64,000 bases of DNA from a virus (IMGVR_UViG_2842063143_000003:1570-65569), one strand, 5' to 3'; counted from the stretch's first letter, positions 1 through 64,000 are shown. Notes: generated by a model from the sequence alone, not told the origin. A program made the numbers and translations.

Positions 1-74
1 ACCGCTGGACTGAGGCCGGCCAAGCCCAATTCGCGAAGAGCGCTCATCCCGCCCCAGTCGAGGAGACCTGAGCC

Positions 75-374
75 ATGAAGATCGCGCTCTATATCGAAGA
101 CGGCTTGGAGCAGGTCGTGCTCACGCCGGAGAGCGATACCGAGAAGGGTATTCTCGGCAAGATGCATGACGGCTCACGCGAGATGAGCATCATGCGGGGG
201 TCGTTCTATGCCTGCCGAGGCGGTTGGGTTCGGCACTCCACCGTCTACCACGATCCCTACGGCGGCTCATCCGCGAAGGATGACGAAAGCACCATCGTCG
301 TGCTCCGGCCGGCGAAGCCCCCGGTGTTGGAGACCGCCCCTCCCGCCCCCTCACAGACAGACGGAGACGCGTGA
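75..374 (+). CDS. Hypothetical phage protein
   Basis: AGGAG RBS at 61-65, 99-aa ORF, stop overlaps next start. Confidence 0.75.
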   Translation: MKIALYIEDGLEQVVLTPESDTEKGILGKMHDGSREMSIMRGSFYACRGGWVRHSTVYHDPYGGSSAKDDESTIVVLRPAKPPVLETAPPAPSQTDGDA

Positions 375-541
375 TGCGGGATTTCCTCCAGTCGGTCGGG
401 GTAACGTGCGCCGGCTTGGCCGTACTCTCGGGCATCGACCACGTGTTCGGGAAGCCCTGCGCGCTGTTGATCGCGGTCGCGGGGCTGGCCTTCTCACTGC
501 GCGCGCTCCTGCGTGGCCCCTCCCCCACCCCGGAGCCCTGA
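374..541 (+). CDS. Small membrane protein (55 aa)
   Basis: TGATG coupling; two hydrophobic segments (MRDFLQSVGVTCAGLAVLSG...LLIAVAGLAFSLRALL). Confidence 0.6.
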   Translation: MRDFLQSVGVTCAGLAVLSGIDHVFGKPCALLIAVAGLAFSLRALLRGPSPTPEP

Positions 542-542
542 C

Positions 543-782
543 ATGCCCACCGATACACCATCTACCGCAGCAGAGGGGCGGGGCGGGAAGCTGACGGATC
601 CACAGTGGTGCATGCTGCACGAAGCCGCCATCCGGCCTCAACGCGTCGTGCGAGGCTACAAGCCTGCTGAAAAGCTGGCGGCGCTCGGGCTTGTCGAGAT
701 CGCGATCACGGATGCACCCTACCCTTGGATCGTTAAAGCCACGCCCGCCGGCCGCGAGGCCCTGTCCAGGGAGAAGGCCTGA
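543..782 (+). CDS. Small winged-helix-like protein
   Basis: KLAALGLVE...ATPAGREAL signature typical of wHTH wings; coupled to neighbours. Confidence 0.6.
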   Translation: MPTDTPSTAAEGRGGKLTDPQWCMLHEAAIRPQRVVRGYKPAEKLAALGLVEIAITDAPYPWIVKATPAGREALSREKA

Positions 783-1066
783 TGACGAACCAGCCGTCCT
801 TTGATCCGCTCAACCCAACGACGGAGGAGAGCGACGACATGCTCGCCGGCTACCTTGCGTCGGCTGGAGATGGGAAGATGCCTGATCTGGCGAGTATTGC
901 CTACGAGCACGGCTATCGCATGGGGCGAAACGATCGGGCTGGCATCGCCGATGAAGACCAGCGCGAACTGGCGCGCCGTGCCGCCGAGATCCGCCGGGAT
1001 GCCGACGAACGTCGGAAGCGGCTGCAGGCTGGGCTGCACAGGCCAACCGCTCGGTTCAAGCCATAG
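782..1066 (+). CDS. Hypothetical protein, paralog of 4962-5198
   Basis: FDPLN...GYLA...PD.AS.A.EHG.RM.RND.AG.AD shared with 4962-5198. Confidence 0.75.
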   Translation: MTNQPSFDPLNPTTEESDDMLAGYLASAGDGKMPDLASIAYEHGYRMGRNDRAGIADEDQRELARRAAEIRRDADERRKRLQAGLHRPTARFKP

Positions 1067-1236
1067 CCACGCCCGACACCGACCCCATCCTAGAAGCCGT
1101 CGCCGCCCTTCGCTCAGATGGCGTCGAGGTCGAGCCGATCGGGGAGGAGTTGGACAGATGGCGCGTCGGCGATTTCGAACTGAGCGACGCCGACCTGTGG
1201 CGCCTGGCCGCGAGCCGGGGGCTGGTGGAGGAGTGA
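1063..1236 (+). pseudogene. Small ORF lacking a canonical start (ATA)
   Basis: Open frame (I)ATPDTDPILEAVAALRSDGVEVEPIGEELDRWRVGDFELSDADLWRLAASRGLVEE* with coding-like codons; begins ATA overlapping upstream TAG. Confidence 0.45.
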
Positions 1237-1454
1237 GGGGAGGTAAAGACGATGTCTAGTGGAGCAGTCGCTGCCGTGATCGGCATGTTAGTTGTGCCCG
1301 CCGGGTTGGCTGGTAGCTTGGCCTTCACGAGCATGAGCAACATGCGCGTGAACGAGAAGCAGGGTCAGGTAATCGCCAGCCAGAGCGACGCCATGACGGC
1401 GCAGGAACGCGCCATTGCTTCGCTGAAATCTCAGATAGCAGCGCAAGAAAATCA

Positions 1455-1476
1455 GGGTATGCGACATTCGAGGTTG
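1455..1476 (+). repeat. Left terminal inverted repeat of ISL3 element
   Basis: Begins GGG immediately after TSD; 17/22 match to reverse complement of 4523-4544. Confidence 0.88.
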
Positions 1477-1495
1477 CTGAGCCCATAGCCGTCCA

Positions 1496-1888
1496 TCAGG
1501 TCGATTGTGGCTTTGGGGGTTGATGGTCGGCATTTGTGGGCAGTTCATCCAGAAGGCTGGCAGCCGCCTCGTAGGCCGCCTCTTGGTCGTCGGTGAGGAT
1601 GGTATCTGTGCCTTCCAAAGAAGCCACGAGCCGTTGCAAGGCTGCTTCGGCCGCCTCCGCCCGGTTAAGAGCTAACCGGCGACCTAAGCACTCTTCATAG
1701 AACTCTGTCGCGTCCACGAGGGTGTCGAATTCCGTCTCATCATTCGGAGTTGGCGGTAGGCGATCAGCAAGGTGCCGTACCAGATCCTCAAGACTCTCTA
1801 CGGAGAGCGCTGGGGTAGTGGGGCAGTCGCCTTCGCTGGCGCGCTGACGAACTTGAGCAATCTGCGCATCCGCAATCATCGGGTGCAT
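1496..1888 (-). CDS. Passenger hypothetical protein (130 aa, acidic, helical)
   Basis: AAGGAG RBS upstream of ATG 1888; ORF ends just inside the left end. Confidence 0.7.
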   Translation of the reverse strand: MHPMIADAQIAQVRQRASEGDCPTTPALSVESLEDLVRHLADRLPPTPNDETEFDTLVDATEFYEECLGRRLALNRAEAAEAALQRLVASLEGTDTILTDDQEAAYEAAASLLDELPTNADHQPPKPQST

Positions 1889-1912
1889 GATCGTTATCTC
1901 CTTCAACAGCGT

Positions 1913-2125
1913 CTACGGAGCTTCGGATGCCTCTGCGCCGATGCCCGCCTCGGCTACGAGGGTCGGGCAACCCTCGCCCCAGCATGTGTGAGAAGTCAGC
2001 GGCAAGGGGCAGTCCGCGAAGCACTCGCGACACCACTCGCCGGTCAAGTGATCGCACATGAGATATGCGTTCGATACGTCCGCGTGACAGTAATCGCAGA
2101 GTATCTTACCATTAGGATGACGCAT
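1913..2125 (-). CDS. Passenger Cys-rich small protein (70 aa, putative Zn-binding)
   Basis: GAGGAG RBS; CDYC, CDH, CREC..C, HTC...C motifs. Confidence 0.7.
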   Translation of the reverse strand: MRHPNGKILCDYCHADVSNAYLMCDHLTGEWCRECFADCPLPLTSHTCWGEGCPTLVAEAGIGAEASEAP

Positions 2126-2126
2126 A

Positions 2127-2927
2127 TCAGTTCTCCTCGGACGGGCACGTACTTGAAGAAGATATCTGATTGTATAGACCGACCCAAAATGGTTGATTGT
2201 CTCGGGTATCTGCTGAATTGACGACCACAAACGCCGTCCTTTCGGACTCTCCTCGGCTGTCAAGCCATGCTCCGGGTAGGTCTTCTCGCTGGGGGAGACG
2301 CCCGAACAGGGGGATACCATAAGCTGTCGATGGCCGACTGGTGTAATCGCGATAGCAGCCTGCGCGCTGCCAATCCGTTGATAGCCTCAGATGCACTTCA
2401 ATGATTTGACCGCCAATCAATTCGGCATTCAACGGTCCCGCATAGTCGGGAAGATACGCCTTGCACCACGATCTGATTGTTGAAAGCTCCGGCTCAACCG
2501 CCTGACTGTGCAAAGCCCATAGGTCAAAACGCCCGAACTTGTCGGACGGGAAGCCGGTAGCCTGCGCCGACCACATTACTTCCCCACGATCAACCAGCAA
2601 ATCCGTTGAGACGTGGCGTCCCTCAAGCGGCGCGGCCCACATCATGCCGGGTGCGTAGATCAAGTCCTCTACTGCACTCACACGCCGCGCGCCGATGCCC
2701 ATGCCGTACAGATTAGTGATCGGCTTCACGATGACCGGAAAATGGCTCGGCGTCACTCCAAGTGGCGCGTGAGCATACGCCTGCGTGTCAGCTACCAGCA
2801 GACGGTCATAGACCCAGCGATGCTTCGGGTTGGCTAACCACGCATCGGCATCTTCCATCTCGGCGAGCCATTCCGCTGGATATGGCGCTCGCTGCATACC
2901 CTCTTGCCGCTGCTTGTGAGTGCTCAT
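2127..2927 (-). CDS. Passenger ATP-grasp-fold-like protein
   Basis: FPVIVKPITNLYGMGIG, LEGRHVSTD, GPLNAELIGGQIIEVHLR resemble ATP-grasp KP/Gly-loop and ExNxR-position motifs. Confidence 0.65.
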   Translation of the reverse strand: MSTHKQRQEGMQRAPYPAEWLAEMEDADAWLANPKHRWVYDRLLVADTQAYAHAPLGVTPSHFPVIVKPITNLYGMGIGARRVSAVEDLIYAPGMMWAAPLEGRHVSTDLLVDRGEVMWSAQATGFPSDKFGRFDLWALHSQAVEPELSTIRSWCKAYLPDYAGPLNAELIGGQIIEVHLRLSTDWQRAGCYRDYTSRPSTAYGIPLFGRLPQREDLPGAWLDSRGESERTAFVVVNSADTRDNQPFWVGLYNQISSSSTCPSEEN

Positions 2928-2939
2928 CCGCGTCCCAAT

Positions 2940-3039
2940 GCGATATCTGATTGAAACCTAATCCGACATCGGATACGGGTCAACAAGCGATATCTGATTG
3001 GGGGCGGTTTTGACTCGAAATCCGATATCGGTCACAACC
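2940..3039. promoter_or_regulatory. Divergent promoter/operator region of the transposon
   Basis: Leftward TTGACC-N17-TAGGTT; rightward TTGACT at 3010; direct repeats GCGATATCTGATTG 2940-2953 and 2987-3000; palindromes ATCCGACATCGGAT 2961-2974 and CCGATATCGG 3022-3031. Confidence 0.7.
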
Positions 3040-3231
3040 GTGGCCGTGCCGAAGAACAAGCTCGAAGACAAGACATTGGTCCGCTTCAAGGCGGGGGTGC
3101 TCGATCGCATTGATGCTGTGGCGGGCAAGTTCCGCCGCGCCGTGTTCATCCGCGAAGCCGTCGAGGATGCCTTGTCGAAGGTTGAGAAACGGAAGCTTCG
3201 CAAAGGGGCTGCCGATGGGGAGCAGCCTTGA
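3040..3231 (+). CDS. Ribbon-helix-helix (CopG/Arc-like) regulator
   Basis: KTLVRF strand, GVLDRIDAVA helix, RAVFIREAVEDAL helix; overlaps transposase start. Confidence 0.75.
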   Translation: MAVPKNKLEDKTLVRFKAGVLDRIDAVAGKFRRAVFIREAVEDALSKVEKRKLRKGAADGEQP

Positions 3232-4514
3232 GCGATCTGCTTCGCCTGAAGCACCTGGAGCACGTCACCGACTACGAAGAGGGCGACGACCTGATCATCA
3301 AGGCGAGGAGCAAGCGTCCGTCGCCGGAGCGCCAGTGCTGCCTGCTGGTCAACTTCGTCAAGAACGGCCGGAAGACCATGCGCTTCCGCGACGAGCCCAA
3401 CCGGCGGCAGACCGTGTTCATCGAGATCGACCGTCAGCGGTTCAAGTGCAAGGAATGCGGCAAGCCGATGTACGAGGGCCTGCCCGACATCGACACCCGC
3501 CACGACATGACCAAAAAGCTGCTCCGCCGCATCCAGAAGGATGCGATTGAGTGGCCGTTCAATCAAGCGGCGCAGGTCAACGGCGTAGATGCCAAGCAAG
3601 TCGAGCGGATCTTCAAGGACTACGCCGCGAAGAAGCTGAAGGGCTATGTGCCGTCCATGCCCCGCGTGCTGGGCATGGACGAGAAGTACATCCAGAAGAA
3701 GGCCCGCTTCATCATCGGCGACATCGAGCGGGGCGACATGCTGGACATGCAGCCATCCCGGCGCGTGCTGGATCTGAACCGCTACTTCGGCAGCATGCCC
3801 GGCAGAGACAATGTTGAGGTGGTCTGCCAGGACATGTGGCGGGACTACCGCGAGATCACCAAGCGGCTGTTCAAGAACGCCACCGTCGTGATCGATAAGT
3901 ACCACGTCCAACGGACTTCGAACCGCGGCGTGGAGGCGATCCGGCGCCTGTTCCAGCAGGACGTGTCAAAGTCTGAGCGCATCCATCTCAAGAACAAGCA
4001 GAAGGTCTTCCTCGCCCGCTGGGAGACCGCGAAGCCCTTCACCCGCAATCAACTGACCGCCCTGTTCACCTTCTTCCCGGAACTTAAGCACGCCTACGAG
4101 TGGAAGGAAGCCTACTACGAGATCTATGATGCGACCTCGAAAGCCGAGGCGAACGAGCGCATGGATCAGTGGCTGCGGGATCTGCCACCTGTCTACCGCC
4201 GCTCGTTCAAGCCGAGCATCGACGCCCTCAATAACTGGCGGCCGTGGATCTTGAACTACTGGGATCACCTCCAGACCAATGCCTACGTCGAGAGCTTGAA
4301 CAATCTCATCGGCCGGATGAACATGCAGGGGGTTGGCTACGACCTCGAAACGCTGCGGGCGAAGGCGCTACTGAAACACGGCAGGATCGGCGAGGAGATC
4401 CGGCTCGGGATCACCCGCGAGGGCCACGGTCATGGCGCTCTGCGCACCCGCCGGATCATCATGGGCGTGCCGCTATCAACCCTGGAAGCCGATTTGGCAG
4501 CGGGTACGTTCTGA
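3228..4514 (+). CDS. ISL3-family DDE transposase
   Basis: Zn-finger QRFKCKECG, RVLGMDE, VVCQDMW..YR, VIDKYHV, TNAYVESLNNLI motifs. Confidence 0.93.
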   Translation: MSDLLRLKHLEHVTDYEEGDDLIIKARSKRPSPERQCCLLVNFVKNGRKTMRFRDEPNRRQTVFIEIDRQRFKCKECGKPMYEGLPDIDTRHDMTKKLLRRIQKDAIEWPFNQAAQVNGVDAKQVERIFKDYAAKKLKGYVPSMPRVLGMDEKYIQKKARFIIGDIERGDMLDMQPSRRVLDLNRYFGSMPGRDNVEVVCQDMWRDYREITKRLFKNATVVIDKYHVQRTSNRGVEAIRRLFQQDVSKSERIHLKNKQKVFLARWETAKPFTRNQLTALFTFFPELKHAYEWKEAYYEIYDATSKAEANERMDQWLRDLPPVYRRSFKPSIDALNNWRPWILNYWDHLQTNAYVESLNNLIGRMNMQGVGYDLETLRAKALLKHGRIGEEIRLGITREGHGHGALRTRRIIMGVPLSTLEADLAAGTF

Positions 4515-4522
4515 GGCCATTT

Positions 4523-4544
4523 CAACCTCCAATGACGTTAACCC
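4523..4544 (-). repeat. Right terminal inverted repeat of ISL3 element
   Basis: Ends CCC immediately before second TSD copy. Confidence 0.88.
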
Positions 4545-4729
4545 GAAAATCAAATAGCGGCGCAAGAGCGCGAACTGAGAGCGCATCGCACCCTTGACGA
4601 GCAGCATCGCAGCCTGATCGCGACTTATCGCGAGGCCGTTGCGCTGCGGGACAAGGCGTTAGGGCTGGCGGCAAAATAGGCCAGACGGGCCCCCTAGCCG
4701 AGGCCGATCCGGCAGGCTAGCTCCGCCCC

Positions 4730-4960
4730 ATGCCGCCCCCTCGCCCGCCCCAGCTCCACGTCACAGCACTCCGAGCCTGCGGCCACCACGCCGGGAACGG
4801 CATGCGAGCCTCGGCCCACCGGAAGACGATGTTGGCCCTCGCCGAACTAGGTCTCGTCGAGGAGCGGACGCGGATCGGGCAGCGCGAGGCGCGGTGGTTT
4901 CTGACGCAGGCCGGGAAGGATCTGCTGGAGCAGATCGGGATGGGAGATGCTGGGGATTGA
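4730..4960 (+). CDS. Small winged-helix-like protein
   Basis: LAELGLVEE...WFLTQAGKDLL; analogous to 543-782. Confidence 0.6.
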   Translation: MPPPRPPQLHVTALRACGHHAGNGMRASAHRKTMLALAELGLVEERTRIGQREARWFLTQAGKDLLEQIGMGDAGD

Positions 4961-4961
4961 G

Positions 4962-5198
4962 ATGATGCATGGGAACAATGCGCCAGACTTTGACCCTCTG
5001 AACGCAACGGCCGATGAGGAGACCAGCATGATGCGGGGTTATCTCGCGGCCGGGATCGCGCCCCGTGGAGCGGCCTGTCCAGACACGGCATCGGTTGCGT
5101 TCGAGCACGGTTGGCGGATGCGTCGTAACGACCAAGCTGGCGTTGCCGATGATGACCACCGCGAGATAGCGCGAAAGCTAAGCTGTAAGCGGGCATAA
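4962..5198 (+). CDS. Hypothetical protein, paralog of 782-1066
   Basis: Shared motif series with 782-1066. Confidence 0.7.
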   Translation: MMHGNNAPDFDPLNATADEETSMMRGYLAAGIAPRGAACPDTASVAFEHGWRMRRNDQAGVADDDHREIARKLSCKRA

Positions 5199-5231
5199 AA
5201 AATCCCGCTCCGGCGCTGAGCCGGGCGGGTT
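5198..5231 (-). terminator. Rho-independent terminator of the late/lysis operon
   Basis: Minus strand CCCGCCCGGCTCAGCGCCGGAGCGGG followed by ATTTTTT, between convergent genes. Confidence 0.8.
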
Positions 5232-5261
5232 GGGTAGAACGACAGCGATGTGAGGTGAGGT

Positions 5262-5828
5262 TCAGGCGTGAGGCTGGACCTGCATGACCGCGGCATGGTT
5301 GTCGTACAGGTGCAGCTTCAGCCATTCCACAAGAGGCCGAACGTCAGGCCGGACCACGACGAGCAGGTAGCCGAGGATCAGCGTCAGCCCCAGCGCGATG
5401 AACACCCGCTCCCATCTGGTTCGCGGTGGAACCCTGTCGGTGTCCTTCGGCGCGATCAGCGAGAAGAAGCAGCCCAAGGAGATGAGCCAGAGCCAGAAGC
5501 CATTTATATCGCTCAGGACCATCCAGGTCGGGAAGCCGGCGGCACGCCACAGCAGGAGCCAGATAGCGCTGCCGAGGACGCCGCTCAGGAACAGAACCTG
5601 TCCTAGGATGCTCTGCTGCGCCTCGACCGGCGAGGGCTCTCGGATGATGGTTCGGAACGCCGGAAACCACGACAGGATCGCGGTCGCGCTGAACACGATC
5701 ATGCCGACCCGGAGCCATTCGGTTTGGGCGTTCGTGGGAAGGAAGGGAGCGACGGCCCAGTAGCCCAGAGCGAGAGAAAGGCCGATCCAGAGCGTCACGC
5801 TACGGCGAAAACGAGCGGCAAAGGTCAC
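5262..5828 (-). CDS. Multi-pass membrane protein (lysis-region)
   Basis: About 5 hydrophobic segments; coupled to upstream gene. Confidence 0.75.
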   Translation of the reverse strand: MTFAARFRRSVTLWIGLSLALGYWAVAPFLPTNAQTEWLRVGMIVFSATAILSWFPAFRTIIREPSPVEAQQSILGQVLFLSGVLGSAIWLLLWRAAGFPTWMVLSDINGFWLWLISLGCFFSLIAPKDTDRVPPRTRWERVFIALGLTLILGYLLVVVRPDVRPLVEWLKLHLYDNHAAVMQVQPHA

Positions 5829-6085
5829 TGGGTACGCTCCAACAGTTTCAAAGCTTCGCGGGCAGCGCTGATGCGTGGATCAGGAGGCTTCCGAGTGGAA
5901 ACGCGCTGCTTGGCTTTTGCGGTCGTCTCCTCAATGCTGGCGCGGTTGCCGTCAGCCACGAGCTTGACGACCTCGGCAGATGCTTTGAACTTCTGCTGAG
6001 CCTGGATGGTCTCTGCAATCGTCACAGAAGGGTCAGGGCGGTGGCCTGGCGGGATGAACCACCGCATGACCTGTTGCCAGTTCAT
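5825..6085 (-). CDS. Hypothetical protein
   Basis: Translationally coupled 86-aa ORF. Confidence 0.7.
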   Translation of the reverse strand: MNWQQVMRWFIPPGHRPDPSVTIAETIQAQQKFKASAEVVKLVADGNRASIEETTAKAKQRVSTRKPPDPRISAAREALKLLERTQ

Positions 6086-6540
6086 CCGTCTCTCCGTCGA
6101 CCGCGCAGGATTTCAGCGATGGATGCGATGCTCATTCCGTTGTTAGCGATGCTGTGCCTCGTCTCTTGAGCGCTCTTCTCGATCTCGTGGCCGAGTTCCT
6201 CCAGCGCGTGCCGGGTGGCCTCCATGACGGACTTGAAGCCATCGATGGCACTGGCGTTGGTTGCGGCAGCGGTCTTGGATCCCTCCATGACCACGACGAC
6301 GCTTTTCAGAAGCTCGACCAGCTCCTTTTCCCGCTCTCGGCCCTCCTTGTAGAGGAAGCGGATCACGATCCCGCCGATGCCGATCGCGATCAGCAGGAAG
6401 ACGACGACGGCGCCGAGGACGCCCCTGTCAAAGAATTGGTCGAAGCCCTTTGTGACGGCTTCCTCAATGACCCCGACGCCCAGAGGCAGCGCCGTTAAGG
6501 TATCAGGAGGGATGGCTGCAGCGAGTAGCAGGTGCTCCAT
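6082..6540 (-). CDS. Single-TM coiled-coil membrane protein (holin/antiholin-like)
   Basis: GVLGAVVVFLLIAIGIGGIVIRFL TM followed by charged helical tail, in lysis cassette. Confidence 0.6.
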   Translation of the reverse strand: MEHLLLAAAIPPDTLTALPLGVGVIEEAVTKGFDQFFDRGVLGAVVVFLLIAIGIGGIVIRFLYKEGREREKELVELLKSVVVVMEGSKTAAATNASAIDGFKSVMEATRHALEELGHEIEKSAQETRHSIANNGMSIASIAEILRGRRRDG

Positions 6541-6703
6541 CGTTTAGGCTTGCCGTACAGGGGGGGAGTGACACAGGTTGCACACAGCCATCGCTAGCGC
6601 GGTCCTTTCGCGTTGGTGGTGGTCAGGGGGCGATCGTCGGCCGCCAAGCAAGGCGATCGACCCCCGCTGCATCGCCTTTGGCCGGGCGACGGCGGCTGAT
6701 AGT

Positions 6704-7030
6704 TCAGCGGGCGGTGACGCCAGGAATGCGCGACGCCTCGGTCAGCGAGCCGACTACGTTGGCGTCGGGGATCTCGTCGGCCGTCTTCGGCTTGGTGATC
6801 ACCGCATCGACCTGCGGGAGAGCCGCAGCGTTTTGAATGATGCCGTGTGGCCGGTTCGACCACAGGCCCCAAGCGAGGGTCGCAGCCGCGCCGAAGGCTG
6901 CCACGAAGGCCAGCGTCTCCGGTCCGGCGATGTAGGCCTGGGTTTCTTGGCTGATGACGCCACGGCTGGCGAGAACACCGGCGGCAAGGGTCAGCACCCA
7001 GCGGATAGCGGATAGGGTCTGCGGGGTCAT
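6704..7030 (-). CDS. Putative holin
   Basis: Two TM segments (IRWVLTLAAGVLASRG; LAFVAAFGAAATLAWGLW); downstream of endolysin. Confidence 0.65.
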   Translation of the reverse strand: MTPQTLSAIRWVLTLAAGVLASRGVISQETQAYIAGPETLAFVAAFGAAATLAWGLWSNRPHGIIQNAAALPQVDAVITKPKTADEIPDANVVGSLTEASRIPGVTAR

Positions 7031-7039
7031 GGGCGGTCC

Positions 7040-7273
7040 TCAACCAAGGCGTGGGGCTAGCTTCGCCCACAAATCATCAGGGATGCTGTCGAAATCAGCT
7101 TTGCTAAATTCCACGGGATGAGCCGGGCTCACGCTCTGCAGCTTGGCGACGAGCGTCGGAGGCAAGCGCTTCAACGCCGCCTGAACCTCTGGCAGACCGA
7201 GGCCGATGCGGATCTTCGCGCTGTCCCAGAACGAGGTTCGATAGGGCAACTCGATGGTGTATTTGCGAGCCAT
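7040..7273 (-). CDS. Hypothetical protein
   Basis: 77-aa ORF in operon. Confidence 0.6.
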   Translation of the reverse strand: MARKYTIELPYRTSFWDSAKIRIGLGLPEVQAALKRLPPTLVAKLQSVSPAHPVEFSKADFDSIPDDLWAKLAPRLG

Positions 7274-7281
7274 GGCCGATC

Positions 7282-7773
7282 TCACTTGGTCCGAGTGCCG
7301 GTGACCGTGACTGGCACGCCGTTCACGATGATCGTGCGGGTCAGGGTGTCGCCGACCTTCGGCTCTACGGGCTTGGCCGGGGCCTTCTTGGCGGGCTTCT
7401 CAGGCGCCTCGCCGGCCGTGTAGGAGGTCGGCACGCCGCCGGCCAAAGCCTTGCAGGCGTAGCTCGCCACCTGGCTCACCGGGACGGTGACGGACGCCAC
7501 GTCGGGGTTCAGAGCTACGATGATGCTGGTCACCGAGGTCACGGTCGGGAGGAAGCCGCAGGCGGTCTTGGTGGCCGTGCGAACCTCGTTGATGACGGTG
7601 GTGATCTTGGTCACCTGGGCGGGCGACAAGCCGATGCCGGAGAGGCCGGAGGGCGTGGTGACGCCGCTGTTGAGCCCGGCGTCGATCTGGCCCTGAGATG
7701 CCGTGAGATTGCACGCAGACAAAGCGACGCCGACGCAGCCAAGCGCCAGCGCCCGAACGAATGTGCGGGGCAT
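7282..7773 (-). CDS. Lipoprotein (lysis region)
   Basis: Signal peptide with lipobox LSAC; two further Cys. Confidence 0.75.
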   Translation of the reverse strand: MPRTFVRALALGCVGVALSACNLTASQGQIDAGLNSGVTTPSGLSGIGLSPAQVTKITTVINEVRTATKTACGFLPTVTSVTSIIVALNPDVASVTVPVSQVASYACKALAGGVPTSYTAGEAPEKPAKKAPAKPVEPKVGDTLTRTIIVNGVPVTVTGTRTK

Positions 7774-7909
7774 GAGAATTCTCGCGATGTGGGGAGCCGG
7801 AGCCGCCGGCGCGGGCCGATATGGGTTATCCCATAACGGAATGAAATCAGTGCGTTAGGGGCAACAAATTCCGAAATGGAATGAGTTGCAGATCTGGCCC
7901 GGCTGGCTC

Positions 7910-8052
7910 GGAGATGCTATGTTTCAGGTGAAGCTGGTTCGATCCCAGCTCGGTGACCGAGGGTTGGTGCGGGGGTGGTTCGAGTCCACCTGTCTCCGTT
8001 AGGAGGCAGATGCTGCTGAGTTGCAGTGGTCTGACAGCCGGGAAAGACCGGC
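7910..8052 (+). ncRNA. Candidate tRNA-like structured RNA with two T-arm motifs
   Basis: GGAGATG/TGTCTCC acceptor-like stem, GCTGG-TTCGATC-CCAGC and GGTGG-TTCGAGT-CCACC arms, distal GAAA-type hairpin; non-coding gap. Confidence 0.55.
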
Positions 8053-8056
8053 AACC

Positions 8057-8215
8057 CTACCGCTTCCAGATCATCAGCAGGCCCGCGAGCCACCCGCCGA
8101 GACCGGGCTTGCGCTCTGGGTAGACGGGCGGTTTCATGTCCCCCCACGTCTCATAGCCGGGCTTTCCGCGCCAAGCGTTCGGAGCCTTCGGGGCCGGCTT
8201 CTGCTTCTCGGTCAT
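8057..8215 (-). CDS. Small hypothetical protein
   Basis: GAGG RBS; 52 aa with hydrophobic C-terminus. Confidence 0.5.
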   Translation of the reverse strand: MTEKQKPAPKAPNAWRGKPGYETWGDMKPPVYPERKPGLGGWLAGLLMIWKR

Positions 8216-8219
8216 GGGG

Positions 8220-8327
8220 TCACCTCGGAAAGTTCGACGCCAGAGCGAACAGGATGAGCATGGCAACCGCCGTTCCGCCGAGAACAGCGAAGAACGACGG
8301 CCAGCCGGGGTGCTTGAAGCCGCTCAT
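8220..8327 (-). CDS. Small membrane peptide (35 aa)
   Basis: ATGA overlap with endolysin stop; MSGFKHPGWPSFFAVLGGTAVAMLILFALASNFPR. Confidence 0.5.
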   Translation of the reverse strand: MSGFKHPGWPSFFAVLGGTAVAMLILFALASNFPR

Positions 8328-9076
8328 CGTCGCTTCGCCTTCTGCACGACGTGGGCGACTGGAGCCGTTCGCTTCTGAACAGCGGCAGGCTTCGACACGA
8401 CCGCGTGCTTGTCGGAGATTGGCTTGGGCTTTGCCGGAGCCGCAGCGGGCACTGGCGGCGTTGCGGGCGTGACCGCTGCCTGGGTCACCGCTCCGTGCTT
8501 CGCGGCCACCAGAGCCGCGCGGAAATGCGTGAAGTAGCCGGCGATCAGCGCGGCTTTGTCGGTGCCGTTGATGATGGCTCGGGCGCCGTGCGGGTTGCTC
8601 TTGCCGTGGCCGAAATAGTCCCCCAGCTTCTTGCCGGTGAACCAGCCGCCGACCATGCCGTGGAACATGATCTCGGCGGCGATATCGGGGCGCAGTGCGA
8701 GGTCGGGCGTGCGAGCCAGGTCCTCGTCAGGCTTCAGCAGCCCGAGCTTCCGCAGCTTGTCCGTCGCGTTGACGTAGTTCGCCTGCCAGGTGAGCTGCAC
8801 GAGCCCTCGGCCATAGTAGGCCTGCTTGTAGGGGCCGGCGAGCTTGCCGTAGGATTTTCCCTTGCCTCGTCCGTACTCGCGGATCGGCTGCATAGTCGGG
8901 CCGGCTTCGCGGAGCGCGGTCGCCAGGCAGTAGGCCAGCGGATCGGTGGGCAGCGCCGCCGGGCAGGCGTCGAAGATCGCATCCATGCCCTGGACTTGCT
9001 CAGCCGTGAGGCTGCCACCGAACAGCGGCTTGCGCACACGGTCGAAGAACACGGCCCGATCGAGCGTGGCGGTCAT
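8324..9076 (-). CDS. Endolysin, glycoside hydrolase family 19 (chitinase-like)
   Basis: LATA..E..TMQPIREYG, YYGRGLVQLTW..NY, ARAIING motifs. Confidence 0.88.
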   Translation of the reverse strand: MTATLDRAVFFDRVRKPLFGGSLTAEQVQGMDAIFDACPAALPTDPLAYCLATALREAGPTMQPIREYGRGKGKSYGKLAGPYKQAYYGRGLVQLTWQANYVNATDKLRKLGLLKPDEDLARTPDLALRPDIAAEIMFHGMVGGWFTGKKLGDYFGHGKSNPHGARAIINGTDKAALIAGYFTHFRAALVAAKHGAVTQAAVTPATPPVPAAAPAKPKPISDKHAVVSKPAAVQKRTAPVAHVVQKAKRR

Positions 9077-9152
9077 CGGTATTCCTGGGGTGGGGAGAGG
9101 CGTGCGCAGAGACGCGCGGCGTGCTAGCCTTCAGCACACCGGAGGAGCAGCA

Positions 9153-9239
9153 ATGATCGTGTTTCAGATCAGCGTTCTGGTCGTCTCGACGATGGTGTTC
9201 GGCTTGAATTTGGCGAGGCTAGTGGACGGAGGCAGATAG
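9153..9239 (+). CDS. 28-aa hydrophobic peptide (antisense moron)
   Basis: GGAGGAG RBS, MIVFQISVLVVSTMVFGLNLARLVDGGR, fills intergenic gap. Confidence 0.5.
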   Translation: MIVFQISVLVVSTMVFGLNLARLVDGGR

Positions 9240-9241
9240 GC

Positions 9242-9589
9242 TCACGCGAGAACCGCTACCGTCACCACCGTCCCGCTCGGTGCCGTCGTGAACGGCGCCG
9301 CGTTCAGCAGCAGCGTCCCCACCGACACCATCCCCTGCACGGTGCAGCTCGTCGCCGTGACCGCCGTGACCTTGCCGCAGATCATCTGGTTGCCGGCGGT
9401 CCAGTCCTCGATCAGCCAGGCGAACGGGGCGACCGCATAGGTCCCAGCCCCGAACGAGATGGTTGCCACGCCGCTGCTGTTGCAGACACCGGTGAAGGTC
9501 CGAACGCGCGGGAGGATCGCCTGCACGTCTGCCCGGGTCATCAGATCCGTGGCAGCAGCCGCAGCCTTCCCAAGCTGCTTGCGGGGCAT
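9242..9589 (-). CDS. Small virion/fibre-associated beta protein
   Basis: Thr/Ala/Gly-rich 115-aa ORF in tail region. Confidence 0.65.
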   Translation of the reverse strand: MPRKQLGKAAAAATDLMTRADVQAILPRVRTFTGVCNSSGVATISFGAGTYAVAPFAWLIEDWTAGNQMICGKVTAVTATSCTVQGMVSVGTLLLNAAPFTTAPSGTVVTVAVLA

Positions 9590-9592
9590 CGC

Positions 9593-10270
9593 TCAGCCTG
9601 TGATGACGGCGCGCAGGGCGCCGGCCGCCGGGGCGGTCGCGAACGTGAAGGCGACGGTGCCGGTGCTGGGCCGCACGGTGTCGGTCTCCACCGTCTCGCC
9701 TGTGCTCACCAGATAGAGCTGCGCCACGACGTCGAGCGTGCCGAGGTTGTGAGACACGGTGATCGTGGTCGAGGATCCATCGCCGACGTTGGTCGAGAAC
9801 TTCCGGGCCACGACTGTCGTGTTAATCGCGAATTGGGTGCCGGTGAGAGTGAGGCCCGTCCCGGCCGTGTAGGCGATGCCGGCGCCGAATTTTGCGAAGG
9901 CGATGGCCGTCGTGCCGACCGTGAGCGGATCATCGGTGGTGACCGTGTATGCCGTGTCGGCGTTGACGGTGCCCTCATCGACATAGAAGGCCGCGCCCGC
10001 GTTGAGGGCGCCCTGTAGGCCATCCGCAGCGCGAGTTGCCGCGGCAGATGCGCCGTTCCACACGTAGACGCCGTTCTCCGCGCCCGCCGTCTGGTCCTTG
10101 GCGAGGAGGCGGTTACCAGCGGCCATCGTCACGCCGTCGATCGCCGCGCCCGGCGATGCGAGGTTGATGTTGCCGGTCGAGGCTACGCGGACAGCTCCGT
10201 GCCACGACAGGCCTGCCAGCAGCGACTGAACCTGCGCGAGGTTGACCGCATCGGTCGGCTGCGAGCGATC
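9593..10270 (-). pseudogene. Fibre/decoration protein lacking its N-terminus
   Basis: Credible protein begins at DRSQPTDAVNLAQVQ...VRVASTGNINL...KDQTAGAENGVYVW; no start/RBS; upstream frame is unrelated. Confidence 0.6.
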
Positions 10271-10970
10271 AGCCGATGAAGCTGGTAGGTGGCGCCGCTT
10301 GCCGGGATGCCGGCGCTCTGAGCCGTGGTGTAGTTCCACGACACCGTGCCGGTGGGGAGGTCGATGGTCAGTGCGCCATCGGGGTCGCCAGACAGGACCG
10401 CGATCGGCGAACTTGCCCCGCTGACGGTGAGCATGAAGGCTGAGCCGGTCAGATCGGTGGGCGACCCGGCCGGGCCGAAGCTCCACACCTTCGGGGGGTG
10501 TCGTCGCCCTGCCAGACCGCGAAGCTGTCCTCGGCTGGGATGGACAGCGGGATCGGATCCGCGGCCGTCAGGTGGAGGGCACGGAGCGATGGGGTCAGGT
10601 TCACCTTGCCCTCCGCGACGGTGTAGGGGTTGCCCTGCGGGTCGATGACCACGGCTTCCTGCCAGTACACGCCCGGCTTGATGCCGATGGTGTCGGCGTA
10701 GGTCAGATCGAACCGCAGGCTTGAGCTGCCGCCGACCGTGACGATGTCGAGGTTGGCGCCGGTTGCCTTCAGCACGCATATCTGCGGGGCGATGTAGCCG
10801 CTGAGGCTGAGCCCGAGCGCGGCAGGGTTCTCGGGAATGCCCAGGGTCCATTCCGCGGACCAGCCGGTCAGGTCCGCAGCAGAGCCATCGGCGCTCGCGA
10901 CCGGGATGCTCCACGCGCGGGCGTTGCCGCACGGGAGCGAGATGGATGCCGAAGTCATGTTGAGAGCCAT
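10265..10970 (-). pseudogene. Two-domain BppU-like baseplate/fibre adaptor, frameshifted at a C6 tract and truncated
   Basis: Domain 1 ADLTGWSAEW...GVYWQEAVV; domain 2 QGDDTP/KVWSFG..TDLTGSAFMLTV continues in another frame at 10493-10498. Confidence 0.6.
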
Positions 10971-10983
10971 GGCCTCGCTCCGA

Positions 10984-11391
10984 CTACGGCGCGGTGATCG
11001 TGCCGCTCGTGATGCTGACCGACTGCCCCGAGCTGATCGCGGCGCTGTCGAGCACGATGTCCGTACCCGAGGTGCCGACCGTCAGGCCTGACACGACGAC
11101 GGTGCCGGAGTCGTTGCGGAACTCGGCGAGCGCCGCCGTGCCGGTCGCGGAAGCGGTCGCGCTGAGCGGCACGCCCTGAAGAGTCGCGACCTTGCCGCTG
11201 ACCGTGAGCGCCGTGGCCGGGAGCGGGATGCTCGCGAGGACGCCCGTGGCGCCGGAGAGCGCGGAAGTTCCGATGACCAGCGTGCCGGCCGTCGCCGTGC
11301 CGGTCGCCGCAGCGATGGTCTTGCCAGCGATGAGATCCGCCACAACCTGAAGCCGCGGGGTCGCCACGGTAGCCGGGTAGTTCACGGGCAT
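10984..11391 (-). CDS. Virion structural protein (fibre-associated)
   Basis: ATGTAALAEFR...GLTVGTSGTDIVLDS..I.SGQ.VSITSGTIT pattern; tail region. Confidence 0.7.
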   Translation of the reverse strand: MPVNYPATVATPRLQVVADLIAGKTIAAATGTATAGTLVIGTSALSGATGVLASIPLPATALTVSGKVATLQGVPLSATASATGTAALAEFRNDSGTVVVSGLTVGTSGTDIVLDSAAISSGQSVSITSGTITAP

Positions 11392-11403
11392 GGAATGCGT
11401 CTC

Positions 11404-13362
11404 CTAATGAGGCAGGCGGCCGGTCAGGACGACCGCGGCGCGAAGGGATCCGGCGATGCTGACCGCTGCGGGCAATCGGCCAGGGGCGGTGACAGGGCCG
11501 GGCAGACGACCCGGCAGGATCGCGTCAGGAAAGGCGTAGAGCCGCACGGAGGCACGTGCGGTGTCCGGGGCCTCGGAGGCCACCAGAGCGCCTGTGACGG
11601 GCACCAGATCGCCGGAAAAGCCCGCGAACGCGGCGACATCAATCCGCTCACTGGCGGCCAGCATCGCCATCGTTGCGGCGTGGCCCGAGACTTGGGCGGT
11701 ATCGGGCGCCTCGGAGGCAATGAGCGTCGCGGCGGTGGAGACAGTGCCAGGGGCCGAGGCTTGGTCCGGAGCCTCTGTAGCGGCGAGCGCTGCAGCGGTT
11801 CGGATGTTGCCCGACAGCGATGCGGCGTCGGCGGTCTCCGAGGCCGCGAGCGTAGCGCTCGCCCGGATGTTGCCAGCCAAAGCGGCGCTGTCGGATGCTT
11901 CCGTCGCGGCCATGGCGGCTGAGATCGGGGCGCCGGTGTTCTGGACGAAGGCTGCGGTATCCGGCGCCTCGGTAACCGCCAAGACCGCAGAAGTCGTGGT
12001 CTGGCCGGCGAGAGCCGCCGTGTCGCGCGCTTCCGTGGCGGCAAGGCTGGCGACAGTCTGAGCCGAAGCCGTGATCGCCGCGCTGTCCCGCGCCTCGCTG
12101 GCGGTGAGCGTGGCCTGGGTCGAGGTCTGGCCAGTGGCGGCAGCTGTGTCGGGCGACTCGGTAGCGGCTAGGCTGCCAGGGATCGCCGCGCCGGCCGAGA
12201 AGCTGGCTGTGTCCTGTGCTTCCGTGGCAGCCAGAGTGGCCGTCGTGGAAGTGGCGCCGGCGACCGCGGCGGCGTCATAAGCTTCTGTTGCCGCGAGGGC
12301 TGCCGCGTCTGTCACCTGACCGGAAGCCGCCGCGGTATCGCTAGCTTCCGAAGCTGCCAGCGCTCCAGAGGTTGAGACCGAACCGATGGCAGCTGCGGTG
12401 TCCCGCGCTTCCGTCGCCGATAGCGACGCGGCCGTGCTGGTCGATCCGGCGACCACCGCAGTGTCGCGAGCCTCTGTAGAAGCGAGCGTACCGGTGATCG
12501 CGTTCGAGCTGGCGAATGCCGCCGTATCGGCACTCTCAGTCGCCGCCAGAGTGCCGGCGATCCCCGTATCTGCCGTCGTAACGGTTGGGGCTGCCGTCTT
12601 GTAGGCGTGCCCTGCCGGCAGAAGAGCTTGCTGGCCATTGTTCCAGGCGTTGTAGCCCTGAACCATCGCCAGTTCGGCCGGCGAGATGACGCCCGACCAC
12701 AGCATCATTTCGGCGACGGCGCCCTTGGGGTAATTCCCGCCCTGACCGGTGGACATCAGCCCGAGCCGATCCATCGCGGTCACGCCGACATTGGCGTTCG
12801 AGGAGGATCCGCCGTCCACGCCGTTGACGACGGTCTTGTAGGTTGTCGTCGAAGTCGGGACGCCATCGATGAGCAAGGGCGCGCCCGTCGCGATGGTCGT
12901 CGTGCTCTCGTTGAACCCGTACCAGTAGCCGACTTTGCCCGGCCCGGAGATAAAGGAAACCGGGATAACGCCTGACTTGTCAAAGGGGTCAGCGCCGTTC
13001 GGGGCGATCAGCGAGACCGCACGGCTGTCCTTGTCGTCCGCGTTCTCACGCAGCAGGATCGACGCGCCCATGACAGCGACGGGGAAGCCCTGCCCGCCAG
13101 CCGTTCGCCAGCCGCCTGAACCTGTGGTTTCGATGCCCGCAGAGCTGGATCCGAAAGCCGTCGCGTTGAAGGCATGGCCCGAGCCCTCACGAACCAGCGT
13201 TCGCCCTTTCCCGGAGCGATCCGCCCACGTCGTGCCGACCGATGCGCCGGACACGCCGGCGTCAGCCCCAAGCGCGAGCCCCCCGGCAGGATCGACGATC
13301 CTGTACCATCCCTCAAGGACAACGCTCGTCATGTCGGTCGGCAGCCACTTCCGTGTCGCCAT
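11404..13362 (-). CDS. Fibre-like protein: lectin/LamG-like N-domain plus 16 x ~21-aa repeats
   Basis: W.DRSG...GAVAEMMLW...Y.AW..G....LPAGHAYK; repeats LAATEAxDTAA. Confidence 0.75.
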   Translation of the reverse strand: MATRKWLPTDMTSVVLEGWYRIVDPAGGLALGADAGVSGASVGTTWADRSGKGRTLVREGSGHAFNATAFGSSSAGIETTGSGGWRTAGGQGFPVAVMGASILLRENADDKDSRAVSLIAPNGADPFDKSGVIPVSFISGPGKVGYWYGFNESTTTIATGAPLLIDGVPTSTTTYKTVVNGVDGGSSSNANVGVTAMDRLGLMSTGQGGNYPKGAVAEMMLWSGVISPAELAMVQGYNAWNNGQQALLPAGHAYKTAAPTVTTADTGIAGTLAATESADTAAFASSNAITGTLASTEARDTAVVAGSTSTAASLSATEARDTAAAIGSVSTSGALAASEASDTAAASGQVTDAAALAATEAYDAAAVAGATSTTATLAATEAQDTASFSAGAAIPGSLAATESPDTAAATGQTSTQATLTASEARDSAAITASAQTVASLAATEARDTAALAGQTTTSAVLAVTEAPDTAAFVQNTGAPISAAMAATEASDSAALAGNIRASATLAASETADAASLSGNIRTAAALAATEAPDQASAPGTVSTAATLIASEAPDTAQVSGHAATMAMLAASERIDVAAFAGFSGDLVPVTGALVASEAPDTARASVRLYAFPDAILPGRLPGPVTAPGRLPAAVSIAGSLRAAVVLTGRLPH

Positions 13363-13439
13363 CAGATCGTTGGCTCAGCCATGCGTCAGGCTCCCGGCGA
13401 GCAGGGTGAGAGAGTGGAGGGGTGGGGATAGACAGACGA

Positions 13440-14741
13440 TCAGTGCGCGGCCCAGTAGGTGCCGTTGCAATAGGCCGGGAGACTTGTCGTTCCGCCGCCT
13501 GATCCTAGCCCACCGTTGTAGGTGGGCGACCCGCTATAGTCGTCGACTCGGACCAAGATGCCCTTGGTTGCGGCATTGCAGGTCGGAAGCTGTGCGACAG
13601 TCAGGCCGACGGTGAACTGGATGGGCCGGTCGATCGTGGCTCCCACGTCGGTGAACTTGAGGTTCACGGGCGTTCCAGCGGAGGAGACATCAGAGGAGAT
13701 GCGCGCGGCTTGGCGCGTCGTGCCGTCAATCCAGGCCATCCCAGCGCCACGGCCGGCTTCAATCATCGTGCAGGTCTGGCCGGCAGTACTGCCATCGCAC
13801 CCGACAAGTGCTGTTTCACCAAAAAGCAGGCCCTTCTCAAACTTGGCTCCGTTGCTGTAGATCGGCAGCGCGGTGCCGCAGTTCGCCGCCTGCGTCACGT
13901 TCTGACTGCCGTCCCAACCGGTCTGCTGGCCGGGCGTGACGTTGCCGCCGCAGGCGATGTTGATGCCGGATGCCCACGCGCTGTAGACGGCGTTCGGCCC
14001 CGAGGCCATTGCGCTCGGGATTGAGCGGTCTGAGCCGTCACCCAGATCGGTGACGTTGACCTCCAGCCCATGGACCTGACCAGCGCCCTTCTTCCGGCGC
14101 GCCTCCATGTAGCCAGCCCAAGATGTCTGAGGCGCGGTCGTCTTGAAGTTGAAGCTCCAGCCCATGATGCCGATGGGAAGTCGGCCGGAGGTTGCGATGT
14201 CGGTCGTGCGGGTGGCGCCCACAACTCCGACGTCACCAATGCCGGACAAGGACACTATCTGACCAAAGCCGCCATAGGCGTACTGACTCGCAGAGCCTCC
14301 GGCGCCGTTCCCGAGCCAGTTGGTCGGGCTTCCTGATGCGGGCGAGTTGAACAGAGTGCGGCTGTTGACGGTGAAGAACGCCGCGTTGAGAGCCGCAAAA
14401 CCTGTCGGGCCTGGCGCCGTGATCCCGGATAGGTTGCCGAGCAGTCCTGCAAGAGAAGATGCGGCCGCGCCCGAGTTCGGTGTCACGCTCATCCCCGACA
14501 CGTCACCGGTCGAGCCAGGGGCGGTGAGATTGAGACGGGGCGCCGTCAATAACCCACCGAAAACAGGGTTGGTGTTTGGGGCGGGGGTATAATTAAGACG
14601 ATCTTGCTTTGCAGTGAAAGCTGCATTCCACTGCCCTGCAGTTGGAATTTGGCCACGAGAAAAATTTGGCGAGGATTGTGCGGAAGCACTTCCTGCGGCT
14701 ATAACACCAGCGATCAAGACAAAGATACGTCGCTTAATCAT
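13440..14741 (-). CDS. Tail-fibre/spike-like protein with N-terminal signal-peptide-like segment
   Basis: MIKRRIFVLIAGVIAAGSASAQ; Gly-rich beta body; C-terminal TVAQLPTCNAA...YCNGTYW module. Confidence 0.7.
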   Translation of the reverse strand: MIKRRIFVLIAGVIAAGSASAQSSPNFSRGQIPTAGQWNAAFTAKQDRLNYTPAPNTNPVFGGLLTAPRLNLTAPGSTGDVSGMSVTPNSGAAASSLAGLLGNLSGITAPGPTGFAALNAAFFTVNSRTLFNSPASGSPTNWLGNGAGGSASQYAYGGFGQIVSLSGIGDVGVVGATRTTDIATSGRLPIGIMGWSFNFKTTAPQTSWAGYMEARRKKGAGQVHGLEVNVTDLGDGSDRSIPSAMASGPNAVYSAWASGINIACGGNVTPGQQTGWDGSQNVTQAANCGTALPIYSNGAKFEKGLLFGETALVGCDGSTAGQTCTMIEAGRGAGMAWIDGTTRQAARISSDVSSAGTPVNLKFTDVGATIDRPIQFTVGLTVAQLPTCNAATKGILVRVDDYSGSPTYNGGLGSGGGTTSLPAYCNGTYWAAH

Positions 14742-14745
14742 GATG

Positions 14746-15303
14746 TTACGCCGCAATCTTGGCCGCTTGGATAAAGAGCTGATCCACCTGATCGACTGTC
14801 AGCTTCAGGCCCTGGGGGCCACTCAGGCTGGCGACGTAGGGGTTGGTCCGATCCCACGTGCGGGCCTCCGTGAACCAGATCTGTGCCTCGCCCCCGGTCG
14901 CCTGTACGGCCGTCGTAATGTCATCGAGAAGGGTCTTGTCCTTCGCCGAGCCGGGCGTGCGCAGGCATTGGATCTTGGCTTGCGCGCTGGTCACGCTGGC
15001 CGGAACTGCCGTGTATCCGGAGATGGTGAGGCTGTAGGGGGCTAGCACCTCGTGAAGGGCGGCATTGGTCTGTTCGCCGGCATCGTCACGAGGCCAAGCC
15101 GTGGGGAGCCGACCGCCCGTGGCCCAAGCTTTGAATGCAGGGTTGTCGTTCGGAACGATGTCGCCCGCTGCCGACGAGAACAAGCGCCCGTCCTCAGCCA
15201 GCCAGTAATGGTTGGCAGGGTTGTAGAGCGGCAGGCTCGGGAAAAATTCGGCCACGGCTGAAATCTCTTGCTCGACGCTCAAAGCGGAATTTTCGTCGGA
15301 CAT
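14746..15303 (-). CDS. Tail fibre assembly/chaperone-like protein
   Basis: Follows fibre gene; YNPANHYW...WPRD.AG.QT and VTSAQAK...QVDQLF..A motifs. Confidence 0.7.
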   Translation of the reverse strand: MSDENSALSVEQEISAVAEFFPSLPLYNPANHYWLAEDGRLFSSAAGDIVPNDNPAFKAWATGGRLPTAWPRDDAGEQTNAALHEVLAPYSLTISGYTAVPASVTSAQAKIQCLRTPGSAKDKTLLDDITTAVQATGGEAQIWFTEARTWDRTNPYVASLSGPQGLKLTVDQVDQLFIQAAKIAA

Positions 15304-15313
15304 GCTGCGATCC

Positions 15314-16558
15314 TCAGAGATACTGACCGCCGAGCGCGGTGGAGCCGGCCACGCTGCCGGGGAAGAAGTTGGCGCCGCCACCGTTGGTGTTGATGATGCC
15401 GTTCGCCGCGGAGTAGTATCGCGTACCAGTGGCGGATCCGATGAAGCCCGCCCCAGAGGCAGCTTGGATGACGCCGCTCAGTGCATTGGCGAACGTCTGC
15501 GTGAAGTTGGGGGCCGAGTTCATGGTGACGACGCCGCCGATGACGATGTTGCCGCCAGGGATGGAGTTCAGGCCGTAGGCGATGCTCCCCGCCATGCTGC
15601 AGCCTGCGTTGATCACGACGTTAGACGCCGTGCCTGACAGGATGTGCGCTCCGGCGCTGCCCGAGGCCTGAGCAGCAAAGAAAACATTACTAAGATTTAC
15701 AGATGCGCCCGTTACGACGCCAAGCGTATGATTGTTATATGTTGAACCGCCAGTGCTCTGTATTGTAATTCCGTTAAAATTAATTCTTCCCGCGACAACC
15801 CCAACAACGGACCCGCCCCCTCCGATTTGCGGCCCAGTTCCAGAGATAACATACGCGCCATTGTTTGCTGGATCGCCCCGTAAGATAATTGAGGATGCCG
15901 GAGCGTAAAGACCTGCGGATGGTGCTTGATATGTAGCCGCTACGCCAAGCTGAATAGTGATGGTAGAGCTTCCGCCGGCATATTTTGCAGCCGCATATTT
16001 AATGGCCGCCTCGGGCGTAAAGAACGCATGCGCTGCATCGTTTGAAGCGCCATTGTTTGTCGCCCCCGTGTCTGATCCATCCGGTCGGACATACAGCGTC
16101 GCGCTTGAGGGTGGGAATATCGGCGCGTAATTCCCGATGGTTGCAGTTGTGATAATACCGACCCAGCCCCGAGGAGAAGCCCCGTCCGGGTTGGTCGTAT
16201 TGTTATCGACGAGGTTTAGCCAGATCAGTCCCACAGTGGCAGATGCGAGAATGGCTCCCGAAGGATACCCGCCGACTGAATTAGAGAAAGACTGATCATA
16301 AGGAACCAGCCCGCCGGCGTTCTGCCATCGCGACCAGGCTGTTATCTGGTATAGGATGCCGTTGAAATCCTGCATCGATGGAGGCTTCCCACCGCCGGCG
16401 ATGGGCTGCCCAGTTGCAACCGGAAAGCCGTCAGTTAGAGACGCCTGACCAATATCAGTCGCAGTCTGCGATGCCTGCGGAACCATGCGAATGGTGCCTG
16501 AGGCCGCATTGTTGCCGAAAGGGATCGGAAATTTGGTCGGAATATCGGTGAATTTCAT
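15314..16558 (-). CDS. Tail fibre protein
   Basis: ASLTDGFP...GGKPP.MQDFNGIL...GGYP.GA.L N-terminal anchor; AT-richer variable C-terminus. Confidence 0.85.
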   Translation of the reverse strand: MKFTDIPTKFPIPFGNNAASGTIRMVPQASQTATDIGQASLTDGFPVATGQPIAGGGKPPSMQDFNGILYQITAWSRWQNAGGLVPYDQSFSNSVGGYPSGAILASATVGLIWLNLVDNNTTNPDGASPRGWVGIITTATIGNYAPIFPPSSATLYVRPDGSDTGATNNGASNDAAHAFFTPEAAIKYAAAKYAGGSSTITIQLGVAATYQAPSAGLYAPASSIILRGDPANNGAYVISGTGPQIGGGGSVVGVVAGRINFNGITIQSTGGSTYNNHTLGVVTGASVNLSNVFFAAQASGSAGAHILSGTASNVVINAGCSMAGSIAYGLNSIPGGNIVIGGVVTMNSAPNFTQTFANALSGVIQAASGAGFIGSATGTRYYSAANGIINTNGGGANFFPGSVAGSTALGGQYL

Positions 16559-16568
16559 CGGCCTCGAC

Positions 16569-17444
16569 TCACGGCAGAACGACGACAGAGGCGGCGACAC
16601 CTACGGGCTTCGGCAACACACCGGACTGAGCGACGATGGCTCGGTCGAGGGGCGATAGCTGGAACCGAAAAACGTACTGCATCACCATGTATGGAAGGGC
16701 TTGGCCATTGTAGAATGGCGCCTGCTCAAAGGGATGAGCACTGGTTGCTTCAGCAAATCCGAAATACGCTGGGATACTGTCCTCTTGCACGTAACAATTG
16801 CCGCGGCCGGGGAAGATATTTATCAGTATGCGGTTTATTGAAGGGATTGCCCCGTCCGTAATGTTTGCGGCCGCCTTGGCATAAATTAGTTGTCGGTAGG
16901 CTTCGTCGCTCAGCGCGTAGTTGCTCGTGAGCTGACCACCGACATAAAAAATACCCCCGCCGGCATTCGGATCGACGCCCGAAAATACCTTCGCCGCCCC
17001 GAATGGCGCTTGTCCGAAAGGCTGGGCATCTCCCGCTTCAACGAACCCGAAGTGCGGGCCGTAACCTTGGAAACGTGCGTCGCCGAAAGGGAGTGCATCG
17101 CCTGCTTCGGCGAACCCAAAGAATTGATTGTTGGCGACTTGAAGGACGCGATTGACGCCGACAATCCGGCCCCACACGTCCAGGCCGTACCCTTCGGCCG
17201 TGTCGAGATTAAAAATCTTGTCGTAGAAGGCGTCGAAATTGGCGGTCTGGTCGGTGGCCCCGAAGAACGTCCCAATCAGACCTGTGATGCGGTCGCTGTC
17301 CGCGTACTGGCTGAGGATCGTCTTGCGCCAGTCGAAGGCCGGGAGGGTTCCGAATGGCGCCTCACCGATCGCCCCGATACCGACAGCATTTGAACCCACA
17401 CCCGGTGGCGCCGGGTACGGCCAGTTGTTCTTGGCGCCGCTCAT
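16569..17444 (-). CDS. Baseplate wedge protein (DUF2612-like)
   Basis: SQYA.S...NLDTA.G.GLDVWGRIVGV.R, LSDEAYR.LI.AKA..NI, VLPKPVGV. Confidence 0.85.
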   Translation of the reverse strand: MSGAKNNWPYPAPPGVGSNAVGIGAIGEAPFGTLPAFDWRKTILSQYADSDRITGLIGTFFGATDQTANFDAFYDKIFNLDTAEGYGLDVWGRIVGVNRVLQVANNQFFGFAEAGDALPFGDARFQGYGPHFGFVEAGDAQPFGQAPFGAAKVFSGVDPNAGGGIFYVGGQLTSNYALSDEAYRQLIYAKAAANITDGAIPSINRILINIFPGRGNCYVQEDSIPAYFGFAEATSAHPFEQAPFYNGQALPYMVMQYVFRFQLSPLDRAIVAQSGVLPKPVGVAASVVVLP

Positions 17445-17445
17445 G

Positions 17446-18903
17446 TCAGATCAGAGAGACCGAGATATTGGCGGCCGAGACGACCGGGATCTGGTCAATC
17501 CGGACGGGGATCGTGAACAGGCTCGGGACGACCGCCATCATCGTCTCCTGTGCAACCGCTTGGGTTTGCGAGACCGTGTAGACGCCAGCGCCGCCGGGCG
17601 CGCCCGACACTTGCGCGGTGATCATCGTGCCCTCGGCGAGCATGCCGCTGGTGTCGTCCAAGGTCTGCCCAACGGCGAGGCTGCCGGCCGAGACCGACGC
17701 GACGGTGAGGGCCGTCCCGCTCCCCGTGCCGCCCGCTCCACCGACAGAGCCAAGGAATGTGCAGACCGGTCCATTCACGGACCCGATCAGCACGTCCACG
17801 ATCTTCACCCACGACCCGAGCGCGGCGATGGGCGCGTAGTAGCGAGAGGCGAACTGCTGCCCGGCGATGCGAGCGGGGTTGCCGCCGTCCGTTCCGGCGA
17901 AAGCGCCGATGATGGCCTGCTGCACCTGAGACGCGACATCGGCCGGCACGAGCGGGCTGTTCGCGAGCACGACCGAGAACAGGATCGGCAGCGGCTTGGC
18001 GGTGGTGTAGCTCACCGAGTAGGCCGGATACGGAGGGGTGTAGCCGCTTTGCGTATCAAGCACCTGCACGGCGGTGTTGCCACTGTAGGAGCAGCCAGGC
18101 GCCTTCTTCGACCAGATCGCGCGGGCCACGTCGGCGGGAGCGCCGCCAGCCACAGCTACGAACAGGCTGTTGGCGGGCAGGGACACACCGCCAACCGTCT
18201 GCGGGCTGTTGGTCGAGTTTTCCGTCACGAAGGCGTCGATCACGCCATCCACGTCCAGCACCGCGCCGCGGATTGCACCGAGCGCCCCGATGGAGTTCTT
18301 GGCCACTGAAAGGCGACGCCGCGCCTCGAACGCTGTCCGGCTCTCAACGAGGTTCCCGAGGACGCCGTCAGCCGGGTTCGTGATCGTGTCCCAGCCAGGG
18401 ATGGCTTGGTAGATCGTCGTGAGCGTGCCTGCGGGGCAAGGGATAGGCCCCACAGCCTGATTGGCGAACTGGAGGGTCATCGTGCCAGAGGCGTCGAAGG
18501 TGCCGCCAGTGAGGCACGCATACGTGTTGCCGGAGGCATCCTGCGCGAGGGCGCCGGCCGGGATCGTTACGCCCTGAGCGCCGATAACGGTGCACGAGAC
18601 GACGGTCGGCTGAGCCGGATTGCGCTCAATGAAATAGATGCGGCCGATGCCGTCCTGCATCCGGCCCTGCGCGAAGGCGGGGTCTACCTGTGAGGTGTAG
18701 AACAGGAACATGTCCATCACCGCGCCGATGATGGCGGTATCGGACGTGGCGAGCTGGCCCTGCGGTGTGGTCAGATCCGGGTTGAGGTTGCCCCCGAACA
18801 CCTTCTGCAGGTCGGCGATCCGGCCGGCGAGGATATCGCTCTCGACAGGCGCGATGAAGCCGCCCGCCCCGAAGGTGGGCGCAGGGACGCTGGAGGATGC
18901 CAT
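17446..18903 (-). CDS. Baseplate J-like protein
   Basis: TPQGQLA, DPAFAQGRMQDGIGRIYF, VARAIWSKKAPGC. Confidence 0.88.
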   Translation of the reverse strand: MASSSVPAPTFGAGGFIAPVESDILAGRIADLQKVFGGNLNPDLTTPQGQLATSDTAIIGAVMDMFLFYTSQVDPAFAQGRMQDGIGRIYFIERNPAQPTVVSCTVIGAQGVTIPAGALAQDASGNTYACLTGGTFDASGTMTLQFANQAVGPIPCPAGTLTTIYQAIPGWDTITNPADGVLGNLVESRTAFEARRRLSVAKNSIGALGAIRGAVLDVDGVIDAFVTENSTNSPQTVGGVSLPANSLFVAVAGGAPADVARAIWSKKAPGCSYSGNTAVQVLDTQSGYTPPYPAYSVSYTTAKPLPILFSVVLANSPLVPADVASQVQQAIIGAFAGTDGGNPARIAGQQFASRYYAPIAALGSWVKIVDVLIGSVNGPVCTFLGSVGGAGGTGSGTALTVASVSAGSLAVGQTLDDTSGMLAEGTMITAQVSGAPGGAGVYTVSQTQAVAQETMMAVVPSLFTIPVRIDQIPVVSAANISVSLI

Positions 18904-18909
18904 GAAGCC

Positions 18910-19263
18910 TCAGAAGCCTGCAGCGGAGATCTGACCGGAAGTGTCCTTGATCTGGACCTGGCCGGTGACCTTGCGATCGGCGTAGCCGGTGAGGAAAGCG
19001 CGGGCCTGAACGACGCCCGGCACGAGCAGCGCGGCGCCCTCAAAATACGACTTCATCAGCGAGACGGGCGGGTAGTGGCCGAGCACCTGATCGAAGTACG
19101 GAACGCCGCGATTGGTGTCGTACCAGACCTCGCCAGCAAAGGTTCGGATGGACGAGGCGGCATCCTGTGCGCGGGCATAGGGCTCAGTCGCCACGGCGAT
19201 GTTGCCCGACACGTCGAGGCAGAGATCCCAGGTGGCGGTATCGAGAAGTAGCGTCGATGCCAT
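18910..19263 (-). CDS. Baseplate wedge/sheath-initiator (gp25-like)
   Basis: WDLCLD.SGNIA...AQD.AS.IRTF.GE.WYD..GVPY; synteny. Confidence 0.75.
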   Translation of the reverse strand: MASTLLLDTATWDLCLDVSGNIAVATEPYARAQDAASSIRTFAGEVWYDTNRGVPYFDQVLGHYPPVSLMKSYFEGAALLVPGVVQARAFLTGYADRKVTGQVQIKDTSGQISAAGF

Positions 19264-19266
19264 GCT

Positions 19267-19968
19267 CTAGGTTCCTGGCGTCGGTGCCGGCCCAGCGGCG
19301 TGGGTGTGCCCCTGAAGGCTGACCTGATCCGCACCGCCCTGCCCAGCCGTGATGTTCTTCGGCGAGGTCAGGTTGCCGTCCTTGTCGATCTTCACGCCGT
19401 TCAGGTTCCAGCCGTCCGCCTTGTTGGAGACGAGTTTGTTGCCGTTGCGGTCTTGGATCGTCAGGCCGCCGTCGCCGTCGTCGAAACGGAAGAATTGCTT
19501 GACCTCTTGAGACTCGCGGTGAAGCACGCCGTGGAACACCGAGTCCGCCATATTCGAGCGGCGCTGCGAGCCAGGGTTGGCTTCCTTCCAGTCGTTCGCC
19601 TGCGCCGAAGAATGGTCCCGGTCCATGACTGAGAAGTTGCCGACATCGCCGACTTGGGGGTCGTTGATGAAAACGCTGTCGCCGGATTGATTGCGAGGAA
19701 CCGGGACGCCGTAGATCGTCCCGTGCGAAGTTGCCTTGCCCGAGCCATCCGCCATCTTCACGACGGGCTGGATATCGACCGTGCAGGCCTTCGTCGTGCT
19801 GTTGCGGTTGTGAACGGCGACGATCTTGGCGGCGTAGTGGAACCGCTTCTCGCCCATCGCCTGGTCGATCTGCGTGTCGTGCTGATTGAAGGTCGAGGTC
19901 GAGCCAGTGTGCCGGACTTGGCCGACGACGCTGTCATCCCCTCCGGACCCACCCGTGCCACCGCTCAT
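19267..19968 (-). CDS. Baseplate central spike (Gp138-like)
   Basis: TVDIQP, DPQVGDVG...DRD, C-terminal SLQGHTH metal-binding tip. Confidence 0.85.
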   Translation of the reverse strand: MSGGTGGSGGDDSVVGQVRHTGSTSTFNQHDTQIDQAMGEKRFHYAAKIVAVHNRNSTTKACTVDIQPVVKMADGSGKATSHGTIYGVPVPRNQSGDSVFINDPQVGDVGNFSVMDRDHSSAQANDWKEANPGSQRRSNMADSVFHGVLHRESQEVKQFFRFDDGDGGLTIQDRNGNKLVSNKADGWNLNGVKIDKDGNLTSPKNITAGQGGADQVSLQGHTHAAGPAPTPGT

Positions 19969-20828
19969 GGCTTGCCCTGTGCTCCGACCGACGTGGTCGA
20001 GATGATCTGAAACCAGCGTCCGTTCGGGATCTCGGCATCCAGCGCCATCGCCAGCGAAATCACGTTCCACTTCCCGCAGGCCGGGGTGATCGCGCTCTTG
20101 ACCTCGATCTGCCCAGCGTACCGAACCTGAGGGTTGAACAGGGTCGTCACCTCAACACCGGACTGGGTGAAGGCGGGATAGCCGACCATCTCAGGCGGCT
20201 GGATCACCGGTGTCCCGCCCTTGCGAGACTGACCCGCCGGCCAAATCGCCAGCGTACCGTTGTCGATGACCCAGCCGATGCCCGCCATCTGCGCCAGCAT
20301 CTGCATCTGCGAGCGCGGGTTGCCCGGCAGGTACGGGTTCATCACCTTCGTGTTGACGCCGTTGTTTTCGAACTGAAGCCCCACCTGTTTGGCGATCTGC
20401 TCCATGGTCTTGCCCACATCGGCCGAGCCCTTGACGCTCGTGGGCTCGTTCGGCGCCCCAGCCTCATACAGGCCGGCGTGGGCGGAGATCCGAAAGCAGA
20501 CCTGGGGCATACCGCGCATGTCGGCGTAGGCGAGGCTGATCGTGCCTTGGAACACCATCGTGGGCTGCTGGCCGTCCTCGTAGGCCTTCACCACGACGGT
20601 GTTCTTGTCCATCAGGTTGACCTGAGTCCCCAGCGTCGTGAGCTGGTTCATCAGCGACAGCGGCAAGCCGTAGATCGCGATCTCCGCTTGCCCCATGTCG
20701 GACCCGCCCGGCTTGACGATATCGACCGTGGCACGGTGGTCCTTGATCGTGGCGGTGTTGCCGCCCTTACCGAAGTTGCCGTTCTTCAGGGTCAGCGTGA
20801 AGTCGAGGTGCTTAGCCTTAAAGCTCAT
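19965..20828 (-). CDS. Baseplate hub protein
   Basis: FENNGV, MVGYPAFT..G..V.TLFNP motifs; synteny. Confidence 0.8.
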   Translation of the reverse strand: MSFKAKHLDFTLTLKNGNFGKGGNTATIKDHRATVDIVKPGGSDMGQAEIAIYGLPLSLMNQLTTLGTQVNLMDKNTVVVKAYEDGQQPTMVFQGTISLAYADMRGMPQVCFRISAHAGLYEAGAPNEPTSVKGSADVGKTMEQIAKQVGLQFENNGVNTKVMNPYLPGNPRSQMQMLAQMAGIGWVIDNGTLAIWPAGQSRKGGTPVIQPPEMVGYPAFTQSGVEVTTLFNPQVRYAGQIEVKSAITPACGKWNVISLAMALDAEIPNGRWFQIISTTSVGAQGKP

Positions 20829-21133
20829 GCGGCAATCAGCTCGCTCGCTTCGAGATAGGCGAGATGGAAGCGGGATCCGAGCCCAGAATAGGCGGGATCA
20901 TCAGAACCCTGCGTGTCGATGAAGATCAGGTCGCCGACGAAGCCGAGGTAATCCGAGCGCACGATCCGCGTGACGTTCAGCGCGGGCGCGCCGGCGACAA
21001 CCAAAGCGTTCGAGACGTACAGATCCACGAACAGGCCGTAGAGCTTCTGATAGACGTTGATCTGGCAGGGCTGGCCCGCCAGCGTGACGGTGACGGCCTG
21101 ATTGGCGACCGCCTGGACCGGGATGATTTGCAT
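20825..21133 (-). CDS. Small baseplate protein
   Basis: IPVQAVANQ...YLGFVGDLIF.DTQG..DP.Y.GLGSRF. Confidence 0.78.
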   Translation of the reverse strand: MQIIPVQAVANQAVTVTLAGQPCQINVYQKLYGLFVDLYVSNALVVAGAPALNVTRIVRSDYLGFVGDLIFIDTQGSDDPAYSGLGSRFHLAYLEASELIAA

Positions 21134-21136
21134 CGG

Positions 21137-22069
21137 CTACGGCCCGCCGCCGAAGAGGTTGTACTGATCCGGTCCGGCAGCCTGAAGACCGCTGATGCTC
21201 GACGAGGTCTGAGGGATCGTGACGCTCTGCTCGGGCAACGTGATCTCGGTGGGGGTGTCGATCGTCCCGAGATTGCCCAAGCCCTGAGGCGCCTCGGTCC
21301 CAGTGATGCCGCCGATCCCGAAATTTCCATTGCCGAGCGTGCCGGATCCTGTCCCGTTCGGATCAAAGCCGCCGACGTTGTAGCCGCCCGCGAAGCTCTG
21401 CCCTTGCGCGCTCGTGATGTCGGTCGCGCCGGGCGATGTGGGCTGAACAGCGCCACCGTTTGCCTGGTCCGCCCCTGACGGAGCCGCAGTCTCGCCGGTC
21501 TCACCGTTGGCGCTCGGTGTATCCGACCCTGTGGCATCGGCGCCTCCGGCTGCGCCTGCCGTGCTGGATCTGACCTGCCGAACTTGCCGGCACCAAACCG
21601 AGACGATGATCAGGCCGACGCCGTTCTGAGCCGTGCGGCGGTAGTCGAGGTGGACGAGATTGACCGGGGTGTAGACCGCCTCGGGGCTGACCGCGTCGTA
21701 GTAGTTCAGATCGCCGACGATGGCGCGCAGGCTGTTGAGCAGTGCGGCGCGGTTGGCCTCAGAGCCGCCGGCCGTGAACACGAGCCGGACATCGTAGGGG
21801 ATCGTGACCTTGTTGTAGCTCTCGAACTGGCCCCCTTCGACGGGGTAATCCGAGATCGCCCAATCTGCCTTGTGGTCGAAGGCTACGACGTTGTCGCAGA
21901 CGACGACTGGCGCTCCGCGGCGGAAGATCCCCCACTCGGCGGCGCCACTCCCGAAGAACGGCAGGCCGATTGCGTCAGCGGCGGCGAGAGCGATGCCGAG
22001 GCCCGCGTTGGCGGCAAAAGCCACTGCCGGGATGCCATCGACGTTCGGGACGTTCACGAGTTCGGGCAC
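21137..22069 (-). CDS. Dit-like/tail tube initiator with low-complexity C-terminus
   Basis: ISDYPVEGG.F.SYNKV..P motif; follows tape measure. Confidence 0.75.
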   Translation of the reverse strand: MPELVNVPNVDGIPAVAFAANAGLGIALAAADAIGLPFFGSGAAEWGIFRRGAPVVVCDNVVAFDHKADWAISDYPVEGGQFESYNKVTIPYDVRLVFTAGGSEANRAALLNSLRAIVGDLNYYDAVSPEAVYTPVNLVHLDYRRTAQNGVGLIIVSVWCRQVRQVRSSTAGAAGGADATGSDTPSANGETGETAAPSGADQANGGAVQPTSPGATDITSAQGQSFAGGYNVGGFDPNGTGSGTLGNGNFGIGGITGTEAPQGLGNLGTIDTPTEITLPEQSVTIPQTSSSISGLQAAGPDQYNLFGGGP

Positions 22070-22122
22070 GTTCCAGTTCCGTTCCCCTCGACGGGCTGGC
22101 GAGACGAGCCCATTTTGCAGCG

Positions 22123-22518
22123 ATGCGCTCGCGTACTGTGCTTCTCTGCGTTCTGTGTCTGAGTGCCGGGCCAGCAATGGCTCAGGCGCCGGACCCCTAT
22201 GCCGCCAGCGTTGCCCAAGCAGCGAGAGCGCGGCTTCAAGCTAGCTACGAAGAGTTTTTAAACGGCGTTCGTACCTATTCGTATGCCATTGCCTGCGGGG
22301 CGCTTCCGCTCAAAAGCTTGGCCTACGGCGCCATCGCTCAGAAGCGCTTCTATTTCGTGAACAAACTTGAACCGTTCGAAGCGATGGAAAAGACCATCAA
22401 TCAAATTTTGGCCGACGGCCCCGGCGTTGCTCGTGACAAGGGTTGTGAATTCTGGTCATCGAACCCCGATGCAGTGCTTGAGGTACGACAAGCAGCTTTG
22501 GCTGGGAGAATGCCGTGA
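22123..22518 (+). CDS. Secreted moron protein
   Basis: Signal peptide MRSRTVLLCVLCLSAGPAMAQ; opposite strand to late operon. Confidence 0.7.
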   Translation: MRSRTVLLCVLCLSAGPAMAQAPDPYAASVAQAARARLQASYEEFLNGVRTYSYAIACGALPLKSLAYGAIAQKRFYFVNKLEPFEAMEKTINQILADGPGVARDKGCEFWSSNPDAVLEVRQAALAGRMP

Positions 22519-22841
22519 CCCGTTTTGTTGCTGTCGCCGCGATCATCATGACGAGCGCGACGCCAGGGCTCGCCATGATGCCGTCTCTTACCGACCTTCC
22601 GTCTACCCGAACCGGAGAGAGTTGCCAAAAGTGGGCCGCCTCTCAGGACGATGACGCGGTCACCATGTGGGGGCTTCTGGAAAGCGGCAAGTCATCCGAC
22701 GATGTCGGGAGGCTCCGGCTTGCACTCTCCTGCCTCGGGGATCGGCCTCCCGAGATCATTAATTTTGGATCAAGCGTTGGGGCGGCGGACCAGTTTTGTC
22801 GGCACCGGCCGCACGCCCCAATCTGCCGTGTTCGCAGATAA
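22515..22841 (+). CDS. Secreted Cys-containing moron protein
   Basis: Signal peptide; 4 Cys (TGESCQKW...SCLG...QFC...PIC). Confidence 0.7.
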   Translation: MTRFVAVAAIIMTSATPGLAMMPSLTDLPSTRTGESCQKWAASQDDDAVTMWGLLESGKSSDDVGRLRLALSCLGDRPPEIINFGSSVGAADQFCRHRPHAPICRVRR

Positions 22842-22847
22842 CGAACG

Positions 22848-25337
22848 TTAAGCCCTCGCGTAGTTCGCTGCCGCCGCGAAGGCGTGCCGCTTCATCTGCG
22901 GGCCAATGTCTCGGGCGATACCGCTGGCATCCGTGGCCGCGGTATGGATGTTGATCTGACCGATTTTTGTCTCGCTGGTAGAAGTCGAGCGGTTATCATT
23001 GGACGTGCTCGACACCGTGGCAGCCTGAGCCGCGTTCGCCTGCGCGATAGCGGCCTGAGCCCCAGCGCGCTGGGCCTGTAGGGCAGACATCTTCGCCTGA
23101 TCGCCGGCAGCCGCAGTTGGAGCTTGACCGGGCTTTGAGTCTCCAGCGTAAGCTCCAGCTTCGCTCTTGAAGCCATCTGGCAACTGGAAGTGCGGCACGT
23201 CCTTGAACTTGCCGAAACTGTCGCCGCCCCACTGGATAGGGACCTTCAGTTCCTCAGCGGCCTTCTTCATCGCCTCGTTGATCTTGGTGTACTTCGCAGT
23301 GTCGAGATCGCCCACAGCGGGGTCGCCATCGGCTCGCAGGTCAACCGCGCGGCCGGTCAAGTGCTTGCTGTTTAGGGTTTTTGACCAGCCGCGCTCGACC
23401 ATCTCCTTCTGGCGCTCCATGGTGCGGACGCCTTCGTGGATGTGGAACTTAATCGCGCTGATCTGCTGTGCACGTTTAATGACCCGCATCAGGTCGTTGT
23501 TCACGCCCTTGCCGTCAGTGGGGAGCGGAGACCCATCCGGATTGCTCGTGCCTGGCTGCGCAGAAGGCTTCCCCCCCGAAGGATTGGTAGCGGCAGACGC
23601 TGCGGCCTTGTCGGAGATTTCCTCACCAGCAGACGGCGCCACACTCGGAACCGTGCCGCTTGGGGCTTTATCGCCCCGAGCGAGCGCGGCCCGGAGGGTA
23701 GGGTTGTAGTTCGACCAGTTCTTTACACCGCTCTCACGCATCAACGCTAGGGCGACGCGAGTCTGCTCCTCAAGCGTGGAGGACATCGCGTTGGTTGTCT
23801 TGATGCCGAGTTTGGGGGCAAGCCGGCGCCAGTTTGAATTCAGGATCTGATAATAACCCTGAGCGGTGTAGCCTTTAGCGGTGTTCGGGTCGAGCCCTTG
23901 GGCCTTGCCCATGTAGTTCATGGTGTTTTTACCGCCGCTCTCATGCTTCATGATGAGGCCGAGCGTGTTCCGCTCTTGCGGCGTCATAGGCACGTTGTCG
24001 GGGATGCCCGGCATCGACCCGTTCTTACCTTCCGCAGCGCCGGCCGAGCCTCCACCGAAGAAGCGCTTGACGCGATTGTACTGCCGCCGGAGCCAAGGCC
24101 GCCCCCCGCCCTCGCGGCCGTACAGATCCATGGGCGGGCGCTCAGTCGCCCCGCCGGTGCCTGGGTCGATGCCGGCCGCGCCCTCGCGAGCCAGAACCTT
24201 CGGCATCTGGTCGGCAGCGATCGCGCCCAGCGCCGTCGCGCCCATCGCCAACCGGATCGCCCACCCGAGTGGCCCACCCCCGAGCAATCCCGCAACCCGC
24301 AGGATGCTTGACACGATCGCGATGGCCTTGGAGCCGACCCAGAAGACGAACAGCGCCTCGCAGATCTTGAGCAGCCCGCCGAACGACTCCGCTACCTTCA
24401 GAGCGCCGTTACCGAAATCGCGCAGGCCCTTACCGACACCGTCCCAGTCGATCCCCTTCAGCCATTCAGCGAACTGCCGAACCTTCTCGACGATGTCCGT
24501 CTTGATCCAATCCTGGTTGGCCGTGATCCATTCGCGCATCCGCGTCAGCAGATCGGAGATAGTCGGGGTCAGCGCAGTCAGGACCGTGCGGCCGAAGCCC
24601 TCGGACGTCTGCCGAAGCTCCTCCATCACGGTCTGCAGCTTCTGCGCGGCCTCGGTGTCCTCCTTGCGGACGATGCCGATCTTGCGGCTCTCGGCGAGCG
24701 CCTTGTTGTAGGCCTGCCGCCCTTGGACCAACAATGCGGCCGTGTCACGATCCACGCCGGCCTGCTTCAGCAGGTAGGTCGCGAACGGGATGCCCTGCTT
24801 GTCGGCGATGTTTTTGGCATTCTCGGCCAAGTCCCCGAACGTCTCGGACATCTCCTTGTTGAGGTTGATCTGCTTCCCGCCCAGCCCCTGGAGCCGGTAC
24901 AGGTACGGCAGGATCGAGCTGTTTCCGGTGGTCTTGATCTCGTTGATGCTGTCGGCCAGCCGCTCGAACGAGCCGGCTGCAGCTGTCGCAGAACCGCCGT
25001 TGCGGGCGACCGCGCTGCCGAGCGACGAGATGACTTCAGGGGTTGAGCCAATCGACTTCGCGAGGCGGCCTAGAGCGGCATCCGCCGCCGTAATGTCGGC
25101 GGTGAACGCACCGATCGCCCGCCCCGCCGTGAAGATCGCGAACAGCTTGAGCGCGTTGCGGGCGAGCTTATCGACAGCTTCGGCCGCACCATCCATCGAC
25201 TTTTCGATGCCAGCGCCGTGCTTCTGAGCGGCCTCACGGGTCTTGACGATGGAAGCTGCCGCTTCCTTCTGCCCCTTGGTGAACTGCTTCGGGTCAAGGC
25301 CGAGTTCAACGACAAGGCGGTCGATTACGGTCGCCAT
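22848..25337 (-). CDS. Tape measure protein with lytic transglycosylase-like and M15 peptidase domains
   Basis: MATVIDRLVVELGLD start; HESGG/AQGYYQI; EGVRT.ERQ...SKHLTGRAVDL...WGGD...DVPHFQL. Confidence 0.9.
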   Translation of the reverse strand: MATVIDRLVVELGLDPKQFTKGQKEAAASIVKTREAAQKHGAGIEKSMDGAAEAVDKLARNALKLFAIFTAGRAIGAFTADITAADAALGRLAKSIGSTPEVISSLGSAVARNGGSATAAAGSFERLADSINEIKTTGNSSILPYLYRLQGLGGKQINLNKEMSETFGDLAENAKNIADKQGIPFATYLLKQAGVDRDTAALLVQGRQAYNKALAESRKIGIVRKEDTEAAQKLQTVMEELRQTSEGFGRTVLTALTPTISDLLTRMREWITANQDWIKTDIVEKVRQFAEWLKGIDWDGVGKGLRDFGNGALKVAESFGGLLKICEALFVFWVGSKAIAIVSSILRVAGLLGGGPLGWAIRLAMGATALGAIAADQMPKVLAREGAAGIDPGTGGATERPPMDLYGREGGGRPWLRRQYNRVKRFFGGGSAGAAEGKNGSMPGIPDNVPMTPQERNTLGLIMKHESGGKNTMNYMGKAQGLDPNTAKGYTAQGYYQILNSNWRRLAPKLGIKTTNAMSSTLEEQTRVALALMRESGVKNWSNYNPTLRAALARGDKAPSGTVPSVAPSAGEEISDKAAASAATNPSGGKPSAQPGTSNPDGSPLPTDGKGVNNDLMRVIKRAQQISAIKFHIHEGVRTMERQKEMVERGWSKTLNSKHLTGRAVDLRADGDPAVGDLDTAKYTKINEAMKKAAEELKVPIQWGGDSFGKFKDVPHFQLPDGFKSEAGAYAGDSKPGQAPTAAAGDQAKMSALQAQRAGAQAAIAQANAAQAATVSSTSNDNRSTSTSETKIGQINIHTAATDASGIARDIGPQMKRHAFAAAANYARA

Positions 25338-25341
25338 GCGC

Positions 25342-25979
25342 TCAGCCCTTCGGAGCAGTCACCCGCGCGTTGTGCGCATCGATCTGGATGACTTCGATCA
25401 TCCGGTAGGCGTCCTCGATGCCGTACACGGTGTCGAGTTCGTGGAGTGTCGCCATTTTGGCGGACAGGATCACACCAATGGTCCGGGGGACGTTCGGGTA
25501 ATCACGCCAGCCGCGAGGGGTGCCGTCTGCCCCGACTGACCCGACTTCAACGGGTTGTCGGGTACCGAAAAACCCAGATGGAGTTCAAGAACCGCCTTTC
25601 TTAATCGAACGCGGGTCAGAACCTCCTCAATGTCGTCCTCAATCAGCGGACGCCGCACTTCTGGCTTCTCCGGATTGGGCACGATCTCGACGCAGGTCAG
25701 CACCTCGTCGAGGAGGGGCTTCGCGTCGGCATGCTTCAAACCGGACAGGGCTTGGATCCCCATCAGAGCCACGCCGGCCATGCCAGCGCCGCGGACATCG
25801 TCGGGAACGTCGGCCCCGGCATTGGTGAGCGCCAGAAGCGCCCGAAGGCCCCAATCCTCGGCGTGCGAGGCCGACATCTCGGTCAGGAAGAAGGTCTTGC
25901 CTTCGTCTCGGTCGGGAGTGATCTGTCCATCCCTATCCGGCATTGCGCGGATCGTGAGCTTCGCGGTCTTGCGAGCCAT
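25342..25979 (-). CDS. Tail assembly chaperone (short form 25470-25979; long form to 25342 via -1 frameshift)
   Basis: Between tube and tape measure; slippery G GGT TTT at 25569-25575; -1 frame open to TGA 25342. Confidence 0.85.
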
Positions 25980-25989
25980 GCGGGCTACC

Positions 25990-26418
25990 TCAGACCGGCG
26001 CCGGGAGCACGGACTCCCAACGGATCGTGAACTTCCGCGGCTGGAGCACCTTCTTGGCGTCCGGCATGATCGGAGCGCTGATCAGGAAGCCCTTGGTGTG
26101 CGCATATTTCCGATTGGTGCCGGGCAGGAACGTGACGCCGAACGCGGTGTAGATCTCACCGGCTTGGCGCATCGCGGCGATCCACCGATCGAAAAAGTCG
26201 ATCGACGGGCTGTCGGCCATGAGGCTGATGCCCTGCGAGACCGGGTTGTAGACGTAGCCGCCGGACAGGATGCCATCGACACCCATCATGGTCTCGGCCT
26301 GCTCCAGCGCCTCGGTGTCGTAGATGTCGTCGGCGGCGAAGCCCTGCATCTTCTGAGCGACGGGGAAGAGCCCCGTCACCCCTAGGGTCAGGCTGGCATT
26401 GGAAGAGGTGATCGACAT
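25990..26418 (-). CDS. Tail tube protein
   Basis: ITSSN...QGFAADD...MGVDG.LSGGYV...L.ADSPS; follows sheath. Confidence 0.85.
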   Translation of the reverse strand: MSITSSNASLTLGVTGLFPVAQKMQGFAADDIYDTEALEQAETMMGVDGILSGGYVYNPVSQGISLMADSPSIDFFDRWIAAMRQAGEIYTAFGVTFLPGTNRKYAHTKGFLISAPIMPDAKKVLQPRKFTIRWESVLPAPV

Positions 26419-26444
26419 GGTCTCTGGCTCCTAGATCGCAGCGA

Positions 26445-28394
26445 TCACTGCACTTCGATGCTGGCGAGAACGATCTGATGGATCGAGCCGCCATCCGTGT
26501 AGAACAGGGTGCAGGGCGGCGACTTGCGGGCCTGGCGCACCTGCGGGGCGGCGTCCGCGATCTTGAGGTACCAACCGCGCTGCGAGACGGTGTCGGCAAC
26601 GCCGGGCAGGCCGATGGTGTTGTTGATCTGCGCGATCTGGCCCTGAGACAGGGTGATGCCGGGGGCGATGACGCGGGCCTTCAGAGCCGCGTTGATCGGA
26701 TCCAGGCAGGCCGCCTCGACCAGCGCGTAGCCGTCCGTATTGTACGGCAGCGAGTTGACCTGAACCATCATGTTCAGGATAGCGAGCTGCAGGGCGTTGT
26801 TCAGCCAGATCTGATTGACGTAGCTGTCGAGCCACTGGAACGGCCCTGACACGGTGCCCTCGGCGAAGATGACGAACATGTTGTTCGCCGTCGCGTAGGC
26901 GCCGTAGTAGTTGTAGCCGTTGGCCGTGAGGTTCGAGGCGGTCAGGAGATCGGTGACGCCAGCGACAAGGCCGGTCTGCTTCTTGAACTTGGTGGTGATG
27001 CGGCCGTTCTGACGATTGAAGTCGATCGACGCGATCATCCCGCAGACGAAGGCCGGGATGCCCTGAGGGCCGGTCTCGTAGATCGGCACGGTGCCGGAGT
27101 AGTTCAGCAGCTTGAGCTGAGCGCCGAAGCTCGACGTGGCGTTGGAGCTGACGGCCGGGGCCGTGTCGAGGTCGCGGACGATGTAGGCGAAGCGGTTGTT
27201 CTGCGCGTTCGTCCACGCGGCGAAGGCCAGCTTCTGCGTGTTGGTGCCGACCGCGCCGCCATCGGGATCAAACAGCGTCGCGAAGGTCGCCCAGTTCTGG
27301 GTGTACATCGCGAGGTTCGACATGAAGTTGCCGGGCGTGGTCGCCGCGGCACCCTGCGAGATGGTGGCGCCGGTCGCCTGGCTGAGGAACAGCGCGTCGG
27401 CGAGCGCGCCGGTGGCATAGGCAGCTGTTGAGGGGCCGCCGGTGATGCCGGAGCTGATCAGGAAGCCGCCCGAGATGCTGTCGAACGAGACGACAACCGG
27501 AGCGGCCGAAGCGGTGATCGTGCCGGAGGCGACGGTCTGGCTCGGCGTGACGTAGTAGGTGCCGGCGAGCCCCGTACCGGTGCCAAGGCCGGTGACAACC
27601 GTGTTGGCCGCCGTGCCGGAACCCGAAAGCACCTGACCGACCGAGATGGTGCCGGTGGAGACCGCCGATACCGTCAGAACGCCGTAGGAGGCCGTCAGGG
27701 CGCCGCTAGCCACAATCTGGGGCACGGACACCGCGTAGGTGCCGACGCCGCCTGCGACGCCCGAAAGCTGCGAGGTAACGATGGTGTTGGCGGCCACCCC
27801 GGCGCCCGAGACAACCGAGCCCGGCACGAGCGAACCCGAGGTGGCAGCGGTCACGGTCAGGACGTTGCCGGCGATTGATCCGGTGACGCTCGCGGTGCCG
27901 GGGGCGATAGCGCCGGTTACCGAAGCGACGCCGGGCAGCGCAGCATTGAGCGCGGCCTGGATGAGGGAGCCTGCTGCAGTGTAGCTGGTCGCGGCCGACA
28001 GGTTCAGGCTCGACGCGGTGTGCGGGTAGCCGTCCATGACGACAGTGAGCGAGCCGGTCATCGCCTGAAGCGCGGGGAGGCCGATGCTGTTGACCGGGCC
28101 GCCGCGCAGGTACGCAGCGACCGCAGCCGAGGGGTACTGCGCAATCAGCAGCGACGCTGGCTTCTGGGTCGAGGTGTCGAACCCGTTGAAGTAAATCTGC
28201 GCGCGGGAGTACTCGGTCGAGGACAGACCGAAGTAAGAGCCCACCGCCCCGGCGGACGGGAATGCCAACGGCTGTCCGACCGGCACGCGCGAGTTCTGCG
28301 TCAGGAAGACGGCGATCAGGTCCAGGGCGTTGCCGCCCGCGTTCAGGACCTGCGGTAGAACGCTGACGATAGCGCTCGCTGGAATGGTGCTCAT
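26445..28394 (-). CDS. Tail sheath protein (DUF3383-like)
   Basis: [41 protein letters not shown]. Confidence 0.9.
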
Positions 28395-28403
28395 GCTTCG
28401 TCC

Positions 28404-29123
28404 TCAGGCAGGGAAGAACAGGTCGGCCGCGACACGGTCGACCACGACCTCGTCCGCGAACTCTTGGTCTGGGGTGATGGTCTGGTCGGCCTGGAGATGG
28501 CACTCGACCACGTAGCGATCTTCGGTTTGCTGCTCGCCCGTCTGAAACGGGATCTGCTTTGGGTCGTCGGCAAAGAGCGGCGAGATCGGAAGACCTGAGG
28601 CCTTCAGCAACTGAACGCCCACGTCGTCGCGCAGGACGGTCGACATGGTTTGCGCCATATCGGAGGCGCGACCCATGTCCTCGCTATGCACGTCGAGTTG
28701 GAAGACGACCCGCGTGGCCTGCTTCAGCCCGAGCGAACCGGCCGCCAACCAGCGGCTGGTCAGCGTGATCGGCGCGGAAAGGGTTGCGGAGCCGTCCGGG
28801 TTAATGGCCTTAATCGTTGGGCTGGGCGAGACACCCGTGCCGAACACCGGGCGCCCAACCTCCAGAACACCGGATGCCAACTGCTGAACGACGAGGCGTC
28901 CCGCGGTGATCACGCCGAGAAATTTGCAATCTCGGTTCTGGACGATGTTGGTTTCCAGCCTATCCCGCCGAATGACCGTCATCACCACGAAGTCGCCTTT
29001 GGGCGAGGCGACGTTGTTGTTCTGGCCTTCGATGACCGAGACGCCAGTGGGCAGGATGGCGAGTAGAGCCGTCCGCAGAGCCGCCTGGATCTGCTTGTGG
29101 CTCGGGACCGGTGCGTAGCCCAT
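28404..29123 (-). CDS. Tail terminator/neck protein
   Basis: GQNNNV..P, QLDVH, PLFADDPKQ.PF..GEQQ.E.R; precedes sheath. Confidence 0.75.
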   Translation of the reverse strand: MGYAPVPSHKQIQAALRTALLAILPTGVSVIEGQNNNVASPKGDFVVMTVIRRDRLETNIVQNRDCKFLGVITAGRLVVQQLASGVLEVGRPVFGTGVSPSPTIKAINPDGSATLSAPITLTSRWLAAGSLGLKQATRVVFQLDVHSEDMGRASDMAQTMSTVLRDDVGVQLLKASGLPISPLFADDPKQIPFQTGEQQTEDRYVVECHLQADQTITPDQEFADEVVVDRVAADLFFPA

Positions 29124-29554
29124 CAGGTGCTGTAGGAGGCCTGAAGGGTCACGGAACACTTCCTCCAGCCCGAGGCGTAGGCCTCAAGGACGGCGGTCAC
29201 CTGCCAGACGGGCGAGGCGCCGGTGGCGGGGTCGGGAGCGTCTTCGGGCATCAGGCCCGGCGGAAAGACGATCTGGTCGCCGCCGCGCTTGTCGATCCGG
29301 ATGATGCCGGTGACATCGGCCTCAAGGTAGACGATGCGGGAGACGCCCTGGATGTTCAGGCCGTCCAGCTTCTGCTGGTCACTGTAGGAGGTCGGCTGCA
29401 CCTGAGCGCGGGCCGTCATCTCCTCATAGGTCGGGGTCTGCGTGCCCGCGTCGTCGGTCTCGTACCCGGTCGAGCGGTTGATCGTGACCATCACGTCGGG
29501 GTTGACCCGCTGGATGGCCCGGTTCGCGATACCGCGCAGATTGATACCGGGCAT
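29123..29554 (-). CDS. Head closure/head-tail connector
   Basis: INLRGIA..AI..VNP...STGY...AQVQ...LDGLNIQG...GGD. Confidence 0.75.
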   Translation of the reverse strand: MPGINLRGIANRAIQRVNPDVMVTINRSTGYETDDAGTQTPTYEEMTARAQVQPTSYSDQQKLDGLNIQGVSRIVYLEADVTGIIRIDKRGGDQIVFPPGLMPEDAPDPATGASPVWQVTAVLEAYASGWRKCSVTLQASYST

Positions 29555-29557
29555 GGG

Positions 29558-30001
29558 CTACTCGACTTTGTAATCCACGCTGTTCAGCATCTGGCCGGTA
29601 TCCACGAGCGGCTTCGCGGAGCCCTTCCGAGCCACAGTCGCGGGCGAGAGTGCTGGCGCGTTCGTATCCACAATCGACTGCTGCAACTGGCCTTTGATGC
29701 CGGCGCCGACCTGCTCCATGGTACGGGTCGCGTCGTAGCCATTGGCCTCCAGAACCGCCGCGATTGCATCTCCCCAGCCGGGGCTCTTGTCCGCGATCAT
29801 GTTGCGGAAGTACGGGCGGGGCGGGATCTTGCGGGCTGGAGCGCCGAACTCCTGAATGGCGGCAACCATCGGGACAGAAGTGCCGTCAGGGTAGGTGCTA
29901 TTCTCGATGAAGCCCACGGAGAGGTTCGCTGGGCGTGAAACCTTCGCCGCGAGTTCGCTCAGGCGCTTCTCCAGCGCCGATCCGCCTTTGATGGTGACCA
30001 T
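29558..30001 (-). CDS. Tail completion/neck protein
   Basis: VGF....YPDG...AAIQEFG...IPPRPYFR...KPLVDTG.MLNSV. Confidence 0.8.
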   Translation of the reverse strand: MVTIKGGSALEKRLSELAAKVSRPANLSVGFIENSTYPDGTSVPMVAAIQEFGAPARKIPPRPYFRNMIADKSPGWGDAIAAVLEANGYDATRTMEQVGAGIKGQLQQSIVDTNAPALSPATVARKGSAKPLVDTGQMLNSVDYKVE

Positions 30002-30004
30002 GCC

Positions 30005-30454
30005 TCAGAAAGCCCGGCCGAAGCCGCCGTAGCCCCGTCCTAGGCCATGGTAGGCCCCACGGCCGGGGATGTAGCGCATGGACCGATAAGCAGCCGTCGC
30101 GTTCCAGAATGCGTAGCCGTAGCTGGTCTGCTGATACCAGCCAGCGGTGCCCGCCTCGACGACGAGGCCGCTGCTTACCGAGACAGAGCCCTCAGACGCG
30201 GACGTGATAGGCCCAACCAGGCCAGAAGCAGACGAGCCATCAGGGTTCAACGCGCCGAGCGATGCGATGTGCGAGACGAGCATGTTGAGCAGAATGAGTT
30301 GCTGCTCGGCACTCTCGACCGGACCGGTCCCATCATTGCGCAGATACAGCGTCGCCTCAGTGAAATAGGCGTTGGCGAGATCGTCCGACACGTCCCGAAA
30401 CTCGGGGTATCGGAGACGCCACATCTGCGGGTTGAACGTCGCAACAGCACCCAT
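30005..30454 (-). CDS. Head-tail adaptor (DUF4054-like)
   Basis: YPEF, LL.ML..HIA.L, G.I.SASEGSVSVS, WYQQT.YG..FW. Confidence 0.85.
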   Translation of the reverse strand: MGAVATFNPQMWRLRYPEFRDVSDDLANAYFTEATLYLRNDGTGPVESAEQQLILLNMLVSHIASLGALNPDGSSASGLVGPITSASEGSVSVSSGLVVEAGTAGWYQQTSYGYAFWNATAAYRSMRYIPGRGAYHGLGRGYGGFGRAF

Positions 30455-30548
30455 CAGCGCAACCCCGTGAGTGCCCTCAGCAGCTTGCTCCGTCGTTTCG
30501 GAGCGGAGACCGGCTCAGGTTCGGCCTCCATCTCCGGTTCGGGCTCGG

Positions 30549-30809
30549 CTACGCTGCTAGCGCCTTGCCCGCCGTAAAAACCTCGCCGTTCTTCACGAGG
30601 TCGGTGTCGGCGTTGAGCGCCATCCACTTGGCGAACAGGTCGGCGTCCACGGGGGTGAAAACCTCCGGGCCGCCGCCGTTGCCGGCCAGTTCGATGGTGC
30701 CGACCGGCACGAGCGTGCGGACATCGCCCTCCCCGGCCCAATCGTACACGCCGAGGCGCATGCCGAGCGGGTGGGTGCAGCCGACGTTGATGGTGTTGGT
30801 GTCAGCCAT
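30549..30809 (-). CDS. Head-associated small protein, paralog 3
   Basis: VGCTHPLGM.L...F.KW...N.D..LVKNG.VF. Confidence 0.75.
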   Translation of the reverse strand: MADTNTINVGCTHPLGMRLGVYDWAGEGDVRTLVPVGTIELAGNGGGPEVFTPVDADLFAKWMALNADTDLVKNGEVFTAGKALAA

Positions 30810-30832
30810 GGCGGGCCTCCAGCGCGAATTGG

Positions 30833-31261
30833 TTAGAGGGTCTTGGCGGCCTTAGTCGCGCGCTTGGCGGCGTCGGCATCAGCCTTCGGATCGGTCGAGA
30901 CCTGCTCGCCCAGGATATCGCGCTGGGCTTCCGCCTCGGCCTGAACCGGGTCAGCGCCATCGGCACCGGCAACCTGCGCACGCGCGCCGCCCTTGAACAC
31001 CGCCCCTGAGGTCATCAGGTCGCTGTCCTTGTTCATCTCGGACCACTTAGCCCAGTGATCCGCGGGGATCTCGGTGAAGGCCGCATCGTCCTCCAGCCCG
31101 AGGCCGCTGGTGTTCTGGCCCAGATGCGCACCGTTGCCGGCGAGGTCGTAGCGGGCGGCCTCCTTGAGCATCTGTTCACCGTCCGGGCCCTTGACCCAGT
31201 CCGAGACGCGCAGGACGAGGCCGCTCGGAAGCCGGCAGCCGATTTTTACCGTGTCAGCCAT
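30833..31261 (-). CDS. Head-associated small protein, paralog 2
   Basis: IGCRLPSGLVL...W.KW...NKDSDL..SGAVF. Confidence 0.75.
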   Translation of the reverse strand: MADTVKIGCRLPSGLVLRVSDWVKGPDGEQMLKEAARYDLAGNGAHLGQNTSGLGLEDDAAFTEIPADHWAKWSEMNKDSDLMTSGAVFKGGARAQVAGADGADPVQAEAEAQRDILGEQVSTDPKADADAAKRATKAAKTL

Positions 31262-31270
31262 GCTGGCCTC

Positions 31271-31774
31271 CTACTGCCTGGGCGCGTCCTGCGGAGCGAT
31301 GCCGCGGACGTGCTTCTGGGGGTTCTTCGGGTCGATGCCTTCAAGGCCAGTCACGACCACGTCGTGCTGGCGGCCGAACGCCTCGACATCCTCACGCTTC
31401 TCGCTGGCGAACACGATGCGGTTGCGGACGAGGTCCGAGTTCCTGTTCGCCTCCAGCCAATCGTCCCAGAGCTTCTTCGGGACGTTGGGAGTGATGCGGT
31501 AGCCGCTCGCGGTGAGCAGCGGCGGGCGGGGATCGCCGACACGGGCCGAGGTACCGCCGAGGACGATCTGCTCGCCGTTCGGCACGAAGCACACGACTTC
31601 GCGCACGCCGCCGCCCTGGACCAGTTCCGGCACGATGGTCCGGTCCATGCCACGCAGGATCAGGCCATTGGGCATCTTGCACGCGACCGAGACGACTTCC
31701 CGGGCCGCGTGAATGGTATTGCTCGGCGCCGAACCGATCGGGGCCGAGGGCTGGTGTCGCTCGGGCTGCGCCAT
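31271..31774 (-). CDS. Head-associated small protein, paralog 1
   Basis: VACKMPNGLIL...WDDW...NRNSDLVRN.IVFA...TGLE.IDP. Confidence 0.75.
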   Translation of the reverse strand: MAQPERHQPSAPIGSAPSNTIHAAREVVSVACKMPNGLILRGMDRTIVPELVQGGGVREVVCFVPNGEQIVLGGTSARVGDPRPPLLTASGYRITPNVPKKLWDDWLEANRNSDLVRNRIVFASEKREDVEAFGRQHDVVVTGLEGIDPKNPQKHVRGIAPQDAPRQ

Positions 31775-31775
31775 C

Positions 31776-32867
31776 TCAGACGCCCACCATCGACGCGATG
31801 GCGTAGGGCTGACGGATGATCGCGCCCCACGCCCCGCCGGACCACTTCTTCTTGTAGGCCGTGGTGTCGGTCACGAGGTTGTGCTGACGCATCTTCTCGC
31901 TGTAGGCGCAGAAGCCGGTCTGCTGGCCATCGACCGTCTTGGCGATGAGCTGCATGAAGTTGCCGGCGGCCATGCCCTGCGGGAACGCAGCGGACTGCTT
32001 CCCGTACTGAACGGCGGTAACGATCTTCAGCCGCGGGAACTCAGCCTGCAAGGCCTCGCGGACCTTAAGGTTGAACTGGTTAATGTAGCCCAGCGCGGTC
32101 GAGACGCCCGGCGCCACGGCCAGGATCAGTTCGTCCTCGGCCGTGACGTAGCCAGCGGTCTGCGTGACGAGCTGCGTGAACAGCGAGTACACGTCGTTGT
32201 AGACCTCGTTGGCGGTCGCGTTCGGGGCACCGCCCGTGGTCTGCCAGGTCGTGCCACCGGCCGCCTTGGTTGCCGGGGTCAGCGGGGCCGCCAGCACCGG
32301 GTCGTTCAGCAGGCCGTAGTTCTGCAGGCCGGCGACGCCGAAGAAGTAGATGGCGTTCTCAAACCGACCCATCACGTTGGCGGCGGCAGCGTCCTTCTCG
32401 GCCACGAGGTTGATGCCGGCGAGACCTGCCCGCTCCGCCTCGCGCTCCCCGTACTCGGTCATGACCTGGTACAGGTAGTTCTGGCGCATCGGCCAGTTCA
32501 TGTTGACGTTGGTCATGCCGTTGTTAGAGTAGTCGTCGTAGGACGAGACTTCACCAACGTGCTCCAGCACGCCGAACGCGATGGTGTCCTGCAGCCAGTT
32601 GCCCTTCTGCTCCTCACCGAAGATCTCCGCAGCCTTGTTGGGCACGAAGCGGACGGTGATGACGTTCGGGTCGATGGTCGTGGTCAGCAAGGCGGGAATG
32701 CCGCCGTTGGCCACGGTCTGCAGCACCGGCAGGGCGTCATAGGCGACCGAGTAGTCGCGCTTCATTTCGGGGGTGGAGTACATCTCCACCGACTTGAGAT
32801 GGACGCCCTTCTCGGCCAGCATCGGCCGATCAGCGAGGAACTGGGTACGTGCTTCCTGAAGGTTCAT
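31776..32867 (-). CDS. Major capsid protein (DUF2184-like)
   Basis: N.GIPA.LTT.IDP, GEVSSY.D, YFFGVAGLQNYGLLNDP, GAIIRQP.AIASM.GV. Confidence 0.9.
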   Translation of the reverse strand: MNLQEARTQFLADRPMLAEKGVHLKSVEMYSTPEMKRDYSVAYDALPVLQTVANGGIPALLTTTIDPNVITVRFVPNKAAEIFGEEQKGNWLQDTIAFGVLEHVGEVSSYDDYSNNGMTNVNMNWPMRQNYLYQVMTEYGEREAERAGLAGINLVAEKDAAAANVMGRFENAIYFFGVAGLQNYGLLNDPVLAAPLTPATKAAGGTTWQTTGGAPNATANEVYNDVYSLFTQLVTQTAGYVTAEDELILAVAPGVSTALGYINQFNLKVREALQAEFPRLKIVTAVQYGKQSAAFPQGMAAGNFMQLIAKTVDGQQTGFCAYSEKMRQHNLVTDTTAYKKKWSGGAWGAIIRQPYAIASMVGV

Positions 32868-32893
32868 GGTTATTCTCCGTCTGAGTCCGTCCG

Positions 32894-33409
32894 TCAGCCG
32901 TTCGGCACAGACGAGAATTTGAAGACTTCGCCGACAGCACCCACCGAGTGGCAGTACCACTTGGTCTCGGTGAAGCCGGCGACGGTGGCCCCAGCATCGC
33001 CGGTGGCAAGGCTGCCGTCAGTGTTGTTGGCGAAGACCTTCTGGTTGACGGCGGTCGCCGCGGAGCCGCGGTTCTTGCCCCAGAAGGCGCCGGTCTTCAT
33101 GAGCGCGACCGGGAAGCCGGGCGGGATCGTCATGCCGGTCTCGGCCAGGAACGTGGTGATCAGGCCCTGCTGCTGACGATGCAGGAACCCGGTCGGCGCG
33201 CCCGTGCCCGAGTTGGTGATGCTGGTTGGCGTGCCGTTCGGATCGTTCGGCGCGGTCGCCCAGTGGAAGCGGCCGATGACGGCGCCGCCTGAGCCGACGA
33301 TCAGACCGCCGGGGCCGGCAATGACCGAGTGCCGATCCCAGGTCGCGTCGGCGAAATCGCCTTCGACGCCCGGCGCCGGCTGGTAGTTGATGGATGCGGG
33401 GAAGCTCAT
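32894..33409 (-). CDS. Head decoration/cement protein
   Basis: QPAPGVEGDFA, AG.GGL..G..G..IGRF.W, GFLHR.QQG.IT; directly upstream of MCP. Confidence 0.8.
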   Translation of the reverse strand: MSFPASINYQPAPGVEGDFADATWDRHSVIAGPGGLIVGSGGAVIGRFHWATAPNDPNGTPTSITNSGTGAPTGFLHRQQQGLITTFLAETGMTIPPGFPVALMKTGAFWGKNRGSAATAVNQKVFANNTDGSLATGDAGATVAGFTETKWYCHSVGAVGEVFKFSSVPNG

Positions 33410-33436
33410 GGTCTCGTCTCCTGTTCAGAGCGCCGA

Positions 33437-34897
33437 TCAGGCGGCGTGACCGATGCGGGAAGTGCCGAAGCGCTCGTCGAAGCCCTTGGCGGCGGCGGCG
33501 TCCATGGCGGTGCGGGGGGCGGCCTCACGCGAGCGCTCGCCCGCCTTCGGCTTGGCCGAGATGATGTCCATCAGGGCGTCGGAGTGCTTGCCCTTGTGGG
33601 CGATGCCGAGCACGTCGCAGGCCTTGCGCTCCACGGCCTCAACGCTATCGAAGTCCATGGCGAGTTCGCCGACCCACGGGGCGACGCGACGGCGAGCGTC
33701 GGCGATGCCATTGATGTGCGCGGTGGTCTCGCGGATCGCATCGGCGCGGGCATCGGCGCGAACCTTGGCGATCTCAGCGTCCATGGCGGTCTTGCTGACC
33801 ATGCCGGCGGTCGCCTTGCGGATGCGAGCCTCGATGAGGGCAGCGTCCATGGCCTTGTCCTTCTTCTCGTCCTGGGCCTGCTCACCACCGCCCATGGCTT
33901 GGCACCCAGCGATGACCTTTTCACGGTCCTCGGGGCTGAGTTTCCGGCACATCTCAATGCAGGCTTCAGCCGCATCAGCGTCGTCGTTGACCTCCCCACC
34001 TTCTGCGCCTTCAACCGCGGCCTTCACGTCGGCTTCAGCTTCCGGCGGCAGGATCTCGGCCAGCGCCTCGATGACCTCGGCCACGTCCTCAATGTCGGCG
34101 TCCTGGGCGAGCTTGCCCTTGGTCGCCTTCATCAGGCCGAGCACCATGGCGGGCACGGACGACTTGAAGGTCTTGGTGTTGACGCCTTTCAGGATCGGAT
34201 CAAAATCGATCGCGGCATCCTTGGCGAGCTTGGGACGAAGGTAGACAGCCAGAGCGCCGCGGGTCTGCGCAGCGGCCGGCGACAACTTGGCCGTGTTCAT
34301 TATGAACTCCTTGAAGGTGATAGGCGCTGCGTCCCATGCTCGAACGTCGCGCCCGGCTCGACCACGCGGCACGAATGCTACGTGTGACCCATCGATGTCC
34401 CTCATAACCCCGTCGTAGACTTCGCCTTCTGGCGTTCGTCCCGGCGTCATGTCGGCTCGATAGCGGTAAGCGGCAGAAAGCTCGGCGGCTTCTTCGCTTT
34501 CAATCTTGGTGATCGCTGGCCCCGGCCAGACGTCCAGCGCCGTCATGAGGTACGGCGCTTTCCAGTAGACATCTCGCGTCCCCCCAACCGTGTTGAGGTG
34601 GTCGTGATTGTCCGCGTCGCTCTCCCAGTGCCCCATCATCAGGGGCTTGCCGGAGAAGGTACTGGCAGCCTTCTCAAGCTCTTCAGGATCGCGATAGAGC
34701 TTATAAACTCGGTCGGCATCTAAGCCGAGTGCGCGCCAATTTATGATCTCCCGCCCGAAATACGGGCAAACATTGCTTTTGGAGATCGGCGTGGCAGAGA
34801 TGTGCAAGTGGCCGTCGTTGTCCTTCGTTCGGAAGGACTCCTGCACGGCGGCGCGGTCCAGCGCGAGCCGGACCTTGGTGTCGACAGAAAGGAGCAT
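33437..34897 (-). CDS. Prohead protease/scaffold (DUF2213-like)
   Basis: ISK.NVCPY.G.EI, YRDPEEL, ELSAAYRY..DMTPG, HVA.V..GRAG.DV; helical scaffold C-terminus. Confidence 0.88.
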   Translation of the reverse strand: MLLSVDTKVRLALDRAAVQESFRTKDNDGHLHISATPISKSNVCPYFGREIINWRALGLDADRVYKLYRDPEELEKAASTFSGKPLMMGHWESDADNHDHLNTVGGTRDVYWKAPYLMTALDVWPGPAITKIESEEAAELSAAYRYRADMTPGRTPEGEVYDGVMRDIDGSHVAFVPRGRAGRDVRAWDAAPITFKEFIMNTAKLSPAAAQTRGALAVYLRPKLAKDAAIDFDPILKGVNTKTFKSSVPAMVLGLMKATKGKLAQDADIEDVAEVIEALAEILPPEAEADVKAAVEGAEGGEVNDDADAAEACIEMCRKLSPEDREKVIAGCQAMGGGEQAQDEKKDKAMDAALIEARIRKATAGMVSKTAMDAEIAKVRADARADAIRETTAHINGIADARRRVAPWVGELAMDFDSVEAVERKACDVLGIAHKGKHSDALMDIISAKPKAGERSREAAPRTAMDAAAAKGFDERFGTSRIGHAA

Positions 34898-34929
34898 GAG
34901 ATGCAGCCGAGTTACGCTCGGCCGCGTGA

Positions 34930-35745
34930 TCAGCCGAAGCCGGGAACCACAGCCCGAGACACGCACCGGCAGTTGATTAACTCGCCGGGCAGGACGTACT
35001 TCTTCTCGTCAGGGTCGTACCAGCCCTTCGCGACATCAAACGTGACCTTGTCGCGTCCGGCCTTCGCGTGACTGGGCCTAGGGTGCTTGCCGCCCCCGCT
35101 GTGGACCCAAACGGCTTCCTGGATACCAACCTCTAGCAGTCTGGCTCGGGTGAGCGACGCGGTCGCCTTGTTGGACTGGTCGCGGGCGATAAAGGCCGCT
35201 CGGCGCTTCGTGACCCCGAACTGGTCTTGCAGGTCCTTCGTCAGTTGCCCGAGGTCACGCCCCGTAGCCACGCTGCGCATTACAGCCCCCTCGACCTTGG
35301 ACAGGTGCTGCTGGGCGATGCTTTTGATCAGCGAGACGTTCTCGTGGACCACCGAGTTGACCACGTCGCGCTGGGCGCGGGTCATCGTCCACTCGACCGT
35401 GAAACCGCCCTTCTTGAGTGCCGCCTTCAGAGCCACATCCGAGCGCTGGCTGACCGACTGCGCGAAGTAGGATGCCAGATCGGCCGCTAGATCGTTAAAA
35501 CGGGCCGTCCAGCGGCGTGTGAGGGCTCGGACGGCCCTGCGTAGGGTTTCGACCGGAAGCTCGTCCTGAGCCAATTCTGGCGCGTTCTTGCGGTACGCCG
35601 CCTTGAGCCAATAGGCGATGGAGCGATCCATCTCCGACAGAAGCGCAACCAGACGCCGGCGATACTCGGCCTCAATCCCAGCGTTAGGATGGATCGGACG
35701 TAGGACTGTCTGCCCCGCCTTCTGCCGTTTCACCGAGCTTGCCAC
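34930..35745 (-). CDS. Minor head morphogenesis protein (SPP1 gp7/Mu gpF-like)
   Basis: RA.FIARDQ.NK, W.HS.G...PR.SH, PGELINCRC. Confidence 0.9.
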   Translation of the reverse strand: MASSVKRQKAGQTVLRPIHPNAGIEAEYRRRLVALLSEMDRSIAYWLKAAYRKNAPELAQDELPVETLRRAVRALTRRWTARFNDLAADLASYFAQSVSQRSDVALKAALKKGGFTVEWTMTRAQRDVVNSVVHENVSLIKSIAQQHLSKVEGAVMRSVATGRDLGQLTKDLQDQFGVTKRRAAFIARDQSNKATASLTRARLLEVGIQEAVWVHSGGGKHPRPSHAKAGRDKVTFDVAKGWYDPDEKKYVLPGELINCRCVSRAVVPGFG

Positions 35746-35938
35746 GCAAGTCCTCCGGCAAAGGGATTTGCTCGCTGCGGATCAGGCGGCCGGCGCGAGC
35801 GTTGACCCCGGATCGTCGCTCTTCAGGTAGATCTTGAAGCACCTGATCCAGCGTCTTCATGCCATCGGCCTCGACCCGCTTCTGAAGCTCAGCCTGTCGG
35901 GCAAGCTCCAGCATCTCGTCCATGCTGAAATCGATCAC
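35684..35938 (-). CDS. Small hypothetical protein
   Basis: GTGA overlap with portal stop; 84 aa. Confidence 0.45.
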   Translation of the reverse strand: MIDFSMDEMLELARQAELQKRVEADGMKTLDQVLQDLPEERRSGVNARAGRLIRSEQIPLPEDLRGKLGETAEGGADSPTSDPS

Positions 35939-38412
35939 GCCTTCGTCCGCCTGCGGGCATTGCCGAAGGCTTTGCGTAACCCGGTTCTGCGCGTGGCGGA
36001 AGACGCCGCGTCGTAAGACAGCTTCTCGCCGTGATCGGCCTCGTAGCGCTTCATCAGTTCGGAGCGCTTGATGAAGACCTGACGGCTGTCCTTGTTTTGC
36101 CGCAGGGTCTCGATCTCCTGCATCTCAGCAGGGTAGGCCTCGGCGAGCGTCTGATCCGTGGACCGATACCGCGCCTTGGATGCCTCGGCTTCCGCCTTGC
36201 GAGCAGCAGCCTCACGCTCCTTGCCAGCCTCGCCCGAGATCTCGCGCTCGATCGCCTCGTCGTCGTGCCCTTCGTCGCGCAGCCGGTCTTCGGTTTCCTC
36301 ACGATCCGCCCAGTAGGAGGCGCCCTCGGGTCGGTCCAAGGCGAGCACAAGGTGGTGCCCGTCCTGGCTGTCGTCGAGGTAATGACCGTACTGGTTGAGG
36401 TAGTCCTCGGCCGCTTGGTGGGCGCTGGCCCGATCCTCATCCCGAGCATCGTCGCTCAGGAAGCTCGGCTCGTTGCGATGCCCCTCAAACGAGTTCTGAA
36501 GCTCGGCGAGAACCGAGCTGTGATCCAGTTCGCCGTTCTCATCAAACGAGAGCGGGGCGTGAAGGACGATCTTGCTCGGGTCGTGCTGCGCGATGGCAGC
36601 CTCGATCGCCGCCTCGTGATCCTCGTCCTCGTCGCCGCCCGGCGCGATCACCTCGTCGTGGTGGATGTCGTAGGGCTCCGCAGGCTCGGCATCGTCGTCG
36701 CCGCCCTCATCATCCCCATCGTCTTCGTCCGGCTCGTCTTCGTGTGAGGATCCGGATGAGCCACCGCCGGATCCAAACTGGCCATTGTTGGCCCGAGGGT
36801 GGTCGCCTTCTCGCCAGTCATCGCGAGCTAGGTTGAACATGCGATCCAAGGCCGGGCGCTGTTCCTGCTTCTCCTGAACGCGACCGAGAAGCCCTTGGGC
36901 AGCATTCTCGCCACCGGCCTCAAGCCCCTCGCCGACCTCTTCCTCAAGGTCGGGCAGATCGTCGGGGTCAAGGCCGTGGTAGATGCTCTCGGGGTCGTCC
37001 GCGAGGCGCTTGCGCTCTTCTGCCGGCGTGAGAGCCCCGCTATCGATGTAGACCTGAGCGGTGTCGGCTTCGAGCTTCCGGACCTCGGCAAGCTCCTTGT
37101 CCGACATGGACCACAAGGGCTCAAACGCGAAGGTGATCTCGGGGTCAACTTCGCCGTAAAGGTCTAGCTGGATCAGGCCTAGAACCGTCGTTAGGTGCGG
37201 CCGGATCTGAGACTCTTGCGGGTGCGCATTGACCCAGTCGTAGAACGCTCGGATTTCACCATCTGTCGAGGCATTTAGCCCAGCCGGGCCGATGCCGAGA
37301 AACTTGATCAGAGGCACGCCACCGACCGAGGCGATGTGCTCTTGGCTCTGTGCCTGCAGCACGTCTAGCGTACCGAGCGGCGCCGAGACGTTCTTCAGAT
37401 CCTCGGTCAGCTTGTCGAGCACAAACGTTCCGCTGTTGTCGCGGAAGTCGTTAAACAGCTCGACGCGCTCCATCAGAGACGGGTCAACGACGCCGAGCGT
37501 GTTGCCCATCTGCGTGGCGAGCACCATGACACTGAACGCTCGGACCAGATCCGACACGTTCTGACGCGTCTTGAGCCAGTTATCGACGGTCGGCTTGAGC
37601 AACTGGCTGAGCGAGATGCCGCCGAAGCTGTAGGCCGGCTTCAGGATATCGGGAACCTCACGGCCAACGAAGGTCAGGAGGCGGGTGCGATGGACGGGCT
37701 TACCTTGAACCAACCAAGTAGCGGGCCGATACCAATCAGAGGCGAGAGGATCGCTCGTGTTGTAACCGCTCGGGTACGCCCAAAGCGCGTCGATGACTCG
37801 AAAGCCCTTCAGGCTGCCCTTCGCGACTTTCGCCCGGCTGGCGGCATCGGTGCCGTCGCCGATTGAGGTCGCCAGTTCAGGCCCGGCCGCACCGAGATCC
37901 ACAAAAAGGTGCCCCCGGCCCATGTAGCCGTCACCCTCTAGGGCACGGCGGAACAGGTCGCGGACATGGAAGCGGTCTAGAGCGGCCTCAATCTCCTTGA
38001 TCTTGTCGGCCTTGTCCGCCCCGGCGGCTTGGATTTTGATCCACTTCCGGGTGGCTTCAGTCGCGATGATCTCCACCATCCGGCGGATCTCAGGGATCTG
38101 GGCCTGAATGGCGAGTTGCGCGAAACCGGGAAAATTCCCGTAGGCTCCGAAATAGCTTCCGAGCGACTGCTGCGCCCACGAGCCGATGCCTGGGGCCTCA
38201 TCCATCGCCATACTGGCACCGCCAGTCACCTCAGGCGGGTGCTGAGCGGCAAGGAACGGCTGGACGGCCTGTGGCCGCTTGCGCGTGGTCTTTGCCAGCG
38301 CACGAAGCTCCGGAGCGATCTTGAACGGCTTCCGCTCGACGGGCGCTTCAGCCACTGAAGTGCCGGCTGGCGCGCTGGCCTTCGCTCGATTGCGGCGCTG
38401 GGCTCGGGTCAT
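35935..38412 (-). CDS. Portal protein (DUF1073-like) with fused acidic C-terminal extension
   Basis: TRKWI, P..YN..DPL..D.Y.P..W.V.G..VH.TRL, LKPAYSFGG.S..QL, P.GLNAS.DGEIR.FYD. Confidence 0.9.
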   Translation of the reverse strand: MTRAQRRNRAKASAPAGTSVAEAPVERKPFKIAPELRALAKTTRKRPQAVQPFLAAQHPPEVTGGASMAMDEAPGIGSWAQQSLGSYFGAYGNFPGFAQLAIQAQIPEIRRMVEIIATEATRKWIKIQAAGADKADKIKEIEAALDRFHVRDLFRRALEGDGYMGRGHLFVDLGAAGPELATSIGDGTDAASRAKVAKGSLKGFRVIDALWAYPSGYNTSDPLASDWYRPATWLVQGKPVHRTRLLTFVGREVPDILKPAYSFGGISLSQLLKPTVDNWLKTRQNVSDLVRAFSVMVLATQMGNTLGVVDPSLMERVELFNDFRDNSGTFVLDKLTEDLKNVSAPLGTLDVLQAQSQEHIASVGGVPLIKFLGIGPAGLNASTDGEIRAFYDWVNAHPQESQIRPHLTTVLGLIQLDLYGEVDPEITFAFEPLWSMSDKELAEVRKLEADTAQVYIDSGALTPAEERKRLADDPESIYHGLDPDDLPDLEEEVGEGLEAGGENAAQGLLGRVQEKQEQRPALDRMFNLARDDWREGDHPRANNGQFGSGGGSSGSSHEDEPDEDDGDDEGGDDDAEPAEPYDIHHDEVIAPGGDEDEDHEAAIEAAIAQHDPSKIVLHAPLSFDENGELDHSSVLAELQNSFEGHRNEPSFLSDDARDEDRASAHQAAEDYLNQYGHYLDDSQDGHHLVLALDRPEGASYWADREETEDRLRDEGHDDEAIEREISGEAGKEREAAARKAEAEASKARYRSTDQTLAEAYPAEMQEIETLRQNKDSRQVFIKRSELMKRYEADHGEKLSYDAASSATRRTGLRKAFGNARRRTKA

Positions 38413-38414
38413 AC

Positions 38415-39668
38415 TCAGGTCCCGAGGTTGAACGTGAAGCCTCCGCGTCGAGGCATTTTCGCGAGCCGGCGAAGCTCGGGATCGATCGTCAGAGGCTGCC
38501 GGGCATGGGCCTTGTGACTGACCGCTAGCGCGAGCGCGCACACGCAGTCATCGTGGAAGCCATCCGGCGCCGTGTAGCGAACCCCTGTCCGCGTGTACTC
38601 GTACTCGAAGTTCTCAAGCTCTGACCGGATCGGGCCTTCAGGGATCGCGATCTCCATTTTCTGGATCGCGACCGCTAAACCTTCCATGATCCGCTGCTTG
38701 GACTCGCTCGTGAATTTGAAGCCCTCGAACCGGGATCCCGGCCGCTTCTGCAGCATCTCCAGGATCGGGTCGCCAACTCCGGTCGAGTCTACGAGGGCAG
38801 GCACGGAGCCCGTCGCCTCAGCGATCCGGTCCATGGTGGCGTCCCAGGGCTTCTGGAAACGCTCAAACCGGCAGATGCGCCCCTCAGCATCCAAGGCGAT
38901 GCCAACGGTCCAATCCACCGACTTGGCCAGATCCCAGCCCCAGGCGATGGGCTTGCCGTCAGACAGTGAGCCGATGCAATCGGCGATGGCCTTCAAGCCG
39001 AAGGGGTTGCCGCCGTCGTCGGATGGCTCGGCGAGATATAGCTCCCGGAACACGGCCTCAGGCAGATCAGACCGAGCTTGGTCAATCTCAGCCTGCGAGA
39101 GGATGCCGGCCTGGATCGCGTCGAACGCCGTGATCCGCTTGTAGGCCATCCCGGGGGCGCCTGCCTCAGCCTTGCGAGCCAAAGCAAACGCCCAATTCTT
39201 CCGGCCCTTGACGTTGCCGATGATGCGGATGGGGCCGCGCGTCGCCGTTAGGGTCGAGCGAACGGCGTGCCAGCTCTCCTCACGGCAGCGGCTCGCCTCA
39301 TCGACGACCGCGCTGTAGACATCCTCGCCATAGAGGTTGTTCGGCTTCTCGGCCGATTTGAACCACATCCGCCGACCGCCCGGCAGCTCAATCCATTTGT
39401 CCGTGTCGTGGGTCTTGATGATGTCGTGGGGCAGGCCCCGCTTCATCCGCTTGTAGGCGATCTCGGCCTGAGGATAGACCGGAGCCACCCACCAGTGGTT
39501 CTGCCCTTCACCGCCGAACATGGTCTGCTCAGCCAGCCAGATCAGGCAGGGCGCGGTCTTCCCGCACTTGGTCGAGCCTTCAACGACCCCGTAGCGTTCC
39601 GTGCCGAACAGCGCCTCTCGCTGGTAGTCGGCCAGCCAGGGGCGCTCGTACTCAAAGGCAAGCGTCAC
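38415..39668 (-). CDS. terL: Terminase large subunit
   Basis: Walker A STKCGKT, Walker B VVDEA, WDLAKSVDWTV, DSTGVGD, HDDCVCALALA. Confidence 0.93.
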   Translation of the reverse strand: MTLAFEYERPWLADYQREALFGTERYGVVEGSTKCGKTAPCLIWLAEQTMFGGEGQNHWWVAPVYPQAEIAYKRMKRGLPHDIIKTHDTDKWIELPGGRRMWFKSAEKPNNLYGEDVYSAVVDEASRCREESWHAVRSTLTATRGPIRIIGNVKGRKNWAFALARKAEAGAPGMAYKRITAFDAIQAGILSQAEIDQARSDLPEAVFRELYLAEPSDDGGNPFGLKAIADCIGSLSDGKPIAWGWDLAKSVDWTVGIALDAEGRICRFERFQKPWDATMDRIAEATGSVPALVDSTGVGDPILEMLQKRPGSRFEGFKFTSESKQRIMEGLAVAIQKMEIAIPEGPIRSELENFEYEYTRTGVRYTAPDGFHDDCVCALALAVSHKAHARQPLTIDPELRRLAKMPRRGGFTFNLGT

Positions 39669-40219
39669 GATTGCGCCGGGCGATCCAGCTTGAACGTAAA
39701 TACCGCGCCCTCACCATCGGGGCCGGTGTGCTTGTGAAGCTGCGCAACGCCGAGGTGCTTACCCATCTCAGTCAGGGCCGCGACCTTGCTGTGCATCTTG
39801 ACCTTGAGCGCGCCGTCCTTGGTCTGGCTGATCTCAGCCACAGCAGCGGCGGCGTCATGGTCAATGGCATCAGAGCCGATCAACTCTACCTCGTTGAAAG
39901 CTCGCGTCTCGGGTATGCCGTCCTCATCGACCTTGTCGGTCTCGGCAACGTTTGCCCGCCAAGCGACGACGCTGCGAATGTCACTGAAGCCAATGCGGGC
40001 CAGCTCAGTCAGAACGCGGTCCGCGGTGACGCGAGTGCGCACTGAGCGCTCTGCCATCGCATCCGCGATCGCCTTGCCCACCTCAACATGCTTCAACAGC
40101 CGGCCGCCCTGTGAATAAGCGGTATCCTCACTGTAGCCGGCCCTGATTGCGGCCTGAGTAGCGTTCAGGTCGATCAGGTACTCGTCAACGAAAAGCTGCT
40201 GCTGCGTGTTGAGTGCCAT
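39665..40219 (-). CDS. terS: Terminase small subunit
   Basis: FVDEYLIDLNATQAAIRAGYS..TA, RVL.EL.RI.F, K..AL..MGKHLG. Confidence 0.93.
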   Translation of the reverse strand: MALNTQQQLFVDEYLIDLNATQAAIRAGYSEDTAYSQGGRLLKHVEVGKAIADAMAERSVRTRVTADRVLTELARIGFSDIRSVVAWRANVAETDKVDEDGIPETRAFNEVELIGSDAIDHDAAAAVAEISQTKDGALKVKMHSKVAALTEMGKHLGVAQLHKHTGPDGEGAVFTFKLDRPAQS

Positions 40220-40480
40220 GGGCGCTAAGCGCCCTCAGCGCCGGTTTTGATTATGATCTGACGATTGGTGTGCAGCCTAGCCCAGTGTGCCTCGATGCCT
40301 TCAGCGATGTATGCGCGAGGCTTGGTGGACTGGGTGTGCTGGGCGAGGGCTTGACCGTTGGATGCCAGGGTGGGCTGCTTGCCGGCCTGGGGAGATGAGA
40401 GGCGAAGGACGGGGCTGCCGGGGAAAGGATCGCGCATCAGCGTCTGTTCCCGAATTGAGTGAGCAGCACGAGGGCGCCGA

Positions 40481-40865
40481 TTAGTGCGAGGCAGCCGAGC
40501 ATGAACATGGCCGGGCTCGCATAAGGTCAGCGCCGGCAGTCAGCCAAGCGAGCGTGAAGTGCGTCGGGAGCCAAATCCAGGTTAGGAGGGCGTCCGTGTC
40601 GGGCATCAGTTGACGTTCAGCCCGATTGCGAGAGCCAAGACGATGACCATCGGGACCAGGACGGACAGAGCGCCTTCCAGCATCGGGCGGCCTGTTTCGT
40701 TCATCCACTCGCGCTCGGATCGCTTCAGCATCACACCCGCTCCGCGCTGTCGTCCAGATCCGCCAGCTTGATCCCGGCGAGGTCTAGATCCCCGTCTTCG
40801 ATCTCGTCCCAATCCTCGGGGAGGAGCGTGATCTGGTCGAAGTGACAGGGCTCATCGGGGATCAT
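40481..40865 (-). CDS. Three coupled mini-ORFs (40731-40865, 40606-40731, 40481-40606)
   Basis: Consecutive TGATG/ATGA overlaps; 41-44 aa each, one with a TM segment. Confidence 0.5.
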
Positions 40866-41341
40866 TTGCCAACGATGGCTCCGAAGCGCCGGTCGTACTC
40901 GGCTTTCCAATCGCCGAGGAACCAAGCCTGGCCTTCAGCCGGGGTAATCTTGCCTTGGCAGATCATCCGCTTGCAGAGGCCTTCAAGGCGGTTCTTGTCT
41001 TCCTGGTTGTAGGCGCCGTCCCCGGTTTCTGGCCACAGGTTGGCGGGCACATCAGCGCCGCCGCACTCCAATGGCACGCGGTGATCCACGGAACAGCCAT
41101 GAGGCCCGGCGCACCAGCCAGCGCGCTTGTTCGCGAGGCCGTAGGCGGTGAACGCGGCAGTCTTCTCGCTCTGCGTGGTGTGGCGCCGCTCGGCCGTCTT
41201 GTGGTGGCAGAGAATGTCGAGGTCTTGGGTCTCCACCGCTCCCGGCGTCAGGACCGGATCCGGCTCTGTGCCATCGCTGTCGGCTGCATGCGCAAACGAG
41301 GATAGCCCAGCCAGGAGGGCGAGCGCGGGGAGAAAGCGCAT
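40862..41341 (-). CDS. Secreted HNH-fold protein
   Basis: Signal peptide MRFLPALALLAGLSSFAHA; VDHRVPLECGGAD.PANLWP; K.RLE...IC.G. Confidence 0.7.
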   Translation of the reverse strand: MRFLPALALLAGLSSFAHAADSDGTEPDPVLTPGAVETQDLDILCHHKTAERRHTTQSEKTAAFTAYGLANKRAGWCAGPHGCSVDHRVPLECGGADVPANLWPETGDGAYNQEDKNRLEGLCKRMICQGKITPAEGQAWFLGDWKAEYDRRFGAIVGK

Positions 41342-41431
41342 GGGCTATCCGAAGTAGATCGGGATGCAGGAGGATCTACGCCTGCGCTTGTCCCCGCTGG
41401 GGCTTACGCAGCCAGCGTCCCGAGAGGTATC

Positions 41432-41507
41432 GGCGTCCAAAGGAAGGACTCGAACCATCGACCACCCGCAAGGCGGGCCCTCTAACCCCTGAGGTACGAT
41501 GGACGCC
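41432..41507 (-). ncRNA. tRNA-like cloverleaf with collapsed (3-nt) anticodon loop
   Basis: GGCGTCCA/TGGACGCC stem, TA, D-arm CCTC-AGGGGTTA-GAGG, CCCGC-CTT-GCGGG, TGGTC, GATGG-TTCGAGT-CCTTC. Confidence 0.7.
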
Positions 41508-41547
41508 GAACTGTGAGCCCGAGCGCTCTGCGCTATGGGGCGAAATT

Positions 41548-41802
41548 TTAGCTCAGACCGTTACCAGATCTCGGGTCGACTTGAGCGGCATTGATTTCTG
41601 AAACGATCTCATTGCGTCTGGCGGCCCCACCGAGATCCATCATCTCTACAAGGCCGTCCTCGTCAGTGCCGTATCGGGCGGCCACAACCGCAATCTTCGC
41701 CCTAGCTTTTGCAACCCGGGCGTCGAGCTCCGCATCGTTGCAGCCGAACAGCTCTTCGGTCGATACCTCCAGATCCTCTTCGCGAACAAAGCCAAGGGGC
41801 AT
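41548..41802 (-). CDS. Hypothetical protein
   Basis: 84-aa ORF after late leader. Confidence 0.55.
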   Translation of the reverse strand: MPLGFVREEDLEVSTEELFGCNDAELDARVAKARAKIAVVAARYGTDEDGLVEMMDLGGAARRNEIVSEINAAQVDPRSGNGLS

Positions 41803-41809
41803 CTGATGG

Positions 41810-41967
41810 CTGCCTGATTTTGGGGGCAATGACGGACGTCTGCCTCGGCGCTGAGCCGTGGGCCGGGTCCGGTGGACACATCCCGCAAGGGGCAGTCGGG
41901 GCGGCCCAGGGCTCGCACACACCGGATATCCTGACCGGAGAAATGCACGCGCTGAGATGAAAGTCAA
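41810..41967 (-). promoter_or_regulatory. Putative late promoter and structured leader
   Basis: TTGACT (41967-41962) just after the NusG-like gene; GC-rich multi-stem non-coding leader. Confidence 0.5.
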
Positions 41968-41976
41968 GTGCGCCGC

Positions 41977-42744
41977 TCACGCTGCCTCGACATTTGTCTG
42001 GTCTATCCATGCCGGAACTGTGCCGCCCATGATCTTCAACCCTACGCGAAGCCGACCTTTGCGCGTGTCGACTTCCTCGACTGGGCCGCTGTGAGACGTG
42101 AATGGGCCGGCCGTCGCCCGAACCACGTCTCCGATGCCGAACAGCATCTCCATGACCTCGCCGACAGCTTGGTCGTCGTGCTTGTGGCCGGTGATGTGGT
42201 CCGCGAACTTCTGCATCAGTTCGGCTGACACTCGAAGCGGCCGCGTCTCTGTCGCGAGCCATTCGCGCTCAATCCAGACTCGAGCGCCCTCCCCTTCGCA
42301 CCAGACCTCTTTGAGGCCTAGCAGGATGCGGAAGGCATCGCGCAACTTCTCCCCGAGGTGTCCGGTGCCATCGCCGGCCGCGGGGATCCCAACGAACATC
42401 AAGCGCCGCAAGACGGGCACCTGAGCGATGCGAGCCTTGCCGCGATCCTCGTCCACCAGCCGCTCTTCCTGCCTGGCCTCAAAGACCGGCAATCCGGCGT
42501 CGCGCAGCCTGGCGGCGCAGCGCGCGGCTCGCGCGGGATCAGAGCGAACCACAGCCCAATCGTGGAGCTCTCCGACCTCGAACCGTTCGGTCTGCTTGCG
42601 AGCTCGCACCCGGGCCGGCGTCGGCAATGCCGATCGATTGGCTGACTTCACACGCGACAATCGCCGCTTACGCGCGGCGCGGCTGGCCTTCCGCTTCTTC
42701 GCCAGAGCCTTGGTCTGGCGGGCGGTCTGCTGAAGGTCATTCAT
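41977..42744 (-). CDS. NusG-like (NGN + KOW) transcription antiterminator
   Basis: WAVVRS, PVLRRLMFVG, FGIGDVVRATAGPFTSHSGPVEEVD...V...IMG. Confidence 0.85.
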   Translation of the reverse strand: MNDLQQTARQTKALAKKRKASRAARKRRLSRVKSANRSALPTPARVRARKQTERFEVGELHDWAVVRSDPARAARCAARLRDAGLPVFEARQEERLVDEDRGKARIAQVPVLRRLMFVGIPAAGDGTGHLGEKLRDAFRILLGLKEVWCEGEGARVWIEREWLATETRPLRVSAELMQKFADHITGHKHDDQAVGEVMEMLFGIGDVVRATAGPFTSHSGPVEEVDTRKGRLRVGLKIMGGTVPAWIDQTNVEAA

Positions 42745-42874
42745 CCTCGGCGGCCTCTCTCGGGGTCGCCGCGGTCACGGTCGGGTATGCGCGGGTTAAA
42801 TATAGAGCCGCGTGGGGCAGGAGTGAACCCGCCTCACGCCAACTCATGATGCGATCAGTAATTATCGAAAGACT

Positions 42875-43081
42875 TCAGGCCACTGGCTCGTACCAGACGG
42901 TATAGACGGCATAGGCGTCGGTCCCGCCATTCGGCTCACCGACCTGCGTCACGGTGGAGTGGACCTGCACGACCTTCTGACCCTCGCGCTCCAACACCTC
43001 CAGGTAAGTGTTGATGCGGTCTTCCATCCGGCCAATATCCTCCATACCGACGCCGCGAAAAATCCTCACGCGCATATCCAC
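42875..43081 (-). CDS. Small hypothetical protein
   Basis: AGGAG RBS; 68 aa. Confidence 0.6.
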   Translation of the reverse strand: MDMRVRIFRGVGMEDIGRMEDRINTYLEVLEREGQKVVQVHSTVTQVGEPNGGTDAYAVYTVWYEPVA

Positions 43082-43131
43082 TTCTCCTGAACGAAGACGT
43101 AAATGTCGGGCTTATGGCTACCGCTAGAAGT

Positions 43132-43365
43132 CTACAGATCGTCGTCTTGCTCGAAATCAGCCATCGCGATCTGATGCCAGCCGCACAGGCGCTGGATACG
43201 CCAGAAATCGCAGGACCCATCTTTCTCAGTTGGGATCGTGAATGGCCCACGCGGACCGATCCACCACTCCCCGGTATTGAGCTTCGTCAGTCCCTCAAGG
43301 GGACGAAAGCCCAGACGCCGAAGTTTGTCCTCCCACTGATAGCGCGGCAGGAGCTTGACTATCAC
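43132..43365 (-). CDS. HicA-like small protein (putative toxin)
   Basis: KLRRLGF...GEWW.GP.GPFTIP layout like dsRBD-fold HicA; next to HicB-like gene. Confidence 0.5.
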   Translation of the reverse strand: MIVKLLPRYQWEDKLRRLGFRPLEGLTKLNTGEWWIGPRGPFTIPTEKDGSCDFWRIQRLCGWHQIAMADFEQDDDL

Positions 43366-43368
43366 TGG

Positions 43369-43722
43369 TTAGGCCGCGCGCTGCGCCACGTACTCGACCA
43401 CTTCCGGCAGTCTGTCGGCTTTGGTGGGTTCGATCACGCCCTGCTGCTCGAGCGCTATCCGGATGTCGCACAGGGGCGTCGTGATGTACCGCTCGCCGAG
43501 TTGATACGTCAGGATCCCTTCGAGGGCCGGCTGCACATCCGATAGCACGGCGTCGATATCGGTGTGCGACAGCGCGAAGCCGGGGATCTCATCGCACCAC
43601 GCCCGCAGGCCGCCATCCTCGCGGCGCGCGAAGTGAACGATGATCTTCCAGGGGTGCGCTGGTATCGCGGTACGCATATCGACGACGGTGCCCATGAGGG
43701 TTGATATCGCCCTGATCGTCAC
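43369..43722 (-). CDS. HicB-like antitoxin-domain protein
   Basis: IVHF.RREDGGLRAWCDEIPGFALSH.DID.VL.DV..ALE. Confidence 0.65.
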   Translation of the reverse strand: MTIRAISTLMGTVVDMRTAIPAHPWKIIVHFARREDGGLRAWCDEIPGFALSHTDIDAVLSDVQPALEGILTYQLGERYITTPLCDIRIALEQQGVIEPTKADRLPEVVEYVAQRAA

Positions 43723-43794
43723 GGGGACAAGTTACGGATCTGTGAGTCAAGATTCTGGAGCTCGATCCTGTAACGGGTCAACAGGATTTTGAAG

Positions 43795-44415
43795 CTACCA
43801 CGGCAGCGGGTCGTCCAGCGGGTCCTGCGTGTCTCCGATGGCTTCCAGCGGGTCCTCCACCTGGCTGTTGACCCGAACCACCTTCGCCCCCGGGAACGCC
43901 GCCTTGACCGTCGCCAGCCCGCGGTAGCCCGCCAGCAGCCGCCCGATCTCGTCGAGCGTGTAGACGTCGACGCGCCGCCCGTCGGCCACCACGAGGCTCG
44001 CTGTGGCGTTGTCGGGCACGATGGCGACGACCGAACCGTCAGCCTGCGTGAACTCAAGCACCTGTCGGTCGAGCGGCTTGGCACCGGCGGTATCGGCCAT
44101 CCGATCAAGCGCCGTCCAGGCCTTGACCATCCGACCGCTCTCCCGACGCACGGCCTCAAGGTCGCCATGCCAGAGCGCCTGGTTCAGCAAGAACCGCTGG
44201 CGGTCGAACTTCTCCCGGGTCTCGACCGGCACGAGCAGACGCAGCCGACCGCACCCCCACTTCCGTTCCGCCGCGATCGCCGCTGCGTCGGCCTCGTCCA
44301 GGCATGCCCGGCCAGCGAGGTAGGTGCCGTGCGAGTTGGCCCAAGTCCGGGTGATCTCGCCGGACGCGAATGCGCCGTGGGCTTCGTGGACGAGCTGCGG
44401 TTTTGACTTTGCCAT
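43795..44415 (-). CDS. Hypothetical replication-region protein
   Basis: 206-aa ORF, ERKWGCGRLRLLV...KFD.Q. Confidence 0.75.
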   Translation of the reverse strand: MAKSKPQLVHEAHGAFASGEITRTWANSHGTYLAGRACLDEADAAAIAAERKWGCGRLRLLVPVETREKFDRQRFLLNQALWHGDLEAVRRESGRMVKAWTALDRMADTAGAKPLDRQVLEFTQADGSVVAIVPDNATASLVVADGRRVDVYTLDEIGRLLAGYRGLATVKAAFPGAKVVRVNSQVEDPLEAIGDTQDPLDDPLPW

Positions 44416-44420
44416 CGTGG

Positions 44421-44960
44421 TCACCCTGATTTTCTGAGAGACGCGAAATGCTGGCGAGCGAATTGCAGAGCTTCCCGGAAGTCCTGCAGGTCGACCCAGT
44501 CCTTGGCGCGCATCTGTTTGATCCACCCCCAGTCCTGCTCGCCCTCCCAAAGCCGATCAGCTTCGATGACGTACTGGCCGTCTCGCGCCTCGACGCCGTA
44601 GCTTGTGACGGCCCACTGAACGCCGAGCCAAAAAATTGGCTGGGATAGCGGGTCGCCGTGAACGCGGACATCTGGCAGGTCCGGCATACGCAGGATCGGT
44701 CCCGTTACCGGTACGACCCCCGGCCGAATCGCAATCACGTTCGACGCCAGATCGCTCTTGCCGAGATTGCAGGTCACGCAGAGGGCACGAAGATTTTCCT
44801 CTTCGTCCGATCCGCCATTCGCGACCGCTTTGATGTGGTCGACCTGCAGCGTGACGTTCGGTGCTCGAGCGCCGCAGCACTGGCAGGCGTAACCGTCACG
44901 CTCCAGGACCCGATATCGCGTCCGTGCCGAAATTGGTTTTCTGGTCGCCATCAAGGTCAT
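44421..44960 (-). CDS. HNH endonuclease
   Basis: RY.VLERDG..CQCCG...LQVDHIK.V.NGG.D...NLR.LC..CN.GK. Confidence 0.9.
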   Translation of the reverse strand: MTLMATRKPISARTRYRVLERDGYACQCCGARAPNVTLQVDHIKAVANGGSDEEENLRALCVTCNLGKSDLASNVIAIRPGVVPVTGPILRMPDLPDVRVHGDPLSQPIFWLGVQWAVTSYGVEARDGQYVIEADRLWEGEQDWGWIKQMRAKDWVDLQDFREALQFARQHFASLRKSG

Positions 44961-45051
44961 CCCTGCTCGCCGAATTCGTCGGCTGTTTGTCTGGACTAAA
45001 GGGGCGGAGGTCGGCCTCAAGGCGACCCTCCGACCCTACTTTAGTAGGGGT

Positions 45052-45208
45052 GAAGTTCCGCAGTTCCGCACCAAGCTCCGCATAACGATATCAACGACTT
45101 AGCTTAGTAAGTTCCGCAAGTTCCGCATAACTTCCGCAACAAGTTCCGCTCAACGATTTCAATGACTTAGCGGGGTAGTTCCGCAGACCTCCGCAGAAGT
45201 TCCGCAAG
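45052..45208. repeat. Iteron-like array, ~10 x (T/C)TCCGC(A); putative replication origin
   Basis: Three clusters of repeats at ~10-bp spacing, separated by AT-richer spacers, directly after the primase-helicase stop. Confidence 0.75.
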
Positions 45209-45212
45209 CCCA

Positions 45213-47303
45213 TCAGTCGATACCGGCGGCCACCTTGAGGCCCTTCGTCTTGGTATTCGTGTTGCGGATTTCGACCGAAATCACGCCGTTCGCGAGCCAC
45301 GCCTCCATGAGGTGAACAGCCTGTTTGGCCCCCACCCCGAAGTCCGCCAGGAGCATCGGCATGTACCGTCCATCCCGCTTTGATTGGGGGTATGAAGACC
45401 ACGGTTTGCCACTATCCCAAGCCCGCCTGAGGGCGTCCAAGATCTCCCGGCACTTCTGCCTGTCTGGGCCTCCGTCAGGAGCTTTTTCCTCTTCGACGAC
45501 GCCGGCTGGCGACACGACGAGAGACGTATTCCCAGCAATATCGCCGAGGCTGACGGTCTCGACCTTGAACGCCTGATCCCATCCGTCCTCTGCCGCCTTG
45601 ATCTTGGCGGCCCGGATCGAACCATGCTTGGCGCCCTCTTCGCGACTGACCTCCACCAAGAAGTCGCCGGCGCCAGCGAACACCGTGGAGCCGCGCATGT
45701 TGCCGTTGCGACTGGTGTGGTGGACGCCGATCACCGTCGCCTTGAAGCGCTGCCGGACGGCATCGCAGGCTGACACGAACAGCGTCATGTCCTTCTGCAG
45801 GTTCTCGTCCGCGCCCGGCAGGACGCGGCTCACGGTGTCTACGAACACCGCCGCAATAGGCACGTTGGCGATAGCCGCGATCGCCTCAACCGTCGCCAGC
45901 AGCTTCCCGATATCCTCCACCTTCATGAAGTTGATCGTCTGCCGGATCAGATAGAACGGGCTCTCGTCGGCAAGGACCTGATTGGTCTGCTCCCACGCCT
46001 GGATGCGGAATTTGAGGTCCGCTTGTCCCTCGCTCGAGATGTAGACGACGGCGCCTTGGCGCTGGATCTGGCGCCCCCACCAATCCGGCATACCCACCGA
46101 AAATGAGAGGCCCATGCCGAGCGCGATGAAGGTCTTGAGGCAGCCAGGCGGACCAAAGATGAAGCCGAGCGATTCCTCAACGACTAGGCCATCAATGAGC
46201 CAGGACGGGTCAGGCATCGACTTGATCGCCTTGACGTCCAGAAACTCGAAAAGCTCGCCGTTGGGCGGTGCCTTCGCATTGCTGAAGTCCGCAGCCGGAT
46301 CCTCTCGGGATGCATCAGCGCGATCGGCAAAAGGGCGCTCCTTGTTCGCCTCCTCCGCGACCTTGCTGTCCCACTTCGACAGCAGACGTCGGCATTTCGC
46401 TGCCAAGGCCTTGGAGCCGCGGCACTCACGCTCCAGCCCCTCGGCATTGTCGACGCCCTGCAACCGAGTCTTCGTGGACCTCAGCCAATGCTCGCCGCTT
46501 TCGGCGAAATGGGCCTCGCCGCGGTCCTCCGGCAGCACGCCGCCGGTCTTGCGATAAAGCTCCAGAACCGTCTTGAACGCCCAGCGGGACATGGCGTCCT
46601 CACGGCCATCCACTCGGGCGCCGAAAGCGTCGAAGTCTGCGCCGCTGTGCTGAACGCGCTCCGCTTTGGTCTCACCTCGCGTGTCGCCGCCATGCTGCGC
46701 GACGAGGTCGTCGACCGCCTCAAGCAACCAGTCCGGTGCCGGGCAGAGCTCGCACTCCCACGGCGCGAAGCCGTCATCCCAGGCGTAGGCTACGCCCGAC
46801 AGATGAACGGAAGGCGGGAGCATGGCGAACCCGCCCTGCCCCCGAATGTCGACGCCCATGCTGGTGCGGTTGGTCGGTGCGTGCCAGTCTGGTGGCGCCT
46901 CAAATACGAGCTGCCGCCCGCCGCCACCCGTGGTCTGCTTCCACGTCTCGGGTTCAATACCCATGGCGTTGATCTCGAGCACGCCGCGCCACCACAAGGC
47001 GGCCTCGGGCTTCGTGTGCTCATCCAGGTCGATGACGAAGGCGTTGCGGCTGGCTCGCCCGCTGACCAAGCCCATGTTGGGCGCGCAGCGTGGATGAAAC
47101 CAGCGAGCAAACGCGGCGTCCGGAGCCAGAGGCGGATTATGGAGCTCGCCCCAGGTGGACAAGTCCGGCCGCTTGTCTTCCTTCGTGCGCATCGGGTAGC
47201 GCGCCGGGACAACCTGCATGCCGCAGGCGCGATACATCGCAGCCCAGTCGGCATTGCTGGCGAAGTCCGGATCGAAGCTCGGGATCGGGAAGGCGGCCAT
47301 CAT
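45213..47303 (-). CDS. Bifunctional primase-polymerase fused to RepA-type AAA helicase
   Basis: NMGLVSG, VIDLD, TGGGGRQ, VDIRGQGGF..LPPS.H; GPPGCLKTF, VFVDT, GVHH, RGS. Confidence 0.9.
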   Translation of the reverse strand: MMAAFPIPSFDPDFASNADWAAMYRACGMQVVPARYPMRTKEDKRPDLSTWGELHNPPLAPDAAFARWFHPRCAPNMGLVSGRASRNAFVIDLDEHTKPEAALWWRGVLEINAMGIEPETWKQTTGGGGRQLVFEAPPDWHAPTNRTSMGVDIRGQGGFAMLPPSVHLSGVAYAWDDGFAPWECELCPAPDWLLEAVDDLVAQHGGDTRGETKAERVQHSGADFDAFGARVDGREDAMSRWAFKTVLELYRKTGGVLPEDRGEAHFAESGEHWLRSTKTRLQGVDNAEGLERECRGSKALAAKCRRLLSKWDSKVAEEANKERPFADRADASREDPAADFSNAKAPPNGELFEFLDVKAIKSMPDPSWLIDGLVVEESLGFIFGPPGCLKTFIALGMGLSFSVGMPDWWGRQIQRQGAVVYISSEGQADLKFRIQAWEQTNQVLADESPFYLIRQTINFMKVEDIGKLLATVEAIAAIANVPIAAVFVDTVSRVLPGADENLQKDMTLFVSACDAVRQRFKATVIGVHHTSRNGNMRGSTVFAGAGDFLVEVSREEGAKHGSIRAAKIKAAEDGWDQAFKVETVSLGDIAGNTSLVVSPAGVVEEEKAPDGGPDRQKCREILDALRRAWDSGKPWSSYPQSKRDGRYMPMLLADFGVGAKQAVHLMEAWLANGVISVEIRNTNTKTKGLKVAAGID

Positions 47304-47743
47304 GCGGGCTTCCCGCGGCTGCGTTCCTTCTCGACCTTGTCGATGATGCGCTGGGCGGCCGCGAGCTGCTTCTCGCTGAGCTCGAAATCGTAATCGTACT
47401 TGCCCGACACATCGACGGCGAACTGGTACTCCCAGGCCGTCACCGTGAACTCTAGTTCTTCCTCCGACGACGCGATGTCCTTGAGCGCAGTCAGGATCGT
47501 GGCTGTCATCTCGCGCGGCTTGGGAGACGCCTTCGCCTTGGGCTTCGGCGAATAGGTGTAGGTGGAAAACCCGCCGTATGCCTGCGGGGCCGACCCTAGA
47601 ACGAGTTCCGGGATCGTGACGTTGGCCTTCTCAGCCATGGCCGCGATCATGCGGGCGGCATTGGCGCGCTCACCGTCGAAGGTCGAGCCGAGCATGCCGA
47701 GCAGCTTCTCGAGACGCGATCGCGTCGAGAAGTCCATCGTCAT
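47300..47743 (-). CDS. Hypothetical protein
   Basis: KLLGMLGS.FDGERANAA, WE..F...LSEKQ. Confidence 0.7.
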   Translation of the reverse strand: MTMDFSTRSRLEKLLGMLGSTFDGERANAARMIAAMAEKANVTIPELVLGSAPQAYGGFSTYTYSPKPKAKASPKPREMTATILTALKDIASSEEELEFTVTAWEYQFAVDVSGKYDYDFELSEKQLAAAQRIIDKVEKERSRGKPA

Positions 47744-47827
47744 GCCGGCCTCCTCCCGGCTTGACGGTCCATGCTATGTCCCATCGTGCACCTGCCTTCA
47801 GCGCTGCCCAGCGTTCGTTGCGGTGAA

Positions 47828-47861
47828 GGGGTCTCGGGAGGCTGGCACCAACCGAGACCCC
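47828..47861. other. Perfect 10-bp hairpin in intergenic region
   Basis: GGGGTCTCGG-N14-CCGAGACCCC. Confidence 0.6.
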
Positions 47862-47881
47862 GCTCTCAAGGCAGGAGGCGA

Positions 47882-48592
47882 TCAACCGAAGTCGTCATCC
47901 GCGCCGGCCATCGCGGACTCACGCTGCGGCTCGGGGGCCTTGGCGGCGGCAGGCGGCTCGACCTTAGTGCTGCCGGTCGTGGGAGGAGCGCTGGAGGACG
48001 AGAACGGCGCGGGCGCTTCGGTCTTGGCCGGGGCGGCCGCGCGCGACTTCGGCTTGTGAATGAGATCCGTCGGGCGGCCGGCCCAGCCCGCGATCTCGAA
48101 CACCGGCTGATAGTTCGTCGACTTCTGCGCGCCCTGCCCCGAGGTGACGCCAATGGTATCCTTGAGCGCGACGATCGGGAGCTGCCCGGCGTGGCTCTCG
48201 CGGCTGGCCTGGTAGGCGGTGTGCAGTTCCTCAAGCCCGCGCAGCGCCGACTTGGCGACCGTTGAGATCTCGCGGATGTCGCCGCCGCACTCCTTGCCGA
48301 GCTTCACCATGATGCGGACGCCCTGCTTGTGGTTGGGCGACGGCCGCGGCGGCAGGGGCTGGCCGATCATCGTCATGACGAAGTCGGGCGCGCCGCCGGT
48401 GGCGAAGTTGATCCAGCCGATCTCCACGTTCTCGAGGTCGGCGACCATCTTGAGGCTCCGGGTCACGTCCACCGGCGTGTTCACGCCGTCGGCGCGGTCG
48501 ACGCGGAAGAAGCGGCCGGCGCGGCTGTCGTACTTCAGGATCGGGATGATATCGCCGGTGGAGCCGGCGTCGTAGCTGAGACCGAAGGACAT
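47882..48592 (-). CDS. Probable ssDNA-binding/annealing protein
   Basis: Beta-rich core, Pro/Ala linker, acidic tail DDDFG; next to exonuclease. Confidence 0.6.
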   Translation of the reverse strand: MSFGLSYDAGSTGDIIPILKYDSRAGRFFRVDRADGVNTPVDVTRSLKMVADLENVEIGWINFATGGAPDFVMTMIGQPLPPRPSPNHKQGVRIMVKLGKECGGDIREISTVAKSALRGLEELHTAYQASRESHAGQLPIVALKDTIGVTSGQGAQKSTNYQPVFEIAGWAGRPTDLIHKPKSRAAAPAKTEAPAPFSSSSAPPTTGSTKVEPPAAAKAPEPQRESAMAGADDDFG

Positions 48593-48656
48593 GAGATTTA
48601 CCTTTGCGAGAGTGCAGCGATCAGGCTCGCCGCGGCGCCACCCCTATGCGGGGATC

Positions 48657-49391
48657 TCAGATGCCGAAGGTCTGAAAGGCGGCCTGGCGCGCCTCGGGAG
48701 ACCCCCAGTAAAAAGACTCGAGATCGGGGGCGACGATGCCCCGGAAGAACTCGGGATCGTCTGACAGCGCGAGGAAGCGCTCGACCGTCTGGGCGATGCG
48801 GTAGAGAGCGTCGCGGTGAGCGCGCACGTTCTCTAGCCGGTACGTGCAGCGCTTGGCCGGCGTGATGTACGTCAGCCGCGGATCGACGTTGTCGGAGATG
48901 GCGGCAGCGTAGAGCGACACCTGCCGCGCGTGTGCCAGCTTCACTTCGGACGGCATCTTGCCGGTGGTCTTGAGGTCGACGACGACGCCGGCCTCTTCCC
49001 AGGCGAAGTCGTAGTAGCCGACGATAGGGCTCTGCAGCCCTTCTGGGTGCCAGGACACGAAGCCCTGCGTGCTGGTCGGCCGGCCGTAGGGGCGAAGCTC
49101 TTCCAGCCCGAGGCGCACCATCGCAGGCACGTCCCGGCCGATCGTCTCGACCTTCGGATCGCCGCACAGCGCGATCAGCGTCCGGTACTTCACCGTCGCG
49201 ACCTTGATGCAGTCCTCCACGTCGCGGTCGAGATCTATGAGGCCGGCGACGATGCCTTCCTCGACCGCAGTGCCGCGATGCGCGGCTGCGCCGACGCCCT
49301 GGCGCTTGCCCATCAGCCGCTCGAGCACGAACAGCGCAGGCGAGGCGCAAAAGAGATTGAGGCTGGAGGGGGAGTGGCGAGCGACCTTCAC
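48657..49391 (-). CDS. PD-(D/E)XK exonuclease
   Basis: HSPSS, RGTAVE, IVGYYDF, VVDLKTT, RQVSLY. Confidence 0.88.
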   Translation of the reverse strand: MKVARHSPSSLNLFCASPALFVLERLMGKRQGVGAAAHRGTAVEEGIVAGLIDLDRDVEDCIKVATVKYRTLIALCGDPKVETIGRDVPAMVRLGLEELRPYGRPTSTQGFVSWHPEGLQSPIVGYYDFAWEEAGVVVDLKTTGKMPSEVKLAHARQVSLYAAAISDNVDPRLTYITPAKRCTYRLENVRAHRDALYRIAQTVERFLALSDDPEFFRGIVAPDLESFYWGSPEARQAAFQTFGI

Positions 49392-49711
49392 AGCGCCCTC
49401 TCCGGCTTCACCAGCGGGATCTCACTGTCGCGCAGTTCAAAGTATTTGCATGCGTAGGCGCCGTGCGGGACCTTACGCCCCCATTCGCGCATCAGCCCTT
49501 TGTACTTCGCGCAGCGGGCCGGGCGCGGGCCGTCGAACTTCGACCAGCCGTCGACCTTGCTGCTCCAAACCCAGTTCGCGCACTCGCGGCAGCTTCGACC
49601 CATGGGGCCTGATCCGGCGAAGTGCGCCTGGCCGACATGCGTATTGGCGGCGGCAGACGCCGCGGGCTGATCCTCACGATGCAGGCCGTGCGTCAGATTG
49701 AAGAAGGTCAC
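49388..49711 (-). CDS. Cys-rich hypothetical protein
   Basis: GQAHFAGSGP.G..CREC..W, C.KY, ACKYFE. Confidence 0.7.
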   Translation of the reverse strand: MTFFNLTHGLHREDQPAASAAANTHVGQAHFAGSGPMGRSCRECANWVWSSKVDGWSKFDGPRPARCAKYKGLMREWGRKVPHGAYACKYFELRDSEIPLVKPERAL

Positions 49712-49941
49712 GCCGCGCCTCCTGTTGCAGAGCCCAGCTCCGGGGAGGCCGACACAGCAGCCTCCCCTCGGCCGGCGCATCCCGACCGCGCCGCGGTCTG
49801 GGAACTGAAAAGACTGGAGGCGAGCCGCGCTCGCATCGCATCGGGGACGGTCTCGCCAGCTGCTTCCGCAGCAAGCTTGATCTCGTCCATCAGCGCGCGC
49901 GGTAGGAAGACGACAACGCGGACTTGCTCGGAGAGGATCAT
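49708..49941 (-). CDS. Small RHH-like protein
   Basis: RVVVFLPRALMDEIK.AA..AG.TV...MRARL. Confidence 0.5.
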   Translation of the reverse strand: MILSEQVRVVVFLPRALMDEIKLAAEAAGETVPDAMRARLASSLFSSQTAARSGCAGRGEAAVSASPELGSATGGAA

Positions 49942-50429
49942 GCCGCCACCTGCGCGGCTGGCATCAGCTTCTCGGCGCAGTATCGCGCCAGCAGCGCCGC
50001 CTCGGCGCGGCCGTCGTCCCTCTTGCGGGCGAACAGCTCGGCGCTTGCGGGGAAAAGCTGCAGGGCGAGCGCCCGAGACTGCTCCTTGCCCTCCTTGCCG
50101 CCCGCCAGCTTGAAGTGACGCTTCCAGGCGGCCGGCGTGACGAGATGGTACGGCACGCCGCCCATGGCCACGGAGACCTTCACGGCAGCGTAGGCGGATC
50201 CGAACCGGAATGCCTGCACAGCGCCGTCGCGTGGCATGGGGCCGACGCGCTCGATGATCGCGACGGTGGGCCCCATCTGCTTGATGCGTCGGACGATGCT
50301 GGCCGGCTCGACCTCACCGTCCACCACGGGCATGTCGTCCACGGCCACGCGGTCGGGCGCGGTTGGGAAGTAGAAGGCGATCGCGCCGGTGAGGCCCGGG
50401 TCGCAGGCCATGATGCAGAGCTCGCTCAT
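49938..50429 (-). CDS. RuvC-like Holliday junction resolvase
   Basis: ACDPGLTGA, IERV, FRFG, VTP..WK, DGRAEAALLA. Confidence 0.88.
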   Translation of the reverse strand: MSELCIMACDPGLTGAIAFYFPTAPDRVAVDDMPVVDGEVEPASIVRRIKQMGPTVAIIERVGPMPRDGAVQAFRFGSAYAAVKVSVAMGGVPYHLVTPAAWKRHFKLAGGKEGKEQSRALALQLFPASAELFARKRDDGRAEAALLARYCAEKLMPAAQVAA

Positions 50430-50554
50430 CGGGCACGCTCCGCGCAGTAGTCAGCCAGCTTGTCGAAGGCCTTGGGGATGACCAGTGACTGGCGGCCGAG
50501 CGCGCGAAAGGCGTCGGCGCACAGGCCGAAGAAGGTTCGACGAGCGATGGTCAT
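50426..50554 (-). CDS. Small hypothetical protein
   Basis: ATGA-coupled 42-aa ORF. Confidence 0.5.
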   Translation of the reverse strand: MTIARRTFFGLCADAFRALGRQSLVIPKAFDKLADYCAERAR

Positions 50555-50919
50555 GCGCGCACTCCAGCAAGCTTGATCTCGAGTGCCGCGATTTCAGCCT
50601 TGAGCTGCGCGGACTCTTGAGCGCGACGAACCTCCTGCAGCCACGCGGGCTCGCGATCCGCGAGAGCGGCGAGGAAGTCCGGGCCGTAGGCCATCCAGAG
50701 GGCGGTGTAGCCTTCGGCATTAGGAGCCGAGGCGCGGTCCAGCCACGTCTTGATGGTGTTGAAGGGAATGCCGGTGTCCGCGGCGACGTTGTCGGCGGTC
50801 TTGACCGGGTGTTGGTGGCGCAGGAACGCGCACACGCGCTCCCCGAGGGTCAGACGGCTGCGAGACTCAACCTCATGCGCGTAAGCGTGGGCGTGAGTCT
50901 GCGGCGTATGAGACTTCAT
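50551..50919 (-). CDS. CII-position HTH regulator
   Basis: KTADNVAADTGIP.NTIK.WL...SAP HTH; downstream of cro. Confidence 0.65.
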   Translation of the reverse strand: MKSHTPQTHAHAYAHEVESRSRLTLGERVCAFLRHQHPVKTADNVAADTGIPFNTIKTWLDRASAPNAEGYTALWMAYGPDFLAALADREPAWLQEVRRAQESAQLKAEIAALEIKLAGVRA

Positions 50920-51157
50920 CGACCTTTTCTCCGATGCTGTGGGCATCGGAAGGCGACCAACGAAGGAGGCAGTGAGTGTCGTCACGCCGCGCACCCAGCA
51001 AAGGACAGAGAGAGAAGACCGCGAACGCTCAGGCCTGGCAGCGAAAAGCGATCGCAGTGATTGAGAGCAGCGCACGCGGGTCCGATCATTCGGACGCCGC
51101 GGCGCGCCTCGGCCTCGCGGGACAACACCACGAGGCGAGAGGGTGAGGGACAAGCGA

Positions 51158-51817
51158 TCACTTGCTGCCCCTCTTGATCTGATCGGGCCAATCGATCGCC
51201 CAGAGACGACCGACGCACACGCCCAGCACGCCGATCTGCGTGGTCACGCGCGCGGCCGTACAGGCCTCGACCATCTCGATATCAAGCGGGTCGACGTTGA
51301 GCAGCGGAGCATCCGGGAACGTCGGGAGCTCTACCCCATGGTGGACGGCGGCCTTCTGAGCTCGCCGGCAGGCGTGAAGCACCGTCGTGTGATCACGGCC
51401 GCCCAGGATGCGCCCCGTCTCAGGCGAGGACCGGCCCAAGCGGTGAACGAGCGCCCAGGCCGCAATCTGGCGAGCCTTCACCAGCTTCATCGCGCGGCGC
51501 TCGCCGATCAGATCGCGGCGATCCATACCTGTCGCCAAGGTGACGACCTGGAGGCATTCCCTTGCGGTTACCTGCTTGGAGATGCGTTGCGGCCGATAAG
51601 CCTCCAGGGACCGCGTAACGAAGAGGTCGTCGTCGTCTTCGGTCGGCTCGACGGCATCGAGATCATCGACAAGCACGGGCACTGGCACGGGCTCGGGGGC
51701 GGCCAGCACCGGCCGCGGCCGCGGCGCGAACATCCGCGCGCGCACCTCGGCGGCATGCCGGCGCATCTCGTCGGCCGACGCGTATTCACGGACGGGGAGC
51801 GGGGCGCCGCCGGCCAT
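51158..51817 (-). CDS. DnaA C-terminal-like HTH protein
   Basis: LIG.RR...V.ARQIA...S.PETGRILGGRDHTTVLHA. Confidence 0.85.
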   Translation of the reverse strand: MAGGAPLPVREYASADEMRRHAAEVRARMFAPRPRPVLAAPEPVPVPVLVDDLDAVEPTEDDDDLFVTRSLEAYRPQRISKQVTARECLQVVTLATGMDRRDLIGERRAMKLVKARQIAAWALVHRLGRSSPETGRILGGRDHTTVLHACRRAQKAAVHHGVELPTFPDAPLLNVDPLDIEMVEACTAARVTTQIGVLGVCVGRLWAIDWPDQIKRGSK

Positions 51818-51987
51818 CAACCGACCATCCGAGCGAGCAGGATGAACAGCACGCCGATGCCGGCGCAGGAGAACAGCAGGTCGGTCGCCACGACGGCGTT
51901 CATGCCATGCCGCTTGATCACGAACCTGGCGCCTGCCGCTGCGGACAGGACGAACCAGAGGCCGAGGATGGTGAGGATCCAACTCAT
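51817..51987 (-). CDS. Small two-TM membrane protein
   Basis: Coupled to cro; MSWILTILGLWFVLSAAAG...LLFSCAGIGVLFILLA. Confidence 0.6.
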   Translation of the reverse strand: MSWILTILGLWFVLSAAAGARFVIKRHGMNAVVATDLLFSCAGIGVLFILLARMVG

Positions 51988-52187
51988 GCTGCGGCTTCCT
52001 CACAGGAGGAGCGAACGAAGGCTCGAATGCGTTCGACTGTTTCCAGTGTCACGCTCTCGCCTCGCTCGAGGCGCCGGACGAGCCGGCCGTTCTTCACCGC
52101 CTTCTGGCAGAGCGTTGACGGTGAGAGGCCGAGCCGCGCGGCGGCTGACCGGATCTCGACCAAGAAGTCTGCGGAGGCAGTGGACAT
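51984..52187 (-). CDS. cro: Cro-like repressor
   Basis: 67-aa HTH divergent from cI. Confidence 0.8.
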   Translation of the reverse strand: MSTASADFLVEIRSAAARLGLSPSTLCQKAVKNGRLVRRLERGESVTLETVERIRAFVRSSCEEAAA

Positions 52188-52194
52188 GACAGCC

Positions 52195-52260
52195 ATAATA
52201 GGCTGCGGCCTATCGGTGTCAATAGGCCCTAGCCGCATTGCCGGTAGGCCGGCCGTCATT
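52195..52260. promoter_or_regulatory. cI/cro switch: leftward promoter and operators
   Basis: Minus-strand TTGACA...TATTAT; palindrome ATAGGCTGCGGCCTAT 52198-52213; degenerate sites at 52222 and 52244. Confidence 0.85.
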
Positions 52261-52272
52261 CAACGCTTAGCT

Positions 52273-52947
52273 ATGACTGACTGGCGCGACAGGCTGAAGC
52301 GCGTGCTCGACGAGCGCGACATCGACATGAAGAAGGCATCGCTGAAAGCGGGCCTGAACGCCGCCGCCGTTCAACAAATCATCAAGGGCAACGACCCGAA
52401 GGCAAGCACGCTTCAACAGCTCGCCTCGTCTAACGACCTGTCACTAGACGAGATTTTGCTGGGCCGTCCACAGCCATCCACAGCGGAACATATAAAGAAC
52501 GAAGTTCGGCTAGCCCCTGTTGTCGGGACCGCAGCCGCAGGCATATGGTTCTCCTTTGACGCTCCACCGCAGGTTGAGCCAGAGCCAGTGCCTTATGTGC
52601 CTTGTCGCTACCCGGACCTAGCACAAACTGCCTACAAGGTGGTCGGATCGTCTATGAACCGACGCAACGTGCATGACGGCGACTTCGTTGTGACGGTACC
52701 GTACTGGGAAGCGCGCATGGCGCCTGTGGCTGGCGACATCGCTGTCATCGAGCGCAGCCGCGACGGCGGCCTAGTAGAACTGACCATCAAAGAGATTGAG
52801 GTCACGCGCGAAAGCGTTCGCCTCGTACCGCGCTCGACCGAGCCGGAGTATCAGGACGTGGTCACGATCCCGCGCACCATGCGGCCCGAGATGTACGAGG
52901 GCATAACCATCGTTGGCCTCGTGGTCGGAAAATTCTCGACGATCTGA
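52273..52947 (+). CDS. cI: CI repressor (HTH + S24 peptidase)
   Basis: N-terminal HTH; VG.AAAG cleavage region, V.G.SMN, LTIK. Confidence 0.92.
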   Translation: MTDWRDRLKRVLDERDIDMKKASLKAGLNAAAVQQIIKGNDPKASTLQQLASSNDLSLDEILLGRPQPSTAEHIKNEVRLAPVVGTAAAGIWFSFDAPPQVEPEPVPYVPCRYPDLAQTAYKVVGSSMNRRNVHDGDFVVTVPYWEARMAPVAGDIAVIERSRDGGLVELTIKEIEVTRESVRLVPRSTEPEYQDVVTIPRTMRPEMYEGITIVGLVVGKFSTI

Positions 52948-52999
52948 TAGGCCGCGGCCTAATCGCCGCTTGACACGGAAATAGGCCGCAGCCTATCGT
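52947..52999 (+). promoter_or_regulatory. Early rightward promoter with two operators
   Basis: ATAGGCCGCGGCCTAA 52947-52962, ATAGGCCGCAGCCTAT 52981-52996; TTGACA 52970-52975 and TATCGT 52994-52999. Confidence 0.85.
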
Positions 53000-53031
53000 G
53001 TCTTCATCGCCAGACGCGATGGAGACCCTCC

Positions 53032-53160
53032 GTGTCCCACCTCACCGCCGACAATCTGATCCTCCTGGCTTTCTTCACGCCGATCGCCTTCAGCTCTGGC
53101 CTGTTTCTGATCATCCGTGACCTGCCCGTCACCAAGCGCTTCCTTGGCGAGGTGCTGTGA
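53032..53160 (+). CDS. Small membrane peptide
   Basis: GGAG RBS; first gene of early operon; one TM. Confidence 0.55.
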   Translation: MSHLTADNLILLAFFTPIAFSSGLFLIIRDLPVTKRFLGEVL

Positions 53161-53495
53161 TGGCTGCCGACATTTTCGCCTATCGCACCAACGGGTTGTT
53201 CTTCGACGTTTACAACGTCCGCACAGGCGAGGTTGTCGAAGAACTAATCGACTGCACCGCCGAGGCGATCAACTACCGCGACGAGTATCAGGCCCGGGCC
53301 AATGAGCTCGAGGCCGAGGAAATCGCAGCTGCCCAGGCGGCCGCCAAGGACGAGCTGATTGACCACGTGCAGGACTTCCTGCGTGCTTTAGACCGCGGCC
53401 ACCTCGGCGAGGCGCTCCGCTTCAGGGATGGCACCGAGAGCGCCTACGTGGCTGCTCTGCGCACCGCCGTCGCCCCCTTCGAGCGGAGGGCGTGA
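53160..53495 (+). CDS. Hypothetical protein
   Basis: Coupled ORF. Confidence 0.7.
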   Translation: MAADIFAYRTNGLFFDVYNVRTGEVVEELIDCTAEAINYRDEYQARANELEAEEIAAAQAAAKDELIDHVQDFLRALDRGHLGEALRFRDGTESAYVAALRTAVAPFERRA

Positions 53496-53803
53496 TGTCG
53501 GAAGAGACCCTTCTCACGGCGGCGCACCGCCTCAACCGCTTCTTCAAGGTCGACATGGCCGCCGGCGGTCTGGTGGTCGACGAGACCCTGAACGCGCTTC
53601 GGACGGCACAGCGCGAGATCGAGTTGGCGGAGGCGGGCCACAAGCCTGCCGACGAGCAACTGCTGATCGCCGCCCGGGCCGCCGCGCGCGACCTGCACAG
53701 CGACATGACCCGGCACGGCGGCATGGTCGCCATTCCCACCGAGATCGCCTTCGACACCCTGGACAAGGCGATCCTGGCTGTCGGCGGACGGAGGGCCGCG
53801 TGA
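53495..53803 (+). CDS. Hypothetical protein
   Basis: Coupled ORF. Confidence 0.7.
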   Translation: MSEETLLTAAHRLNRFFKVDMAAGGLVVDETLNALRTAQREIELAEAGHKPADEQLLIAARAAARDLHSDMTRHGGMVAIPTEIAFDTLDKAILAVGGRRAA

Positions 53804-54537
53804 TGCCGCGCCCGCTACAAATCGCAGGACAGCGCTTTGGGCGCCTTCTTGTGATGAATTACGATCGCACAGAGTTCGGCATTACATTCTGGCGGTGCCA
53901 GTGTGACTGCGGTTCAGAAAAAATTGTCCGCGGTTTGCACCTTACCAACGGCCATACCCGGTCATGCGGTTGCATGAGAAAAGAGTTTCGCGGCCCGCCG
54001 CGTAAACACGGACACACCGTTGGTAAAAAATATTCTTTGGAATACAGATCTTGGTCTTCAATGCTGCAAAGATGTTATTACAAAAAGCATATTGGGTACG
54101 CAAATTATGGCGCAAAAGGCATAACCGTCTGCCCTACATGGGTAAATAGCTTTGAACAGTTTCTTGCGGACATGGGGCCAAGGCCAGCCAAAAACTACAC
54201 GCTGGATCGCATCGAAAGCGATCAAGGATATTCAAAATCAAATTGTCGATGGGCAACTGGGCGCGAACAGGCATTTAACAAAAAAGGCGTTCACTACATC
54301 GACATAGATGGTCAGCCTATACCCGTTAGATTTGCCGCGGAAGCTCTTGGCATAAGTCACCAAGTGGTTGGTAAAAAGATCAGGGTCTTAGGTATGAGCC
54401 CAGATGCTGCGATTTTTGATCGTGGCCCAGCCGCGGCTTCAGAACTTGAACGCCAAATTGATAAAGAAAAAATACTTGCTGCGCTTTCGCAGGCGGGTGG
54501 GCGGTTCTTTAGTAAAAATGAAGAGGCAGCTAGATGA
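53803..54537 (+). CDS. HNH-type homing endonuclease-like protein
   Basis: GQRFGRL, W.C.CDCG, SCGC, RC......Y..YG..GI.VC, TLDRI...GY...NCRWAT; markedly AT-rich. Confidence 0.85.
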   Translation: MPRPLQIAGQRFGRLLVMNYDRTEFGITFWRCQCDCGSEKIVRGLHLTNGHTRSCGCMRKEFRGPPRKHGHTVGKKYSLEYRSWSSMLQRCYYKKHIGYANYGAKGITVCPTWVNSFEQFLADMGPRPAKNYTLDRIESDQGYSKSNCRWATGREQAFNKKGVHYIDIDGQPIPVRFAAEALGISHQVVGKKIRVLGMSPDAAIFDRGPAAASELERQIDKEKILAALSQAGGRFFSKNEEAAR

Positions 54538-54806
54538 ACATCTGCACCCTACCGCTTCGGGTCAAGTTGCCATCTCAGGCCAATTTGAGCCCAAATCTTT
54601 CAAGATTGTTGGAATTCCCCAGCCAGGCGCTCGCTCAGGGCCACGGCCCCGCCAGGCTGGCCGCCGCCTGCGAAGACATCGCCCACGGCCTGCTGACCGC
54701 CGCGGTGACCGCGGAGGACGGCGACATCGTCAACTCCGAGGATCTGGAAGCCGCGGCCGTCTGGTTCGTTGCGGTCTCCAAGGCGTGTCGGGCGGCGCGC
54801 CAATGA
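54534..54806 (+). CDS. Hypothetical protein
   Basis: Coupled ORF. Confidence 0.55.
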   Translation: MNICTLPLRVKLPSQANLSPNLSRLLEFPSQALAQGHGPARLAAACEDIAHGLLTAAVTAEDGDIVNSEDLEAAAVWFVAVSKACRAARQ

Positions 54807-55026
54807 CCGCCCGCGATCTCATCTGGGGCATCGAGGCCGCGATCTCGGCGGGCCTGGTGACGGCCTACGCCATCCTGCTCTGGCCGCTCGTCCTCGCTCG
54901 GAGGGCAGCATGACCCCTCTCGCCTTCACCCTCGCCGCGGTTCTCATAACCGCGTCCACCACGTCACTCACCGTCTGGCTTGACCCGCGTGTTCGGGCTG
55001 CTGGCGCTCGTTGGAGGAAGCCGTGA
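54803..55026 (+). CDS. Two tiny TM peptides (54803-54913, 54910-55026)
   Basis: ATGA overlaps; each has one hydrophobic segment. Confidence 0.5.
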
Positions 55027-55526
55027 TGTCGATCCTCCCAGACTGGATGATCAGAGGACTTTGCACTGGCGAAGGCCGGCATGTCGTCGAGCCCTTCATC
55101 GAGCGCACGCCGATCAACGGCCTGTCCGGCGGCCTCTCGTGTGCAGGCTACGATATCCGAACTAAGCAGGGCATGACGTTGGGTCCAGGCAGGTTCGCCC
55201 TGCTCTCGACGATCGAGCACTTCTGGATGCCTCGGGACGTGCTCGGGCGCGTCGCAGACAAGAGCACATGGGCTCGGCGCGGGCTGGCGGTCCAGAACAC
55301 CGTGATTGAGCCCGACTGGCGCGGTTGGCTAACCGTCGAGGTCTCCAATCACAACCGCCATCAGCCGCTGATCATCCAGGCCGGTGACCCGATCGCCCAA
55401 GTCATTTTTGAGCAGATGCTGGCCACGCCCGAGCGTGCCTACTCAGGCCGGTATCAGGACCAAGAAGATCGTCCGGTCGAAGCCATCCGCCTCTCCTCAT
55501 CCTCTACCGAGGGGGAGCCGGCATGA
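55026..55526 (+). CDS. dcd: dCTP deaminase/dUTPase-family enzyme
   Basis: GYDIR, DKSTWARRG, IEP.W.G.LTVE.SN, GDPIAQ..F, Y.GRYQ.Q. Confidence 0.88.
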   Translation: MSILPDWMIRGLCTGEGRHVVEPFIERTPINGLSGGLSCAGYDIRTKQGMTLGPGRFALLSTIEHFWMPRDVLGRVADKSTWARRGLAVQNTVIEPDWRGWLTVEVSNHNRHQPLIIQAGDPIAQVIFEQMLATPERAYSGRYQDQEDRPVEAIRLSSSSTEGEPA

Positions 55527-56314
55527 GCGCGCCGATCTATCAGACGAACAGCGCCAGTCTGTGGCTTGGCGACTGCCTTGACGTCATGCCGACGCTTGAG
55601 GCTGGCAGCATCAACATGGTGCTGTGCGACCTGCCCTACGGCACGACGCAGAGTCCTTGGGACGCGGTGATCCCGTTCACCCCGCTTTGGGAGCAGTTCG
55701 GCCGGCTCTGCACGGGCGCCATCGTCCTGTTCGCCGCCCAGCCTTTTACGTCGGCGCTGGTCATGAGCAACCCGCGCGCGTTCCGGCACGAGTGGATCTG
55801 GGAGAAGAACAAGGCCAGCGGACACCTGAACGCGAAAAAGCAGCCGATGCGGGCGCACGAGAGCGTCGTCGTGTTCGGCGATGCATCGTTCTACCAGCCG
55901 CAGATGACGGCGGGGCACCGTCCCGGAAATAAGGCAACGCGCAAGGACTCCGAGCAGCGGGTCTACGGTGCGTTCAAATCGACCGATTACGGCGGTTCAA
56001 CCCTGCGCTATCCGCGCTCGGTCCAGCGCTTCGACATCGTCAATAACGATGATCCCGACAAGCATCACCCGAACCAAAAGCCCACGCCTTGGCTGGAGTA
56101 CCTGCTTCTGACCTACTCTGCCGAGGGAGCAACGGTGCTGGATGCTACAATGGGCTCTGGCAGCACGGGGGTCGCCTGCCTGAATACCGGGCGGCGCTTC
56201 GTCGGGATCGAGAAAGACCCTGACTACTGCGCAATTGCAGAGCGCCGCATCCGAAAGGCGCTGGCCCCGCCAGACCACGGTCCCTTGTTCGCGGGTCAAG
56301 GCGACGCCGCATGA
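55523..56314 (+). CDS. DNA N4/N6 methyltransferase (orphan)
   Basis: CDLPYG (motif IV), HP.QKP, VLDATMGSGSTG (motif I). Confidence 0.92.
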   Translation: MSAPIYQTNSASLWLGDCLDVMPTLEAGSINMVLCDLPYGTTQSPWDAVIPFTPLWEQFGRLCTGAIVLFAAQPFTSALVMSNPRAFRHEWIWEKNKASGHLNAKKQPMRAHESVVVFGDASFYQPQMTAGHRPGNKATRKDSEQRVYGAFKSTDYGGSTLRYPRSVQRFDIVNNDDPDKHHPNQKPTPWLEYLLLTYSAEGATVLDATMGSGSTGVACLNTGRRFVGIEKDPDYCAIAERRIRKALAPPDHGPLFAGQGDAA

Positions 56315-56380
56315 CCCCAGTCCCCAACCACCCTTCCTCCCAGACCAATCCCCTCGGCACGATCAAGGAGTGAGACGACC

Positions 56381-56830
56381 ATGGCTGATCTCAACATCCC
56401 GAACCTCGACAAGCTGATCGCGCATCTGGAGGCGCAGCCGCCGGAGCGGATCAATATGGGCTGGGTCGAAGTGGAGCCCCACGCCTGCGGCACCTGCGGC
56501 TGCATTAAGGGGCACGCTTATCTTGTGTTCGGCTCTTGGAATTTATCAGAGCACATCGCCCTAGAAACGAAGCCATACTACGAACTGGTTATCCCCCCGG
56601 GGTGGAGAAAAGAGCAAGACGGCGTCCGCCGCTACCCCGCCCATCGCGTCATCGCCACCCTCAAGCGCCTCCGCGACCGGTTCTTGGCGACGGGCGAGAT
56701 CGTCGTGGATTGGGGACCGGAGCCGACCGAAGGCCAGCCCTGGTCCGCCCCGCGCGCTGTCGAGCTGACTCCTCCGGCCTTGCCTGCCGAGATTACCCGC
56801 TTCCTCGCCACCGAGCGTGAGGAGGTTTGA
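56381..56830 (+). CDS. Hypothetical protein
   Basis: AAGGAG RBS; CGTCGCIKGHA motif. Confidence 0.7.
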   Translation: MADLNIPNLDKLIAHLEAQPPERINMGWVEVEPHACGTCGCIKGHAYLVFGSWNLSEHIALETKPYYELVIPPGWRKEQDGVRRYPAHRVIATLKRLRDRFLATGEIVVDWGPEPTEGQPWSAPRAVELTPPALPAEITRFLATEREEV

Positions 56831-57312
56831 CCATGGCTGAGCATGACGATCTCATCCGCGAGAACCGCGAGCTACGCGCCTACCTCAAGGCGTTCTGCAC
56901 GGCGACGATCGACCCGGAAGACCTCGGCCGGGACGTGAGCGCGCACGAGGCGAACCCGTTCATCACCTACGCCTTCGGTCTCGTCGAGGAAGGCGACCCG
57001 GAATACGACCGCGCCATCTCGGGCGGCCAGGTTCGGCGCGCTATGGAACTGGTCGGCTTCGACAAGCTCAAGATCCAGCCGTCCGATCGGTCCATCTCCG
57101 ACGAGCTGACCGAGGCTCGCGATCTGCGGATCGAGGTGAAAGCGCTTCGCCAGCGCCGCGCGGATCTCGTGGAGGCCCTGCGCGAAGCCGTAGCGATGCT
57201 GGAGGCGGACGAGGAGGCAAGCCGGCCCGGGACCGACCTCTACACATGGCTGCGGACAACGGCAGTGTTCGCCCTCTCCGCCGAGCCCGTCACCGCGACG
57301 GAGGGCTGCTGA
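56827..57312 (+). CDS. Hypothetical protein
   Basis: Coupled ORF, coiled-coil. Confidence 0.65.
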   Translation: MTMAEHDDLIRENRELRAYLKAFCTATIDPEDLGRDVSAHEANPFITYAFGLVEEGDPEYDRAISGGQVRRAMELVGFDKLKIQPSDRSISDELTEARDLRIEVKALRQRRADLVEALREAVAMLEADEEASRPGTDLYTWLRTTAVFALSAEPVTATEGC

Positions 57313-57313
57313 G

Positions 57314-57550
57314 ATGGACGGACAGCCCGATCCCAAGCGCGTCCAGATCCTCCGCAATCAGTGCGGCCGGCACTTTGAGGGCAAGCGCATCCACGATGTC
57401 GTCGGCGCCTTGGAGACCTTGGTCTCGGATACCTGCATCGCGGCCGGCATGCAGGACGAGGCCCGTGCCCTGTCGGCCGCCGACGCTATCGCCGCCGACA
57501 TCCGCAACATCATCCGCGAGCGCTTCGCCGTCCAAGGGAAGGGGCACTGA
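57314..57550 (+). CDS. Hypothetical protein
   Basis: ORF in operon. Confidence 0.6.
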   Translation: MDGQPDPKRVQILRNQCGRHFEGKRIHDVVGALETLVSDTCIAAGMQDEARALSAADAIAADIRNIIRERFAVQGKGH

Positions 57551-57985
57551 ATGTCCACCCAGACCACCACGACACACGCAGCGTCCGGGGCTGGCGAGGG
57601 GGGCGTGAACGCCATCGTCCTTCGGCGCGGCGAACCACGCTTCAATATGGTCGGCCAGCGGCTGCCGGATAGCCTGCATGACACGGACGAGGTGATCACC
57701 CCCGGTTTGATCGCACGCCTGCATCGGTTCGCGCTGAAAGCTCTCACGGACGCAGGTTTCGCGGTCTCAGACTGGGCCTGCGAGGTCTACACGATGGATG
57801 CGGATCAGCGCCCGGCTGATCGATACTACACCGTGGAGTTCACGAACCCGCTGGGCGGCATGCTCGGCGTCCAAGGTATTGCCACGCAGCATGGACACCC
57901 GTGCTTAGATCACGGCGTGTGCGTGGACTGGGGAAGGACCACGCCGGAGCATCGCGCCGCCCTCACCACGGGAGCCGCCCGATGA
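57551..57985 (+). CDS. Hypothetical protein
   Basis: ORF in operon. Confidence 0.65.
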   Translation: MSTQTTTTHAASGAGEGGVNAIVLRRGEPRFNMVGQRLPDSLHDTDEVITPGLIARLHRFALKALTDAGFAVSDWACEVYTMDADQRPADRYYTVEFTNPLGGMLGVQGIATQHGHPCLDHGVCVDWGRTTPEHRAALTTGAAR

Positions 57986-58215
57986 CGGCCGGGAGCAAGA
58001 CGATCTTCGTCGCCGAGATCAACGCCACCGAACTGACCCTGCGGCTTGCCGAGATCGCCATTGGTCTCAAGCGCCCGCCGGGACGAGATGCTGCCGATTG
58101 TCTTGCGGACCTGCGGGCCGAGCAGCCGCAGCTCTGCGCGACCTTCGACCGGATGGCCGAAGCGGCGGCCCAGTACGTCACCGACTGCATCAGCAAGGGG
58201 AGCAGGCCATCATGA
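57982..58215 (+). CDS. Hypothetical protein
   Basis: ATGA coupling. Confidence 0.6.
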   Translation: MTAGSKTIFVAEINATELTLRLAEIAIGLKRPPGRDAADCLADLRAEQPQLCATFDRMAEAAAQYVTDCISKGSRPS

Positions 58216-58757
58216 GTAACCCCACCACGGACCTGGCCGCACGCTTCGAGGCCAAGCGCGAGGCTGAGAACAGCGCTTGGTCTTTTGGGCGCCTAGGCAG
58301 CTACCTCGCTCGCGTCGCTGCAAGCCGCCCCCCGGACGTCATCATTGGCGGCGAGGCCGATCCATACATGCGCCGCTGGTGGGTGATCCCGCGGAACCGC
58401 TGGTTCAACGTCTACCTGCATCACTTCATGCGCTCGGACGATGACCGGGCGCTGCACGATCACCCGTGGTGGAACGTGTCGTTCCTCCTGCAGGGCCAGT
58501 ACGCCGAGCACACGATCAGCGCTGGCGGCATCAACGTCTTCACGACCCGCAAGGCCGGCGAGGTCAAGGCGCGCTGGGCGACGCACGCGCACCGGATCGA
58601 GCTGACGCACGGCCCCTGCTGGACGCTCTTCATCACCGGGCCGCGCCTGCGCACCTGGGGCTTCCACTGCCCCCGCGGCTGGGTGCCCTGGAAGGAGTTC
58701 ACGAACCCGGCGGATGGCGGCCAGACGGTCGGCCGCGGATGCGGAGAGCAGTCATGA
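58212..58757 (+). CDS. Cupin-fold phage protein
   Basis: YLHHF.RSDDDRALHDHPW...G.Y.E...HRI.L...CWTLFITGP. Confidence 0.8.
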   Translation: MSNPTTDLAARFEAKREAENSAWSFGRLGSYLARVAASRPPDVIIGGEADPYMRRWWVIPRNRWFNVYLHHFMRSDDDRALHDHPWWNVSFLLQGQYAEHTISAGGINVFTTRKAGEVKARWATHAHRIELTHGPCWTLFITGPRLRTWGFHCPRGWVPWKEFTNPADGGQTVGRGCGEQS

Positions 58758-60637
58758 CCAGCCTCAAGGAACTCCACGCAGCCAACATCGCCCGCCAGGC
58801 TGAGTGGTGCCCTGATCAGGTGCCGGACCTGTCGTTCCGCGGCAACGAGCTCGGCGGCGAGTGCGGCGAGGCCCAGAACGTTATCAAGAAGCTTGAGCGC
58901 GAGCGCTTGGGCTGGCGCGGGTCGCGGGCGAGCCTCGACGACCTCGCGCAGGAGCTGGCCGACGTGGTGATCTGCGCCGACCTGTGCGCCGTGACCGCCG
59001 GCATTGACCTGGGCGCCGCCGTGGTCGCCAAGTTTAATGCCACCTCCGAGAAGGTCGGGCTCACTACGAAGCTCGCTCCCGAAGCCAGGGGCATGGCCCG
59101 CGCAGGTGCCGCCATGGGAGCGGGAGACCTCGATCGCTATCAAATGGCTGTTCAGATCCTGACAGGCATTCGAGGGGGAAACGCTACCGGCACCACCGCC
59201 GAAATGCTTCGTGCAATTGCTGATAGTGCTGAGGTTGTCTTTCCTCTCGTTGGCGGTATGCAGCCTTGGCATCTTCGTGAGCGTGCCGGCTACCTTGAGA
59301 TGGCCGACAGCACGGCGCTCCACCTCGGAGAAGAGCTTGAGCAATACGCCTCCGGCAGGCATGTCGTTCAGGCCGCCGGGGGAGTGGGGGCATCGGTCGC
59401 GGACCTTAGAGCGGCTGCTGTGAAGGTTCTCGGCGCATGCAATCGGCCCCACGATCTGGATATCGCCCTGGACGAGCTTGAGGCAGTCGTGCGGGCAACG
59501 CCCGCCGCTCCGCCCCCTCCCGCCCAGCAAGGATCCTCGTCTATCCGCGACATCGGCATGGTTGGCCCGGTCAACGGCATGAACGAGCCCGACCTGTCCG
59601 GGGCATACATGCGGCTGGTTCTCACGCGGGGCGAATTCCGTGAGGAGCGGCTGATCTCCATCGGCGCGGCCGAAGTGTTCGTGGCCGAGGCTTTGGGCTC
59701 GCTGCACGGGCCAGATGCCCAGCAAGGATCTTCGTCACCGCTTAGCCAGAACGAGACGGCGGAGGAACTGGAACGGCTGGTTGACGACTATGGCCGAGCA
59801 CAGGATCTCTATACATTCCGGGTTGCCCTTTATGGCTCCGGCTCGTCGACTAAACGTGATGAAGCCAAGCAAAAGCTTTTTCAGGCAATACGGTCCTCCC
59901 TAGGAGCCGGCCACCTCGTCCCCGCATCTCTCGCCACGGCCCTCGGTAGTGGAGAAGGTACGGCGGGCGCGACCCCTGCGGGGTCAGGCTCTCGTCCTTC
60001 GGATCAGGCTGCTTCGCATCCTGCCCCTGCGGGCTTCGATCCTTCGCGCGGATGGCAGCCGATAACGACGGCGCCAATGACAACGGATCCGATCCTAATC
60101 ACTGGCTGGGCCTTCGCAGACGACGACTGGAATTCCGGCTACGTTGGCTATTGGCGGGACGCCCCAGCGCATAAGGCCAAGGAACGCTACCAGTGCATCG
60201 GCTATATGGTCCAGCCGGCATCTGGGCACCGATGCGTGGGGCACCGAAACGGTCCGGTCAACGTCACTCACTGGATGCCGCTTCCGCCCGCGCCATGCGA
60301 TGGAAGCGGCGAAGCCGGCGAGACGCATAGCGGCTCGACCGAAGGCGACAGCGCGGTCGGCGTAGCCGAGGCGCCCCACCCCCAGTCCCCCTCTCTCTCC
60401 GAGGTGGAGGCCAAGGCCGTGCTGGCGGAGCCGTATCTGATCCGCAAGGGCGGCTACTACTACCGGCCGAACCGGTGCGGCTACACAGCCACCCCGCACG
60501 ATGCCGGGCACTACACCCGCGAAGAAGCCGAGGCTGAGGCTTCGATCGAGCCCTGGCACATGTCCGCCGTGAAGCTGTCCGACGCCCTCGCGACCCTCAC
60601 CGCTTCCCAGGAGCAGGACGGCGAGGTGCGGTCATGA
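58754..60637 (+). CDS. Multidomain protein: N-terminal MazG-like pyrophosphohydrolase plus several small phage domains (incl. DUF551-like)
   Basis: EL.GE.GEA.N..KKLER...ELADVVI..DL...KFNATS; WQPITTAP...VTHWMPLPPAP; GYYYRPN..GYT. Confidence 0.8.
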   Translation: MTSLKELHAANIARQAEWCPDQVPDLSFRGNELGGECGEAQNVIKKLERERLGWRGSRASLDDLAQELADVVICADLCAVTAGIDLGAAVVAKFNATSEKVGLTTKLAPEARGMARAGAAMGAGDLDRYQMAVQILTGIRGGNATGTTAEMLRAIADSAEVVFPLVGGMQPWHLRERAGYLEMADSTALHLGEELEQYASGRHVVQAAGGVGASVADLRAAAVKVLGACNRPHDLDIALDELEAVVRATPAAPPPPAQQGSSSIRDIGMVGPVNGMNEPDLSGAYMRLVLTRGEFREERLISIGAAEVFVAEALGSLHGPDAQQGSSSPLSQNETAEELERLVDDYGRAQDLYTFRVALYGSGSSTKRDEAKQKLFQAIRSSLGAGHLVPASLATALGSGEGTAGATPAGSGSRPSDQAASHPAPAGFDPSRGWQPITTAPMTTDPILITGWAFADDDWNSGYVGYWRDAPAHKAKERYQCIGYMVQPASGHRCVGHRNGPVNVTHWMPLPPAPCDGSGEAGETHSGSTEGDSAVGVAEAPHPQSPSLSEVEAKAVLAEPYLIRKGGYYYRPNRCGYTATPHDAGHYTREEAEAEASIEPWHMSAVKLSDALATLTASQEQDGEVRS

Positions 60638-60810
60638 AGCAGTACCTGCTCGGCTTCGCCTCAGCCTATGCGCTCGCCGCTTTTTACTGGTGCGCGATCC
60701 TCGCCGCATCTGGAGCGATCACCCCGCCAGGCGCCGCGCCTTTGGCTGCCGCGATCTGGCCCGTGACTCTCTTTCCTGCATTCACCACCGTGCCAAGGGT
60801 CAAGCCATGA
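60634..60810 (+). CDS. Small membrane protein
   Basis: ATGA coupling; hydrophobic. Confidence 0.55.
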   Translation: MKQYLLGFASAYALAAFYWCAILAASGAITPPGAAPLAAAIWPVTLFPAFTTVPRVKP

Positions 60811-61484
60811 GCGTCGCTGTTCGTGCCGCTGAAAAACTGTCTCCTGAGACAGTCGCTACGTTCCGCACCTCCCGGGACCAGTCGCCAGAAGCGGCAGCGA
60901 CCGAAGTCGCTCGTGACAGGGACAGGCTGCCTGAAGCCGCCCCCACCACGCAGGCCGAGCAGGAAGACGCGGTGCGGGATCCACACAAGGGGATCGCCGG
61001 GCTCTTTCAGACGCTGATCGCCTGCTCGGTCCTCTGGGCCAAGCATGACGACGAGCGCGGCATAGCCTCGGCCGCCATGAATGACGGAGCGCTGAAGCTC
61101 GCTGATTTCGCCAGCACGATCGCCACCCTCCGCACCGAGCGCGACCAGCTCGCCGCCGACCTCCGCAAGGCACGGGAAGAGCGGGATGCTGCGCTGGAAC
61201 TGGCGGAGCAGTGGAAGGCAACAGCCGCCGCCGAGGCCGACATCGGCAACGAGCGCCTGTCCACGGTCAGCAATCTGCAGACCGAGAACGACATGCTCCG
61301 GGAGATCGGCCGGGCCGCCAGCGCGCGCTGGGCAGAGGCGGCACGCCTGGCCCTATCCGGCAACATGGGGCGGATCCGACGCCTGATGTCAGCCTGGGAC
61401 AACCCGATCCGCGGTTCGTCCCTCACACCCGATCCCAAGGACGCGGGCGGGACCGCAAAGGGAGACGACCATGCGGGCGCTTAG
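60807..61484 (+). CDS. Coiled-coil hypothetical protein
   Basis: Coupled ORF. Confidence 0.6.
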   Translation: MSVAVRAAEKLSPETVATFRTSRDQSPEAAATEVARDRDRLPEAAPTTQAEQEDAVRDPHKGIAGLFQTLIACSVLWAKHDDERGIASAAMNDGALKLADFASTIATLRTERDQLAADLRKAREERDAALELAEQWKATAAAEADIGNERLSTVSNLQTENDMLREIGRAASARWAEAARLALSGNMGRIRRLMSAWDNPIRGSSLTPDPKDAGGTAKGDDHAGA

Positions 61485-61923
61485 CATCCAGCAGCCTTGG
61501 AGTTGGCTTATCGTCAACGGGTTCAAAGACATCGAGAACCGGGATTGGCGATGCCATCGCCGCGGACGGATCCTCGTCCATGCCGGCAAGAAGGTTGACC
61601 GGGATGCGATGGAGGATCTGCTCGCCGGCCGCCACCCGGTGACGGGGGAGCTGCTCCGGTTCGATTTGCCCGAGGTGTTCGAGACTGGCGGCATCGTTGG
61701 CGAGGCCGAGATCGCGGGGTGCGTCGAGCACTCGGACAGCCCGTGGTTCGTCGGCCGCTTCGGGATCCTGATGCGGAATGCTTGGCCGCTTCCGTTCCAA
61801 CCGTGCAAGGGGGCGCTCGGGTTCTTTGAGCCGACCTTTGATGTCCCCGCAGAAACTCCGACGCCGTCAAAGCCCGTCGCAGTCGACCTGTTCAGCGCCA
61901 TCGACATCGCGAGGTCGGCATGA
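61471..61923 (+). CDS. ASCH domain protein
   Basis: ALSIQQPW..LI..G.KDIENR.W...RG.ILVHA, PCKGALGFF. Confidence 0.92.
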   Translation: MRALSIQQPWSWLIVNGFKDIENRDWRCHRRGRILVHAGKKVDRDAMEDLLAGRHPVTGELLRFDLPEVFETGGIVGEAEIAGCVEHSDSPWFVGRFGILMRNAWPLPFQPCKGALGFFEPTFDVPAETPTPSKPVAVDLFSAIDIARSA

Positions 61924-62444
61924 CGAGCCCAAACGCCCCTCCCCGCGCGCCAGGGGAACTGGCGGAGATCGAGGCCATCATCCGCCGGCACGTCTGGGCC
62001 CGCTATGTGGCTGCATGCGACGAGCCGCAGGTGCTTGGCTTCGGTGCGGCCGCCGCCGAGATCGCAGCCCTCCGGGCGCCCCAGGGCGACGGAGATGAGG
62101 CGATCCGCGCCGAGATGCCGGCCTCGCTGAACACCGGCAATCTCGTTCACGACGTGCGGACGCTCCGCATGGCCCACGACGCCATGCACCAGCGCGCCTA
62201 CCGCTGGTGCAACGCGGCGCTTCTCCTGCTGCCGTTCGTCGATATGGGGGCAGGTGAGGGCCTGGAGTGGGTCGAGCAGGACGGCTCGCCTCGCATGGAC
62301 GCTGCGGATCTCTGCTTCGCCTTTGCCGAGGCCATGGGATGCGAATTTGGCGACGCTGCTTACACGGCGATGCTGAAGGAAGGGCAGGACAAGATCCGCA
62401 CCCTCGACCAGCACAGCCTCACGAAAACCGAGGGCCAGCCATGA
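61920..62444 (+). CDS. Hypothetical protein
   Basis: Coupled ORF. Confidence 0.6.
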   Translation: MTSPNAPPRAPGELAEIEAIIRRHVWARYVAACDEPQVLGFGAAAAEIAALRAPQGDGDEAIRAEMPASLNTGNLVHDVRTLRMAHDAMHQRAYRWCNAALLLLPFVDMGAGEGLEWVEQDGSPRMDAADLCFAFAEAMGCEFGDAAYTAMLKEGQDKIRTLDQHSLTKTEGQP

Positions 62445-62587
62445 CGCTCTGGTCTGCCTACATCATGGGCTTCGCTCACGGTGCCGTCATCTGCTCGGCC
62501 TGCGCGCTGTTCGGCCGATGGCTTGGCCGTCGAACATCCCCTCACCCCGACACCCTCACCAAGGCAGGAGGCCCGTCCGATGCCTAG
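62441..62587 (+). CDS. Small membrane peptide
   Basis: Coupled 48-aa ORF with TM. Confidence 0.5.
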   Translation: MTLWSAYIMGFAHGAVICSACALFGRWLGRRTSPHPDTLTKAGGPSDA

Positions 62588-62858
62588 GAGCGCTCGCCTG
62601 CCCATAGCCGACAACGACAGCAAAGGACCGGAGAGGATCGTGCCCGTGTTCGCCCCCATCGCATACCGTCCGAAGGAAGCCGCCCTGGCCATGGGCATCA
62701 GCGAAGCGCTGCTCTACGAGCTGATCGCCACTGGCGAGATCTCGGCACGCAAGCTCAGGGGCGCGACCGTGCTGCTGCGGTCAGACATCGAGGCCTATTT
62801 GACCGGCTTGCCCTTGACCGGCTCAGCGATGAAGGCGGCCCAGGCATCCATCAGGTGA
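62580..62858 (+). CDS. xis: Excisionase (HTH_17/AlpA-like)
   Basis: AYRPKEAA.AMGIS...LYELI..GEI.ARK.RG.T..L..DIEAY; adjacent to integrase. Confidence 0.85.
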   Translation: MPRSARLPIADNDSKGPERIVPVFAPIAYRPKEAALAMGISEALLYELIATGEISARKLRGATVLLRSDIEAYLTGLPLTGSAMKAAQASIR

Positions 62859-64000
62859 CGCCGCCTCTCCAGGGCGTCACCGCGGCGGTATGCAAGCTCG
62901 GTGGCGTCTCCGACTGTGTGGGCCAAGGCCACCTCGACCACGTCACGCGGGAACGCGGTCTCGTCGCCGGCCCAGTCTCGGAACGAGGATCGGAAGCCGT
63001 GGGCGGTGTAGGCGTTTGCCTTGGCCCGTCTCAGCAACGCCTCGAACACCATGTCGGACAGCTTGCGATTGGCGCTGCTCGGGAAGACCAGCGCGTCAGG
63101 TGCTGGGTCATTGAACCGAAGGCCCTTCAGGATCTCGACCGCGCGAGCCTGTAGCGGAACCCGGTGTTCGCGCTTCGCCTTCATCCGCTCGGCCGGCACG
63201 ACCCAGACAGCAGCTTCCAGATCCAGTTCGCCCCACACCATGCCGCGGATCTCACCCGAGCGAGCGGCCGTCAGGATCAGCACCTCTAAGGCGCGGGCCG
63301 ATAGACCTGGACGTTGCTGGATCGCCCGAACGAAAGCCGGGACATCGCGATAGGGCATCGCCGGGTGGTGGCCGCGCGTTAGCTTCGGCGGCCTCGGCAG
63401 CAGAAAATCCAGATGGCCCCGCCAAAGTGCGGGGTTTTCGCCGGTTCGATGCCCGGCCGCACGGGCTGCATTCAACACGCGCTCTATCCGCCCGCGAATG
63501 CGCTTGGCAGTCTCGGGTTTCTCGTTCCAGATCGGACGTAGAACGCGAAGAACGGCTTCAGTGTCGATCATGGCGACCGGCATCGTCCAGAGGCTGGCGG
63601 CCTGGACCTCAAGCGTCTGTCGCCACTGATGACGATGGACGGGACTTCGCCAGACCGTCTTCTGCGCCTCCATGTAGGCCGACGCGACAGCGCCAAACGT
63701 CATCGGTGGCGCGATCTGGGCCGGCGTCTCAGAGGCGCGTTTGGCGTCGATTGGGTCTGTCCCGCTCGCCACCAGCGCCCGCGCATCCGCTGCCAGCTCA
63801 CGAGCCCGTGACAACGACACACTGCCGACCGGGCCTAATCCCATCTCTCGGCGCCGCCCGCCGATGCGGTAGAGCAACACCCAGCGCTTAGAGCCGGCCG
63901 AGTCGATATAAAGATAGAGGCCGCCGCCGTCGGCATGCCGGCCGGGTTCGGCAAGCGCCTGAACCTTCTTCGCCGAGAGTCGATTGACCGCCCGAGCCAT
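62795..64000 (-). CDS. int: Tyrosine integrase (P4-like, arm-binding domain)
   Basis: PGRHADGGGLYL arm domain; TAARSGE (R), MKAKREH (K), HGFRSSFRDW (H-x-x-R), ALAH, AY. Confidence 0.96.
   Translation of the reverse strand: MARAVNRLSAKKVQALAEPGRHADGGGLYLYIDSAGSKRWVLLYRIGGRRREMGLGPVGSVSLSRARELAADARALVASGTDPIDAKRASETPAQIAPPMTFGAVASAYMEAQKTVWRSPVHRHQWRQTLEVQAASLWTMPVAMIDTEAVLRVLRPIWNEKPETAKRIRGRIERVLNAARAAGHRTGENPALWRGHLDFLLPRPPKLTRGHHPAMPYRDVPAFVRAIQQRPGLSARALEVLILTAARSGEIRGMVWGELDLEAAVWVVPAERMKAKREHRVPLQARAVEILKGLRFNDPAPDALVFPSSANRKLSDMVFEALLRRAKANAYTAHGFRSSFRDWAGDETAFPRDVVEVALAHTVGDATELAYRRGDALERRRHLMDAWAAFIAEPVKGKPVK

Follow-up and report, generated by a model that had tools for sequence, protein, structure and literature searches.

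A passenger-carrying ISL3-family element with a coupled RHH-like gene inserted in a prophage

Insertion sequences (IS) of the ISL3 family have terminal inverted repeats of roughly 15–40 bp starting with GG, make 8-bp target-site duplications (TSDs) that are often AT-rich and, in their plain form, measure 1.2–1.5 kb; a circular transposition intermediate has been reported for some members. The window analysed here, a 64,000-nt stretch of DNA from a record classed as provirus in IMG/VR, holds at 1455–4544 an ISL3-type element spanning 3,090 bp, with a small gene upstream of the transposase and three genes pointing the other way. The locus raises the question of whether all of this moves as one unit and, if so, what the additional genes encode and how the unit may be controlled. 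As a whole it is best explained, with a probability that we put at about 0.8, as a passenger-carrying ISL3 element, or ‘transporter IS’, that is intact and either active at present or was so very recently, with probable regulation by an RHH protein and with cargo probably captured from phages.

An ISL3-family element in a prophage gene

The assignment to the ISL3 family, made in a preliminary description of the locus, was confirmed by matches of the transposase to Pfam DDE_Tnp_ISL3 (PF01610; 159.3 bits, cut-off 23, E 1.8e-46, residues 148–379) and NCBIfam transpos_ISL3 (NF033550; 234.9 bits, cut-off 180), together with PHROG 5749 (transposase; E 3.1e-90). The models for an N-terminal zinc ribbon (PF14690; 25.1 bits, cut-off 25.5) and HTH (PF13542; 19.8 bits, cut-off 27.4) matched just below their cut-offs at the expected positions. 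The CxxC cysteines C37, C38, C74 and C77 are invariant within the transposase clade, and the full-length protein has all of the family-invariant residues.

The terminal repeats, GGGTATGCGACATTCGAGGTTG on the left and GGGTTAACGTCATTGGAGGTTG as the reverse complement of the right end, are identical at 17 of 22 positions, both starting with GGG, and are bounded by exact copies of GAAAATCA (Table 1). As a control for chance, pairs of positions with an 8/8 direct repeat around the transposase gene were scored for inverted-repeat matches. At the real gene, one of 59 such left/right pairs had 17/22 matches, whereas 60 placements elsewhere in the window gave 3,550 pairs with a maximum of 13 and none at 15 or above. 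Homologous ends were found in 20 further delimited elements and 8-bp duplications in 21 relatives, and the left 72 bp (1455–1526) are 93–97% identical to those of the related viral loci L034, L035, L037 and L119. When the element and one TSD copy were deleted in silico, the interrupted reading frame continued to a TAG, giving a 109-aa product whose N-terminus is hydrophobic and whose remaining part is heptad-like. An empty-site allele of this gene was searched for and none was found. The GC content is 0.59 in the element and 0.64–0.65 in the flanks, and the prophage genes identified encode tail sheath, baseplate, tape measure, portal, protease and primase. The host of the element is a myovirus-like prophage, in which a small gene has been interrupted; the duplication, the GGG-starting ends, the restored frame and the insertion in a prophage gene had all been proposed beforehand, and all were borne out.

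Table 1. Features of the element and its insertion site (window coordinates)
Feature	Position	Strand	Remarks
Left TSD copy, 8 bp, GAAAATCA	1447..1454	.	exact match to 4545-4552
Right TSD copy, 8 bp, GAAAATCA	4545..4552	.	exact match to 1447-1454
Left inverted repeat (IRL), GGGTATGCGACATTCGAGGTTG	1455..1476	+	starts GGG
Right inverted repeat (IRR), reverse complement GGGTTAACGTCATTGGAGGTTG	4523..4544	-	starts GGG
Interrupted prophage ORF, 5' part	1252..1454	+	presently reads into element, stop at 1488
Interrupted prophage ORF, 3' part	4553..4679	+	in frame with 1252-1454 after element removal
Passenger 3, 130 aa, acidic helical, pI 4.2	1496..1888	-	
Passenger 2, 70 aa, 8 invariant Cys, two-zinc finger by pattern	1913..2125	-	
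Passenger 1, 266 aa, predicted ATP-grasp fold	2127..2927	-	AF2, Foldseek, VIA
Extra operator-like word GATATCTGATTG (2161-2172) abutting recurrent cargo motif TGGGTCGGTCTATA (2173-2186)	2161..2186	-	
Divergent control region, 112 bp, GC 0.50	2928..3039	.	between RHH gene and cargo operon
Four palindromes of control region	2936-2953, 2961-2974, 2984-3000, 3020-3032		GATATC/GACATC core
Putative RHH (CopG-like) gene, 63 aa from conserved GTG, pI 10.1	3040..3231	+	profile match
ISL3-family DDE transposase, full length, 428 aa	3228..4514	+	Pfam, NCBIfam, PHROG matches

Movement of the whole 3,090-bp unit

In 13 runs from 7 studies (X2–X14), 0.75–0.76 of the words sampled from window positions 1000–5000 were present, the fraction expected with the element alone being 0.77. 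Sites were compared in the assembled contigs of 4 runs. Those of the DNA runs X2, X3 and X8 covered exactly 1455–4545/4549 and then passed into unlike flanks, with 2, 1 and 3 differences, respectively, from the window element over the 3,090 bp. The X3 copy has its own TSD, GTCCGCTC, as has the X8 copy, GTATTATC, the identical site being found also in the RNA run X15; the X2 copy lies between CAAAAATC and GAAAAATC, a 7/8 match of the form (C/G)AAAAATC. Contigs from the RNA library X15 span most of the element, with DNA carry-over possible as their source. Passengers and transposase were hence found together at other sites between one pair of IS ends, and the whole 3,090 bp, cargo included, moves as one unit that makes 8-bp duplications. 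Because copies that differ so little turn up at several sites and in several studies, the element is probably active now, and its earlier characterization as intact and recently inserted is strengthened by the 1–3 differences seen at three other sites.

These contigs also bear on two other readings of the unit. Were the leftward genes ordinary prophage genes beside a plain IS of 1.5 kb, with the left end at 1455 arising by chance, the size of plain family members and the phage-like character of the cargo would be accommodated; but the left 72 bp recur in four other elements, the host frame is rejoined only upon removal of all 3,090 bp, and the chance control gave no comparable pair of ends. 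That reading, to which we leave next to no probability, is refuted by the full 1455–4544 unit in unrelated flanks of other runs. An immobile fossil with intact duplication and ORFs, its other copies having been spread by phage or host recombination instead of transposition, would agree with the assembled contigs, in which neither circle junctions nor excision products nor an empty site were seen, with the relative L119, at whose ends a TSD was looked for and none found, and with the truncated transposase of L066. Against it stand four distinct flanks that abut the exact first and last base of the element, each with its own duplication (8/8 in three, 7/8 in one), the few differences among the copies and the full-length transposase with its invariant residues, and we regard it as very unlikely.

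A putative RHH regulator and exchangeable passengers

The small upstream gene is open from a TTG at 2998, and its stop (3231) overlaps the TTG start of the transposase (3228) by 4 nt, as TTGA; such a start/stop overlap is kept among the members read. A profile of nine upstream proteins matched the CopG-family structure 7by2 in the PDB (E 5.2e-4), with weaker matches to 6iya and 7etr (0.021 and 0.066) and next to NikR and RHH antitoxins, while no Pfam RHH model matched any of the nine proteins at E up to 1. In the AF2 monomer of the window protein (pLDDT 77), residues 20–28 and 30–58 form helices, the N-terminus is extended and there is no strand, and a Foldseek search with this model gave nothing at or below E 0.001. 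The profile match points to a putative CopG/RHH-type DNA-binding protein and, together with the 4-nt overlap, supports the initial suggestion of an RHH gene coupled to the transposase.

The control region between this gene and the cargo consists of two 47-bp tandem units with two palindromes each, and it co-varies with RHH type, not with transposase type. L043, with 52% transposase identity and 82% RHH identity, has palindromes identical to those of the window element, whereas L034 and L119, with transposase identities of 94% and 84%, have a different RHH type and different palindromes. A sigma-70 consensus scan of 2928–3039 gave no promoter. RHH dimers may bind the four palindromes in this divergent promoter region and would thereby repress the rhh-tnp operon as well as the leftward cargo operon; upon entry of the element into an RHH-free cell, by infection, lysogenisation or induction, a burst of transposase could then occur, with later shut-off.

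Relatives were delimited by TSD and inverted repeats at 14 of 16 viral loci and then at 6 of 13 further loci, with L119 and Caulobacter phage DMCA added. Among the closest, L035 (3,105 bp) and L037 (its contig ending at IRL) have the cargo of the window element, and L034 (2,084 bp) and L119 (2,241 bp, ends present) have different cargo. Ends, RHH gene and transposase are kept while the leftward cargo differs, which is the outcome that the preliminary description had predicted for the flanks of homologues. Pfam identified in the relatives' cargo a Bro-N/ANT antirepressor (L046), Bro-N (L048), DUF4160 and a Rv2179c-like exoribonuclease; the sister branch without RHH had a C5 DNA methylase and a PAPS-reductase domain among its cargo. 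An upstream RHH homologue was present at 10 of the 78 viral ISL3 loci examined. In a quick tree of 45 transposases, all 15 RHH-bearing rows fell in one clade of 23 (SH-aLRT 100), with which the DMCA transposase groups, and the sister clade, with 22 rows, had no RHH gene. In this reading the backbone is made up of the two terminal repeats, a conserved left end of ~70 bp and a two-gene RHH–transposase operon translationally coupled via TTGA, with the stretch between left end and RHH gene, here a leftward three-gene operon, serving as a cargo bay.

RHH proteins often act as antitoxins or regulate cargo, and the small basic protein might itself belong to the cargo, as an antitoxin-like protein or a cargo-specific repressor, instead of regulating transposition. 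The RHH antitoxins among the PDB matches, the position of the palindromes between the RHH gene and the cargo operon and a different RHH-like ORF that adjoins the DUF4160 gene of L046 would all suit such a role. The RHH gene nevertheless stays with the transposase gene, with the overlap conserved, in elements with at least six distinct sets of cargo; its presence marks a single transposase clade, and family searches in the window gave no toxin-like partner adjoining it. We therefore hold a cargo role to be unlikely. It is still less probable, indeed highly improbable, that the two genes yield one fusion protein in the manner of IS1 and IS3, where an OrfA–OrfB fusion is made by programmed -1 frameshifting: the transposase ORF overlaps that of the RHH gene and is read in frame -1 relative to it, but the final 30 nt of the RHH ORF contain no slippery heptamer, the overlap is a classic stop/start (TTGA, GTGA or ATGA), and the transposase has a putative zinc ribbon and HTH at its own N-terminus, with homologues starting at the same residue. 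A separate RHH regulator encoded by the element itself is the reading that we retain.

The three leftward ORFs agree with the divergent passenger genes first described. For passenger 1, searches gave no family in Pfam and NCBIfam at E up to 0.1 and, with its family profile, no match among PDB chains at E up to 10; PHROG 3577 (unknown function; E 6.2e-9) was the sole PHROG-type match. Its AF2 model (pLDDT 87.8), on the other hand, gave 3vot_B as the best Foldseek match (E 3.2e-10), the top matches all being ATP-grasp enzymes, and 4mam_A as the best in VIA (Z 15.1, rmsd 4.2, 242 aligned), where the best 50 entries were all ATP-grasp enzymes and 497 of 1,000 chains had Z of at least 8. This supports the ATP-grasp-like passenger proposed earlier, and by its modelled fold alone passenger 1 is assigned as an ATP-grasp-fold protein. 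Residues invariant in 34 sequences of its family include K68, N167, E169, E177, H179 and R181. The family, virus-rich and unnamed, was kept at 80 viral loci, only 2 of which (L035, L037) had a transposase, RHH or zinc-finger gene near the homologue. It is, as a separate observation, widespread in phage and giant-virus contigs.

Homologues of passenger 2 occur in L035, L037 and L043, and in L035 and L037 its start codon overlaps the stop of the ATP-grasp gene in an ATGA. Passenger 3 gave no family match above cut-off in searches that included Pfam, NCBIfam and PHROG; its N-terminus recurs in the cargo of L044 and its C-terminal half in that of L035. Its last codons (HQPPKPQST) fall in the conserved left end, and in all members read from the window subclade this end supplies the coding sequence of a tail fused to the last cargo gene. 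Most probably, the cargo represents a phage accessory module that the element captured, in which an ATP-dependent ligase would work with a coupled zinc-finger partner. We also note that the site formed by GATATCTGATTG and TGGGTCGGTCTATA sits within a stretch of ~95 bp that is missing from L035 and L037.

Wider reading and comparison with known systems

A broader proposal, tentative and in our view rather doubtful, is that the RHH-coupled ISL3 clade is a lineage specialised for temperate phages of Alphaproteobacteria, a ‘moron’ shuttle with an exchangeable RHH/operator cassette and a junction motif. The cassette would act as a small-scale counterpart of phage immunity, keeping transposition and cargo silent in the lysogen and freeing both on infection or induction, and the short motif TGGGTCGGCCTCTA, which recurs at cargo junctions, might mark a recombination site for incoming cargo. 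Discussion of passenger-carrying IS usually centres on plasmid-borne metal and drug resistance; the principle is found here inside temperate phages, with typical phage accessory genes as passengers, including antirepressor-like proteins, an exonuclease and the predicted ATP-grasp enzyme. The sister branch adds a DNA methylase and a PAPS-reductase-like protein. If the family is truly a gene vehicle, it would offer a concrete mechanism for ‘moron’ transfer between unrelated phages, and the coupled RHH protein would be a simple, testable IS-encoded repressor, with transposition occurring in a burst when the element enters a new cell. Experiments are feasible, since one relative lies in a phage that is in culture and has as its host Caulobacter vibrioides CB15, a model bacterium.

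Among ISL3 members, ISPpu12 (MerR-like, lspA and CDF genes) and IS1096 (tnpR) have regulator-like or accessory genes beside the transposase, although we know of no translationally coupled RHH gene or swappable phage-type cargo described for either. Passenger-carrying ISL3 elements as such are already known, as exemplified by ISPst2, which measures 2,985 bp and has two passenger genes (PMC6305408). It shares with the window element an ISL3 transposase, a length of about 3 kb and passengers that include a regulator gene inside the ends; its inverted repeats start GGGTATCCGGAATTTCTGGTTG, close to GGGTATGCGACATTCGAGGTTG, and its 8-bp duplications are AT-rich (TTTTTAAA, CAAAAAAG). Its passengers, an ArsR-family regulator and a permease, are unlike the window cargo, and it was reported from plasmids and chromosomes, not phages, with no RHH gene coupled to the transposase described (PMC6305408). 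A tblastn search with the window transposase gave no plasmid-borne match at 60% identity or above among 1,061 matching records. What is new here is an RHH-coupled ISL3 subgroup, found mostly in phages within the collections searched, an association biased by those collections.

The likeness of the small protein to the CopG-family regulators 7by2, 6iya and 7etr lies in the profile match over the strand-helix-helix core and in the small, basic protein being encoded beside palindromic repeats in what would be its own promoter region; it differs in having neither a toxin or plasmid-copy-control partner nor a Pfam RHH match, its coupled downstream gene being a DDE transposase. Passenger 1 is predicted to share its fold with the ATP-grasp ligases PurK (4mam/1b6s), L-amino-acid ligases (3vot/4wd3) and PylC (4ffl), with Z 15.1–12.6 over 220–250 residues and Foldseek E 3e-10 to 1e-7, and has a conserved Lys and an acidic/His/Arg cluster in C-terminal strands; it differs in its 10–17% sequence identity with no Pfam or PDB match at the sequence level, its short length and its coupling to the 8-Cys zinc-finger protein. 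Elements of the same layout, unannotated as such, are held in the public records L035, L037 and Caulobacter phage DMCA (PQ480021.1). In the latter, genes DMCA_038c-042, labelled just ‘hypothetical protein’ and ‘transposase’, belong to a 2,606-bp element with the 8-bp TSD GAGAAACC. It has other cargo and a gap of 6 nt between RHH gene and transposase instead of an overlap, but the order is that of the window element: IRL, three leftward small genes, an RHH homologue (E 2e-18 against the RHH profile), an ISL3 transposase with 40% identity to that of the window, and IRR.

Delimitation of the element and its copies at other sites

The ISL3-family element at positions 1455-4544 of the window was found between two exact copies of an 8-bp target duplication, GAAAATCA (1447-1454 and 4545-4552), giving it a length of 3,090 bp, and its terminal inverted repeats, GGGTATGCGACATTCGAGGTTG at the left end (IRL) and the reverse complement of the right end (IRR), GGGTTAACGTCATTGGAGGTTG, are identical at 17 of 22 positions. 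As a control for chance, the same search geometry was applied at 60 other places in the window. Among the resulting 3,550 pairs of 8/8 direct repeats none had 15 or more inverted-repeat matches, the maximum being 13 of 22. The duplication and repeats proposed in the preliminary description were placed correctly.

Excising the element and one repeat copy in silico joined the ORF at 1252-1454 in frame to 4553-4679, restoring a protein of 109 aa whose N-terminus is hydrophobic and whose tail is heptad-like; the insertion point lies within a short internal repeat (family D7) of this gene. The interrupted ORF gave no family match, and its 67-aa N-terminal part had no relative either in viral contigs (24 pattern matches, none confirmed) or in four related phage records, because of which no empty-site allele, proposed earlier as something to be sought in related prophages, was found in these two collections.

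When public sequencing runs were searched for words of window 1000-5000, 24 runs were listed, 20 of which held some. One run (X1), which is probably the source, contained 0.97 of the words, while 13 runs from seven studies (X2-X14) held 0.75-0.76, which is the share expected from the element alone (3,090/4,001 bases). Comparison at the contig level covered four of the 24 runs, all being assembled contigs. Contigs of runs X2, X3 and X8 covered exactly 1455 to 4545/4549 with 2, 1 and 3 differences, respectively, with both flanks beyond the element unlike the window, and the flanking duplications, read from the loose ends plus the final bases of the match, are GTCCGCTC in X3, GTATTATC in X8 and CAAAAATC/GAAAAATC, 7/8 identical, in X2. 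The insertion site in X15, an RNA-library run, was identical to that of X8, with eight contigs spanning most of both arms, which gives only a weak hint that the element is expressed.

The unit, including its cargo, hence recurs at no fewer than four insertion sites with an identity of at least 99.9%, which rules out the alternative that the leftward genes are mere neighbours of a plain IS. The element is a real, complete ISL3 transporter IS and, as judged from sequence comparison, probably active; the earlier reading of a complete cargo-bearing ISL3 element in a prophage is supported by its structure, by the copies elsewhere and by the relatives described below.

In IMG/VR the source record of 65.6 kb is classed as a provirus whose completeness is estimated at 100, and the genes downstream match families of baseplate wedge, tape measure with lysozyme domain, tail sheath, head protease, portal and primase proteins; the host element is therefore a myovirus-like prophage. 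The lysozyme-like (endolysin) domain is C-terminal in the tape-measure-like protein at 22848-25337 (PHROG 465, residues 610-785). The GC content of the element is 0.59, compared with 0.64-0.65 in its flanks and 0.64 in the whole window. Small prophage ORFs at 513-1066 and 4730-5198 form two paralogous pairs flanking the insertion, those at 782-1066 and 4947-5198 having FDPLN...EHG(Y/W)RM.RND.AG(I/V)ADED in common, which looks like duplication of a local module in a variable region of the phage. The phage carrying locus L034, a related element, is syntenic with the phage of the window on both sides, with the two elements at different sites of one variable region.

The genes of the element are listed together with its relatives in the table. 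Scores of the transposase with the ISL3 zinc-ribbon and HTH models fell just below the cut-offs. The ORFs for the 266-aa and 70-aa passengers are separated by one base in the window and have an ATGA overlap in L035 and L037. PADLOC gave no family for any of the five element proteins, and Rfam gave no match at E up to 0.1 in window 1000-5200. An NCBIfam EruA match of the 130-aa acidic protein was dismissed as noise (19.6 bits against a cut-off of 1000).

Features of the element in the window and related elements at other loci (L-numbers, loci with homologues in viral, metagenome or deposited records)
Feature or locus	Position or length	Strand	Duplication	Description
Transposase	3228-4514	+		428 aa; Pfam DDE_Tnp_ISL3, E 1.8e-46; NCBIfam transpos_ISL3, 234.9 bits (cut-off 180)
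RHH-like ORF	open from 2998, conserved GTG 3040, end 3231	+		TTGA overlap with TTG start of transposase
Passenger ORF 1	2127-2927	leftward		266 aa
Passenger ORF 2	1913-2125	leftward		70 aa, 8 invariant Cys
Passenger ORF 3	1496-1888	leftward		130 aa, pI 4.2
L035	3,105 bp		GACAAAAG	window-type ends; same ATP-grasp and zinc-finger genes, third gene differs
L037	incomplete			contig ends exactly at IRL base 1; window-type ends; same ATP-grasp and zinc-finger genes
L034	2,084 bp		GACCGGAC	window-type ends; cargo of two unrelated small ORFs
L119	2,241 bp		none	window-type ends; 183-aa protein akin to L044/L045 cargo; L036 matches the same
L043	2,069 bp			more distant clade member
L044	2,863 bp			more distant clade member
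L045	2,705 bp			more distant clade member
L048	3,152 bp			more distant clade member
L063	3,035 bp			more distant clade member
L133	2,929 bp			more distant clade member
L122	2,136 bp			more distant clade member
L066	4053-5798, 1,746 bp		GTTTGTTG	more distant clade member; intact ends, 8-bp duplication

The gene upstream of the transposase and the control region

A profile of nine proteins encoded upstream of transposases matched CopG-family regulators (7by2, E 5.2e-4; 6iya, 0.021; 7etr, 0.066), with NikR and ribbon-helix-helix antitoxins next, and the match covers the strand-helix-helix core. Pfam gave no ribbon-helix-helix model for these proteins, and Foldseek with the monomer model, which has an extended N-terminus followed by two helices, gave no match at E 0.001 or better. 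On the profile evidence the small upstream protein is likely to be of the ribbon-helix-helix (RHH) type.

Of 78 viral ISL3 loci having enough upstream sequence, 10 have such a gene ahead of the transposase; eight of these were already in the profile and two (L036 and L063) were new. For a quick tree we hand-picked 45 transposases from about 160 loci, taking every member of the near clade and sampling the others. The 15 that are accompanied by an RHH gene all fell in one clade of 23 rows (SH-aLRT 100), whereas the 22 transposases of the sister clade all lack one, and the RHH label required three changes on this tree, a number as low as which was reached in 0 of 500 shuffles.

The control region between the starts of the ATP-grasp and RHH genes (2928-3039) is 112 bp long, with a GC content of 0.50, and contains two 47-bp tandem units, each with two palindromes around GATATC or GACATC (2936-2953, 2961-2974, 2984-3000 and 3020-3032). 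A sigma-70 and terminator scan revealed nothing in this region, the counts being at shuffle level. L043 shares the control region of the window and has an RHH protein 82% identical to that of the window, whereas the identity of its transposase is no more than 52%; L034 and L119, with transposase identities of 94% and 84%, carry another type of RHH protein (38% identical in L034) and GATATC-core repeats that differ from those of the window. Because the control region co-varies with the type of RHH protein and not with the transposase, the RHH protein may be proposed to read the palindromic GATATC-core sites, the co-variation being the best indirect evidence for this. The RHH protein would then repress both divergent operons, and a burst of transposase might occur in a naive cell.

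Relatives with exchanged cargo

Four close relatives of the transposase (82-94% identity) were present in viral contigs. An alignment-based viral scan confirmed 82 of 108 pattern matches, of which 80 loci were kept, and a metagenome scan gave 80 further loci. Scanning genome contigs with the one transposase yielded 32 loci, mostly from Streptococcus and at 21-28% identity, none being useful, and a DNA search of plasmids and phages with the whole element gave only short matches of 66-76%, inside the transposase gene. Using an 8/8 duplication together with inverted repeats for delimitation, elements were resolved in 14 of 16 loci, the two failures (L036 and L037) being due to contig ends, and then in 6 of 13 further loci. 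The break of the L037 contig is compatible with assembly having stopped at a multi-copy element. At L119 (4101-6341) both ends are present with differing flanking 8-mers (CATTTTTA and GCAAAACT), as expected from recombination between two copies or from an adjacent deletion.

That the leftward cargo might vary among homologous elements was borne out, with L034, L119 and the more distant members carrying other genes than the window. According to Pfam, the distant members carry Bro-N/ANT antirepressor-like proteins, DUF4160, an Rv2179c-like exoribonuclease and a MUG113/T5orf172 domain fused to RHH, and the RHH-less sister branch carries C5 DNA methylase and PAPS-reductase domains. The fusion is a 179-aa ORF of L045 (4465-5004), having RHH as its C-terminal part and an N-terminal, nuclease-like part that matches MUG113/T5orf172 at E 1e-09. 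The exoribonuclease is the cargo of L066, whose transposase is truncated by about 178 residues at the N-terminus.

In all 10 elements read for this trait (window, 1496-1526; L034, L035, L037, L119, L043, L044, L045, L066 and L122, i.e. the window subclade and L122), the final cargo ORF extends into the conserved left end, whatever protein it encodes. The left end thereby encodes C-terminal tails such as HQPPKPQST (window type) or ...PNDEAGIKPAS..STSNDE (L043 type); in the subclade of L048 and the Caulobacter phage DMCA, the last gene terminates 111-135 bp short of the end. A 14-nt motif, TGGGTCGGCCTCTA, with variants (translated as the peptide 'WVGLY'), occurs on the cargo strand of the window (2173-2186, minus), L035, L037 and L034, at varying distance to the left end and where the cargo sets diverge. 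The window copy adjoins the operator-like word GATATCTGATTG, which occurs there for a fifth time. This motif may be an internal promoter or operator, or a recombination point.

The sequence of the 266-aa passenger matched no Pfam, NCBIfam or PDB family, and a PDB search with its family profile gave 0 matches. Its structural model (pLDDT 87.8) retrieved only ATP-grasp enzymes with Foldseek (best E 3.2e-10), and all 50 entries listed by VIA-align were ATP-grasp proteins, including PurK (Z 15.1, rmsd 4.2 over 242 residues). It belongs to a large unnamed family, in which 266 proteins reached E 0.001 or better and K68, N167, E169, E177, H179 and R181 are invariant. Many members of this ATP-grasp family come from viral records, among them very large phage contigs and giant-virus bins, and the ESM Atlas returned unnamed clusters only, the first being 58% viral. 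Members at loci L201-L278, at 27-40% identity, lie on many viral contigs, two of them 230 kb and 461 kb long and others in GVMAG bins, with no ISL3 gene nearby. A transposase, RHH or zinc-finger gene was found within 3.5 kb of a family member at 2 of 80 viral loci, both of them known (L035 and L037), and this distribution argues that the ATP-grasp-fold enzyme is a viral gene captured by this IS and not one peculiar to it. The zinc-finger and acidic passenger proteins gave no informative matches, the score of the latter (130 aa) in the ESM Atlas being below 0.9. We would only tentatively, and with some doubt, suggest that passenger 1 is an ATP-dependent ligase that acts together with its coupled zinc-finger partner and benefits phage or lysogen.

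Comparison with known elements

An ISL3 transposase at E 1e-30 or better was found in 31 of 50,697 deposited phage genomes, only that of Caulobacter phage DMCA (PQ480021.1) being close (40%). Its genome holds a member of 2,606 bp, with duplication GAGAAACC and inverted repeats matching at 15 of 22 positions, in which three small leftward genes are followed by an RHH homologue (E 2e-18) and the transposase, annotated in the record only as hypothetical proteins and 'transposase'. All 1,061 plasmid transposase matches were below 60% identity, the best among the matches listed being about 35%, which does not imply that the clade is absent from plasmids, because distant clade members are equally distant from the transposase of the window.

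Two ISL3 copies from a Pseudomonas aeruginosa phage and a 'plasmid' record (L280, NZ_CP081288.1 13009-20298; L281, ON778006.1 1-7216) have identical 112-aa ORFs that overlap the transposase start; they were considered as members and rejected, as the coupled ORF misses the RHH profile (E 0.2). The copy in the 'plasmid' record adjoins acrF3, another anti-CRISPR gene and a RelE/HigA pair. In 17 near-identical Vibrio phage genomes of the K2xx/K3xx series (H41-H57), an ISL3-type 'transposase' match overlaps an annotated DNA methyltransferase, which may represent a further ISL3 element carrying a passenger of phage type.

In the main text of the open-access literature covered, we found no report linking ISL3 with a ribbon-helix-helix gene and, among the papers listed, none that presents ISL3 elements as vehicles for accessory genes of phages; the papers listed for phage DMCA contained nothing relevant.

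Passenger-carrying ISL3 elements are already known, with ISPpu12 and IS1096 as examples. ISPst2 is an ISL3 element of 2,985 bp having an ArsR regulator and a permease as passengers, with ends very similar to those of the element studied here and with 8-bp AT-rich duplications (PMC6305408). For the present element we infer both a regulatory mechanism and a function of the cargo. What appears to be new, as judged by sequence, is a transposase-coupled RHH gene with a co-varying putative operator cassette that together define a clade; also new are the occurrence in temperate phages of Alphaproteobacteria, an association with phages that is biased by the collections covered, and an exchangeable bay of phage-type genes in an ISL3 element.
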